This document shows, piece by piece, positions 1-64,000 of a stretch of 64,000 nucleotides of DNA. The DNA comes from Nemertoderma westbladi (Eukaryota > Animalia > Xenacoelomorpha), in NCBI GenBank assembly GCA_032718475.1, contig JAUCBJ010000795.1:1-64000 (forward strand), given 5' to 3'. The translations under genes and the position numbers were made by a program. Numbering within the stretch: position 1 is the stretch's first letter; the number at the start of each line of letters is the position of its first letter. The notes below the pieces were generated by a model. It was given only the letters and a program-made list of their open reading frames with translations. It ran no database searches and was not told the origin of the DNA.

Positions 1-234
1 GATAGGGTTAATGGGAATATAGGGCATTGTATTAGTGGGCATAATGGGAATTGTATTAGTGGATAAAAAATGGGTACAATGGGCTGGGCAGGGCATTACA
101 AGTAATAGTGGGCGTAATAGCCAAGGCATTATATTACCGGTACTGCGAGTATTGGGCAATTTAATAGTGGCCATAACCCCTCGAACCGAAACCGAAAAAA
201 CAAGACTGCAAGAAGCTGTAACTATATAACTCAC

Positions 235-371
235 CCGGTAGACATTCAGTATTCGATATAAACGGAGCCAGACGAGGAGTGTGGGGTCGAGACCCAGACT
301 CAGTAACGTCATCGCCAGTGCCGGAATCGAAGCCGCAGTGGAAGTTGAGCTTCTCGTAGGATTCGAGGAAA
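235..371 (-). CDS. ARID2: ARID2-like coding exon 4; gene continues beyond the left edge
   Basis: Acceptor TATTTACTTTCAG|, 137 nt completing R then FLESYEKLNFHCGFDSGTGDD...TECLP, donor G|GTGAGT (phase 1). Matches ARID2 RYLEKYEK, and the frame is continuous over all four exons. Confidence 0.88.
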
Positions 372-392
372 CTGAAAGTAAATACAATGCGG

Positions 393-3300
393 AGGGGGTC
401 ATACCGAGTCGGGTGTAGGTGTAGGGGGGTCATACAAAGTCGGGTACGGGGTCATACAAAGTCCGGTACGGGGTCATACAAAGTCGGGTAGGTGGTCAGG
501 TCATACAAAGTTGGGTAGGGGGTCATACAAAGTCGGGTAGGGGTCATACAAAGTCGGGTAGGGGGTCATACAAAGTCGGGTAGGGGGTCATACAAAGTCG
601 GGTAGGGGGTCATACAAAGTCGGGTAGGGGGTCATACAAAGTCGGGTAGGGGGTCATACAAAGTCGGGTAGGGGGTCATACAAAGTCGGGTAGGGGTCAT
701 ACAAAGTCGGGTAGGGGGTCATACAAAGTCGGGTAGGGGGTCATACAAAGTCGGGTAGGGGGTCTTACAAAGTCGGGCGTAGGGGGTCATACAGAGTCGG
801 GTAGGGGGTCATACAAAGTCGGGTAGGGGGTCATACAATGTCGGGTAGGGGGTCATACAAAGTCGGGTAGGGGGTCATACAAAGTCGGGTAGGGGGTCTT
901 ACAAAGTCGGGTAGGGGGTCATACAAAGTCGGGTATATAGGGGGTCATACAAAGTCGGGTAGGGGTCATACAAAGTCGGGTAGGGGGTCATACAATGTCG
1001 GGTATATAGGGGGTCATACAAAGTCGGGTAGGGGGTCATACAAAGTCGGGTATATAGGGGGTCATACAAAGTCGGGTAGGGGTCATACAAAGTCGGGTAG
1101 GGAGGGGGTCATACAAAGTCGGGTAGGCGTCATACAAAGCCGGGTAGGCGTCATACAAAGTCGGGTAGGCGTCATACAAAGTCGGGTAGGGAGGGAGTCA
1201 TACAAAGTCGGGTAGGGGGTCATACAAAGTCGGGTAGGGGGTCATACAAAGTCGGGTAGGGGGTCATACAAAGTCGGGTGTAGGGGGTCATACAAAGTCG
1301 GGTGTAGGGGGTCATACAAAGTCGGGTGTAGGGGGTCATACAAAGTCGGGTACGGGGTCATACAAAGTCGGGTAGGGGGTCTTACAAAGTCGGGTGTAGG
1401 GGGTCATACAGACTCGGGTAGGGGGTCATACAAAGTCGGGTAGGGGTCATACAAAGTCGGGTAGGGGGTCATACAAAGTCGGGTAGGGGGTCATACAAAG
1501 TCGGGTAGGGGGTCATACAAAGTCGGGTAGGGGGTCATACAAAGTCGGGTAGGGGTCATACAAAGTCGGGTAGGGGGGTCATACAAAGTCGGGTAGGGAG
1601 GGGGTCATACAAAGTCGGGTAGGGAGGGGGTCATACAAAGTCGGGTAGGGGTCATACAAAGTCGGGTAGGGGGTCATACAAAGTCGGGTAGGGGGTCATA
1701 CAAAGTCGGGTAGGGGGTCATACAAAGTCGGGTAGGGGGTCATACAAAGTCGGGTAGGGGGTCATACAAAGTCGGGTAGGGGGTCATACAAAGTCGGGTA
1801 GGGGGTCATACAAAGTCGGGTAGGGGGTCATACAAAGTCGGGTAGGGGGTCATACAAAGTCGGGTAGGGGGTCTTACAAAGTCGGGTAGGGGGTCATACA
1901 AAGTCGGGTATATAGGGGGTCATACAAAGTCGGGTAGGGGTCATACAAAGTCGGGTAGGGGGTCATACAATGTCGGGTATATAGGGGGTCATACAAAGTC
2001 GGGTAGGGGGTCATACAAAGTCGGGTATATAGGGGGTCATACAAAGTCGGGTAGGGGTCATACAAAGTCGGGTAGGGAGGGGGTCATACAAAGTCGGGTA
2101 GGCGTCATACAAAGCCGGGTAGGCGTCATACAAAGTCGGGTAGGCGTCATACAAAGTCGGGTAGGGAGGGAGTCATACAAAGTCGGGTAGGGGGTCATAC
2201 AAAGTCGGGTAGGGGGTCATACAAAGTCGGGTAGGGGGTCATACAAAGTCGGGTGTAGGGGGTCATACAAAGTCGGGTGTAGGGGGTCATACAAAGTCGG
2301 GTGTAGGGGGTCATACAAAGTCGGGTACGGGGTCATACAAAGTCGGGTAGGGGGTCTTACAAAGTCGGGTGTAGGGGGTCATACAGACTCGGGTAGGGGG
2401 TCATACAAAGTCGGGTAGGGGTCATACAAAGTCGGGTAGGGGGTCATACAAAGTCGGGTAGGGGGTCATACAAAGTCGGGTAGGGGGTCATACAAAGTCG
2501 GGTAGGGGGTCATACAAAGTCGGGTAGGGGTCATACAAAGTCGGGTAGGGGGGTCATACAAAGTCGGGTAGGGAGGGGGTCATACAAAGTCGGGTAGGGA
2601 GGGGGTCATACAAAGTCGGGTAGGGGTCATACAAAGTCGGGTAGGGGGTCATACAAAGTCGGGTAGGGGGTCATACAAAGTCGGGTAGGGGGTCATACAA
2701 AGTCGGGTAGGGGGTCATACAAAGTCGGGTAGGGGGTCATACAAAGTCGGGTAGGGGGTCATACAAAGTCGGGTAGGGGGTCATACAAAGTCGGGTAGGG
2801 GGTCATACAAAGTCGGGTAGGGGGTCATACAAAGTCGGGTAGGGGTCATACAAAGTCGGGTAGGGGGTCATACAAAGTCGGGTAGGGGGGTCATACAAAG
2901 TCGGGTAGGGGGTCTTACAAAGTCGGGCGTAGGGGGTCATACAGAGTCGGGTAGGGGGTCATACAAAGTCGGGTAGGGGGTCATACAAAGTCGGGTAGGG
3001 GGTCATACAAAGTCGGGTAGGGGGTCATACAAAGTCGGGTAGGGGGTCTTACAAAGTCGGGTAGGGGGTCATACAAAGTCGGGTATATAGGGGGTCATAC
3101 AAAGTCGGGTAGGGGTCATACAAAGTCGGGTAGGGGGTCATACAATGTCGGGTATATAGGGGGTCATACAAAGTCGGGTAGGGGGTCATACAAAGTCGGG
3201 TATATAGGGGGTCATACAAAGTCGGGTAGGGGTCATACAAAGTCGGGTAGGGAGGGGGTCATACAAAGTCGGGTAGGCGTCATACAAAGTCGGGTAGGCG

Positions 3301-6039
3301 TCATACAAAGTCGGGTAGGGAGGGAGTCATACAAAGTCGGGTAGGGGGTCATACAAAGTCGGGTAGGGGGTCATACAAAGTCGGGTAGGGGGTCATACAA
3401 AGTCGGGTGTAGGGGGTCATACAAAGTCGGGTGTAGGGGGTCATACAAAGTCGGGTGTAGGGGGTCATACAAAGTCGGGTACGGGGTCATACAAAGTCGG
3501 GTACGGGATCATACAAAGTCGGGTAGGGGGTCTTACAAAGTCGGGTGTAGGGGGTCATACAGACTCGGGTAGGGGGTCATACAAAGTCGGGTAGGGGTCA
3601 TACAAAGTCGGGTAGGGGGTCATACAAAGTCGGGTAGGGGGTCATACAAAGTCGGGTAGGGGGTCATACAAAGTCGGGTAGGGGGTCATACAAAGTCGGG
3701 TAGGGGTCATACAAAGTCGGGTAGGGGGGTCATACAAAGTCGGGTAGGGAGGGGGTCATACAAAGTCGGGTAGGGAGGGGGTCATACAAAGTAGGGTAGG
3801 GGTCATACAAAGTCGGGTAGGGGGGTCATACAAAGTCGGGTAGGGAGGGGGTCATACAAAGTCGGGTAGGGGGGTCATACAAAGTCGGGTCGGGGTCATA
3901 CAAAGTCGGGTAGGGGTCATACAAAGTCGGGTAGGGGGTCATGCAAAGTCGGGTAGGGGGTCATACAAAGTCGGGTAGGGATCATACAAAGTCGGGTAGG
4001 GGGGTCATACAAAGGCGGGTAGGGAGGGGGTCATACAAAGTCGGGTAGGGGGTCATACAAAGTCGGGTAGGGGGTCATACAAAGTCGGGTAGGGAGGAGG
4101 GGGTCATACAAAGTCGGGTCGGGGTCATACAAAGTCGGGTAGGGGTCATACAAAGTCGGGTAGGGGGTCATGCAAAGTCGGGTAGGGGGTCATACAAAGT
4201 CGGGTAAGGATCATACAAAGTCGGGTAGGGGGGTCATACAAAGTCGGGTAGGGTAGGGGTCATACAAAGTCGGGTAGGGGGGTCATACAAAGTCGGGTAG
4301 GGAGGGGGTCATACAAAGTCGGGTAGGGAGGGGGTCATACAAAGTCGGGTCGGGGTCATACAAAGTCGGGTAGGGGTCATACAAAGTCGGGTAAGGGGTC
4401 ATACAAAGTCGGGTAGGGGTCATACAAAGTCGGGTAGGGGGTCATACAAAGTCGGGTAGGGGGTCATACAAAGTCGGGTAGGGGGTCATACAAAGTCGGG
4501 TAGGGGTCATACAAAGTCGGGTAGGGAGGGGGTCATACAAAGTCGGGTAGGGAGGGGGTCATACAAAGTCGGGTAGGGGTCATACAAAGTCAGGTAGGGG
4601 ATCATACAAAGTCGGGTAGGGAGGGGGTCATACAAAGTCGGGTAGGGGGTCATACAAAGTCGGGTAGGGGGTCATACAAAGTCGGGTAGGGGGTCTTACA
4701 AAGTCGGGTAGGGGGTCATACAAAGTCGGGTATATAGGGGGTCATACAAAGTCGGGTAGGGGTCATACAAAGTCGGGTAGGGGGTCATACAATGTCGGGT
4801 ATATAGGGGGTCATACAAAGTCGGGTAGGGGGTCATACAAAGTCGGGTATATAGGGGGTCATACAAAGTCGGGTAGGGAGGGGGTCATACAAAGTCGGGT
4901 AGGCGTCATACAAAGTCGGGTAGGCGTCATACAAAGTCGGGTAGGGAGGGAGTCATACAAAGTCGGGTAGGGGGTCATACAAAGTCGGGTAGGGGGTCAT
5001 ACAAAGTCGGGTAGGGGGTCATACAAAGTCGGGTGTAGGGGGTCATACAAAGTCGGGTGTAGGGGGTCATACAAAGTCGGGTGTAGGGGGTCATACAAAG
5101 TCGGATGTAGGGGGTCATACAAAGTCGGGTACGGGGTCATACAAAGTCGGGTACGGGGTCATACAAAGTCGGGTAGGGGGTCTTACAAAGTCGGGTGTAG
5201 GGGGTCATACAGAGTCGGGTAGGGGGTCATACAAAGTCGGGTAGGGGTCATACAAAGTCGGGTAGGGGGTCATACAAAGTCGGGTAGGGGGTCATACAAA
5301 GTCGGGTAGGGGGTCATACAAAGTCGGGTAGGGGGTCATACAAAGTCGGGTAGGGGTCATACAAAGTCGGGTAGGGAGGGGGTCATACAAAGTCGGGTAG
5401 GGAGGGGGTCATACAAAGTCGGGTAGGGAGGGGGTCATACAAAGTCGGGTAGGGGGTCATACAAAGTCGGGTAGGGGTCATACAAAGTCGGGTAGGGAGG
5501 GGGTCATACAAAGTCGGGTAGGGGGGTCATACAAAGTCGGGTAGGGGTCATACAAAGTCGGGTAGGGGGTCATACAAAGTCGGGTAGGGGATCATACAAA
5601 GTCGGGTAGGGGTCATACAAAGTAGGGTAGGGGTCATACAAAGTCGGGTAGGGAGGGGGTCATACAAAGTCGGGTAAGGGGTCATACAAAGTCGGGTAGG
5701 GGTCATACAAAGTCGGGTAGGGAAGGGGTCATACAAAGTCGGGTAGGCGTCATACAAAGTCGGGTAGGGAGGGGGTCATACAAAGTCGGGTAGGGGTCAT
5801 ACAAAGTCGGGTAGGGGTCATACAAAGTCGGGTAGGGAAGGGGTCATACAAAGTCGGGTAGGCGTCATACAAAGTCGGGTAGGGAGGGGGTCATACAAAG
5901 TCGGGTAGGGGTCATACAAAGTCGGGTAGGGGTCATACAAAGTCGCGTAAGGGATCATACAAAGTCGGGTAGGGGGTCATACAAAGTCGGGTAGGGGGGT
6001 CATACAAACTCGGGTAGGGGGTCATACAAAGTCGGGTGT
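393..6039. repeat. G-rich 21/22-bp tandem satellite, roughly 250 units, in ARID2 intron 3
   Basis: Continuous GGGG(G)TCATACAAAGTCGGGTA units with 24- and 26-bp variants. Unit count estimated from array length. Confidence 0.99.
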
Positions 6040-6255
6040 AAAAATTTGGCGAAATATATCATAAAAACATAGAGAGATGCGCCCGGATACAACCTGTTTT
6101 ATTGACTTTAGTTTATTGTTTTGGCTAAAATAACGTGTCACTGTAACCTGCTCCTTTCCCTTAATTGATAATTTAACATTGAGGAGATACATTAAGTTTT
6201 CTAGTATTAATGCCCCAACTGGCAACTACAACGTAGATAATCTTATGAAACTCAC

Positions 6256-6353
6256 CGCTGATATATAATTCGTATAGCGAGTTCGGAATGAGTGCATCCG
6301 GACGGAAAGTTAATCGAATCGGAAACGTCGTCCCACAAACCGTAATCCGTTAC
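6256..6353 (-). CDS. ARID2: ARID2-like coding exon 3 (ARID domain)
   Basis: Acceptor TTCGTAG|, 98 nt encoding VTDYGLWDDVSDSINFPSGCTHSELAIRIIYQ(R), donor CG|GTGAGT. Compare recalled human ARID2 [33 protein letters not shown]. Confidence 0.92.
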
Positions 6354-6835
6354 CTACGAATATATTGAGTTGTATTTAATTAAGTTTACAGAAATTATAT
6401 GAAATATAAACAGCTGTTTCTGTTGGTTAATTCAGAATTAGAATTAAGTTAATGACTCCATTGTAGTATCAACAGCTTCGCGAGGATTGGGGAAAAAAAA
6501 GGAGGCTTTCGCAGCAGCTAACAGCGAGAATGCGACTATTGAGTGTTGAAATATTGAGACTTCATAATACTAACTTAGCGATATAAAATTAATAAAATTT
6601 CCTTTTCTAAATGAAAATAAAGCAATAGAAATATACTTTTGCTAACAAATGTTATCGAACAAAAATAAATATAGTCTATCTACTAGTCGTAATAAATAAC
6701 TATTTATTATTTAACAATCAGCTGATATAATAGCGAAGTTCTTTATCAGCCCTCCCGGGCTATAATTATACCGCGAACTCGCATAGTCAGTAGCTCAACA
6801 ACTACCGGTACTCCAACTATAAGCATTTCCGAATG

Positions 6836-8727
6836 TACGGAAGCCCAATACGCCACCTTCGCGGACCTCTTGACAAATTGGGGAAACCAGCAAAAGCGCG
6901 CCTTCTCAAATATTCTGTCAACGGCGCGCGTTCTGCCAACGGCGCGCGTTCTGCAAATGGCGCGCGTTCTGTTAACGGCAAGCCCTGTTGTCAGATTGTA
7001 AAATATTTTGTCAATGGTGCGCACTCTGACAATCACGCGACCTGCTGACATCCCTATTCAACACGCAGTACTTGTACTGTGTTTACTTTCAGTACTTGTC
7101 AGCTTGACAGTTGTTAGGGGTATACTGTGGTATGTGTTTAGTACCGGTGATCAGGTGACAGGCTACACAGTAGGCTAAATGTGGATACGTGAACATATTA
7201 TACTTTAGGCTACAGTATTTTGAATATTGAATATGGATAGAATTTTGTTGATTTTAATTATAACCCAGCTTTTCATGAAGGGATTTACCAATCCTGAGAT
7301 TATAAGTTTACTATACACTTTCATGGTGTCAATATTAGTCATGATAGGTCACTTAGGCGACGTTTACTGGACTGTGGACTTCGGCGTCGTGCGTTTTGGG
7401 ATTACGATCCAAGAACCTTAGAACCAAGAACCAAGAACCTTATATCGTTAATGAAATTATAGAACTGGTTGACGGTCATGCGTCACTGCGGGGTTGTCGT
7501 CATATATGGCAAAGGCTTCGACTGAAGGCCTTCGACTGAAGGCCTTCGACCTTCGAATACGTAAGGGAAAGGAATGGGCAGCCTTGAATAGGCTTTCCAG
7601 GATTTGTAAGTCACCGAGAATTAATCGGAAACTTAAGGTCTTGATGTATTGAGTCATGGTGGGCGATATTACGAAAATCTTTACACAGTGGTGGATTAAT
7701 CTGTTCAGTGACCTTATAGAGATAGGAGAATACAACCCAGTGAACGACAATCAAAAATAATTATTGTGGTTTTGTTGCAATAAACTATAATTCAGCTAAT
7801 TCTGCTTAATAATTCAACTAATTTGCTTAACGATTGGAATACGCATTCCATACGCAAGTCACATACATAATGATACTGTGATTGGTAAGCCGTTAATTAA
7901 TTATTACAACCCTTCTATTCGCGGCGGGAGGAACTGTTTGGAACCCGTAGGACTGCATAAAGTTGTAGATCCACAACGGGAAAAGTTCCAAACAGTTCAA
8001 CGTAATTTTCATTATGACGAGCAACCACTATCTGATATTCAAGAGTATTGTTTGTTCGTTGGGGAAAGGCTTGGGTGGCATCCAGAGCCGAAAGATTGGC
8101 AGTAAAGTAAAAAGCGTTACAAACTCCTAAATTCAAAGTTGAAATAAAATACTCTTATTAATAAAACCTAATTGTAACAATATATTTAATTCTTAAATTG
8201 TTACTTTTTCACTCGAATATAACCCAAAATCGGGAGAAAAAGTTTCACTTTTATTCCCTAGGGAAAAAAGTAATCAATAGGATTGCAATTATTTTACTTT
8301 TTGTCCCGGCGAAAAAAGTAAAGTAAAATATTTTTGGTGGAATTTCGTAAATTTTATTACATATATTGAAAGAGCGTCGACGTAGAAGAGGTTTGCAAGT
8401 AATACTGTAAATAACAACTGTCAACCTGAGAAGCACTGAAGTAAACACAATACAGCAGTACCTGTTGTACTGCAGAACAGCCTGTTGAATAGACCGGTCA
8501 GAGCATGTGCCGTTGACAGTGCGCCCGCCGTTGACAAAAAAATTGACAACGGCGCAGGGCATTGAAGAGCGCGCGTCATTGACAGAATATTTGACAATCT
8601 GACAACGGGGCTCGCTATTGACAGACTGCGCGCCGTTGACAAAATATGTGACAACGGCGCGCTTTTGCAGGTATCCCCTCAGTTTGTCATGATGTCCGCG
8701 AAGGTATGGCCGTAATGGGCTTCCGTA
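6836..8727. mobile_element. Non-autonomous DNA transposon with long diverged TIRs, TA-flanked, in ARID2 intron 2
   Basis: Ends are TACGGAAGCCCA and TGGGCTTCCGTA. About 6836-7115 and 8410-8727 are inverted homologues rich in TGTCAACGGCGCGC subrepeats. No transposase ORF. Confidence 0.8.
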
Positions 8728-8923
8728 AGAATGCAATAAAATGGTACACAAAGTCCCACGTCAACAATGCCATCTGTTCTCAGATATCTCTTGTACAGAA
8801 ATGACAGGATTTTAAATGACTTCAACATTGTCTTCCAGTAAGATTAATCAGTAACTGTAATAACAGCCAGAGTTTAATAAAGTTCACTACTATTGACCTG
8901 AACATCACCCAGGGATAGCTAAC

Positions 8924-9017
8924 CTTAATATAACCCCCCAAAGAAGTGACTTTATTGTAGACTTTGAAAAGATCGATTTCTTTTCCCAACACCACAGGAA
9001 GATTCCTGTACGGAGTC
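8924..9017 (-). CDS. ARID2: ARID2-like coding exon 2 (ARID domain)
   Basis: Acceptor TTTTTTATTTCTAG|, 94 nt encoding (G)TPYRNLPVVLGKEIDLFKVYNKVTSLGGYIK, donor AAG|GTTAGC. Matches the ARID motif P.V.GKE.DL..LY..V..LGG..K, and the phase is compatible with exon 1. Confidence 0.92.
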
Positions 9018-9120
9018 CTAGAAATAAAAAAAAGAGTTAAGAAATTAATAAACTTTTAATGGTGATATTATTATATGCAGCGGACCACAACAAGTTACAT
9101 CACAGACTGATGTTCTCCAC

Positions 9121-10150
9121 TACTACTACTAATACGATCGGCGTGCTGCATTATATATTATATATTTTAAATATATACCAAGAATGCTGTGCCGGCTTGT
9201 CGACAAAAATTGCGCCGCCACAACTCCATATCACCCATGACAGTTGCTAGATAATACGCATCTTTAAGGCCAGTGTCCTTTATGATGCGTCTCAAGAAAG
9301 TCATGGGCTGTCCACCATGCTTATTCACTCCATGAGGCTGCCAAAGCACAAGATTATGCACTGGCTGGTCCTCACGGCGAAAGCAATGTCCTGCAAAGCG
9401 GAGGCGGTTCCGTTCAAGTGTCGAGCTAGGGGAGACTAATGGAACCCCTCCAATGTTGTATAGAGTCTGATAGGAGATGTGTTCATTGTACTTGACACAA
9501 CGAAGTCAGGGGCAGTATTATTGTGAAAGTGCCATCCAGAGATGAGGTATCCTCCACAGTTAGAGCCCAGCATGGTCATGGATTCCCATATAAGAGTACT
9601 GGTACTACCGCTGCTATAAATAATGGAACCTTTAAGGTTCCGTTTTATTCGATGGGACTTGCAAATCCTGGACAGACTATTTAACGCTGCCCATACCTTC
9701 CTGTTACGAATCCGGAGGTCTTCACCTGACTTTCTGATCCATGATCCCAAGAAGCAGAAGTCATCCACGTGCTCAACCAAGCAGTCCCTATAGCTTATAC
9801 ACTTGCGATCAGACAGTTCTTGAGGGCTGTCTGTCTAGGTTGACTGTCATGATTTTAGTCTACTTGGAGTTAACAAAAAGACCAACACTAGAAGCAACTT
9901 GCTCCTATGAGCAGATGAGCCTTTGGGCTCCCTCTAGTGATTCTGACAGTATCCCTAAGTCATCAGCAAAGTCTAGATCAGTAAGGTACTTTGCTGGATT
10001 TCCTCCATTTCTTGTTCCAGTAGGGGGTGTTACCATCACGCATCACTCCATATTTATTAACAAGATGATCTAAGGACATGTGTAGATTAACCACAATTAC
10101 GAATAAGAGTGGCACCATGAGTGTCACCATGAAGGATTCCCCATAAGATT
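9121..10150 (-). mobile_element. 5'-truncated decayed RTE-clade LINE (family A)
   Basis: (TAG)n tail at 9121. Broken frames with FADD, LGSWI and RLRFAGHCFRREDQPVHNLVLWQP. Confidence 0.85.
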
Positions 10151-10319
10151 GTTCCATTTCGTTTCGTTTTTTATCAATCTATAAAATTTTAGTTTCGTTT
10201 CGTTTTCTTTTAAATTTTTGATTTTATAAAATAAAAGTTTTAAATATAACCGCCCCCCATACCAACACCATTATTGTAGTATAATGAATGTAGTACAATA
10301 CAATATAGGCCCCTAGGTG

Positions 10320-10862
10320 TACGGACAATTCCAACCCGGACAATTCCGACCCATTCAGAGATCAAATGAAATTTTCATGGGTCGGAATTGTCCGGAACCA
10401 GCATAGGACAATTCCGACCCAAATGATTACAAAATAATATTAATAATAAATAATATTTTTATGTAACCAACATTACATTGTTTTATTATTTAACATAAGA
10501 TTGATGTGTCCATTGATATTCTTCGTTCGAGACAAGTTTACTACGGTATGTAATTTTATAGTTGTATAGTACTTAGTTTAGTGTATTCGGTACTAATGTG
10601 TTTTGGGCACAACCCACCAAATTGTTAATACTAGCTAGTTTTTGCTACTTCTTTTAAAATGTTCTAAAACATATTAGCTATTGATTAAGAAAATATTAGT
10701 GTTCTAGAACACATATTTTTGGTATTAATTACCGGTAATTTCTATTAATTATTTTTATTTATTTGGATCCGGACAATTCCGACCAGGGACAATTCCGTTC
10801 CGACCTGGACAATTCCGACCCTGAAAATTTCATTCGATCTCTGATTGGGTCGGAATTGTCCA
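10320..10862. mobile_element. MITE/foldback element with GGACAATTCCGACC subrepeats
   Basis: 10340-10394 and 10807-10861 are inverted copies, and each is itself a hairpin bounded by GGACAATTCCGACCC/GGGTCGGAATTGTCC. Confidence 0.7.
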
Positions 10863-12039
10863 AAATTTCAAGCATTATAATTCTATCAATGTATATACAA
10901 TAATATGACGTTTCGATGACCGACTTATTAGCGATCAAAAATTGGACGACGACGACAGACAACTCGTTAATGGAACCCCTATGAAAAGGCTTCGCTCACT
11001 TCGTGACTCGCCCCACAGTAAGATTAACAATGAATGGATTGACAGAGTACAAATGCAGATATGAGTATTAGAATACTCTCAGTACCTTTAGTTTCATTCC
11101 AAAATTTTAACATTACACAATTTACACCCATTCACATTTGACGAATTTTTGTTAAAAATGGTTGATATTATTCAAAAATAATTCCAAATGAAAAAAAATT
11201 TCGATCGATTATTATCGACATTATTTTCGATCAATTTTGGACAGCCTACTAATTTACAACCAGTATTGCCTTGTTCCTTTTTAAAGTTTTACAGTCGGTC
11301 TGCCATAAGCTATTGCATTGCATTAGTACCGGTTACTGGTAACTGGTAGGCTAAAAGGGTTGCTTTATTAAAGGAAATAATTTACTCTGTTTACATTACA
11401 ACAATTACGGAGAATATTATTACAAAATTATTTATAATTTTTCAATATTTTAATTTATTAATAAATTTATTTCATTATGATCACCGGTAACTACTTTTTA
11501 ATTTAACGAAACGAAAATAAAAATTTAATGAAACGAAACACTTATTGTTTCGTTTTTCTTTTTGTTTCGTTTTTCGTGTTTTGTTTTTGTTGAAATATAT
11601 ATTTCTATTTAGTTTTTCGTTTCGTTTAACATTTTTTCGTTACGTTATATTTTCATTTCGTTATTGCTAAAAATGCTTCGTTTCGTTTCGTTAGGCTATT
11701 CCTGCCGGTAGCTTTAATATACAACATTTTCTGCTGATTAAATTTTGAAGTTTACGCTAATTATAATATAATAATAATAATAATAGTAATAAAGATAATT
11801 TAATTTATTAACTACTACTGATGGCGTCAGATCATTAAGATCTGCTACTCTATAATCATTAGCAATAGATCTTAAGTTATTACCGGTTGTAGGCCTACTT
11901 CTACAGTCGGAGATAAATAAATTAGCAAGATATTGAACGCATAGCCTATCTGATTTTCGAATACAATTACAAAAAGAAACAAAATACTTACATATTATAA
12001 CCCAAGGGTGTAAAAAAACCTACAATTTCCTGAACAATA

Positions 12040-12350
12040 AACCTATGTGCATTAAAAGGAAGATGACACGCAATTCTCACGTTTGTATTCCAACTGGTTC
12101 AAGGCCAACGACATTCCTCGGATCTAAGGTTCCAAGTGCAACTACCATAAAAGGACATAGCATACAAACTTTGAATATAAGTTATATTATTTGGGTGGGC
12201 AAAACCAAATTCCTGTCTAATATTATTTAACTTTCCAATAAACTGGCCTCTCTTAGGTAAAATATCAACATTCAAAGAGCACTTGATATCTAATGTTATA
12301 CCTAAATGAATCGCATCTTTCACCCATGGCAACAGAATATCACCAATCAA
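12040..12350 (-). mobile_element. Decayed non-LTR retrotransposon ORF2 C-terminal fragment
   Basis: LPWVKDAIHLG...KRGQFIGKLNNI.QEFGFAHP...SFYGSCTWNL, typical of the post-RT region of invertebrate LINEs. Confidence 0.7.
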
Positions 12351-12744
12351 AATTTTCCGCAATGGCGGTTTCCATGCGCTGCGCACCCAAAACGTAACGT
12401 GAATGTGAAGAATACTACTGTAGGTTTTCCTTAGGTTACGCAATGGCTCAATCTAACCAAAACAATAAACGAATTCTGTTCGTATCTGTTCAAGTTATAG
12501 GCCTAAGATAGAAATAAGCGCTTTAAAACACTTTAAGGAGAAATTAAAAAAAATACAAAGTTTTCATATACAAAATTAAAATAAAAAGTAGACCGAAACG
12601 TAAAAACCTGATAACGTATTCTTCCAATGGGCGAATTAATGGTGAATAAACATAAACAGATAGGCCTAGCATAGAGGCTTGACAGATTTCATTCCCAAAT
12701 GAAACATAAATTAAGACAAAAAAACATATATAATTGTAATATTA

Positions 12745-13460
12745 TTAAGGCCGGAGTGGAGCACCCCCCCCCCCCCCCCCCCTTAACACTTTTTTTAATG
12801 TTTACAATTTCTACTGAAATTAAAATATTTAGATTTTATACAGTATGAGCTGTTAAAATATATGTGGCTAAACAATTGATTTTTCAAAAAATTTTCAAAT
12901 TTCCAGTCACCCTCTAGCGGCCATTGAATGAAACAAGATTTGCGGTTAAAATTCTACTAGTCATTAAATTTTAGGTGAAATTGTCTGAAACCAATTTTTT
13001 TCGAATTACACAAATTTTGCCTTTTTATGAAAATTAATTACGTAATATTTATTAATATTTGGCAAAATTTTAACAATGTCATTCCAAGATAATTACGTTC
13101 AAAGTTTAAACCTTCAAGTCAGAACTGGCTGTCTGTGGTCTGGTTGGTTAATAATTTCTGGCATGATAGAAGCACATCACCGGGCTAAAACTTTCATTAT
13201 GGCGGTTTTCGGGGTCGCTGATTTAATTTTCGCTGATTGGTTTTAGATTTTGGTGGAATCTAGTCTGTCTGTCGGTTGTCTGTATGTCTTACAATTTTAC
13301 TGACAGACAGTCATACAGAAAATCAGCGATAACTCGAGAACTAGAAGAGTTTCCGCTAGGCGGTTTTCAGATTTGAAATCCTCATTAAATTCTGCTATGG
13401 ACAATCAAAAAAACACATATTTGAAATTTTGACATGGGGGGGTAGGGTACTCCCCCTTAA
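12745..13460. mobile_element. Probable TTAA-flanked (Kolobok-like) non-autonomous element
   Basis: Left end TTAAGG..GGAGT..C-run and right end G-run..ACTCCCCCTTAA. TIR similarity is only partial. Confidence 0.4.
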
Positions 13461-13555
13461 TACTCCTTAAATACCGGTAGTATATATTTATAATTTGCAC
13501 CACAATCGCAAGAACAGAAAAACAAAATGTTTCGTATATTTATATCAACACTTAC

Positions 13556-13686
13556 CCTCGGCGCATATGAAAGTCGAACAAGATATTCTCAAACTTTGAT
13601 TTATTCTCCTGATAGGTCTTGGGATCAACAGCGGACAGCTGTCGGATGCTCTCAGCCACAGCTGGCTTGATCTTTACTCGTGGCAT
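13556..13686 (-). CDS. ARID2: ARID2-like (PBAF subunit BAF200) coding exon 1
   Basis: Reverse strand reads ATG..MPRVKIKPAVAESIRQLSAVDPKTYQENKSKFENILFDFHMRRG, then GG|GTAAGT donor (phase 2). It resembles the ARID2 N-terminus (F..L..FH..RG). An AG 2 nt before the ATG allows an upstream UTR exon. Confidence 0.85.
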
Positions 13687-14313
13687 AACTATATTTACAT
13701 ATTTCAGTCAATCAAAGTCATATAAATAAACTACAAACTATATAGGCCTATAAATAACTGTACCGGTCCGGTATATAACAGAATAATAGTACGGGACGGT
13801 ACGGTACCGGTAATCATGAATCCAGAATTTCTTAAAATACGCAGGTCATAAAATACCGGTATTAAGAAAAATCCTGGTGCTGTGCTGGCCCTGCTGTGTC
13901 CAGGTGTTGGTGATTTTTAACCTTATTTTGTGTTTAAAAAACATGAATAAAATGAACACCACTGGTAGGCCTATTTAGGCCTATTACATAACAGAACTAT
14001 TGATTTATTTGTGGCGGCGGCTGTACATTTTAAAAATATTTCGCAATAATTAATAAATTTGCTTAAATTTGTAGTCTACAATATTACTGTATTACGTTTA
14101 CGTACGTTACTTTAAGTACCGTAGGTATTTACTCTGTTACTGCAGGATGCTGGAATGGTACTGTGGTTGAGCGTTGAGGGTGAGGTAGAACTGTAGAAGC
14201 GTCGAGGGCGGAATTAATGAATTGTATACTGCACTACTGCATACTGCCAGACTGCTGTTAGATTGAACTAAATACTGAAATAGCCTACCGGTATAGTAAT
14301 AGTACACCATCTG

Positions 14314-15376
14314 ACCATGCCCGGAATATAGTGTCGTAAATTCAATTACACGACCCCCCCCCCCCCCTGCCCCCCCCCCCCCCCCCCCCCCCCCCCTCAT
14401 ACAGTCATAATTTTGCTACAAATCTTAATGCTGTAGGCCTAATGCAGTAATGAGATTGCATGAACCGAGAGTTTCACTTCCTGGCCACTCAGTGGGTGAG
14501 CCATAATTTTTATTTTTGCTTTCAATCTTTAGCTTTTAGCTACTGAGCTACAAGCGTTTAAGAAGTGTCCCCGTGATTAGTATTTATTACATCCCAGTTA
14601 TTCTTCTACCGAATACTGGAATAGCTGTTTGTTGGTACCGGTACCGATCTAAAGCTGACATGCAAGGATTCCAAATATGTAAAAATATTAGAATTTGGTT
14701 GGGAAATAGCTGAGGTATGGACGTTCAAAAGTTGTATCCTCTATCAGTCTATGGTTTGGATATGCACCTGCTCTAGCCTCTAGGCAGTTTTATATTTATT
14801 CTACATATTCTAGAACATTTTGTTTATGTATGAATAGCTACTGGCTACTGTAATAGTAAGTATGATTAAAGTAAAGACATGTAATACATTGTTTGTTGCC
14901 CAGCTAGGTATTGGATAAACAAAATCTTCCAGAATATGGCGCATTTATTAAATATAATAATAAATGACCTGCAGGGTGAAATACATACAACTTACTAACG
15001 CGCATGCCATATCTCTCACCTCTATTTCCCAAGCATATTCAAATGTTTTTGTTACCTATTTGGCAGTTTGGAATCCTTGCATGGCTAGCTTTCCATTCGG
15101 TACCACCATACCTAGAATACCATAGCTAGAAGAATAACTGAGGTGGGACTGGTGAAATATCACCGGATACACTTTATTTAAAAGCTTGTCTGCTTGTAGA
15201 TAAAGATTGAAAGTATAAAATGTTGACTCACCCGCTGAGTGGACCTGGACAGTAAGTGAAACTCTCTCTGTTTCAAATTTTATGCAATGCCAATAAATCA
15301 AGAGAAAAATTAGGGGGGTGGGGGGGGGGGGTCGGTTCGTGTCAATGAATTACGACACTATATTCCGAGGCATGGT
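14314..15376. mobile_element. Non-autonomous TIR DNA transposon just upstream of ARID2
   Basis: ACCATGCCCGGAATATAGTGTCGTAA...C-run pairs with G-run...TTACGACACTATATTCCGAGGCATGGT. An inner inverted pair ATGCAAGGATTCCAAA lies at about 14660 and 15067. Confidence 0.8.
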
Positions 15377-16139
15377 GTAATACAGTAATATTGGTGTATA
15401 ACCAGAACACATAACAGCAACAATTAGGTCAAACTACGAGTCCCTGACACCCATACAGCCCTAAATTAAGCTTTGGCTGTTTGGGCTTTACTGCTTTATG
15501 GCAAAATTGTTGGAAATTCCGCTAAATTTCTTAGATTATACTTGGTATTGGTTTAATGGTGCTCAAAGTATAACTTAAGGTTAGGTGTACAAGACAGTAT
15601 TAAATATGGTCGAGGCCTGACTAGACCAAACCCTTAGTAAAATAATAAACCAAATATACACATAATACACTAGCCTTCATACAGTCATAGGCCATACTGC
15701 AATAGCCTATAATATCAATTCACTGTACAAACTCGTAAATTAATCAATCAGTGGCGTGTCGAGGGGTTTATAGCCATCCAGGCTTAAAAAAAGGGGGGGG
15801 GGGGGGGGGGGGGGGCAAGGAAAGCCATTTGATTTTTTTGTCCATTACCACGGCCTTCTAAAAACTTGTAGAAGGCAGCACACCACTACCACTACTAACA
15901 CTACATGACACTAGAACTACTGTCAGACTGTAGGTAAATGATCAACTTAATGGCATATTGGTAAATGTGGTCGTGGACCATTAAATCGATGTGTTTACAG
16001 TTTTACACAAATTAAATTAGGCCTAAACTAAATTAAAATTCATGCAAAATTCATTCATTCATTCAACCAAATTCATGCAAATTCATTTTTTCATACCTGT
16101 GGCTGACAGTCCTTCCTTTGTTTTATCGTTTAATTAAAT

Positions 16140-16480
16140 TAAACTGTTAAATAGGCAAATAATTTTATTAAACAGGCAAATAATTTTATTAAACAGGTAA
16201 ATAATTTTATTAAAAAGGCAAATAATTTTATTAAACAGGCAAATAATTTTATTAAACAGGCAAATAATTTTATTCGACAGGCAAATAATTTTATTAAACT
16301 CAGGCACATAGCCTAGTGACATAATTTTATTAAATAGGCAAATAATTAAATTAAACAGGCAAATAATTTAATTAAGCAGGCAAATAGACCTAATTACAAA
16401 TTAGATTAAACTGTTAAATAAATAGGCCTAATTACAAATTAAATTAGGCAAATGTTAAATCGGCAAATAATTTTATTAGT
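16140..16480. repeat. 21-bp minisatellite AGGCAAATAATTTTATTAAAC
   Basis: About 10 clear units plus a degenerate tail. Confidence 0.95.
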
Positions 16481-16648
16481 GCTGTAGTGGGGTAACTGCA
16501 GAACTGGGTAGACCGAGGACGAGCTGACCTCGACCGGTAAGGGAACGGAACCGGTGCTGCGGTGAAGTGACTGACAATTATTTGGCTAGGTCTCATATGT
16601 CAGTACGGCGTACGGTATGTGTCAAGTTGTCCGGCAGTCCGTGCCCGG

Positions 16649-18557
16649 CCAGGTTGGAATTCATGCATGAGCGCGCAGGTACGCTTTGTTGTTTTGAAAT
16701 CACCGCGCACCTGAAATTGGCTCGTCGCGCACCTCATCATATGTCATAATCCAAACAAAATCGCGCAGCTCATGTCATGCATATCTCAAAAAATCGCACA
16801 GTTCATAAGAACAATTTTACATTCCTATTTTACAAGTTTGAGCGTTTTAAGCTTATCTTTACGTCTGTCTGTCTGTACGTTGAATCTAGGCTTACATAAT
16901 AAATGTAATTTTTGCAACATCAAAATTGTTAATATTAAAAAATATTTTTTTAATCCACTACTATGGTAGCCCATCGGGCTCACTGCTTTTATAACAGAAA
17001 ATATTATTTTAGATTACAAACAAAACATGTACCGGTAATTTCAAAAAAACGAATATTGAAATAGGTACCAGTCTGCCAATAATACTTTGTATAGGCCTAC
17101 CTAACAATTAGGCTTAAACATACAGTTGGCTTATAATTAAGTCATACTTATAATACATTGTTACTTTCTGACTTTACCTGTTTACTAACGTAACATCGGC
17201 ATAGCATAGACCTAATAACAATACAACAATAGAGTAGGCCTACTGTAGTTAAAATAAATAGACAAATTCAGCTCCGGTTGCCGGTATTACAGTATTGAAG
17301 TTGAAGTTGAAGTTTTTTATTAACATTGTACATAAGCCATATAAAATGTAAGACATATAAAACATAACATAATACACTAATAACCGGCATAATTTGGAAT
17401 CGACTATAATATTATAATTTAAAAAAAGGAATAGTGCATAGTTCATAAATAAAATATAGAATATCTTGTAGACATACAATGTTAGGGATAGCTCCATGAG
17501 GATAAACCTCGTTTCCATGGAGGTCCCTTTAAAAAGCACAGCATTAAAGTGAGAGCAGCGTGTAAATTACTTAAAAATAACAAATTAATTTGATAAAATA
17601 TCCGAATGGTATTACAACTAGCTAGTAAATATTAGATTAAGAACAATCGGGTATTAAACATAGTGGGAAGTCCTGTATGTGCACTAAATAAAATCACAAC
17701 ATTTTGAGGGTATAAGTAGGAATTACATAATGTGTAAGTAGGAATTACATAAATTTATTTATAAATTAAAATTAAATATTTAAGAATGCGTACAATATGA
17801 AAAAGTGAATTAAAATTAGTGTTACAAAGTGCGCGATAGACAACACATGAAGTAAAATTAATTATTTAGACTAAAGATTGGCGCGATAGAAAAAAAGAGT
17901 GAAACAGGCGAATATGGAACACCAAAACCTAGAAGTAAGTTCAATTAAAATAAATATAAATTAATAAAATAAAATAAAATAAAATAAGCACCAAGCATTC
18001 AGACTGGAAAATAGTTAATGTATTTAATCTACAGTATCTTAAAACCCCATACCGAATCCAAAATTAATAAAATAAATAAGAAAACATTACAATTTGGCTA
18101 AAAAAAACCGTCTGGTGACTACAGTATCTATATTATTTACAACGCTAAATATGTTAATAAATTACAATTGAACTAAAAAATAAAAATAAATTTTTGAAAT
18201 GTCAGACAAATACATTCTGTGTAGATCACTGATAAAACTGCCGAATAACTGAATAATATTTACAATTGCCAGATTGAATGCCAGAATGAATTGTATTATG
18301 GTGAAGTGATTTGACTGTTTGAAGAATTGGAAATGAGAAACTAATGCGAGCGCAGCGAGCGAATTTTTTTTGTGTATTTTCGTGATTTCAATTAATTTGT
18401 GGTGCGCATCAGAGGCAGAGCTGCGCGCTGAGGCGCAACGCGCACCTGTCTCACACCCGAACGCGCACCTGTCTCACCCAAACGCGCAACGCGCATCTGG
18501 TTTGCGGTCATTCGCGCAGGTACGCGTCCGAGTTTTGCAGCATGAATTCCAACCTGG
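16649..18557. mobile_element. Non-autonomous hAT-type element
   Basis: Perfect 18-bp TIR CCAGGTTGGAATTCATGC and perfect 8-bp TSD GTGCCCGG (16641-16648 and 18558-18565). CGCGCA subterminal repeats, no transposase. Confidence 0.9.
17294..17540 (-). mobile_element. Possible LINE 3' end nested in the hAT element
   Basis: On the minus strand, AATAAA is followed by (CAACTT)3, with an upstream hairpin (AGGGA..CTCCATG..CATGGAG.TCCCT). Confidence 0.35.
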
Positions 18558-21182
18558 GTGCCCGGTACCATAACTAGCTGATTAGAAAGTAGAAACTAGT
18601 TAACTGTATGTATACTAGCGTACATTCGTGTTGCACTCTACGCCTACACCACTTCCTGACTTCACTGGCAACTAGGAAATACATTATTTCTACATTATTT
18701 TAATTAAATAAACCTACATTACATAATATCCTTATTTTATTAAACACTGCTTATTTTAAGAATAAAACTAATAACTTTAGCTTAAATTATTTTATTTTAT
18801 TAAATTTTGAAGTATTTTTATATTTTAATGTGCTGTTTGTTTCTATTTTGAAGATCACTATCATATTTTAATTTATTTTATGTAGGGCCTATTTTAAAAA
18901 CAATAACTTACATACTTATTTTATATCGTGTGTATGTACTGATGTATAGTATACTGTATGCATGGTATGTATATTAATATTTGATTATTCAGATACGGCC
19001 TCTTCCCCTCCTCTATCCTCAGTCACTCAGTGACCCTTGTATTTTCGCCACCCTCTCTGTGATTTTTCGCCCCCTTCTTTGGCTCACTGGGGGGGGGGGG
19101 GCTGCCTATTTTAAGGGGTCTCAGTAAAAGACCCTAATAATCTACGATATCCCACGGGTCAACACTCAACAGTAGTAGATTGCCAGCAGCAGCAGCAGAG
19201 CAGGCTAAACAATCAATTAAAAGTAACTAATACCTTACATGTAAAATGCATAAAGACAATAAGATCATCAACTAAAACTACGGTAGCCTGGAATAAACTA
19301 CAATTAAACAACCACTCAGAAAACAGGAACAACAGAATAACATACCGCACACCACTGGCTTCCACCGCAGGGTAAGGGAAGCAAGGGTGGCCAAAATTAT
19401 CCTGAATACATTTGAATTGCGCCATCTTTCAACACCAGTGGTCGGCTAGCCATAGCTAAGCTAAACAACTGGTGGCTAAAGCACTGCAGATTCGGAGACA
19501 AGAAATAGCTCTTGCGTACTCTTCCTACAAACTATAGGCTATCCAAAATGTAAAAGAACTCTACACTGCCAGCCAGTAGATCAGCTCACAAGAGGGATCT
19601 CCAAGAAATATGTGCTGGAATAGCTTGTACCGAAACTCAGAAATACCAACTATATTGCAGGGTAAAATATTGCCGGCAATGAGATAGTTAGAATAGCACG
19701 GTATTATGAGATGGAGGGAGAATTCTGTTATGTGATTCAGTCTTGGCCTGCCTGGGTACAGCCACAACCAACCAGGATGTTTGATATTGCCAACCTTTTC
19801 AGCTAGCTAAGTAATAGTTTGGACTCCTTGCGTTGGCTTGTATAATGCAGAGTGAGCTGTTGTGTGTTCAGGCAATGGTAAATTATCTTAAGGTTTTCCA
19901 ATTTTAAACTACATGAATTAGAGAAATTAATACGCATTATCCATCTCCCATAAACCTGTTGATAAGTTTAGTATATTTTTTTTGAATTTTATATAAATGC
20001 ACCATCATAATTTCTAATTTTCTCCATATAACCGGGGGCAAGTCGCACAAGAAGGCTTGGCTTGCATCTATACCCAGTAATTTGTCTCCCTGGCAACACA
20101 GTAATAGGAATCACTGGCCTTCTATTGGCTGTGCTGCCCTGGCAATTTACTCAAAGAGGAACACAACACCTACAAGTATGGGGCAAGCCACATAGTGAGA
20201 AAAACGTTAACATAAATACCCCACTTCGTACTTACAAAGTGAATATCGTTTATTTTATAATGGAAATATTTATATATTAGCTTTAGTATGATTGAGTATT
20301 TACTATTTATGCTTTGGTTATTGTGCTTTATTATTTATATTTTTATAAATATAAATATATATAAATGTTGGAACTTTAGAATATATGTTCGGCCGTAATA
20401 ATGATAAGTTAAATAGTTTAAGTAGTTATATTAGTGACGTTAATATAAGACAGAACAAATGATGTGCGTCCTTTCCATGTTAAGTTACTATCCAAAAATA
20501 AGCCCAGATAATTTACAAGTTACGCTTAAGTAACTCGTGATTCTTAATTTTAACTTTTGGAGCTGAATCAGTTGCCTTATTTGTAAATAAACAATAAACT
20601 GTTTTAGACATATTTTAGTGATAGCTTATTTGCTGCGAGCCATTGTGTTCATCAATATTTTCAAGTTCGAAGTTAATAATGTCTACAAGATTATGATTAC
20701 GAATTGTTTATGTCCGGCGTCCGGGCATACTAGTGCCCGAGCGTTCGGACATCCGGGCGACTTATAGATTCTATTATATTATTGAGTTGAGTTGAGTTGA
20801 GTTGAGTTTATTTATTCCTCAATAAAAACGAAATAATTCATGAGTAATTGCACAGCAGACTGTAATCTGCTGGGTACTGTGTGGGTGGTCCTCCACTATA
20901 GCAAATCGCTAGTTCAGCTTCGGAACACCCACATACCATGGAGGAAAAGGGGTGTTTGTATATATTTTAGAACACATGACTAAGACCTAATGTAACTGTT
21001 GTTGACTGAAATTGTGGCAGCATAAATAGTATGTCAAACATTAAAATATAATTGGCAAATGCAATGGTATGTAAAATCAGTTGTTGTGAGTGTATATATT
21101 ATTACTGGTTTGTAAAAATATAAAATCGAGTTTGGCTGGTAATACTGATCTGAAATGAAATCTATGGCAGTATCTTGTAATT

Positions 21183-24100
21183 TTAAGAGATTTTGAGCAA
21201 GTAATTCTTAAGTTTTAATTTAAAGATATTCAGACTGGAGCTGCTACGGATATTTTGTGGCAAGGAGTTCCAGAGTAAAGGGCCTTGAACAGATACAGAC
21301 TGGTGACGGACAATAAGACGGACATGTGGCAGGTGGTACAGACCAGCGGAGGCAGAGCGGGTGTTGTAGGAGTGCACTGAAGAAGCCCTGGTGAACAAGT
21401 GGGAAAGAGGGTGGGAGGGGTTACTATGAATATCGTACATTAGTGAGAGGACCTGGAATTGGAAAAGTTGATCTATAGGTAGTATACGTAGTTGTTGGTA
21501 GATTGGAAAGGCGGAGGACCGGTGGTGGCTAAACGTAATACATCGTAGAATTTTATTTAGTTTTGTTCGCAAAGGTTTGGTGATGGTATTGTAGGTGCCA
21601 CCCCAGACAATGAGACCATAGTAGATGTATGGATATATTAACGAGTAAAAGAGCATCCGTAAAATCTGTGGGCTGAGAATATGACGTAATTTATAGAAAA
21701 GACCTCCGGTTCTAGAGATCTTTTTAAGAATGTAGCTTATGTGATTGCGGAATGTTAAATTATTGTCGATAATTATACCTAGGTACTTAAATGCAGATGT
21801 AAATTTTATTGGTTGACTATTAATGGATAGACCGTGAGATTGAGATTGGAATCTGGAGTTTTTAAATATGGAGTATTCTGTCTTATCAATATTTAACGTT
21901 AGTCGGTTGTCACATAGCCAGTCATAGAGCAGGTTAGCGTCGTAATTCATGGAGTCGATTAGAGGAGTCAGATGGCGGTGTCGTCGCATGAGAGTGGTGT
22001 CATCGGCAAAGAGAGTCGCGAGGGAGGATGTGCAGTTAGGTAAGTCATTTATATAAAGAAGAAAAAGGACTGGCCCGAGAACCGACCCTTGTGGGATACC
22101 ACATGAAATGGACCTGAGAGAGGATATAGTGTTATCTATAGATACGCACTGCCTACGGTTGGTAAGATAATCAGAAAATAGTGAAAAGGGCGTGCCACGG
22201 ATACCGTACATTTGTACTTTGCTAAGTAGGATAGAAAAATTAAGCGTGTCGAACGCCTTTTTCAAATCAATTAGTAGTAAACAAGAAGAATCGTAATTAT
22301 CAAGAGCTTCACGTAATGACTCTACAATGTTTATAACAGCCATGGACGTAGTGTATTTCTTACGAAAGCCGAACTGATTAGGGGAAATAATTTTAAATTT
22401 TTCCAGATAGGATATTAATTGAGAATATATAACAGATTCATAGATTTTATGAAATACTGAAAGTAAAGAGATGGGCCTATAGTTGGTAGTCAGGAAGGGG
22501 TCGCCACCTTTATAAACTGGGATAACTTTGGATACCTTAATAGAATTAGGAAAGTGGCCTTGATTTATGCTTAGATTAATTAGGTAGGCTAAATGAGTTG
22601 CTATAATAGGTGCGGCTAATTTAACAAGGTGTACAGGGAAATCGTCATTGGATGAAGCACTGTCGCGTAAAGTAAGTAAATTGTAGTGTACCTCTACAGC
22701 GGAAGTTTCTGTGAGTACAAGAGAGTTAGATTTAGAATGTTGAATATGTCGAGTCGGGCTGCGTGATGTGGTTGGCAGTTTAGAAGCTAATTTTGGTCCT
22801 ATGGTAGAAAAGAAATCGTTAAAGTGGTTAGCTATATCAGATGAGGAAGTCACACTATAATTAGAACCGTTGTTAGATATATTTAAACGTTTTGGAACAG
22901 AAGATTTACTAGATCGGTTAAGTAGATTATTAATAGTTTTCCAGGTTTTGCGCATATTATTTGAATTATTTGTAAACTCCGAAGTATAATATTGTTTCTC
23001 GGCAGACCTAAGTAGACTAGTTAGCTTGTTACGGTATAATTTAAAGATGTTGTGATTTTCAGAGGTTGGGTGTTTGACGGACTTTGCGTAAAGTAAGTTC
23101 TTTTTGCGGATCGCCAATAGTAAACCATTGGATAACCACGGTTTTTTAGAGACTGACTTTTTATTAAGTGCCTTGCGTGGTAGATTTGTGGTACAAGTAG
23201 CCGTAAATTCTGAGTAGAAGTTATCGAATTTGTCTTTATCAGAAACTGGTACAGTCGAAGTTTTGTAAGTCCACTGCTTATTGTACAGGTCTTTCAGAAA
23301 TTTGGTTTTATCGAATTGGCTATAGTCATACACATATTTGGTCTCCGGAGGTCGGAAAAAAGTAGAATAGTTAGAAAGAACGAGAAAAGTTGCTAGATGA
23401 TCGGATGTGCCAGTTTCAGTTAGGAAGACACCCGGGGAGCAAATAGATGAATGGATATTAGTAATAACGTGGTCAATGAGGGTCTTAGAGTGAGTAGTTA
23501 TACGGGTTGGTTGCTGTATTGTTTGGGTAAAACCGTTAGATGAAATTATATTTAGATAGTCTCGGGCATTGGGTTTGGTTGACTTTATGAGGTCTATATT
23601 TATATCACCGGTAATAATTACATCATGTTTAGTAGCTGCCAGTTTTGTTAAGGAGTCATTTAGTTTAGTAGCAAATGAGTCGTAAGATATTTCGTCGGGA
23701 CGATAGATACAACCTATAATTAGTGGTCTACTCGGATGTGGACGAGAAATTTCTACCCAGGAGTTTTCCGGACCAGGAAAGTGTAGATCAGGACGTTCGA
23801 CCATCTCCAGTTCACTCCGGACATAGATCGCTGTGCCTCCCCTGGTCAGCTTACCATACTCCCGGAAGTCACATACAGGGTTCTTATAACCATCAATGCA
23901 TATGTTGTTAATGGGGTGGTCCTTAGTGAGGAAAGTTTCGGAAACTGACAAAATATCGAATTTGTTATTGAGCGTTGATAAGAAATCTGTAACTGCCGTA
24001 AAATTTGAATTTAGACTCCTGCAATTTAAATGAAAGACAGAGAAAGATGGGTTGGTAGTCTCACTAGTGAAAGTGTTGTTAAATTTTGCTTCATTGTAAT

Positions 24101-24470
24101 AGTTGCCAATAATTAAGTTTGAATTAACATTATCATCGGGATTAATAGAACTAAATATGTTGCCAGTAGCTTTATAATCAGAATCTGAAATGTCCTCGCT
24201 ATTTTCAGAACAGAATATATCAAGGTCATCATTAGATACAGGGTAAAAAGGAAATATACCTGCGTAACAAAAATTACAAAAATGTATTAGATTGTTCCCA
24301 GAGTTATTTGAAAAATCCTGGGCATCTAAGAATGAACCACATTGTCGATGGTAGTGCGTATTGCATAAGTTACAGAGGAATACTAGATCAAAATGATAAA
24401 ATTTAGAAAAACAGAAACCACAATTACAGTCAACACGGTCAGGGGGTGGGTTGTATCGCTGGCCGGACAT
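21183..24470 (-). CDS. LINE ORF2: PHD finger + APE endonuclease + reverse transcriptase
   Basis: 1095-aa open frame with HLNCRS, SET, GDINID, LIDH, SDH (APE) and NYRPIS, DLKKAFD, PQGSVLGP, FADD, YLG (RT). Confidence 0.97.
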   Translation of the reverse strand: MSGQRYNPPPDRVDCNCGFCFSKFYHFDLVFLCNLCNTHYHRQCGSFLDAQDFSNNSGNNLIHFCNFCYAGIFPFYPVSNDDLDIFCSENSEDISDSDYKATGNIFSSINPDDNVNSNLIIGNYYNEAKFNNTFTSETTNPSFSVFHLNCRSLNSNFTAVTDFLSTLNNKFDILSVSETFLTKDHPINNICIDGYKNPVCDFREYGKLTRGGTAIYVRSELEMVERPDLHFPGPENSWVEISRPHPSRPLIIGCIYRPDEISYDSFATKLNDSLTKLAATKHDVIITGDINIDLIKSTKPNARDYLNIISSNGFTQTIQQPTRITTHSKTLIDHVITNIHSSICSPGVFLTETGTSDHLATFLVLSNYSTFFRPPETKYVYDYSQFDKTKFLKDLYNKQWTYKTSTVPVSDKDKFDNFYSEFTATCTTNLPRKALNKKSVSKKPWLSNGLLLAIRKKNLLYAKSVKHPTSENHNIFKLYRNKLTSLLRSAEKQYYTSEFTNNSNNMRKTWKTINNLLNRSSKSSVPKRLNISNNGSNYSVTSSSDIANHFNDFFSTIGPKLASKLPTTSRSPTRHIQHSKSNSLVLTETSAVEVHYNLLTLRDSASSNDDFPVHLVKLAAPIIATHLAYLINLSINQGHFPNSIKVSKVIPVYKGGDPFLTTNYRPISLLSVFHKIYESVIYSQLISYLEKFKIISPNQFGFRKKYTTSMAVINIVESLREALDNYDSSCLLLIDLKKAFDTLNFSILLSKVQMYGIRGTPFSLFSDYLTNRRQCVSIDNTISSLRSISCGIPQGSVLGPVLFLLYINDLPNCTSSLATLFADDTTLMRRHRHLTPLIDSMNYDANLLYDWLCDNRLTLNIDKTEYSIFKNSRFQSQSHGLSINSQPIKFTSAFKYLGIIIDNNLTFRNHISYILKKISRTGGLFYKLRHILSPQILRMLFYSLIYPYIYYGLIVWGGTYNTITKPLRTKLNKILRCITFSHHRSSAFPIYQQLRILPIDQLFQFQVLSLMYDIHSNPSHPLSHLFTRASSVHSYNTRSASAGLYHLPHVRLIVRHQSVSVQGPLLWNSLPQNIRSSSSLNIFKLKLKNYLLKIS

Positions 24471-24899
24471 GCAATTTGTACAGGGACTTACTTGCCTAGA
24501 CTAGGAGGACTTCGGTGTTTAGATTAGGTTCCCCAGCAGATTGGTAGGTAATAAACATTATTACCTTAATAATAGGTAATCTACTTGGTGGATATCATAA
24601 GTTGATAAATGGTTCGGTATTAAAGAAGAAAATGATATGAAAATATGATAGGAAATGTTATAATGAGATGATATAAAGAAATGTATTAATAATTCGATAT
24701 ACCAAATAATATAACCAAGAAATATGATTAGTAAAGTTTATGAATAAGAATAATTTGACCGGGAACTTACATAAAATAAACTGAAATAAATGGTATGGGC
24801 TCCCTACCAGTCACCGAATAATTTGAATTTCTTTCATTCTGAAATGTTTATGAAGCTTTATAGTTTTATCTTTGTTAATGGTACGAGAAAATTAGGAAA

Positions 24900-25814
24900 C
24901 TACTCGGAGGGCTCCTCTTCTTCGACCACAGCTATAGGCGAGTAGTAGGATCCCGGCATCCGACCATTGGAGGTGGGGACAATGGGACGAGCGGGAGTGT
25001 TGGTCGAGGGAACAGTGGGCCCAGTCGGGGAAGTGGAGGGGTTCCCGAGTAGCGAATCTACGGGAGCAGAGCTGGCAGGAGGTGGAAGGAAGAGGCAATT
25101 TACATCTCGATCAGTCCCGATACGCATCGGCTTGTCTCCATTGCAGACGCGGGCAAATACGACGCCGTTGCGGGTATAAAACGAGTGGATTCGTGCCGCG
25201 CGATGTAGAGCGCGCAGCGATTTAACGAGCAGTGCACGACTCGCAATAAGGTGTTCAGTGATCGCGATCGGCTTAGCGAGATTCTTTTTATTCTGGAGAG
25301 CGCAGACGCGCTGACTGTGTCCGTAGCACCGGATGATCATGGTGCGGGCGCGGGGTTTAAGAGGTTTAGATCCATTAACCGAGTTCGGAGGGCGGACCGC
25401 GTTTCCTAATCGGTGGAAGACGTCAACGTCGTTGATCGACAATTTAAGTGGAGTAAGAACATCTGCGATGAGACTGGCCCTCTCGTTGGCGGAGTTGTTC
25501 TCCTCCGGTAGGTTGTGGACCAGGATGTTGTGACGGCGTTGGTAGACCTGCAACTCCTCATTTTCTACTAGGAGCGTGGTATTCTTTCGTTGAAATGACT
25601 CATTGTGCTTAATAAGGATCGCGTTATCAGACTCTAGATTGGAAATACGAGCAGTATTAGTTACGATTGCCTGACGTGCCTCCTTGAGTTCGTATCTAAA
25701 CTCATCCTGTAGCTCACGGAGCTCCCTGATTTCCTTCTGCAGCTCATCTTGGCCTGCGTGTAGGTCGTCCAGGCGGCGGAGGATTGCCTCACCAACATCC
25801 TTCCAGTTGGGCAT
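24900..25814 (-). CDS. LINE ORF1 (coiled coil + RRM + C-terminal domain)
   Basis: 304 aa: heptad-rich N-terminus, NILVHNLPE, HRLG, ITEHL, FYTRNGVVF, and a Pro/Ser/Thr-rich tail. Confidence 0.9.
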   Translation of the reverse strand: MPNWKDVGEAILRRLDDLHAGQDELQKEIRELRELQDEFRYELKEARQAIVTNTARISNLESDNAILIKHNESFQRKNTTLLVENEELQVYQRRHNILVHNLPEENNSANERASLIADVLTPLKLSINDVDVFHRLGNAVRPPNSVNGSKPLKPRARTMIIRCYGHSQRVCALQNKKNLAKPIAITEHLIASRALLVKSLRALHRAARIHSFYTRNGVVFARVCNGDKPMRIGTDRDVNCLFLPPPASSAPVDSLLGNPSTSPTGPTVPSTNTPARPIVPTSNGRMPGSYYSPIAVVEEEEPSE

Positions 25815-26006
25815 TCCGGACGGGGAGATTTGGAATATTAGCGAGTGATTAAAATATCGATAACGCTGTCTACCGGGGTAGTTTCTCGGTCTGAGTAAAA
25901 GTCCACTAGTCAGGCGAGCAGTACTAAGTATGCATTAGGACAGCACAGTACAGTATCAATAACACTTTCACGTTTATTATTAGATTCGATTCGATTATAG
26001 AGTTTG

Positions 26007-26390
26007 TAATAATAATAAATGAATTGTTGTGGGGTGAGTGACGGTTAATTTAAATATATAATGTAATAAATATGACAATATGATAATGCTCTCCATAGCG
26101 AAAAATGTAAACCGTCCCTACTGGGGCTCGAACCCGGTACCTAGGTTTCAAACTTCCGGTTATCATCGGCCGGGTGTGTTTTGCTTTGTTGTACTTTCCT
26201 TTTAGTGATTAGTTGGCCTAAATATGATATTCCACTCCATAGCGAAATCTTCATCCGATCTGGTAGCTCAGTACGCAAACCCGGCTGATGATAACCGGAA
26301 GTTTGAAACCTAGGTACCGGGTTCGAGCCCCAATAGGGTCGGTTGATATTTTTCGCTATGGAGAGCATTATCATATTGTCCTATTTATTA
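26007..26390. mobile_element. Short palindromic retro-insertion with hammerhead and Pol III-like boxes (retrozyme/SINE/Penelope pLTR-like)
   Basis: 14-bp direct repeat GATTATAGAGTTTG at 25993-26006 and 26391-26404. Inverted arms of about 112 bp at 26064-26175 and 26279-26390. (TAA)n at the left edge. Confidence 0.85.
26278..26323 (+). ncRNA. Minimal type I hammerhead ribozyme
   Basis: AACCCGG-CTGATGA-TAACCGGAAGTTT-GAAA-CCTAGG-TA^-CCGGGTT. Perfect 7-bp stem I, both core boxes, palindromic stem III and a GUA cleavage triplet. The stem II closing pair is a non-canonical U.U. Confidence 0.75.
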
Positions 26391-26554
26391 GATTATAGAG
26401 TTTGATCCAGTAGCTCTCAACGCAGTGTAACCACTACACCCCGGTTCAGGAGGTTAAGTAGTCGTCCCGCCGACGTTTAAATACCAAGATAGTGCAATCA
26501 GATAGATCACGAACAGCATGTGGGATCATATTAAACAGTCGTGGTCCTTAAACA

Positions 26555-28690
26555 TAATAATAATAATAATAAATGATATTTGTATTTGGTGTTGCAGGCG
26601 CCCTTAGGGAGTATTTACACTCTTATCAGGGCGCCTGCAGCTGCCGCACTAATCTAATTTACAATTACCGGTAAACAAAAGGGTTTTCAGTTCGCGTCTA
26701 AATGAGTCATAGGTCATCATGGATTCAGTTGATCGGGTCGATGGCGGTAGTTTATTCCACAAACGAGGGGCAAACGAGTAGAAGCTCTTCGATGCTAGGG
26801 TGTTTTTCACAAGTGGGACAGAAAGCTTTGAGAGATTGCTGGATCGCAACGTACGGGTATCCTCAAGGATAGATATTTCATTGCGCAAATAAGTCGGGGC
26901 AGTCCCGGACAGACATTTAAATGTGATACAAGCAAGCTTATAATTAATCCGTGATTCAATGGGCAGCCAGTGAAGGGATTTCAGCATTGCCGTTGCCGAG
27001 GTGTACTTGTATTGTCCATTGATAACACAATATCGCGGAGAATGAGTAACCAATCTTGCAGCGCTGTTTTGTATCATTTGTAGACGTTTAACTACTGATT
27101 TAGCGGATGTTTTAAGGACAGCGTTTGAATAGTCGATTCTGCTGGTTATGAATGCGTGGACTAGGGTTTCTAGAGCTGAAGTTGTAAGGTAAGCCCGAAT
27201 TTTATACAAAGACCGGATATAATATTTCGATTTCGCTGCTGTTGCTACTATCTGATCTTTAAATTTCAATTCACTATCAAACACAACTCCGAGAGATTTA
27301 ACCTTATCAGAGAAATCTATCTTAACGTTTCTGTATACAATTGTTCTGGCATTCAGAGGTATCTTCATTCTTTGTTGTTTCGTGCCATATACAATCAGTT
27401 CAGTTTTATCTGGGTTAATTTGTAGGTGATTAACGTCCATCCAATCAGCAACAATATGTAGCACAGCAGTGATACGAGTCTTCAGGGTCTCTATATCTTC
27501 AGCATATCCAGTCACAAAGAATTGTGTGTCATCAGCATAGTTGCACCTTTCACTCCTAATGCATCCACACGCCAGAACAGGTCAGTCATATACGCATTAT
27601 AAAGTGCTGGCCCAAGGATACTTCCCTGAGGCACGCCGGTTTAAAGCAATGTTTTATCAGATGTACTCTCATCAATTTTCACGCATTGTTGTCTGTCAGA
27701 TAAATAGGACTCAAAGAGATTAAGTGCAGCACCAGTGAACCCAAATTCTTTACTGAGCTTAAATATAAGGTTTTTGTGATGGACAGTGTCGAACGCCGCA
27801 CTCAAATCAATATAGGAGCACAAAGTAACTTGTTGATTTTCTATTCCCTTAAGAAATTTATTTAGAAGAAATAGATTAGCAGTTTCAGTGGAATGGTGCC
27901 GTCTGTAACCAGACTGTGTCTGGTGAAAAGCTAGCTGTGGTGTAGCTCTATAAAGTATCACTTTCTCAACTACCTTAGATAAGAAACTAAGGTTTGACAC
28001 TGGTCGATAATTTTTTAATATCTCAGCATCCAACTCCGGTTTCTTTAAGAGAGGTCTTACGATAGACAGTTTAAGAAAGGCTGGGAATTCCGCATCTGCT
28101 AAAACCATGTTTATATACATCGTTAAGGGCTGAATAACAACGGGAATTACTGATTTAAATAAAGGCGTTGGCATACAGTCCAGTTCGCAAGTTGCATTTG
28201 ACATCTTCCTTATGAGTTGAGCTAAGTCTTCCTCTTGAAAAGGCTGAAATTCACAAAAGTCTGTTTTATACAATTATTACATCGACTGCTCGTATTGAAT
28301 GTCAACATAATAGTGTTAATTTTTTCAGTGAAAAAATGTGAGAACTTTGTTGCTAACTCAGCACTATTGCCATGCTTAGTCGGTAAAACAAGGTTTCCTC
28401 CCTTTCCCAATAACCTTTTAAACTGTTTCCACAGAAGTTTTGAGTTAGTCGAATTGGTATTAATATAATCGCAGTAAAACGCCCTTGTAGAATCGCGAAG
28501 CAATTTCGCTAGGTCCGACTTTGCTATATTTAAATTAACTTTGTTCTGCTCAGTCAGTTCTTTGTGAAACGCAAGTTCACACCGTCTCTTCTTCTTCCGT
28601 TTAGTCTGGATCCCCTCCATATCTTCCTCCCTGATTTTCGAGTGTTTAGTGTTGATCTTTACAATCTTCTCGCAGAAGCTATTATTGTAG
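26555..28690 (-). mobile_element. 5'-truncated, frameshifted L2-clade LINE
   Basis: NYRPVSNL, DLSAAFDTV, PQGSILGP, YADD, NPDKTE, SRIDY, LHWLP across broken frames. 3' stem-loop GCAGGCGCCCT...AGGGCGCCTGC and a (TTA)n tail. Confidence 0.93.
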
Positions 28691-28824
28691 AGAGATATAA
28701 TGCGGCCGATATTTAGGAGACTGGGTATTACACGAAAAGTTAAAAAATAATTCCGAAAATTACACGTTTATTAGATTTAATTATTAGATGTCGATTTTAT
28801 CGTTGATGAGGAATTCGTTAGATT

Positions 28825-29190
28825 GGGCACCACGCAGCAAACTTCGCCCACGTCCAATCTTCGCCGGAGCAATATTCGCCCTCAAAATGAGCAACTATCA
28901 CCTGGCGGAAACCTTCGCCCGCATGCAATCTTTACCCACTAAACAATTACTGTTTTGGTTAGAAAAGCCGTCTCTGTAACCTGCTCCTTTCCCTCAATTA
29001 GTAACAACATCGTTTATTGTTTTGGTTAGAAAACCCCGTCTAAAAACCCGTTTATTTTCAGCCTGCTGCATTCCCTCAATTGGTAACTAAAATGGTTACT
29101 AACACAAATCTTATTGGGCGAAGATTGCCTTGCGGGCGAAGGTTACCCCCGGTGAAGGTTCGACGCGGCCAAAGGGTGCACCCAACCGAA
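28825..29190. mobile_element. MITE with (A)ATCTTCGCCC subterminal repeats
   Basis: TTCGCCC repeats on the left and GGGCGAAG repeats on the right. The core TTTATTGTTTTGGTTAGAAAA..GTAACCTGC also occurs at about 6110-6160 and, inverted, at about 61738-61780. Confidence 0.6.
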
Positions 29191-29194
29191 CCAT

Positions 29195-29265
29195 ACGCTC
29201 TCGGATTTTCCAAACATATGTAATGATATAGCGTTCACGCCTTCTTTCTAAATATAATAATGGTG
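29195..29265 (-). mobile_element. Tiny CR1-like ORF2 C-terminal relic
   Basis: LERRRERYIITYVWKI motif. Confidence 0.55.
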
Positions 29266-29707
29266 TAAGGGAACTCCTCCAGTAAAGGTCACTAGAGGGA
29301 CATCTTTCGTCGGGTGTGTGAGATATTTGAAAGACCATTATCCGATCCCTTAGGCGCTTCCCTAGTACAACTGTCGAATGTCTACCTCCCTACCCACGCG
29401 ACTTCCGGTTTCGCTCAGGGAACCTGCTGTCGGTCAACCAGTGGCCTGTCGAGGATATGTGTTAGACCCCGGAATCAGTGTAACAAATAAGAGGGTTGAA
29501 AAGATAAGAACCTAATCCACCAATGTTTTCTCTTTGGATACCATACCCGCACTTTGGATCTCGAGAGTCTAGAAATTCTTCGCTGGCCTTGAATCTGGAC
29601 GCACTTAAATCCAGGGGTTCGTAGGTCTAATAAGTCGAGTCGTTCTAAACGCGAATATATAATTATTGCAAATACCTTTCAAAGAAACCTGAATGTAAAT
29701 ATATTAG

Positions 29708-30005
29708 TAGGGATGTGAGTCAGAAAATGTTTGGAAATTTCCGGAAATTTCCTATAATCTTTCCGGAAATTTCCTCTTTTACTTTTACTTTTACTTTTAC
29801 TCTTTTAATTTATTTAGCACATTCTGAAAACATATAGTAAAACACAAGTAGAGTAAACATTACTAGTAAACAGTAGAAACATAAGGGATTCTTAGATGTG
29901 TTTAGGTGGTTCGTTGTCTTGTCTCTTGTGGTCGTAACTACGGATGAAATATACTTTTCCGGAAATTTCCTTGAATAACATAATTCAGGAAATCTCACAT
30001 CCATA
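29708..30005. mobile_element. hAT-type MITE, 298 bp
   Basis: TIRs TAGGGATGTGAG / CTCACATCCATA, flanks TATATTAG / TATATTAA (8-bp TSD with one mismatch), internal GGAAATTTCC repeats. Confidence 0.8.
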
Positions 30006-32835
30006 TATATTAAACGTGGAAATTAGAAATTTGAAGCATGTTCCTGTTTATATCGGTATAAAAACATCTGATCAAAAAATGCAAGAAACGAAAGTTAAAA
30101 AAATACAATTTCATAGGATACAAAAATATTTACTGTTTTTCACACGAACTTTTTGTTTTGCATTTAGGCCTATTTTGGGAAAAATAAGTGGTAAATTCAA
30201 AATAGCTATGTTCGGTTTCACTTCGGTTCCGGTTCGGCTCCTCCGTAGTTCGGCCGATCTTTATATTTGGGATCGTGGTGGGGTGGGGGGCCTGGGGCCT
30301 CGGCCCCTCCCCCCCCCCCCCCCCCCCCCCCCCATTCCTAAATACGGCCCTGCCTATTCATGGACGAACAGCTATTACTAACTGTGGCAAATATGTAACC
30401 TCACCAGGGCTACTCTCTCCAGAAAGAGAATTCAATTTTATTACTCAAGTAATGGAGCCGCAAAAATACCACTGACAGGTTTATTTTCAATTACTTAACT
30501 TATGTACTAAAATAAAATAAACGAGAGAAATTAAACCCCAATGAACCCTAATCCGGCCTGCCTTGGTTAAACTTTCACCAAAGCCCTATTCTGAGTTAGA
30601 ACCCCCACTGCATCGGTCCCAAAACATGCCCTGTACTTCCCTTTTATAAGTAGAAACTCCCTCATTCTGTCATCATCCACTAGTTCCCAACACGCGTGCT
30701 ACACCATAGCGCGGTCTGTCATACTAGCTGTAGGCTAGTGGGTACCGGTACTGCATAAGCAGTAGATAATTAACGCAGTCAGATTAGCGAACTGATCATA
30801 ATATTAAAGCTAAAATCAGTCTTTCACGGTACAATTACTGCATTATTATAGCGAAAAGTATAAAACAAAGCAGAATCAAAGATTACAGCAACATTCAACA
30901 ACAAAATCACATGACTTACTTCAAAGTAAATTATTATACTACTACTACTACTAGGTCGAGCGAACTCGGACATTAGGCCTATTATTATATAAATAATTAA
31001 TTAATAAATAGAATTAAATTATATAAATAAATAAGAATAACAACAATAAGCAAGAAGAATGAGTCACCAATAGTAAAGCAAAATCCTACTTTCATTGGAC
31101 CTCCCTAAATAGCTAAACCAATGAAAAAGCCGGATTATTGCCCTACTCGCTACTTTTCGCCTAGTGTTATTAACGTACCATATATGGATATGAAAGTGCT
31201 CTTTTGGGCTTCTAATAGACCCCTATACGAGCCATTTACGCAACAGTAAATTATTATAAAGGGATTAGTGTGGCTATACATTTTACTACCAAATTCTGTC
31301 GTGGTGGCATTTGGCATTCCTATTAAATATACACCGTAAATACACTGTGCATAAATACTACTCCTCCATTTCTTAACCATTTTTTGAAATTTTTTCTTCA
31401 TATGAAAGGTAATTTCATAAGATAATTCGATAATTATTACGATTTTATATGAATACTAAGTACGTACTGTATAGCTTAAATTTCCTTCCAAATAGCACTA
31501 ATATATTTCATATATAACAAAAACGTAAAAAATTCGGGGCTGTTTCTTAATTTCTAAATAATGGGCAATTACCAACGAAATGCGTACATACAATTAATTG
31601 CCTAGGCATTTTAACACACGTAGAGGACTAAAATTGCCATTTATAATGAGCAGATCATTTTTAAATATTTTCCAATGGATTCAGCGCCCCAGAAAACCTG
31701 TATTGAAAAAAGATTAACCGAAAATTTCAAATTTTTGGAAAATTGTTCTGCTTGAAATTTTGGTGCTACAAATAACAACCCCAGTAGAATTTTTCGAAAT
31801 TTTTTATTTTCGGTCGGATTCATACTAGTGAAATTAAAATCTAAATATAATTTTAGTTCGGTGGTGTAGGCCTACTTCCTTCATGTCAGACACTATTAAC
31901 CAACCAGACCCCATACAGTTAATTTTGTGCGGGAAGGTTTGAATTTTGAGGTGATTATCTCAGCTAGAATGACATTTTTTCGTACGAAAAATACTACTCC
32001 TCCATTTCTTAACCATTTTTTGCAATTTTTTCTTCATATGAAAGGTAATTTCATAAGCTTTAACAAATTCTCCATATTTTGAATGAAAAATTAGAAATAA
32101 CATGGGTTTTTTCAGTTTTTAAAAAATTTCGAATTTTTTTTCAAAATTGCCAATTATCAGAAATAGAAAACGAAAATACAAAAAGTGCATGAAAAATATG
32201 ATGTAAATGAACTGCTGGTTCCAGAAAATGTGGTATCGGAAAATAAAAATGGAAAATATGAAGGCGTAGGGCCTAGTCTTATTAGTGAAATTTTTAAAAT
32301 CTTCATTACGTGCTGCGCGAAGGCCCCACTTCTATAAATAGTTTGTGCTCATTGTTTATAGAGTAAAGAAATATAAAGTATATCGATATCGCCGATATCA
32401 CCGATAACAAAATTTATAAGTTCCGTGTTTATAGACTGAAGTTTAGCTTTGTTGGCCCTGGAATGTCATTGTCTCGTTTCCAATTCCGTATTCACATTGG
32501 TGGTTCCATCTGTAACGGCATTGTGGAAGTGTCTGTGACTTCCACCACAACCACACATCGACTATATTCATCTTGTTTATGCGACAATTCATCATTTAGC
32601 GATGCGATATAATTTGCGAAGGGAGATGAGCGATAGTCGCTATCTATGCTGTGTCTCTTTCGTCGATCTCTTGGTGTTTCTCTGTCTAAAGTTTGAATTT
32701 TCGGGATTTGGTAGGCCTTTTACTTCTTCTATATTATTTTAAGTATTTTACTGCAATCGTTTATATTATATCAGAAAAATATTAATATATATAAATTATT
32801 TTTATTACAATTTATTTAAATATAATATATTATAA

Positions 32836-34096
32836 ACTACTACTAGGTCGAGCGAACTCGGACAGTGGAAATGAGATCCTTCCAGGCTTCCCGATTCTCC
32901 AACTACTACTAGGTCGAGCGAACTCGGACAGTGGAAATGAGATCCTTCCAGGCTTCCCGATTCTCCATAGTTGTCGCAATTGCGTTTCTCCCAAGTTCAG
33001 TATCCCTTTCAAGTTGATCTATATATGTTATAGCCAGTCGTCCACGACTACGCTTTCCATGTGTTGGTTGCCAGACAAGTAGATCTGGTATGACCTCGTC
33101 TTTACTTCGCCAACAGTGCCCACTGAATCTTAATCTGCGTTAACGGGTGGTGGTTGATACAGGTGGTATTGTGTACCATAAATCTCGGCGTTTGTCATGT
33201 TTTGTCTCCAGCTGACGTTTAGGGCAGCGCCATTAGTAGTCTTGTGTGCAACCATCAATTCGGCATTCAAGTGATTTAGTCAGTGTCCAGGTCTCACCCC
33301 CGTATAAAAATACTCTTACCACTGTGGCTCCCACTTATGCGTTCTTGTAATGTGAATCCCAGATCTCCACCCTTTGTGGCCGTCCTCATTGAGTAATCAA
33401 GTACAATTACAAATAGTATTGGTGCTAATGTGTCACCTTGCAGTACGCCAGCCAGGACTGAGAAGAACTCAATTTCACCATCTGATGAGAGTACCTGAGC
33501 TTCTGTGTCACAATATAATAATCGAATGCAAGCCACAATTACCTCTGGTATTCCATAAGCTCTTAGAATTTCCGGCATTTTACCTCTATGGATTGAGTCG
33601 AAGGCCTTCTTGAAGTCCACAAAAGTCATGACTGCGGGGAGATTCTTTGACTTAATTCCCTCAATCAGTCTCCGTAGCGGAAGTATCTGAGCTATTGTTG
33701 ATCTATTTTGTCGAAATCCGTTTTGGCTCTTACGCAGTAGTTTCTCTGTGAGGCCTAATCCTATATAGAATCATTTTGTTATGTATTTTGGCAGCTACCA
33801 CAAGCAGGCAGATTTTAGCAGCTACCACAAGCAGACAGATCCCACGATAGTTTGTTGGTATACCGTGGTCTCCTTTCTTGGGGAGGGGCTTTAGTTGACC
33901 TTTAGTCCAAATTGGTGGTGGTTTTTCCCCTTTCAGCATCTGGTTGGAAACATTCAATAATGGTCTGTTTAGCACTCCGGTTTTCCTTACCTTCGCTGGG
34001 ATTTCATATAATCCACTCGCTTTATTATTGGACATGCTTTTAATGCTTCTTTGGAGTTCGACAGGTGTGAAGTCCCCTGTTTCTATAGGTAGTGTT
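32836..34096 (-). mobile_element. RTE family B fragment, internally deleted, with doubled 3' end
   Basis: NYRGICL, DFKKAFDSI, QGDTLAP and a (TAG)n tail. The FADD region is deleted. Confidence 0.9.
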
Positions 34097-37000
34097 ACTT
34101 TGGCTCTTACGCAGAAGTTTCTCTATGTGAGGCAAGCAAAATCCTACTTTCATTGGACCTCACTAAATAGCTAAACCAATGAAAAAGCCGGATTATTGGC
34201 CTACTCGCTACTTTTCGCCTAGTGTTATTAACGTACCATATATGGATATGAAAGTGCTCTTTTGGGCTTCTAATAGACCCCTACACGAGCGATTTACGTA
34301 ACAGTAAATTATTATAAAGGGATTAGTGTGGCTACACATTTTACTACCAAATTCTGTCGTGGTGGCATTTGGCATTCCTATTAAATATACACCGTAAATA
34401 CACTGTGCATTGGGTATGAATATAAGTATTGTGCCCAAGTAAATGCACCCGAAATGTCCCCTTATTCCTAATATGACCAAATAACTGTTAGTTCTTATAC
34501 TTCCCCCATTTCTTATGATAACTATTACGATTTTATATGAATACTAAGTACGTACTGTATAGCTTAAATTTCCTTCCAAATAGCACTAATATCTTTCATA
34601 TATAACAAAAACGTAAAAAATTCGGGGCTGTTTCTTAATTTCTAATTTCTTTTTCTAATTAATTTTCTAATTTATAATTTCTAAATATTCATAACTTTTG
34701 TTATGGAAATCCATAAAGAATCAAGCGTTGATGGTGCAAAATTACTGCAAAGACTAACGGTTTGTTGGTTTGAATCATTAATTTAATTTAATTCATTAAG
34801 GAAATTACCCTGGGTTGCCAGGGTAATATGTTCTAGAATAACGCAAAAAAATGAAGAGAGCTGCTGAGCTGAAGGTTTAAGAAGACGGTTGAACCGAGCC
34901 CGAATATCACGTCAGGCAAACGAGACTTACCGCTGCGCCGGTACTTCACTTTCCGTTCACTAGTACCCAAGGTATTGTTCGTGGTAATTTCCTGCACATT
35001 TAAGGCCCGGGTTCTTACCTTGAATCAATCCTCGCGCCCACGCGCTCTGGCCCTTCGCGATTTCAGGTACGGCCCGCCCCCCCTACTCCACTCTGCATAC
35101 TCCTACTCCACTTCCTCTCCACTCCGATTTTCGCGTTTTTAGAATATTCGGTGACGGTTCTATTTAAACACTATTCTGTGAACACTGTAGATATTTTTTT
35201 ATTATATTTTAATATTTTACATATATTTATCAACTAAATTAAATTCACCTTGCTAAATTAAGACGTAAACATACAATTGCTATTTTCACTTAATTAACAG
35301 CTTTAATTTCTTTGCATTTCAGTTATTATTTTTTGAAGATTTTGCAGATCTATTTTTAGACATCTTTTATTTAATAACTATCTGAACTGATTACATAATA
35401 TTAAAGCTAAAATCAGTCTTTCACGGTACAATTACTGCATTATTATAGCGAAAATTCGTAAAAAATTCGGGGCTGTTTCTTAATTTCTAAATAATGGGCA
35501 ATTACCAACTAAATGCGTACATACAATTGCCTAGGCATTTTAACACACGTAGAGGACTCAATTTCACCATCTGATGAGAGTACCTGAGCTTCTGTGTCAC
35601 AATATAATAATCGAATGCAAGCCACAATTACCTCTGGTATTCCATAAGCTCTTAGAATTTCCGGCATTTTACCTCTATGGATTGAGTCGAAGGCCTTCTT
35701 GAAGTCCACAAAAGTCATGACTGCGGGGAGATTCTTTGACTTAATTCTCAGTAAATACACTGTGCATTGGGTATGAATATAAGTATTGTGCCCAAGTAAA
35801 TGCACCCGAAATGTCCCCTTATTCCTAATGTGACCAAATAACTGTTAGTTCTTATACTTCCCCCATTTCTTATGATAACTATTACGATTTTATATGAATA
35901 CTAAGTACGTACTGTATAGCTTAAATTTCCTTCCAAATAGCACTAATATCTTTCATATATAACAAAAACGTAAAAAATTCGGGGCTGTTTCTTAATTTCT
36001 AATTTCTTTTTCTAATTAATTTTCTAATTTATAATTTCTAAATATTCATAACTTTTGTTATGGAAATCCATAAAGAATCAAGCGTTGATGGTGCAAAATT
36101 ACCGCAAAGACTAACGGTTTGTTGGTTTGAATCATTAATTTAATTTAATTCATTAAGGAAATTACCCTGGGTTGCCAGGGTAATATGTTCTAGAATAACG
36201 CAAAAAAATGAAGAGAGCTGCTGAGCTGAAGGTTTAAGAAGACGGTTGAACCGAGCCCGAATATCACGTCAGGCAAACGAGACTTACCGCTGCGCCGGTA
36301 CTTCACTTTCCGTTCACTAGTACCCAAGGTATTGTTCGTGGTAATTTCCTGCACATTTAAGGCCCGGGTTCTTACCTTGAATCAATCCTCGCGCCCACGC
36401 GCTCTGGCCCTTCGCGATTTCAGGTACGGCCCGCCCCCCCTACTCCACTCTGCTCGCTTCCTCTCCACTCCGATTTTCGCGTTTTTAGAATATTCGGTGA
36501 CGGTTCTATTTAAACACTATTCTGTGAACACTGTAGATATTTTTTTATTATATTTTAATATTTTACATATATTTATCAACTAAATTAAATTCACCTTGCT
36601 AAATTAAGACGTAAACATACAATTGCTATTTTCACTTAATTAACAGCTTTAATTTCTTTGCATTTCAGTTATTATTTTTTGAAGATTTTGCAGATCTATT
36701 TTTAGACATCTTTTATTTAATAACTATCTGAACTGATTACATAATATTAAAGCTAAAATCAGTCTTTCACGGTACAATTACTGCATTATTATAGCGAAAA
36801 TTCGTAAAAAATTCGGGGCTGTTTCTTAATTTCTAAATAATGGGCAATTACCAACTAAATGCGTACATACAATTGCCTAGGCATTTTAACACACGTAGAG
36901 GACTAAAATTGCCATTTATAATGATCAGATCATTTTTAAATATTTTCCAATGGATTCAGCGCCCCAGAAAACCTGTATTGAAAAAAGATTAACCGAAAAT

Positions 37001-37706
37001 TTCAATTTTTTTGAAAATTGTTCTACTTGAAATTTTGGTGCTACAAATAACAACCCCAGTAGAATTTTTCGAAATTTTTTATTTTCGGTCGGATTCATAC
37101 TAGTGAAATCAAAATCTAAATATAATTTTAGTTCGGTGGTGTAGGCCTACTTCCTTCATGTCAGACACTATTAACCAAACAGACCCCGTACAGGTAATTT
37201 TGAATTTTGAGGTGAATATCTCAGCTAGAATGACATTTTTTCGTACGAAAAATACTACTCCTCCATTTCTTAACCATTTTTTGCAATTTTTTATTCATAT
37301 GAAAGGTAATTTCATAAGCTTCAACAAATTCTCCATATTTTGAATGAAAAATTAGAAATAACATGGGTTTTTTAAATTTTTAAAAAATTTCGAATTTTTT
37401 TTTCAAAATTGCCAATTATCAGAAATAGAAAACGAAAATACAAAAAGTGCATGAAAAATATGATGTAAATGAACTGCTGGTTCCAGAAAATGTGGTATTG
37501 GAAAATAAAAATGGAAAATATGAAGGCGTAGGGCCTAGTCTTATTAGTGAAATTTTTAAAATCTTCATTACGTGCTGCGCGAAGGCCCCACTTCTATAAA
37601 TAGTTTGTGCTCATTGTTCAATAGAAAGTATATCGATATCACCGATAACAAAATTTATAAGTTCCGTGTTTATAGACTGAAGTTGAGCTTTGTTGGCCCT
37701 GGAATG

Positions 37707-40700
37707 TGTTGGATATCCCTTTCCGATGTAGCAATGTAAAACTAATCAGTTATGAGTTACTTCCAACACGCTTAGTATTGTATAATAATAAAGTAGTCTG
37801 ACTACAGTATTACTGCATTAGGTCAAGCAACGCACTGACACAACACAACTATTGTATAATGCGGTACCGGTATATAATTACTGTAGTCTGTAGCCATGTG
37901 TTACACGGTAACAGGCCTACATAAACTGGCATGGCCTATATTCTGTGTAGCATGGCTTTACCTGTTAATAGTAGATCCTAACAATACTCCCCCTGGGAAA
38001 TATTCAGTTCAAAAGAACAAATATATGTTTATTATATGGTCTACGTTATATGGTCTTAATCCTCATTTTAGTCCATATTAGTTTTCGAGTCAAAACCATA
38101 GTAATCAGTTTTCTTGCGGATCCGTATTGGGTATCGTGTTCCAGCGTCACTTTGAGTTTGATCCGACCTCGACTCCGAACTAGGTTCGACAGTATGTCTC
38201 ATTTGTCCTCGTTCTTGGGTTTCCACTGTATCGTCTCTTGCGCCCAAGTGGTTTTCCGCCGTAACCTCTCTTGCTCCCATGTTCACATCAGCCGAGGTTT
38301 CAATTGTCTTGGTACCTCCATTTTTGTTATCAACTCGTTTTGGCTGAAAAATGTCTTTGTTACTCTCTCCCCCTTGGCCTACAAAAGGGCTGAATCGTTT
38401 CCTCAGGTGATCAAGATGGCGTCTGAATATGGTTCCACATATTTCCACTGTAGCGACTCTTGAACCAAAAAGTCCTTGATATATCGCGGGTAACCATTTT
38501 TCAGTAGGTTTACGACGAGAAAAGTTTCGTACCCAGATCGCTTCCCCTTTGATATAGTTTCCACTGGTAGTGATTATCTTTGGATCTTCAGGGAATTTCA
38601 GTAGGCGATGTAAACGTGTTTTAATGTTTCGACCTCCAAAAATCATTTCAGCTGGAGTCTGACCGTTTTCTTTAATGGTGCTGTGGTCAGCTAAGAGAAA
38701 TATGGCAATCTTTTCTTTCAGAGGTATCTTTGAATTGGACAGTTTCTTAAAAGTTGTTTTAAAGGATTGCACTAATCGCTCAGCAGCGCCGTTGCTGTTT
38801 GGTTTATATGGAGCAGAGGGCCATAAAGCAACTCCATTTTCCTTGCAGAAACGTGATAGTTCAGCTGCTCGAAACTGTGGTCCATTGTCTGCTGTAACAA
38901 TTTTTGGAACAGAAAAATCAGCAAAAAACTGTCGGCAAGATTGTATAACAGTCTCTGCAGTGGGATTCTTTGTCACCAGTTCAACACGAGACCATTTAGT
39001 TTTCGCACATATTAATCCTAACAATGTTTGTCCCTCGTATTCGCCGAAATCGAGGTGGATTCGCTCGAAAGGCTCGGTTGGTTCGGGCATTGGTTTCAGA
39101 GGAACATGGACTTCCTTAGAATACTGCTGGCATTGTTCACAGGATTTGGTGTATAAGTCGATGTCTTTAGCAATGTTCAACCACCAAACTGTATCTTTTG
39201 CTAAACCAGTCATCCTTTGTTTCCCAATATGCCCTTCATGCAGAATTTCGAGAACATTATTTTGAAGGTGCTCTGGAATCAGTACAGCCATTCCACGGAA
39301 AATTGTCCCATTATGGACAGTTAATTCATTCCGGATGTGTTTATACGGACGTAGTTCAGGTGAGTTAGAGGTATTTCCTGATGCTAGTTCGAGAACTAAC
39401 TTTTGAAGAATAACATCCTTCTCAGTAGCATCTTTGATGCCTATGCGGTTGAACTTAAACAATTCCGCTGTAGCTTGCTCCATATGTATGTCTGTAATCT
39501 TAATATCAACCATACCATCGATCTCTTCTTTTGGCTTAGAAAGCCTTGTGAAACAGTCAACAGGGTTGTCTTCTGATTTAATGAATTTTGGTGTGAAATT
39601 GTAATTTGACATTTCAACAGACCAGTGCTGTAGTCTGGATAGTGCCATTGATGGTAATTTCGCAGAAGGTGCTAGGATATGTTTCAATGGTAAGTTGTCA
39701 GTTATTAAAATAAAATGTCTTCCCAGAATATAAGATCTGAATTTCCGAACAGCAAATATGATTCCAAGGGCTTCCCGGTCGATTTGAGAGTAATTACGCT
39801 GAAATTTATTTAGCGATGCAGATGTGAAAGACACTGGGGTTAAACAGTTGTCATCCTGTTTTTGGAGTAGTACAGCAGACACGGCGGTCGGTGATGCGTC
39901 AGTAATTATCGTGGTTTCCTTTTTTGTATCAAAAAATGTCAGTAGTGTTGACTTTGCTATTTCAGCTTTGATTCTGTTGAATGCTTGGTTTGTTGTATCG
40001 TTCCATATGAATTCTGCATCCTTTGAAAGTAGACTGTACATTGGTTGTGCTATCTCAGCAAATGATGGGACAAATTTATGCAAGTAGTTGAATAATCCAA
40101 GTACTGATTGGAGTTCTTTGACGTTCTCCGGTGGTTGAAGAGCAGCAATTGTATCTATCTTTTTGGGGTCTGGGCGAATACCATCTTTAGAAATTAGATG
40201 TCCGCAGAACTCGACTGTATTTTGAAAAAACTTACATTTCTCCATACGCAATGTCAACCCAAAGTGGCGAAGGGCAGATAAAACAGACTTGAGGTTTTCA
40301 ATATGCTCTGCTTTGTTCTTCTCAGTAATAACACATTCATCCATGTATGTGGCGCTTTTAGTGTTATGCAAGGCTTCGTATATTCCCCTGAGACATTTAG
40401 TTCCTGAACTTTTTACTCCATATGGAACTCTAGTCGGAATTAGTAGTCCTAATGGTGTGTTTAGCGTAGTAATTAGCTCAGCTTCTTTAACTAATGGGAA
40501 CTGGTGGTATGCTTCCTTCAAGTCAAGGATCGTAAATTCCTGTCCTCCAGAAATTTTGTTTGTGATTTCATCTAAGGTTGATAACTGGAAAGTATCTTCA
40601 ATGAGAAATGGATTTATTGTGGATTTGTAATCACCACACACACGAATTTTATTGTTTCGCAATGAAACAACCAATGGGGTTGCCCATTTTATTTCCTCAT

Positions 40701-43065
40701 TGGGTTCAGGTTTGCGTAGAATACCACGTTTCAGGTCGTTTTCCAGAATCTGAATGACTTCGTCTTTGTACCCAAATGCTATTTGACAGCAACTTAGGAA
40801 TCTTGGTTTGGCTTCATCTGACAATGCTAATGTTGCAGGCTGTCCCTTGAATTTCCCAAGACCCGTAAAGACATCCTTGAATTCTAATTTCAAGTTATTC
40901 AAAGTATCACTGAATTGTACATTGTTTCCAATGTGTACCATCGTTTTTTTATCACTTGTACCTGTAAAATTGTCACGAAGGCAATCAACTCCGCAGTTTA
41001 GCCTGTCTATCCAGTATTTTCCGAAAAGTGGAAGGCCTTGTAATGCTTTGTCAATTATGAGCAAAGGCAAACTATGTTCAGTGATGCCTAATTTGGGTAT
41101 ATTAACTGTTACTTTACTAATACCCTTTACATTCTGTATTCCATCACAAAATCCTTTTAATATTGTATCTGTTTCTTCTAAGCTTTCACATGGGAATAGT
41201 TCCTGGAATTGCTTAAAAGATATTACTGAGTGTCTAGCTCCTGAATCTAGTTCGCATTTAACAATCTTACCATTTATTTCTGGTGTGCAAGTCATTGGAG
41301 CAACTTTTTCCAGCAAATTTATTGGGTTTACCGTAATTGTAGTTACCAGATTCATGTAATGTATGAAATCGTCATCATACTCTTCCCCATCAACATCGCT
41401 GTCTTCTGTAACCTGTAATTGTTTCATTTTCTGGCTTGTAGTTCCAGATTTATATGGGTTTGTAGTACCCGATTTATTGAGACGCGAATGTCCTGTGTTA
41501 TTTGGGGTTTTTTTGTTTGCTTTCATGCAAGCGGCTTGTATATGCCCTGAAGCCCCACAGGAATTACATTTTACTGTTTCTGGTAATTTGCATGTGGTAA
41601 TTTTGTGTCCATTCCTATTACAGCGGTAACACACAATATGCGTTGTATTTGTATCTTTAGCTTTTATGCGGTACCTGGACTGTAACTGTAGTTTGTGGGT
41701 CTCTACTGATATACCATCCACCTCACGCTTTGCATTTTCTCGTGCCTCTTCATAGTTTGTTGCTATGTCAACAGCTGCAATAAAAGTGTCTGGTTTCTGT
41801 CTCATTAACTCTGTGGCTATGTATTCATCCTTGACCCCTGCTAAAAATTGCTCTTTTAGTCTACCATCAAGGGTAGCTCCAAATTCACAGTAACGTGAAG
41901 CTGCTTTGATTGATTTAGAAAATTCGGCTATGCTTTCATGTTGTTTCTGCTGCAATCTGATGAATTTACGTATTTCTGCTTCTTTATTTATTTTATGATT
42001 GAAGTATGTATCCACTGCTGTAATAATATCTGTGTAATTTGCTGTAAGTATGTCTGTAGGGTAGATTAGATCCATAGCAATTTCGAGTAGGTCTGTGCCA
42101 CAATTCGCAAGGAATAATTTACGCTTTTCAGCTTCTAAATTTGCGTCATTATTGAAAGTTGTCGAATCAATTATTACCGCTAGCATGGTTTTATAAACTG
42201 GCCATTTGTCTGTAGACATTTTAAAAGGCTTGAATAGTTTGGCATACTTTGTAGAAACTGCCATAGTTTGTAGTGTAAGTTGAATTTTGAAATTGAACAC
42301 GTACCGGTAGTATGTAGAGGCGTATGCAGTTTAGTATTCAGTTAATTCGCAGATTGACTACTGTACTGCAGAATTGTAGATTGTAGATAATTGCCTTATC
42401 CTAGTGTGTAGGCAATCGTTAAAACTCGCGGATTGACTGCTGTAAGTGCTGTAATGCAGTCCTTTCACTCCCGTAGGTAACCGTACCTGCAGTGTAATCT
42501 GCTTACCTGGTAGGTTGGCGTCCGAATTATAGAACAACGGCGTATAACGTGTTCAATTTAAACGTAATTTCTGAAATACCGGTACTGGTATGTTGTAGAC
42601 ATTTGTATGCATTAGTAGTTCGGCGTAGGTGTAGGCATGTAGGCCTAATGCTGAACTTCTGTAATTACTGAATGCTGTAATCTACGTTGTAGGCCTACAT
42701 GAAGCTGTAGGTAAGCATAGGTACTTCAAAACCTGTCTGCTTGTGTAACCGCGTGTATGTGTTCAATATTTTCCATCGCAGCGCCAATTGTTGGATATCC
42801 CTTTCCGATGTAGCAATGTAAAACTAATCAGTTATGAGTTACTTCCAACACGCTTAGTATCGTATAATAAAAAAGTAGTCTGACTACAGTATTACTGCAT
42901 TAGGTCAAGCAACGCGCTGACACAACACAACTATTGTATAATGCGGTACCGGTATATAATTACTGTAGTCTGTAGCAATGTGTTACACGGTAACAGGCCT
43001 ACATAAACTGGCATGGCCTATATTCTGTGTAGCATGGCTTTACCTGTTAATAGTAGATCCTAACA
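37707..43065 (-). mobile_element. Full-length Ty3/Gypsy LTR retrotransposon (Mag-like)
   Basis: 277-bp TG..CA LTRs (37707-37983 and 42789-43065) and 5-bp TSD GAATG. PBS TGGCGCTGCGA next to 42788 and PPT AGGGGGAG next to 37984. Confidence 0.98.
38068..42300 (-). CDS. Single gag-pol polyprotein
   Basis: Two CCHC knuckles, protease LDSGA, RT (CGDY, LDLKEAY, YMDE), RNase H (TDAS, NYSQIDREAL), integrase (HHCC, RIHLD, DNGPQF, NGAAER). The first ATG is at 42264 (the ORF track uses an upstream GTG). Confidence 0.97.
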   Translation of the reverse strand: MFNFKIQLTLQTMAVSTKYAKLFKPFKMSTDKWPVYKTMLAVIIDSTTFNNDANLEAEKRKLFLANCGTDLLEIAMDLIYPTDILTANYTDIITAVDTYFNHKINKEAEIRKFIRLQQKQHESIAEFSKSIKAASRYCEFGATLDGRLKEQFLAGVKDEYIATELMRQKPDTFIAAVDIATNYEEARENAKREVDGISVETHKLQLQSRYRIKAKDTNTTHIVCYRCNRNGHKITTCKLPETVKCNSCGASGHIQAACMKANKKTPNNTGHSRLNKSGTTNPYKSGTTSQKMKQLQVTEDSDVDGEEYDDDFIHYMNLVTTITVNPINLLEKVAPMTCTPEINGKIVKCELDSGARHSVISFKQFQELFPCESLEETDTILKGFCDGIQNVKGISKVTVNIPKLGITEHSLPLLIIDKALQGLPLFGKYWIDRLNCGVDCLRDNFTGTSDKKTMVHIGNNVQFSDTLNNLKLEFKDVFTGLGKFKGQPATLALSDEAKPRFLSCCQIAFGYKDEVIQILENDLKRGILRKPEPNEEIKWATPLVVSLRNNKIRVCGDYKSTINPFLIEDTFQLSTLDEITNKISGGQEFTILDLKEAYHQFPLVKEAELITTLNTPLGLLIPTRVPYGVKSSGTKCLRGIYEALHNTKSATYMDECVITEKNKAEHIENLKSVLSALRHFGLTLRMEKCKFFQNTVEFCGHLISKDGIRPDPKKIDTIAALQPPENVKELQSVLGLFNYLHKFVPSFAEIAQPMYSLLSKDAEFIWNDTTNQAFNRIKAEIAKSTLLTFFDTKKETTIITDASPTAVSAVLLQKQDDNCLTPVSFTSASLNKFQRNYSQIDREALGIIFAVRKFRSYILGRHFILITDNLPLKHILAPSAKLPSMALSRLQHWSVEMSNYNFTPKFIKSEDNPVDCFTRLSKPKEEIDGMVDIKITDIHMEQATAELFKFNRIGIKDATEKDVILQKLVLELASGNTSNSPELRPYKHIRNELTVHNGTIFRGMAVLIPEHLQNNVLEILHEGHIGKQRMTGLAKDTVWWLNIAKDIDLYTKSCEQCQQYSKEVHVPLKPMPEPTEPFERIHLDFGEYEGQTLLGLICAKTKWSRVELVTKNPTAETVIQSCRQFFADFSVPKIVTADNGPQFRAAELSRFCKENGVALWPSAPYKPNSNGAAERLVQSFKTTFKKLSNSKIPLKEKIAIFLLADHSTIKENGQTPAEMIFGGRNIKTRLHRLLKFPEDPKIITTSGNYIKGEAIWVRNFSRRKPTEKWLPAIYQGLFGSRVATVEICGTIFRRHLDHLRKRFSPFVGQGGESNKDIFQPKRVDNKNGGTKTIETSADVNMGAREVTAENHLGARDDTVETQERGQMRHTVEPSSESRSDQTQSDAGTRYPIRIRKKTDYYGFDSKTNMD

Positions 43066-45039
43066 GAATGTCATTGTCTCGTTTCCAATTCCGTATTCAC
43101 ATTGGTGGTTCCATCTGTAACGGCATTGTGGAAGTGTCTGAGACTTCCACCACAACCACATATCGACTATATTCATCTTGTTTATGCGACAATTCTTCAT
43201 TTAGCGATGCGATATAATTAGCGAAGGGAGATGAGCGATAGTCGCTATCTATGCTGTGTCTCTTTCGTCGATCTCTTGGTGTTTCTCTGTCTAAAGTTTG
43301 AATTTTCGCGATTTGGTAGGCCTTTTAGTTGAAATTTTAATTGAAAATTTAAATTTTTTTGAAAATTGTTCTACTTGAAATTTTGGTGCTACAAATAACA
43401 ACCCCAGTAGAATTTTTCGAAATTTTTTATTTTCGGTCGGATTCATACTAGTGAAATCAAAATCTAAATATAATTTTAGTTCGGTGGTGTAGGCCTACTT
43501 CCTTCATGTCAGACACTATTAACCAAACAGACCCCGTACAGGTAATTTTGAATTTTGAGGTGAATATCTCAGCTAGAATGACATTTTTTCGTACGAAAAA
43601 TACTACTCCTCCATTTCTTAACCATTTTTTGCAATTTTTTATTCATATGAAAGGTAATTTCATAAGCTTCAACAAATTCTCCATATTTTGAATGAAAAAT
43701 TAGAAATAACGTGGGTTTTTTAAATTTTTAAAAAATTTCGAATTTTTTTTTCAAAATTGCCAATTATCAGAAATAGAAAACGAAAATACAAAAAGTGCAT
43801 GAAAAATATGATGTAAATGAACTGCTGGTTCCAGAAAATGTGGTATCGGAAAATAAAAATGGAAAATATGAAGGCGTAGGGCCTAGTCTTATTAGTGTAA
43901 TTTTTAAAATCTTCATTACGTGCTGCGCGAAGGCCCCACTTCTATAAATAGTTTGTGCTCATTGTTTATAGAGTAAAGAAATATAAAGTATATCGATATC
44001 GCCGATATCACCGATAACAAAATTTATAAGTTCCGTGTTTATAGACTGAAGTTTAGCTTTGTTGGCCCTAGAATGTCATTGTCTCGTTTCCAATTCCGTA
44101 TTCACATTGGTGGTTGCATCTGTAACGGCATTGTGTCTGTGACTTCCACCACATAAAATAATATATATAATATATAATATAAAATATATAATAATAAAGA
44201 AAAAGGTAATATTTTTTGAGTAATTTACAAACTTTCGTTATGGAAATCCATAAAGAATCAAGCATTGATGGTGCAAAATTACCGCAAAGACTAACGGTTT
44301 GTGGGTTTGAATCATTAATTTAATTTAATTCATTAAGGAAATTACCCTGGGTTGCCAGGGTAATATGTTCTAGAATAACGCAAAAAAATGAAGAGAGCTG
44401 CTGAGCTGACGGTTTAAGAAGACGGTTGAACCGAGCCCGAATTTCACATCAGGCAAACGAGACTTGCCGCTGCGCCGGTACTTCACTTCCCATAATGGGC
44501 AATTAGGACATTAGGCTCGGAACTCGGACATTAGGCCTATTATTATATAAATAATTAATTAATTAATATAATTAAATTATATAAATACATAAGAATAACA
44601 ACAATAAGCAAGAAGGATGAGTCACCAATAGTAAAGCAAAATCCTACTTTCATTGGACCTCACTAAATAGCTAAACCAATGAAAAAGCCGGATTATTGCC
44701 CTACTCGCTACTTTTCACTTGGGGTTATTAACGTACCATATATGGATATGAAAGTGCTCTTTTGGGCTTCTAATAGACCCCTATACGAGCGATTTACGTA
44801 ACAGTAAATTATTATAAAGGGATTAGTGTGGCTATACATTTTACTACCAAATTCTGTCGTGCGGGCATTTGGCATTCCTTATTAAATATACACCGTAAAT
44901 ACACTGTGCATTGGGTATGAATATAAGTATTGTGCCCAAGTAAATGCACCCGAAATGTCCCCTTATTCCTAATATGACCAAATAACTGTTAGTTCTTATA
45001 CTTCCCCCCATTAACCTATATCTACCTAAATCTAAATCT

Positions 45040-45351
45040 ACCTATAATTTAACGTTCAAATGGCGTTGAAAAACGAAAAATTTATAACAAATAAACGCTA
45101 GAATCTGACGTTAGTAAAAGGCGTAAAAGTTAGTCGAACGTTCGTTTGGCCGCTTTTGTGACGTTAAAATTTCCCCAAAAACAACGTTGAATTTTACGTA
45201 AATATAATATATTCCAACGTTATCTTTAACCGTTGAATTTGCAGTATATTAATCGTTAAACCAACTTCAGTTAATCAACAAAACTGACGTTAGATATCCA
45301 CATTCCAACGTTTATTTAATCAGGGATTTTCAGTTTTTCAGGCCACTAGGT
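45040..45351. mobile_element. End fragment of a TIR element with AACGTT subrepeats
   Basis: Many CAACGTT/ACGTTA motifs ending at CAGGCCACTAGGG. No partner end seen. Confidence 0.4.
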
Positions 45352-47066
45352 AAATCTCACGTTACCAATAGTCAACCAGTCACCAATAGTCAAGCAAAAT
45401 CCTACTTTCATTGGACCTCACTAAATAGCTAAACCAATGAAAAAGCCGGATTATTGCCCTACTCGCTACTTTTCGCCTAGTGTTATTAACGTACCATATA
45501 TGGATATGAAAGTGCTCTTTTGGGTTTCTAATAGACCCCTATACGAGCCATTTACGTAACAGTAAATTATTATAAAGGGATTAGTGTGGCTATACATTTT
45601 ACTACCAAATTCTGTCGTGGTGGCATTTGGCATTCCTATTAAATATACACCGTAAATACACTGTGCATAAATACTACTCCTCCATTTCTTAACCATTTTT
45701 TGAAATTTTTTCTTCATATGAAAGGTAATTTCATAAGATAATTCGATAATTATTACGATTTTATATGAATACTAAGTACGTACTGTATAGCTTAAATTTC
45801 CTTCCAAATAGCACTAATATATTTCATATATAACAAAAACGTAAAAAATTCGGGGCTGTTTCTTAATTTCTAAATAATGGGCAATTACCAACTAAATGCG
45901 TACATACAATTTCCTAGGCATTTTAACACACGTAGAGGACTAAAATTGCCATTTATAATGAGCAGATCATTTTTAAATATTTTCCAATGGATTCAGCGCC
46001 CCAGAAAACCTGTATTGAAAAAAGATTAACCGAAAATTTCAAATTTTTTGAAAATTGTTCTACTTGAAATTTTGGTGCTACAAATAACAACACGTAGGCC
46101 TACTTCCTACATATCAAGACACTATTAACTAAACAGACCCCATACAGGTAATTTTGTGCGGGAAGGTTTGAATTTTGAGGTGATTATCTCAGCTAGAATG
46201 ACATTTTTTCGTACGAAAAATACTACTCCTCCATTTCTTAACCATTTTGTGCAATTTTTTCTTCATATGAAAGGTAATTTCATAAGCTTCAACAAATTCT
46301 CCATATTTTGAATGAAAAATTAGAAATAACATGGGTTTTTTCAGTTTTTAAAAAAATTTCGAATTTTTTTTCAAAATTGCCAATTATCAGAAATAGAAAA
46401 CGAAAATACAAAAAGTGCATGAAAAATATGATGTAAATGAATATGCTGGTTCCAGAAAATGTGGTATCGGAAAATAAAAATGGAAAATATGAAGGCGTAG
46501 GGCCTAGTCTTATTAGTGAAATTTTTAAAATCTTCATTACGTGCTGCGCGAAGGCCCCACTTCTATAAATAGTTTGTGCTCATTGTTTATAGAGTAAAGA
46601 AATATAAAGTATATCGATATCGCCGATATCACCGATAACAAAATTTATAAGTTCCGTGTTTATAGACTGAAGTTTAGCTTTGTTGGCCCTGGAATGTCAT
46701 TGTCTCGTTTCCAATTCCATATTCACATTGGTGGTTCCATCTGTAACAGCATTGTGGAAGTGTCTGTGACTTCCACCACAACCACACATCGACTATATTC
46801 ATCTTGTTTATGCGACAATTCATCATTTAGCGATGCGATATAATTTGCGAAGGGAGATGAGCGATAGTCGCTATCTATGCTGTGTCTCTTTCGTCGATCT
46901 CTTGGTGTTTCTCTGTCTAAAGTTTGAATTTTCGGGATTTGGTAGGCCTTTTACTTCTTCTATATTATTTTAAGTATTTTACTGCAATCGTTTATATTAT
47001 ATCAGAAAAATATTAATATATATAAATTATTTTTATTACAATTTATTTAAATATAATATATTATAA

Positions 47067-48327
47067 ACTACTACTAGGTCGAGCGAACTCGGACAGTGGA
47101 AATGAGATCCTTCCAGGCTTCCCGATTCTCCAACTACTACTAGGTCGAGCGAACTCGGACAGTGGAAATGAGATCCTTCCAGGCTTCCCGATTCTCCATA
47201 GTTGTCGCAATTGCGTTTCTCCCAAGTTCAGTATCCCTTTCAAGTTGATCTATATATGTTATGGCCAGTCGTCCACGACTACGCTTTCCATGTGTTGGTT
47301 GCCAGACAAGTAGATCTGGTATGACCTCGTCTTTACTTCGCCAACAGTGCCCACTGAATCTTAATCTGCGTTAACGGGTGGTGGTTGATACAGGTGGTAT
47401 TGTGTACCATAAATCTCGGCGTTTGTCATGTTTTGTCTCCAGCTGACGTTTAGGGCAGCGCCATTAGTAGTCTTGTGTGCAACCATCAATTCGGCATTCA
47501 AGTGATTTAGTCAGTGTCCAGGTCTCACCCCCGTATAAAAATACTCTTACCACTGTGGCTCCCACTTATGCGTTCTTGTAATGTGAATCCCAGATCTCCA
47601 CCCTTTGTGGCCGTCCTCATTGAGTAATCAAGTACAATTACAAATAGTATTGGTGCTAATGTGTCACCTTGCAGTACGCCAGCCAGGACTGAGAAGAACT
47701 CAATTTCACCATCTGATGAGAGTACCTGAGCTTCTGTGTCACAATATAATAATCGAATGCAAGCCACAATTACCTCTGGTATTCCATAAGCTCTTAGAAT
47801 TTCCAGCATTTTACCTCTATGGATTGAGTCGAAGGCCTTCTTGAAGTCCACAAAAGTCATGACTGCGGGGAGATTCTTTGACTTAATTCCCTCAATCAGT
47901 CTCCGTAGCGGAAGTATCTGAGCTATTGTTGATCTATTTTGTCGAAATCCGTTTTGGCTCTTACGCAGTAGTTTCTCTGTGAGGCCTAATCCTATATAGA
48001 ATCATTTTGTTATGTATTTTGGCAGCTACCACAAGCAGGCAGATTTTAGCAGCTACCACAAGCAGACAGATCCCACGATAGTTTGTTGGTATACCGTGGT
48101 CTCCTTTCTTGGGGAGGGGCTTTAGTTGACCTTTAGTCCAAATTGGTGGTGGTTTTTCCCCTTTCAGCATCTGGTTGGAAACATTCAATAATGGTCTGTT
48201 TAGCACTCCGGTTTTCCTTACCTTCGCTGGGATTTCATATAATCCACTCGCTTTATTATTGGACATGCTTTTAATGCTTCTTTGGAGTTCGACAGGTGTG
48301 AAGTCCCCTGTTTCTATAGGTAGTGTT
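47067..48327 (-). mobile_element. RTE family B fragment (duplicate of 32836-34096)
   Basis: Near-identical sequence with the same deletion and doubled tail. Confidence 0.9.
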
Positions 48328-51300
48328 ACTTTGGCTCTTACGCAGAAGTTTCTCTATGTGAGGCAAGCAAAATCCTACTTTCATTGGACCTCACTAAATA
48401 GCTAAACCAATGAAAAAGCCGGATTATTGGCCTACTCGCTACTTTTCGCCTAGTGTTATTAACGTACCATATATGGATATGAAAGTGCTCTTTTGGGCTT
48501 CTAATAGACCCCTATACGAGCGATTTACGTAACAGTAAATTATTATAAAGGGATTAGTGTGGCTACACATTTTACTACCAAATTCTGTCGTGGTGGCATT
48601 TGGCATTCCTATTAAATATACACCGTAAATACACTGTGCATTGGGTATGAATATAAGTATTGTGCCCAAGTAAATGCACCCGAAATGTCCCCTTATTCCT
48701 AATATGACCAAATAACTGTTAGTTCTTATACTTCCCCCATTTCTTATGATAACTATTACGATTTTATATGAATACTAAGTACGTACTGTATAGCTTAAAT
48801 TTCCTTCCAAATAGCACTAATATCTTTCATATATAACAAAAACGTAAAAAATTCGGGGCTGTTTCTTAATTTCTAATTTCTAATTTCTTTTTCTAATTAA
48901 TTTTCTAATTTATAATTTCTAAATATTCATAACTTTTGTTATGGAAATCCATAAAGAATCAAGCGTTGATGGTGCAAAATTACCGCAAAGACTAACGGTT
49001 TGTTGGTTTGAATCATTAATTTAATTTAATTCATTAAGGAAATTACCCTGGGTTGCCAGGGTAATATGTTCTAGAATAACGCAAAAAAATGAAGAGAGCT
49101 GCTGAGCTGAAGGTTTAAGAAGACGGTTGAACCGAGCCCGAATATCACGTCAGGCAAACGAGACTTACCGCTGCGCCGGTACTTCACTTTCCGTTCACTA
49201 GTACCCAAGGTATTGTTCGTGGTAATTTCCTGCACATTTAAGGCCCGGGTTCTTACCTTGAATCAATCCTCGCGCCCACGAGCTCTGGCCCTTCGCGATT
49301 TCAGGTACGGCCCGCCCCCCCTACTCCACTCTGCTCGCTTCCTCTCCACTCCGATTTTCGCGTTTTTAGAATATTCGGTGACGGTTCTATTTAAACACTA
49401 TTCTGTGAACACTGTAGATATTTTTTTATTATTATTTTAATATTTTACATATATTTATCAACTAAATTAAATTCACCTTGCTAAATTAAGACGTAAACAT
49501 ACAATTGCTATTTTCACTTAATTAACAGCTTTAATTTCTTTGCATTTCAGTTATTATTTTTTGAAGATTTTGCAGATCTATTTTTAGACATCTTTTATTT
49601 AATAACTATCTGAACTGATTACATAATATTAAAGCTAAAATCAGTCTTTCACGGTACAATTACTGCATTATTATAGCGAAAATTCGTAAAAAATTCGGGG
49701 CTGTTTCTTAATTTCTAAATAATGGGCAATTACCAACTAAATGCGTACATACAATTGCCTAGGCATTTTAACACACGTAGAGGACTAAAATTGCCATTTA
49801 TAATGATCAGATCATTTTTAAATATTTTCCAATGGATTCAGCGCCCCAGAAAACCTGTATTGAAAAAAGATTAACCGAAAATTTCAATTTTTTTGAAAAT
49901 TGTTCTACTTGAAATTTTGGTGCTACAAATAACAACCCCAGTAGAATTTTTCGAAATTTTTTATTTTCGGTCGGATTCATACTAGTGAAATCAAAATCTA
50001 AATATAATTTTAGTTCGGTGGTGTAGGCCTACTTCCTTCATGTCAGACACTATTAACCAAACAGACCCCGTACAGGTAATTTTGAATTTTGAGGTGAATA
50101 TCTCAGCTAGAATGACATTTTTTCGTACGAAAAATACTACTCCTCCATTTCTTAACCATTTTTTGCAATTTTTTATTCATATGAAAGGTAATTTCATAAG
50201 CTTCAACAAATTCTCCATATTTTGAATGAAAAATTAGAAATAACATGGGTTTTTTAAATTTTTAAAAAATTTCGAATTTTTTTTTCAAAATTGCCAATTA
50301 TCAGAAATAGAAAACGAAAATACAAAAAGTGCATGAAAAATATGATGTAAATGAACTGCTGGTTCCAGAAAATGTGGTATCGGAAAATAAAAATAGAAAA
50401 TATGAAGGCGTAGGGCCTAGTCTTATTAGTGCAATTTTTAAAATCTTCATTACGTGCTGCGCGAAGGCCCCACTTCTATAAATAGTTTGTGCTCATTGTT
50501 TATAGAGTAAAGAAATATAAAGTATATCGATATCGCCGATATCACCGATAACAAAATTTATATAAGTTCCGTGTTTATAGACTGAAGTTTAGCTTTGTTG
50601 GCCCTGGAATGTCATTGTCTCGTTTCCAATTCCGTATTCACATTGGTGGTTGCATCTGTAACGGCATTGTGTCTGTGACTTCCACCACATAAAATAATAT
50701 ATATAATATATAATATAAAATATATAATAATAAAGAAAAAGGTAATATTTTTTGAGTAATTTACAAACTTTCGTTATGGAAATCCATAAAGAATCAAGCG
50801 TTGATGGTGCAAAATTACTGCAAAGACTAACGGTTTGTGGGTTTGAATCATTAATTTAATTTAATTCATTAAGGAAATTACCCTGGGTTGCCAGGGTAAT
50901 ATGTTCTAGAATAACGCAAAAAAATGAAGAGAGCTGCTGAGCTGACGGTTTAAGAAGACGGTTGAACCGAGCCCGAATTTCACGTCAGGCAAACGAGACT
51001 TGCCGCTGCGCCGGTACTTCACTTCCCATAATGGGCAATTAGGACATTAGGCTCGGAACTCGGACATTAGGCCTATTATTATATAAATAATTAATTAATT
51101 AATATAATTAAATTATATAAATAAATAAGAATAACAACAATAGGTAAGAAGAATGAGTCACCAATAGTAAAGCAAAATCCTACTTTCATTGGACCTCCCT
51201 AAATAGCTAAACCAATGAAAAAGCCGGATTATTGCCCTACTCGCTACTTTTCGCCTAGTGTTATTAACGTACCATATATGGATATGAAAGTGCTCTTTTG

Positions 51301-52949
51301 GGCTTCTAATAGACCCCTATACGAGCCATTTACGCAACAGTAAATTATTATAAAGGGATTAGTGTGGCTATACATTTTACTACCAAATTCTGTCGTGGTG
51401 GCATTTGGCATTCCTATTAAATATACACCGTAAATACACTGTGCATTGGGTATGAATATAAGTATTGTGCCCAAGTAAATGCACCCGAAATGTCCCCTTA
51501 TTCCTAATATGACCAAATAACTGTTAGTTTTTATACTTCCCCCCATTTCTTATGATAATTATTACGATTTTATATGAATACTAAGTACGTACTGTATAGC
51601 TTAAATTTCCTTCCAAATAGCACTAATATCTTTCATATATAACAAAAACGTAAAAAATTCGGGGCCTATTTCTTAATTTCTAAATAATGGGCAATTACCA
51701 ACTAAATGCGTACATACAATTTCCTAGGCATTTTAACACACGTAGAGGACTAAAATTCCCATTTATGATGATCAGATCATTTTTAAATATTTTCCAATGG
51801 ATTCAGCGCCCCAGAAAACCTGTATTGAAAAAATATTAACCCAAAATTTCAAATTTTTTGAAAATTGTTCTACTTGAAATTTTGGTGCTACAAATATTAA
51901 CTCCAGTAGAATTTTTCGAAATTTTTTATTTTCGGTCGGATTCATTCATACTAGTGAAATCAAAATCTAAATATAATTTTAGTTCGGTGGTGTAGGCCTA
52001 CTTCCTTCATGTCAGACACTATTAACCAAACAGACCCCGTACAGGTAATTTTGAATTTTGAGGTGAATATCCTCAGCTAGAATGACATTTTTTCTTACGA
52101 AAAATACTACTCCTCCATTTCTTAACCATTTTTTGCAATTTTTTCTTCATATGAAAGGTAATTTCATAAGCTTCAACAAATTCTCCATATTTTGAATGAA
52201 AAATTAGAAATAACATGGGTTTTTTAAGTTTTTAAAAAATTTCAAATTTTTTTTTCCAAATTGCCAATTATCAGAAATAGAAAACGAAAATACAAAAAGT
52301 GCATGAAAAATATGATGTAAATGAACTGCTGGTTCCAGAAAATGTGGTATCGGAAGATAAAAATGGAAAATATGAAGGCGTAGGGCCTAGTCTTATTAGT
52401 GAAATTTTTAATATCTTCATTACGTGCTGCGCGAAGGCCCCACTTCTATAAATAGTTTGTGCTCATTGTTTATAGAGTAAAGAAATATAAAGTATATCGA
52501 TATCGCCGATATCACCGATAACAAAATTTATAAGTTCCGTGTTTATAGACTGAAGTTTAGCTTTGTTGGCCCTGGAATGTCATTGTCTCGTTTCCAATTC
52601 CGTATTCACATTGGTGGTTCCATCTGTAACGGCATTGTGGAAGTGTCTGTGACTTCCACCACAACCACACATCGACTATATTCATCTTGTTTATGCGACA
52701 ATTCCTCATTTAGCGATGCGATATAATTTGCGAAGGGAGATGAGCGATAGTCGCTATCTATGCTGTGTCTCTTTCGTCGATCTCTTGGTGTTTCTCTGTC
52801 TAAAGTTTGAATTTTCGGGATTTGGTAGGCCTTTTACTTCTTCTATATTATTTTAAGTATTTTACTGCAATCGTTTATGTTATATCAGAAAAATATTAAT
52901 ATATATAAATTATTTTTATTACAATTTATTTAAATATAATATATTATAA

Positions 52950-54255
52950 ACTACTACTACTACTACTACTAGGTCGAGCGAACTCGGACAGTGGAAATGA
53001 GATCCTTCCAGGCTTCCCGATTCTCCATAGTTGTCGCAATTTCGTTTCTCTCAAGTTCAGTATCCCTTTCAAGTTGATCTATATATGTTATGGCCAGTCG
53101 TCCACGACTACGCTTTCCATGTGTTGGTTGCCAGAGAAGTAGATCTGGTATGACCTCGTCTTTACTTCACCAGCAGTGCCCACTGAATCTTAATCTGCGT
53201 TCATGGAGGGTGGTTGATACAGATGGTATTGTACCATAAAGCTCGGCGTTTGTCATGTTTTGTCTCCAGCTGACGTCTAGGGCAGCCATTAGTAGTCTTG
53301 TGTGCAACCATCAATTCGGAATTCAAGTGATTTAGTCAGTGTCCAGGTCTCACCCCCGTATAAAAATACTCTTACCACTGTGGCTCCCACTTATGCGTTC
53401 TTGTAATGTGAATCCCAGATATCCACCCTTTGTGGCCGTCCTCATTGAGTAATCCAGTACAATTACAAATAGTATTGGTGCTAATGTGTCACCTTGCAGT
53501 ACGCCAGCCAGGACTGAGAAGAACTCAATTTCACCAACTGATGAGAGTACCTGCGCTTCTGTGTCACAATATAATAATCGAATGCAAGCCACAATTACCT
53601 CTGGTATTCCATAAGCTCTTAGAATTTCCAGCATTTTACCTCTATGGATTGAGTCGAAGGCCTTCTCGAAGTCCACAAAAGTCATGACTGCGGGGAGATT
53701 CTTTGACTTAATTCCCTCAATCAGTCTCCGTAGCGGAAGTATCTGAGCTATTGTTGATCTATTTTGTCGAAATTCGTTTTGGCTCTTACGCAGTAGTTTC
53801 TCTATGTGAGGCCTAATCCTATATAGAATCATTTTGTTATGTATTTTGGCAGCTACCACAAGCAGGCAGATTTTAGCAGCTACCACAAGCAGACAGATCC
53901 CACGATAGTTTGTTGGTATACCGTGGTCTCCTTTCTTGGGGAGGGGCTTTAGTTGACCTTTAGTCCAAATTGGTGGTGGATTTTCCCCTTTCAGCATCTG
54001 GTTGGAAACATTCAATAATGGTCTGTTTAGCACTCCTGTTTTCCATACCTTCGCTGGGATTTCATATAATCCACTCGCTTTATTATTGGACATGCTTTTA
54101 ATGCTTCTTTGGAGTTCGGCAGGTGTGAACTCCCCTGTTTCTATAAGTAGTGTCTTGTCATATAATTTACTTGTAGGGCTGACCGCGATGTTTGGTGCTG
54201 CCCAAGCAAGTTGCTGAAGTGATCAATCCATTTCCCATCACATTCTTCAGGACTA
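52950..54255 (-). mobile_element. RTE family B fragment, same deletion, single tail
   Basis: 247-aa partial RT frame at 53350-54093 and a longer (TAG)n tail. Confidence 0.9.
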
Positions 54256-54601
54256 TTATATATATATTATTACATATACTAATACAATTAATACTTAATA
54301 TAATTATTTCTAATAAAAATATATATAATTATACAATTAGTTTTTTCTTGTGCAGAAGGCTTTGATTGTTTAGTTGTAGGCCTATATAGCAACTATACGT
54401 AGGCCACTCTGCATACAACCGTTCACCCTGTGTTATAACAATCGAAGTGATAGTATTAGTCGCGGAATTCAAGTATTATTAATCGTAATATTATATTAAA
54501 TAATATTAAATTAATATAAATTATATTCATATTAATATACAATTTTCCGGAGGAAAAATCATTAAAAAATCATACAAAATTATTCACTTCTAATTTATCC
54601 A

Positions 54602-55996
54602 AATAGAATTACAGAGAATGTGAGAAGTTTAATTTAACCAATAGAATTACAGAGAATGTGATAAGTTTAATTTAACCAATAGAATTACAGATAATGTGAG
54701 AAGTTTAATTTAACCAATAGAATTACAGAGAATGTGAGAAGTTTAATTTAAATAATAGAATTACAGAGAACATGAGAAGTTTAATTTAACCAATAGAATT
54801 ACAGAGAATGTAAGAAGTTTAATTTAACAAATAGAATTACAGAGAATGTGAGAAGTTTAATTTAACAAATAGAATTACAGAGAATGTGAGAAGTTTAATT
54901 TAACCAATAGAATTACAGAGAATGTGAGAAGTTTAATTTAACCAATAGAATTACAGAGAATGTGAGAAGTTTAATTAAACCAATAGAATTACAGATAATG
55001 TGAGAAGTTTAATTAAACCAATAGAATTACAGAGAATGTGAGAAGTTTAATTTAACCAATAGAATTACAGATAATGTGGGAAGTTTAATTTAACCAATAG
55101 AATTACAGAGAATGTGAGAAGTTTAATTTAAATAATAGAATTACAGAGAACGTGAGAAGTTTAATTTAACCAATAGAATTACAGAGAATGTAAGAAGTTT
55201 AATTTAACCAATAGAATTACAGAGAATGTGAGAAGTTTAATTTAACCCATAGAATTACAGATAATGTGAGAAGTTTAATTTGACCAATAGAATTACAGAG
55301 AATGTAAGAAGTTTAATTTAACCAATAGAATTACAGAGAATGTAAGAAGTTTAATTTAACCAATAGAATTACAGAGAATGTGAGAAGTTTAATTTAACCA
55401 ATAGAATTACAGAGAATGTAAGAAGTTTAATTTAACCAATAGAATTACAGAGAATGTGAGAAGTTTAATTTAACCAATAGAATTACAGAGAATGTGAGAA
55501 GTTTAATTTAACCAATAGAATTACAGATAATGTGAGAAGTTTAATTTAACCAATAGAATTACAGAGAATGTGAGAAGTTTAATTTAACCAATAGAATTAC
55601 AGAGAATGTGAGAAGTTTAATTTAACCAATAGAATTACAGAGAATGTGAGAAGTTTAATTTAACCAATAGAATTACAGAGAATGTGAGAAGTTTAATTTA
55701 ACCAATAGGATTACAGAGAATGTGAGAAGTTTAATTAAACCAATAGAATTACAGAGAATGTGAGAAGTTTAATTTAACCAATAGAATTACAGAGAATGTG
55801 AGAAGTTTAATTTAACCAATAGAATTACAGAGAATGTGAGAAGTTTAATTTAACCAATAGAATTACAGAGAATGTGAGAAGTTTAATTTAACCAATAGAA
55901 TTACAGAGAATGTGAGAAGTTTAATTTAACCAATAGAATTACAGAGAACGTGAGAAGTTTAATTTAACCAATAGGATTACAGAGAATGTGAGAAGT
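54602..55996. repeat. 38-bp minisatellite, about 36 copies
   Basis: AATAGAATTACAGAGAATGTGAGAAGTTTAATTTAACC head-to-tail with no spacers. Confidence 0.99.
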
Positions 55997-56132
55997 AAGT
56001 ACTAAACGTTAATCTACATTATTATTTTAATTGTGTTAGATTGTTATTTTAATTTTTTGAATAAATTGACATTTTTCATGAAATACAGATTACTTTTTTC
56101 CCTTATTTTCAATAAATTCGCTGTTAGAGTAT

Positions 56133-56402
56133 TTAGGAGTGGTTGAAAGGTCTACCAAAACCCGTGCCTGTTTTCCCACAACCGCAAACTCTGGAAAGTT
56201 GACCGGGTAGTTTTCTAACTCTTGTCATACAGTTTTCATAATAGTCCCTTTGTATGCATCTTCTATAGCAGTAGAATCCAACAACCATAGCTAAAACTAA
56301 TGCCACGAGACAAATCATCACGCCAGTTTGGTTTAGTTTACCGTTAACAATCCAGGTGGTGTTTGCTGTTGACGTATTGCCGACTTCGTTAGTTGATGTC
56401 AT
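56133..56402 (-). CDS. Candidate small single-pass membrane protein (89 aa) or exon of one
   Basis: ATG at 56402, three N-x-S/T sequons, a hydrophobic stretch VMICLVALVLAMVVGFYCY followed by RR. No homologue recognised. Confidence 0.45.
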   Translation of the reverse strand: MTSTNEVGNTSTANTTWIVNGKLNQTGVMICLVALVLAMVVGFYCYRRCIQRDYYENCMTRVRKLPGQLSRVCGCGKTGTGFGRPFNHS

Positions 56403-57655
56403 GTTATTTCTTCGAATAATTTTGGAGGATGGTTTTTTTCTCGGCAGAATGAAGTCCAATTAATAGCTATAATGCACTATTGCACTATTTATGGTAACTT
56501 GACTACGCTATAAACTTTGAAATGATTAACTAATTAATTATTTTACATTCGAATTGAATTGGGGTCAAGCTAACTTAGTTAACTTAGCTAACTTAAGTTA
56601 ACTTTTTAACCAAATCGTTACATAAATTCCAACAATGGAAGAAAAGTAAACGTTTACTTTCGGTATTTAATAACATGATAGTTGCTTCCATAATGTTCAT
56701 AGTCTCATCAGCTTTGGGTTAAAGTATATCTTTTATATATTCGAAAGTGATTTGGTTATTAAAATGATGAAGCCATAACGTTTTGGACGGAGTTATTCCT
56801 TGTATCACTTTTTGGTTGCGTAGTTTATTACATTGTTACCTTATATGCTTTAGTGTAAATCTTATAAAGTCATACAACTACTCAAACTAATTATTAAAAA
56901 ATGGCTGGAAATTCTCGCAAAAATTGAAATTTATATGCTTGTCAGATATGGGAGGGGCGGGATATGGCGGGATTGTAATGTTTCGGATTAGGTAAACAAC
57001 ATGAGGGTTTATGTTACAACAGTTTACATGTATGGTTGTTGTGATTTGTTTTGTCATCTGAAAGCACTTCATCAGTAATAGAGACATATATCAAGATCAA
57101 CATGGCAACACTTGATTCTTGGTAGTTGGTTTGATTTATTTTATATAAAACAGCAGTAATGTTTATCTTTATTACCGGTAAATAATATCTGCCATTCGCA
57201 AAACAATATCCTCTACAGAGGAAGGCTAAAAAACAACCTAATATACCAGATACATGGTTTTGGAGAAATAAAACGTGTTAGCTGTTTTTGATGCAAAAAA
57301 AGATACACATTTGCCAGCCAGATCCTTCAAGTGAAGCAACAGGCAGCTAAGTTACATTAAGCTACATTAAGTCGTATCTTTAAATATAAATAACATTGTG
57401 CTCACCCAAAGCTATGAATAATAATAATAATAATAATGCATTCGCGCTCAGTAGTAACAACACATTTTATAGTTGGGTTGCTTGGCGCGGCAGTACTGTG
57501 GTGTGGGTTGCTAGGGTAATATGTTCCAGAATAACGAAAAAAAATGAAGAGAGCTGCTGAGCTGAAGGTTTAAGAAGACGGTTTAACCGATCCCGAATAT
57601 CACGTCAGGCAAACGAGACTTACCGCTGCGCCGGTACTTCACTTTCCGTTCACTA

Positions 57656-59713
57656 CTACTACTACTACTAGGATCGGCATGCTGCATTGCAGCTGCGTTT
57701 TTAAAAATGCTGTGCCGGCATGTCGACAAAATTGCGCCGCCACAACTCCCTATCACCCATGACATTTGCTAGATCATTCGCATCTTTAAGGCCAGTGTCA
57801 TTTAAGATGCATCATTCAAGAAAGTCATGGGCTGTCAACCATGCTTATTCACTCCATGAGGCTGCCAAAGTACAAGATTATGCACTGGCTGTCCTCACGG
57901 CGAAAGCAATGTCCTGCAAAGCGGAGGCGATTTTGTTCTAGTGTCAAGCTTGGGGGAACCAATGAGACACCTCCAATGTTATATAGTGTCTGGTTGGAGA
58001 TGTGTACATTGTACCTGACACAATGAACCCGGCGTATCATTCTTGTGAATGTGCCATCCAGAGATTTGGTGTCCTCAGCAGTTAGAGCCCAGCATGGACA
58101 CCCATAGAGGAGTAATGGAGTACTGGCAAGGCAGATTTCGTTGTTCTACTAGCACGCAGACTAAGTCTTACCTTGGCCACAATAAGGCGGTGATCACTGG
58201 AGAAGGGTCGAAGTGTAAACGCATTACAGTCTTTTATAGAGCTCCTGTATTTCCTACGAAACTGAATATGGTATATCTGGGACTTGTGACCACTGGGTCC
58301 ACTATGAGTCCATAGCTTTCCAGTTCGCTTCTTGAACTGAGTTCCAGCCGAAAACAATCCATTTCCAGAGATAAAATCCTGAAGATGGACAGAATTTAGG
58401 TTAACACTATTGCTATAGACCCAGGGCGATATAGGTGATTGATGCAGACTTGCATTAAAGTCTCCCAGGAATGTTAAGAATGCATGCTGATCCTCTCCAA
58501 GAGTAGCTGCTTGTAGATTCTGGTAGAAATTTTCCACCTCCTCTACAGGGGCAACACTAGTTGGAGAGTAGCACACAATCAGAACCACCTTAGGAATCTT
58601 CTTAGCCAGTCTTCCAGAACATGAGAAGTGGCAACGGATGATGCGGTTGGAGATTTGGTCTATTTTGTTCAATGCTGCATGTGCAGTTGGATTCATCAAT
58701 AGACCAATTCCACCATTGCCACTATCATCTGATGACGCGAGGGCGAGTCTCCAACCGCCCCCCATGTCCTTAATCAGAACCTCATCAGTCTGTCCAGTTT
58801 GCATTCGGTGCTCTTGAACACCCACTGCGCTAAGAGAAAGCTTATCTGCCAATACAGTCAGCTCACCTTGTCGCATTGGGGACCCGAGTGTTAGGGTGTT
58901 TACTGAGGCTAGTCTTGTGACTTGCCTCAGATTCACCAATGGCTTTGTTGGTCGGGGTGGAACATGAGAGTAGCCTCCAACTCCAGAATCCCTCTCCCCA
59001 TCACAATCTGGCCTTCCTGGTGACCCAGGGTTTGGGCCAGAAAGGTCATCAGAAAAGGGACTCAAAGAATTGTTGGCTGCTCTCTCTCCAGTAGGGGGTG
59101 AGACAGGCAGCCGGTCAGGAGTTAACTGACGCCTGTGAGGCCGATTGTGTCCGGTAATTCCACTGGCCTCTTGTGGCCGGACCTCCGCATTGCTAATGTA
59201 ATCCATAGTGGGGGTTGGGGGGTGCTTTTTTGCCGAGTCAGCTCTCGGGGCAAATACCACACCCTGGTTTGCCATTCCACAGGGTGGGTGTCGCAGTGGA
59301 GTCAGATATGAGGCCCATCACCCATATCTACTCTGGCGCACATGACCCACCATTGGCTGTGCAGCTCATCTGCTGGGTCATGCCCTGTACCCCTGCTTCC
59401 AGATACAGGTTGCAGTGAAGTGCACTCAGAGTGGACATGAGAACACTCTACTCCTAACCAGCCATTGGTAGATCACCATCTGCCTGGCCAGGCCATATAC
59501 TCCTGCAGCCAAGTATATGGGTCCTTAATCCAGGACCAACTGCGTCCTTATCACAGAACGATGGGGGTCCTAGTTACAGGACCAGATTTGCCCTAGTAAG
59601 AGGGTCTATGCAGCTACAGATGGCACCTCCTTTATGCTGCATGGAGGTGGCAAGTTTCTTGATCAATGACCTAAAATACCTGACCTGACCTGACGCTTCG
59701 TTCACTTCGGACC
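57656..59713 (-). mobile_element. RTE family A element with both termini but the RT deleted
   Basis: TSD TTCCGTTCACTA (57644-57655 and 59714-59725), 5' UTR, APE ORF, an abrupt join near 58120 to the 3' region, and a (TAG)n tail. Confidence 0.9.
58082..59275 (-). CDS. RTE APE-type endonuclease ORF without RT
   Basis: ASVNTLTL, VQEHR, GGIG, YSPT, GDFNA, SDHRL. QIYHI stands where QIDHI is expected. Confidence 0.8.
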   Translation of the reverse strand: MANQGVVFAPRADSAKKHPPTPTMDYISNAEVRPQEASGITGHNRPHRRQLTPDRLPVSPPTGERAANNSLSPFSDDLSGPNPGSPGRPDCDGERDSGVGGYSHVPPRPTKPLVNLRQVTRLASVNTLTLGSPMRQGELTVLADKLSLSAVGVQEHRMQTGQTDEVLIKDMGGGWRLALASSDDSGNGGIGLLMNPTAHAALNKIDQISNRIIRCHFSCSGRLAKKIPKVVLIVCYSPTSVAPVEEVENFYQNLQAATLGEDQHAFLTFLGDFNASLHQSPISPWVYSNSVNLNSVHLQDFISGNGLFSAGTQFKKRTGKLWTHSGPSGHKSQIYHIQFRRKYRSSIKDCNAFTLRPFSSDHRLIVAKVRLSLRASRTTKSALPVLHYSSMGVHAGL

Positions 59714-59879
59714 TTCCGTTCACTAGTACCCAAGGTATTGTCCGTGGTAATTTCCTGCACATTTAAGGCCCGGGTTCTTACCTTGAATCAATCCTCGCGC
59801 CCACGCGTTCATTTATATGAAGATAAAATTACACGAAATAATAATTGTCGCTGTGACCATAGAATCAATTATTTTTATC

Positions 59880-60430
59880 TGCGCTCAGTAGTAACAACAC
59901 ATTTTATACTTGGGTTGCATGGCGCGGCATTACTGTGGTGTGGGTTGCCAGGGTAATATGTTCTAGAATAACGAAAAAAAAAATGAAGAGAGGTGCTGAG
60001 CTGAAGGTTTAAGAAGACGGTTGAACCGAGCCCGAATATCACGTCAGGCAAACGAGACTTACCGCTGCGCCGGTACTTCACTTTCCGTTCACTAGTACCC
60101 AAGGTATTGTCCGTGGTAATTTCCTGCACATTTAAGGCCCGGGTTCTTACCTTGAATCAATCCTCGCGCCCACGCGCTCCGGCCCTTTGCGATTTCAGGT
60201 ACGGCCCGCCCCCCCTACTCCACTCTGCTCGCTTCCTCTCCAGTCCGATTTTCGCGTTTTTAGAATATTCGGTGACGGTTCTATTTAAAGATTATTCTGT
60301 GAACACTGTAGATATTTCTTTATTATATTTTAATATTTTACATTTATTTATCAAATAAATTAAATTCACCTTGCTAAATTTATACATAAACAAACAATGG
60401 CTATTTTCACTTAATTAACAGCTTTAATTT
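59880..60430. repeat. Locally dispersed GC-richer module of unknown origin
   Basis: Other copies at about 34811, 36168, 44348, 49049, 50884 and 57443 (the last is split by the RTE). Confidence 0.85.
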
Positions 60431-60446
60431 TTTCCGTAATTATTTG

Positions 60447-60620
60447 ACCCTCCCTGAGACGGCTGCATTCCTAATGGTGGTGGGAAACCGCCTCCGACCA
60501 GCCACCCAGGAGCCACGCTTTCTCCTCCAACGCCTCCTCATTGCCTTTCAGATCGGCAACACAGACTCCATCCTGGGTATCACGGACATAACCGTTCCGT
60601 ACAGGAATATTGATCCGTGA
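60447..60620 (+). mobile_element. C-terminal relic of a CRE-like (RLE-bearing) non-LTR retrotransposon
   Basis: Manual translation PETAAFLMVVGNRLRPATQEPRFLLQRLLIAFQIGNTDSILG resembles the FL.QRLS.A.Q.GNA..ILG terminus of CRE-clade proteins. Confidence 0.65.
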
Positions 60621-61869
60621 ATAACTGTAACATAACAATTATTAATAATAATTGTAACATGGGTTAACTTTCGTTTATTGTTTTGGTTCCCTCAACACGC
60701 CGCTACCCAAGGGCCAATTTAGACAACACTTTGGGGGGTGTATGGGAATTTTACCGAGTATAATATTATTTTACCGATCATATGTAAGTAAAACTTGATT
60801 GATTGATATTACCAATTAATAGGAACTACTCTTTCAAATTGTACCATTTTTTGGACATTTGCATCAATAATTAGAACCAGTAGTAGTAAGCATACAGGAT
60901 ACTGCAGGCCTTCGTTATAATGAGTCTGGTCTGGTTTTATTTTTTTCAAACTGTTATAGTATGTTACACAACTTAATGAATTATCTTAATCTACTATGCA
61001 CAGCCCAGCCCACAATAGAGTATCTTAATAGTTTATCTTAAAATACAGCCCACAATAGAGTATTCCTATCGACAGTGATTACTGTTATGTTACATACTAT
61101 TTGGTTTATTGTAATCCTATCATTTTTTTAAAAACGTTTCAAAATTTCCCATCTTTCCCAATCCGATTCCTTTTGCAATTGATCAGAAAAGTTACATCAG
61201 GAAAAAGTAGTTATTTGTTGTGAAGAATTAGCACTATAAAAAACAAAGAAACAAAGCAATAAATTACAGCTTTGACGCTAGAGGGCTTAAAATAATTTTG
61301 TTAAATTTTGAATACAATCGAAATTTGAGTCGCCCTCTAGCGCACACTAGCGAAAATGTGATGGATGGATGGAATGAATTGAACGTACCGGTAGTGGGCT
61401 ATAATGCAATCATAGATACAGTGGGGACTGGAACACGTCGAATTGTTAGCTTACTTCGCAACAAGAATTGATTTAAACATTGCGAAACGATTATTGGTGA
61501 TGAAAAACTATGCGTGCAACTTTTGTTATTAAAACATAAATAAAATGTAATAATAAAATATATAATAATATTTTTTTAAATATTTTTTATTAAAATGGTA
61601 ATATTTTTTGTGTAATTTACAAACTTTTGTTATGGAAATCCATAAAGAATCAAGCGTTGATGGTGCAAAATTACCGCAAAGACTAACGGTTTGTGGGTTT
61701 GAATCATTAATTTAATTTAATTCATTAAGGAAAATTGGCAGGTTATAGTGGCTGTGTTTTCTAACCAAAACAATAAATTAAACTTAATATGACTTCCGGT
61801 CAATTTGATCCTCTATCTGAGAATCAAAGTATTAAACGTTTTGTCCTACTACTTGGAGTATGTCACCTA

Positions 61870-62191
61870 CATAACATTGGAGGTGTCTCATTGGTTCCCC
61901 CAAGCTTGACACTAGAACAAAATCGCCTCCGCTTTGCAGGACATTGCTTTCGCCGTGAGGACCAACCAGTGCATAATCTTGTACTTTGGCAGCCTCATGG
62001 AGTGAATAAGCATGGTGGACAGCCCATGACTTTTTTGAGACGCATCTTAAAGGACACTGGCCTTGAAGATGCGGATGATCTAGCAAATGTCATGGGTGAT
62101 AGGGAGTTGTGGCGGTGCAATTTTGTCGATAAGCCGGCACAGCATTCTTAAAAATGCAGCTGCAATGCAGCATGCCGATCCTAGTAGTAGT
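61870..62191 (+). mobile_element. RTE family A 3' fragment
   Basis: RLRFAGHCFRREDQPVHNLVLWQP and a TAGTAGTAG tail. Confidence 0.9.
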
Positions 62192-62222
62192 CCTACTGTA
62201 CTACTAGGCTTCCCGATTCTCC

Positions 62223-63481
62223 AACTACTACTAGGTCGAGCGAACTCGGACAGTGGAAATGAGATCCTTCCAGGCTTCCCGATTCTCCATAGTTGTCGCA
62301 ATTTCGTTTCTCCCAAGTTCAGTATCCCTTTCAAGTTGATCTATATATGTCATGGCCGGGTCGTCCACGACTACGCTTTCCATGGGTTGGTTGCCAGAGA
62401 AGTAGATCTGGTATGACCTCATCTTTACTTCGCCAGCAGTGCCCACTGAATCTTAATTTGCGTTCACGGAGGGTGGTTGATACAGGTGGTATTGTACCAT
62501 AAAGCTCGGCGTTTATCATGTGTTGTCTCCAGCTGATGTTTAGGGCTGCCCTCAGTAGTCTTGTGTAGCAACCATCAACTCGTTGTTCAAGTGATTTAGT
62601 CAGTGTCCAGGTCTCACCCCCGTATAAAAATACACTTTGCACTGTGGCTCGAAAGAACTTAGTCTTCAGGTGCCTGGAGAGATCTGATTTCCAGATTGTA
62701 TCCATTTTTGATAGAGCTCCCCAAGCCTTTGCTTTCCTAACTTCTATGTCCTTTTTGCTACTCTCTATCCATGATCCAAGGTACTGGAAGTCATCGACCT
62801 TCCTTAGTTGATTATTATCAATGATTGTCAAGTTTCCATCAACATTAAAGGTCATAAATTCGGTCTGGGTAGCATTTATATGCAATCCAACCTCCTTAGC
62901 ATCCCTCTCCACTTTATTTACTAGAAGCTGTGCATCTGCTAGCGTATTAGAGAGCAGGGCGATGTCATCCGCAAAGTCGGTGTCTGTGACTGTAGTTGCC
63001 GGATATCTACTACTTCTGCGTTCTTGAAGTGTGAATCCCAGATCTTCACCCTTTGTGGCCGTCCTCATTGCGTAATCCAGCACAATTACAAATAGTAATG
63101 GTGCTAATGTGTCACCTTGTAGTACGCCAGTCAAGGTTTGAGAAAAACTCAGTTTCACTATCTGGTGAGAGTATCTGTGCTTCTGTGTCACAATATAACA
63201 ATCCAATGCCAGCAACAATTACTTCTGGTATTCCATAAGCTCTTAGGATTTCAAGCATTTTACCTCTATGGATGGAGTCGATTGCCTTCTTGAAGTCCAC
63301 AAAAGTCATGACTGCGGGGAGATTCTTCGACATATTTCCTTCAATAAGTCTCCGTAGTGCAAGTATCTAAGCTATTATTGATCTATTTGGTCTAAATCCG
63401 TTTTGGCTCTTACGCAGTAGTTTCTCTATGTGAGGCCTAATCCTATATAGAATCATTTTATTGTATATTTTGGCAGCTACA
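62223..63481 (-). mobile_element. RTE family B 3' portion without the internal deletion
   Basis: QGDTLAP, DFADD, YLGS, LYGGETW, RFSGHCWR, with frameshifts and a (TAG)n tail. Confidence 0.92.
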
Positions 63482-64000
63482 ACGAGAGAAAGCCGCCCCA
63501 ATATTAGATTATAACAACAACATTTCCATTGGGTAAGAAAGTGGAGAAGAGCCAGGCCCGACTCTTAATTTTTTACTTTATATTATGCGCTCAATTTTCA
63601 CTCATCTCGTCATGAACACAACATGTATGTAAACTTTTTATAAATTTGTTGGCTATGCGTTTGCGGCTGTTTGGGCGGGGTGTGGTAGGCCTACACTTTT
63701 CACACTGAAACATTTTGGTTGTGAAATGTTCAGGGCACAGCGATCAGAGATATTTCATATACATTTTATTATGAGAGGAAGAAGAACATACAACGTTATT
63801 TACTATATTATATATAACGAAATAATTGTTTTCGGGTTTGGAAGCCTCCCCAAATAGTTGATATACGATTATATTTAAAATTATTTCCATGGTCATGGTC
63901 ATTCACCCGTCTTTAATTAGAAATTTGTTTGCATGAAAGACAGTTTAGTTTGGTTTTTACTGATTCATTATCTCTTATCTGACTGGGGTAATAATAAAGG

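Follow-up and report, generated by a model that had tools for sequence, protein, structure and literature searches.

The window, a stretch of 64,000 nucleotides from Nemertoderma westbladi (contig JAUCBJ010000795.1), consists of repeat-rich, animal-like DNA, mostly 30-42% in GC, and contains long LINE-like and Gypsy-like frames, which we take to belong to these families from a reading of their motifs. A LINE-like element occupies 21183-25934 on the minus strand. Both of its frames are open, ORF1 over 344 aa counted between stops and ORF2 over 1105 aa, the latter showing a Cys-rich start and endonuclease- and RT-like motifs; within a protein atlas, ORF1 resembles eukaryotic clusters with an FP C-terminal domain. 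An L2-like element lies at 26555-28767 (minus strand); its frame is shifted, and it has both a hairpin rich in GC and an ATT-repeat tail. An uninterrupted Gypsy-like gag-pol frame of 1420 aa is found at 38068-42330 (minus strand). Two satellite arrays are present, at 425-6037 (22-base unit, 247 copies, strong G skew) and at 54591-55996 (38-base unit, 37 copies). The region 30962-54153 is built as a mosaic: near-identical segments (93-99%) recur there in shuffled order, together with RTE-like fragments, owing to either recent rearrangement or an assembly artefact.

A two-armed insertion of 384 bases is located at 26007-26390, about 200 bases before the first methionine of the LINE-like ORF1. 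It is bordered on both sides by a 14-base direct repeat (25993..26006 and 26391..26404, plus strand), the longest exact repeat common to the two flanks and likely a target-site duplication. The left arm (26064..26179, minus strand) is an inverted, 5'-truncated copy, which shows 6 differences from the right arm over 112 bases. It contains a hammerhead, a B box, the 3' strand of an acceptor-like stem, a run of five T and the 3' arm of an outer stem, while the A box is absent; its hammerhead carries a U4 to C core change and is likely inactive. The 57-base 3' tail of the element (26007..26063, minus strand) is found in the left arm only, and changes from AT-rich to AC-rich, with ATT repeats at the end. 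The inverted minus-strand copy thus spans from 26179 to 26007, and includes 57 bases beyond the end of the right arm.

The arms are joined head to head by an 8-base filler (26180..26187, no strand assigned), where contig depth is 73, versus 10,818 in the next bin. The right arm begins with the 5' part of the family sequence (26188..26221, plus strand), and contigs align from 26188-26191 and then continue unlike the window. Within this part, 26194-26205 (plus strand) holds a pyrimidine tract with a terminal TAG and resembles a 3' splice site; in the Penelope element of D. virilis the hammerhead is described as the endpoint of an intron, in the part of the source considered here (PMC4209133). 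The outer stem is made by 26222..26247 and 26351..26376 (both plus strand), which form 21 pairs in two blocks, as the initial annotation had anticipated. The end of the right arm (26377..26390, plus strand) stops 57 bases before the tail end; past a single mismatch, 6 bases of the family sequence expected next agree with the target repeat. Contig coverage is absent at 26404-26600 and no empty-site allele was met, an observation which carries no evidential weight. The inverted copy, the 14-base repeat, the tail, the T run and the family sequence reaching upstream to at least 26188 had all been left out of the initial annotation. The sequence motifs, the two-armed layout, its flanking repeat, the family to which it belongs and the variation of that family are direct observations.

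Two other classes of elements were considered and rejected. A MITE or foldback DNA transposon does not account for ends made of a repeat tail and an internal site, with inversion breakpoints varying between loci; an LTR or TRIM element does not account for the absence of an LTR pair and the 14-base duplication. No coding region, LTR, PBS or PPT was found over the 260 bases of the family seen, stop codons being present in all three frames of 26188-26390. No open reading frame with RT and GIY-YIG domains, as in Penelope-like elements (PLEs), was found in the 64-kb window, and no head-to-tail tandem hammerhead units at this locus.

The right arm carries an A box, followed by a type I minimal hammerhead and then by a B box. 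The hammerhead (26279..26322, plus strand) was searched both by a core pattern, with 1 match in the window against a mean of 0.01 in 100 shuffles, and by a full descriptor, requiring, in addition to the core, a stem I of at least 5 pairs, a stem II of at least 3 and a palindromic stem III. The latter also found 1 match in the window and none in 400 dinucleotide shuffles, in agreement with the complete minimal hammerhead initially proposed; the other motifs then listed, namely A box, B box, acceptor-like stem and outer stem, were likewise recovered at their positions. The CUGANGA and GAAA core, the NUH site and the open stem I are all present, with C3 to A9 at 26285 to 26291, G12 to A15.1 at 26305-26308, U16.1 at 26315 and A17 at 26316; cleavage is predicted 3' of A26316. 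Stem I is 6 bp long (26279-84 with 26317-22), extended to 7 bp in this copy, and stem III is an 8-base palindrome (26308-26315), positions 15.2-16.2 and loop 3 being palindromic. Stem II is weak. The G10.1-C11.1 pair, termed highly conserved among PLE hammerheads in the portion of the literature used (PMC4209133), was not found in this copy, which shows a U.U or an A-U with a bulged U; a variant from X5, one of the four public DNA runs described below, has A-U at these positions. The presence of an extra base between 9 and 10.1 varies with which of two stem II registers holds. In Rfam, a check suggested by the initial annotation, no hammerhead or tRNA match was obtained: with E allowed up to 10, the region 25200-27400 gave 4 matches at the level of chance, and the whole window nothing at gathering score.

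The hammerhead is set within a tRNA-like frame, numbered by anchoring on the A box and the T loop. The 5' strand of an acceptor-like stem, tRNA positions 1-7 (26257..26263, plus strand), forms 6 of 7 pairs with 26334-26340 in the canonical register, which upholds the closing stem already suggested. It is followed by the A box, positions 8-16 (26264..26272, plus strand), recognised through an A..B box pattern with 1 match in the window versus a mean of 0.02 in 100 shuffles. A contiguous block in register with natural tRNAs, positions 44-72, is found at 26312..26340 (plus strand) and comprises the variable loop (44-48, 26312-26316), the T arm with the B box at 26320-26330 (49-53 being 26317-26321) and the acceptor 3' strand (66-72, 26334-26340). 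ARAGORN reported 0 tRNA genes in the sequence, and no cloverleaf with an anticodon arm is formed. The family-majority A box lacks the terminal G (26275 G>A), while the commonest B-box variant (26325) and one A-box variant (26265) keep the purine consensus.

Judging from this register, the ribozyme has for its substrate half an unbroken stretch of the tRNA, and its enzyme half fills the place of the anticodon arm. Since positions 44-72 are in exact register, the cleavage triplet corresponds to tRNA positions 46-48, in the variable loop, and the T arm and stem I compete for a common strand. The B box overlaps the 3' strand of stem I, and positions 44-54 are common to ribozyme and tRNA frame. The initial proposal had the ribozyme replace the anticodon arm, but it replaces more than this arm: its own part begins at the D arm, on the 3' side, and ends with position 43, next to the shared 44-54.

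For comparison, 167 distinct A-box/B-box sequences were used, which derive from 136 viral-contig loci in a sample of about 60,000 and are not host tRNAs. GUH is found at positions 46-48 in 135 of them and AGGU at 44-47 in 52; the spacing of the boxes is mostly 35-38, versus 48 in the element. The enzyme half, which consists of the 5' strand of stem I, the core, stem II, GAAA and the palindrome, is not tRNA sequence, and a CUGANGA anticodon loop occurs in 1 of the 167. All of the 46 CUGAAGA-loop loci fetched, a set selected by pattern, are tRNA-Phe; this loop equals the X5 core sequence, but lies out of anticodon register in the element. An origin of the hammerhead on a tRNA and a recombination between a PLE hammerhead and a tRNA gene at these common motifs are indistinguishable here.

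The abundance of the family was evaluated on contigs from four public DNA runs, which represent at most three samples, one of them possibly the source of the window itself. The numbers of contigs aligned to the stretch are 915, 1106, 1658 and 107, piled over 25996-26403. In run X1, summed depth, which is not a copy number, is about 120,000 on the core versus 39-132 on the left flank; as this excess is about thousandfold but does not count copies, the family is called only high-copy. Run X5 contains almost no words of the 5-kb stretch, yet the family is present, with its own variants. Summed depth is also high on the tail (26007-26063), contigs run from tail to core, and the sequence before 26007/26010 differs between contigs, so that the tail abuts unlike flanks. 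Upstream, the family sequence can be followed to 26188 or further, which gives a unit of no fewer than 260 bases (26188-26390 plus the 57-nt tail of the left arm); before 26191, contigs continue for as much as 653 bases that do not resemble the window, and the 5' end of the family is not seen. The contig pile-up and the descriptor match support the initial description of a mobile element uniting Pol III-type boxes with a PLE-type minimal hammerhead, and show it to be high-copy and non-coding over the sequence seen.

Variants present at 2% or more were collected over 26172-26400 from two runs, where the absence of a variant is not proof of identity. Of the 25 variants, 5 fall within the 44 hammerhead positions (26289, 26292, 26297, 26298 and 26300), and all five affect tolerant ones (N7, 10.1 and loop II), with a p-value of 2e-5 if 7 positions are counted as tolerant and of 1e-4 if 9 are. 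None of the 35 constrained hammerhead positions is variable, versus 19 of 113 in the flanks (Fisher p = 0.007); against the 3' flank alone (6 of 55) the difference is not significant (p = 0.08). Loop II variation reaches 62%, and the X5 change at 26292 gives a stem II of 4 bp. The conservation of the core among copies, expected from the initial annotation, is supported by variants which avoid all constrained positions, and the pattern looks like the result of selection on the hammerhead core.

Outside of the hammerhead, the acceptor pair 26258/26339, whose letters were read in phase only in this copy, is A-U here; the majority letters in run X3 are G and C (77% and 58%), while U-A is found in the left arm and in a subfamily seen among loose ends, so that its two letters appear to vary together. 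A second subfamily, recognised from loose ends and joint letters, has a fuller D arm between the A box and stem I. In the outer stem, 26243 C>T and 26355 G>A look compensatory, but may come from the same contigs lying on the opposite arm, and the variant at 26243 is seen in one contig mapping and missing from the other; variants at 26229 and 26240 disrupt pairs. The T run shows no variant at 2% or more.

The ability to fold was analyzed on several segments. The 169-nt stretch 26222-26390 folds at -60.7 kcal/mol (z = -5.75), in a minimum-energy structure which is not the hammerhead. Within 26245-26353 the hammerhead fold lies above the minimum by 7.5 kcal/mol for this copy, 5.1 for the X3 majority and 1.0 with X5 letters, and this copy favours an alternative hairpin (P = 0.84). 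When the motif is isolated (26270-26335, X3 majority letters), stem I forms with P = 0.88, and two such motifs, paired at minimum energy, show a double hammerhead's stems I and III. Once the full tRNA-like context is included, however, no double hammerhead is obtained as the best dimer. This copy probably cuts poorly, since misfolding is predicted for its right arm and the hammerhead of its left arm is mutated in the core.

The run of five T (T5), a likely Pol III terminator, is located at 26349..26353 (plus strand), 9 bases after tRNA position 72, and is present in both arms. Promoters of the tRNA type start transcription 10-20 nt before the A box, and Pol III stops at four or more T. These rules predict that a solo copy gives an RNA of about 100 nt, with neither arm of the outer stem complete and with no tail. 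The Pol III unit of about 170 nt initially proposed is not supported, the family unit being at least 260 nt long and the T5 run being expected to stop a solo transcript at about 100 nt. As the T5 run precedes the tail, the priming region should be out of reach of Pol III alone, and mobilisation would need either read-through of the T5 run or another polymerase.

Joints between arms were inspected in the same contigs. Inverted joints, from antisense tail or arm to sense arm, recur at other breakpoints among the 15 of 62 joints shown, and a second mapping has a strand change in 5 of 10 joints; no tandem junction was found among the joints shown (15 of 62, and 10 in the second mapping). At 26316-26318, three runs show a pair of distinct inversion joints in which the sense arm begins within 1 base of the predicted cut, a coincidence that is not significant. 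Contig depth shows no step at the predicted cut site, and most inserted copies therefore likely derive from uncut or rejoined RNA; for an anole PLE, inserted copies have likewise been reported mostly from uncut RNA in the part of the study relied upon (PMC11167929).

Some of these data could also be read as pointing to a silent hammerhead, left as a relic or arising incidentally from tRNA sequence, in an RNA that never cuts; the motif would be uniform only through the youth of the family. The weak stem II with no G10.1-C11.1 pair, the unfavourable folding in context and the missing depth step would all be expected, GUH at 46-48 is already present in 135 of the 167 tRNA-like sequences, and sense arms start within 1 base of the cut in 2 of 11 joints, not a significant number (p = 0.06), in a count that excludes as ambiguous any joint that changes strand or begins beyond 26340. 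Hammerhead mutants of the PLE known as PAc still insert, according to the sections consulted of the same source (PMC11167929). Such a reading does not explain why variants avoid every constrained position while loop II varies up to 62%, nor an enzyme half that is not tRNA sequence, CUGANGA being found in a single anticodon loop out of 167, and we consider it very unlikely.

We hold instead, with moderate confidence, that the element is a non-autonomous retroelement of the retrozyme or Sm-alpha kind, whose RNA would be copied by a Penelope-type enzyme. Two PLE traits named in PMC8557442, an inverted copy truncated at its 5' side and the restriction of the tail to one end, are both seen in this insertion, although the tail is 57 bases long versus the 30-40 reported. 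Source copies would be transcribed by Pol III from the A and B boxes with read-through of the T5 run, or via host read-through, and the RNA would mainly stay in inactive folds. Two molecules or units could pair via the 8-base palindrome into a double hammerhead, perhaps assisted by protein, which would cut after position 48 of the tRNA frame. Such a cut would separate the A box from the B box, so that the whole promoter would be passed on only by uncut or rejoined RNA; rejoining by a tRNA ligase might give circles and multimers. A PLE reverse transcriptase-endonuclease would then nick both DNA strands, 14 bases apart, and prime a cDNA on each of two templates, at the tail end of the first and 57 bases upstream in the second; the two cDNAs would be joined head to head. 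The PLE protein is described, in those parts of PMC11167929 drawn upon here, as nicking and extending both strands, as initiating internally, at two sites, in an AC-rich region, and as using mainly uncut RNA, while the PLE hammerhead requires the protein. No stem-loop is predicted in the tail of our element, unlike the PAc start site.

The tail also suggests a different enzyme. Its last 16 bases are all identical to the tail of the adjoining L2-like element (26561-26576), and this is the main point in favour of a tRNA-type SINE moved by a LINE of the L2/CR1 clade, able to recognise the common ATT-repeat tail; the inversion would be due to twin priming or to two insertions, and the hammerhead would be a passenger. 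Tails which finish in 3-base steps next to unlike flanks, the 14-base direct repeat, the 6 bases over which target and element agree at the right end and the intact-looking LINE frames in the window are also consistent with it. The common 16-base stretch is, however, short and of low complexity, the stem-loop upstream in the L2 element is not found in the tail of the insertion, and two arms overlapping by 112 bases with 6 differences are impossible from one monomer template. A plain tRNA SINE has its 5' end at the tRNA head and no internal T run. Here, in contrast, tRNA position 1 is preceded by at least 69 bases of family sequence, and the T5 run lies inside the unit. We regard this explanation as rather unlikely.

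The upstream continuation of the contigs bears on a further possibility, that the element is the terminal repeat (pLTR) of a protein-coding PLE, whose frame would be found either before 26188 or beyond the tail; the short copies would then be truncated insertions of this PLE. The 5' end is unseen, as upstream of 26191 contigs depart from the window for as much as 653 bases, the layout is PLE-like, and in the left arm an ATG located in the core is followed by 38 open codons; in the text available for PAc, its frame starts in its hammerhead (PMC11167929). The start codon of PAc is, however, placed there at stem II and not at core positions A6-G8 (PMC11167929), the X5 change at 26289 abolishes the core ATG and all three frames of the right arm are interrupted by stops. 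This possibility seems to us distinctly improbable.

A bolder history of the element can also be drawn, which we rate as unlikely. The hammerhead would have been born on a tRNA gene, with the substrate strand derived from the variable loop and T stem of the tRNA and an enzyme strand installed where the anticodon arm had been, and the element would switch between tRNA-like and catalytic folds; Pol III RNAs of 100 nt, made by its many solo copies, would pair via the palindrome and cleave in trans, and their ends, held by the acceptor stem, would be rejoined by a tRNA-splicing ligase. If this is true, self-cleavage would gate the inheritance of the promoter.

Other instances of this architecture were searched in sequence collections and in the literature. 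A pattern describing it selected 35 loci in metagenome contigs, 0 of which belong to this family; two of them (L012 and L025, about 1495-1550, minus strand) carry a different, genuine-looking minimal type I hammerhead, with a 6-bp stem I, a 4-bp stem II and a palindromic loop, and with no A box and no long frame nearby. Viral contigs gave 1 and 3 pattern matches, read as chance, and prokaryote genomes 0 matches to the exact hammerhead core. No paper on a natural hammerhead between A and B boxes was listed by the literature searches; published hammerhead alignments may nevertheless contain this motif.

Among known systems, the element resembles Sm-alpha and Sj-alpha of Schistosoma, abundant non-coding repeats in which a type I hammerhead accompanies Pol III boxes of tRNA origin, as portrayed in the parts used of PMC6765202, PMC2770079 and PMC8490949; the same union of Pol III boxes and hammerhead in a non-coding repeat is found here. 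A review legend among these sources places the promoter of Sm-alpha before the hammerhead, so that the cut leaves a whole promoter at the 3' end of the monomer (PMC6765202, PMC2770079, PMC8490949). Compared by description, our element differs in that the predicted cut falls between the boxes and the minimal ribozyme has T-arm bases in common. It is also similar to metazoan non-LTR retrozymes, in being a non-coding unit of a few hundred bases with a type I hammerhead, a weak palindromic helix III and a self-paired RNA, with a PLE as likely mobiliser (PMC7229834, PMC7761336 and bioRxiv 10.64898/2026.07.22.740005, each in part). Those retrozymes are defined as tandem repeats and, as far as the portion cited goes, do not seem to harbour promoters (PMC7761336), whereas this locus is inverted, not tandem, and carries A and B boxes and a T5 run.

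With the minimal hammerheads of PLE pLTRs, as documented in portions of PMC4209133, PMC8557442 and PMC11167929, the element shares the palindromic 15-16 region, the inverted truncated 5' copy, a hammerhead 74-131 bases from the 3' ends, the single-end tail and AT-rich junctions; it differs in having no RT/GIY-YIG frame in the sequence seen, a short stem II with no G10.1-C11.1 and a tRNA frame around the ribozyme. A captured tRNA-like promoter in a non-SINE element is also known from Helenus TRIMs, with tRNA-derived LTRs, which, unlike the element described here, have LTRs, PBS, PPT and 4-5-base duplications, according to the part of the paper examined (PMC10886601); a term search of that paper met 'hammerhead' once, in the references only (PMC10886601).

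The element thus appears to behave like Sm-alpha and animal retrozymes, yet to fail one defining feature of each, since the Sm-alpha promoter stands wholly before the ribozyme and retrozyme units, unlike those of this locus, are in tandem. We regard it as a variant within known kinds of elements, all of its activity being predicted. What is new, on the evidence of the letters, is a tRNA block 44-72 kept in exact register and a ribozyme and a putative promoter with bases in common, so that a single sequence of 100 bases would have to work as a promoter in the DNA and, as RNA, both as a tRNA-like molecule and as a catalyst. It may therefore offer a compact test of how retrozymes are transcribed, of the role of minimal PLE-type hammerheads in cells and of the origin of ribozymes from housekeeping RNAs.
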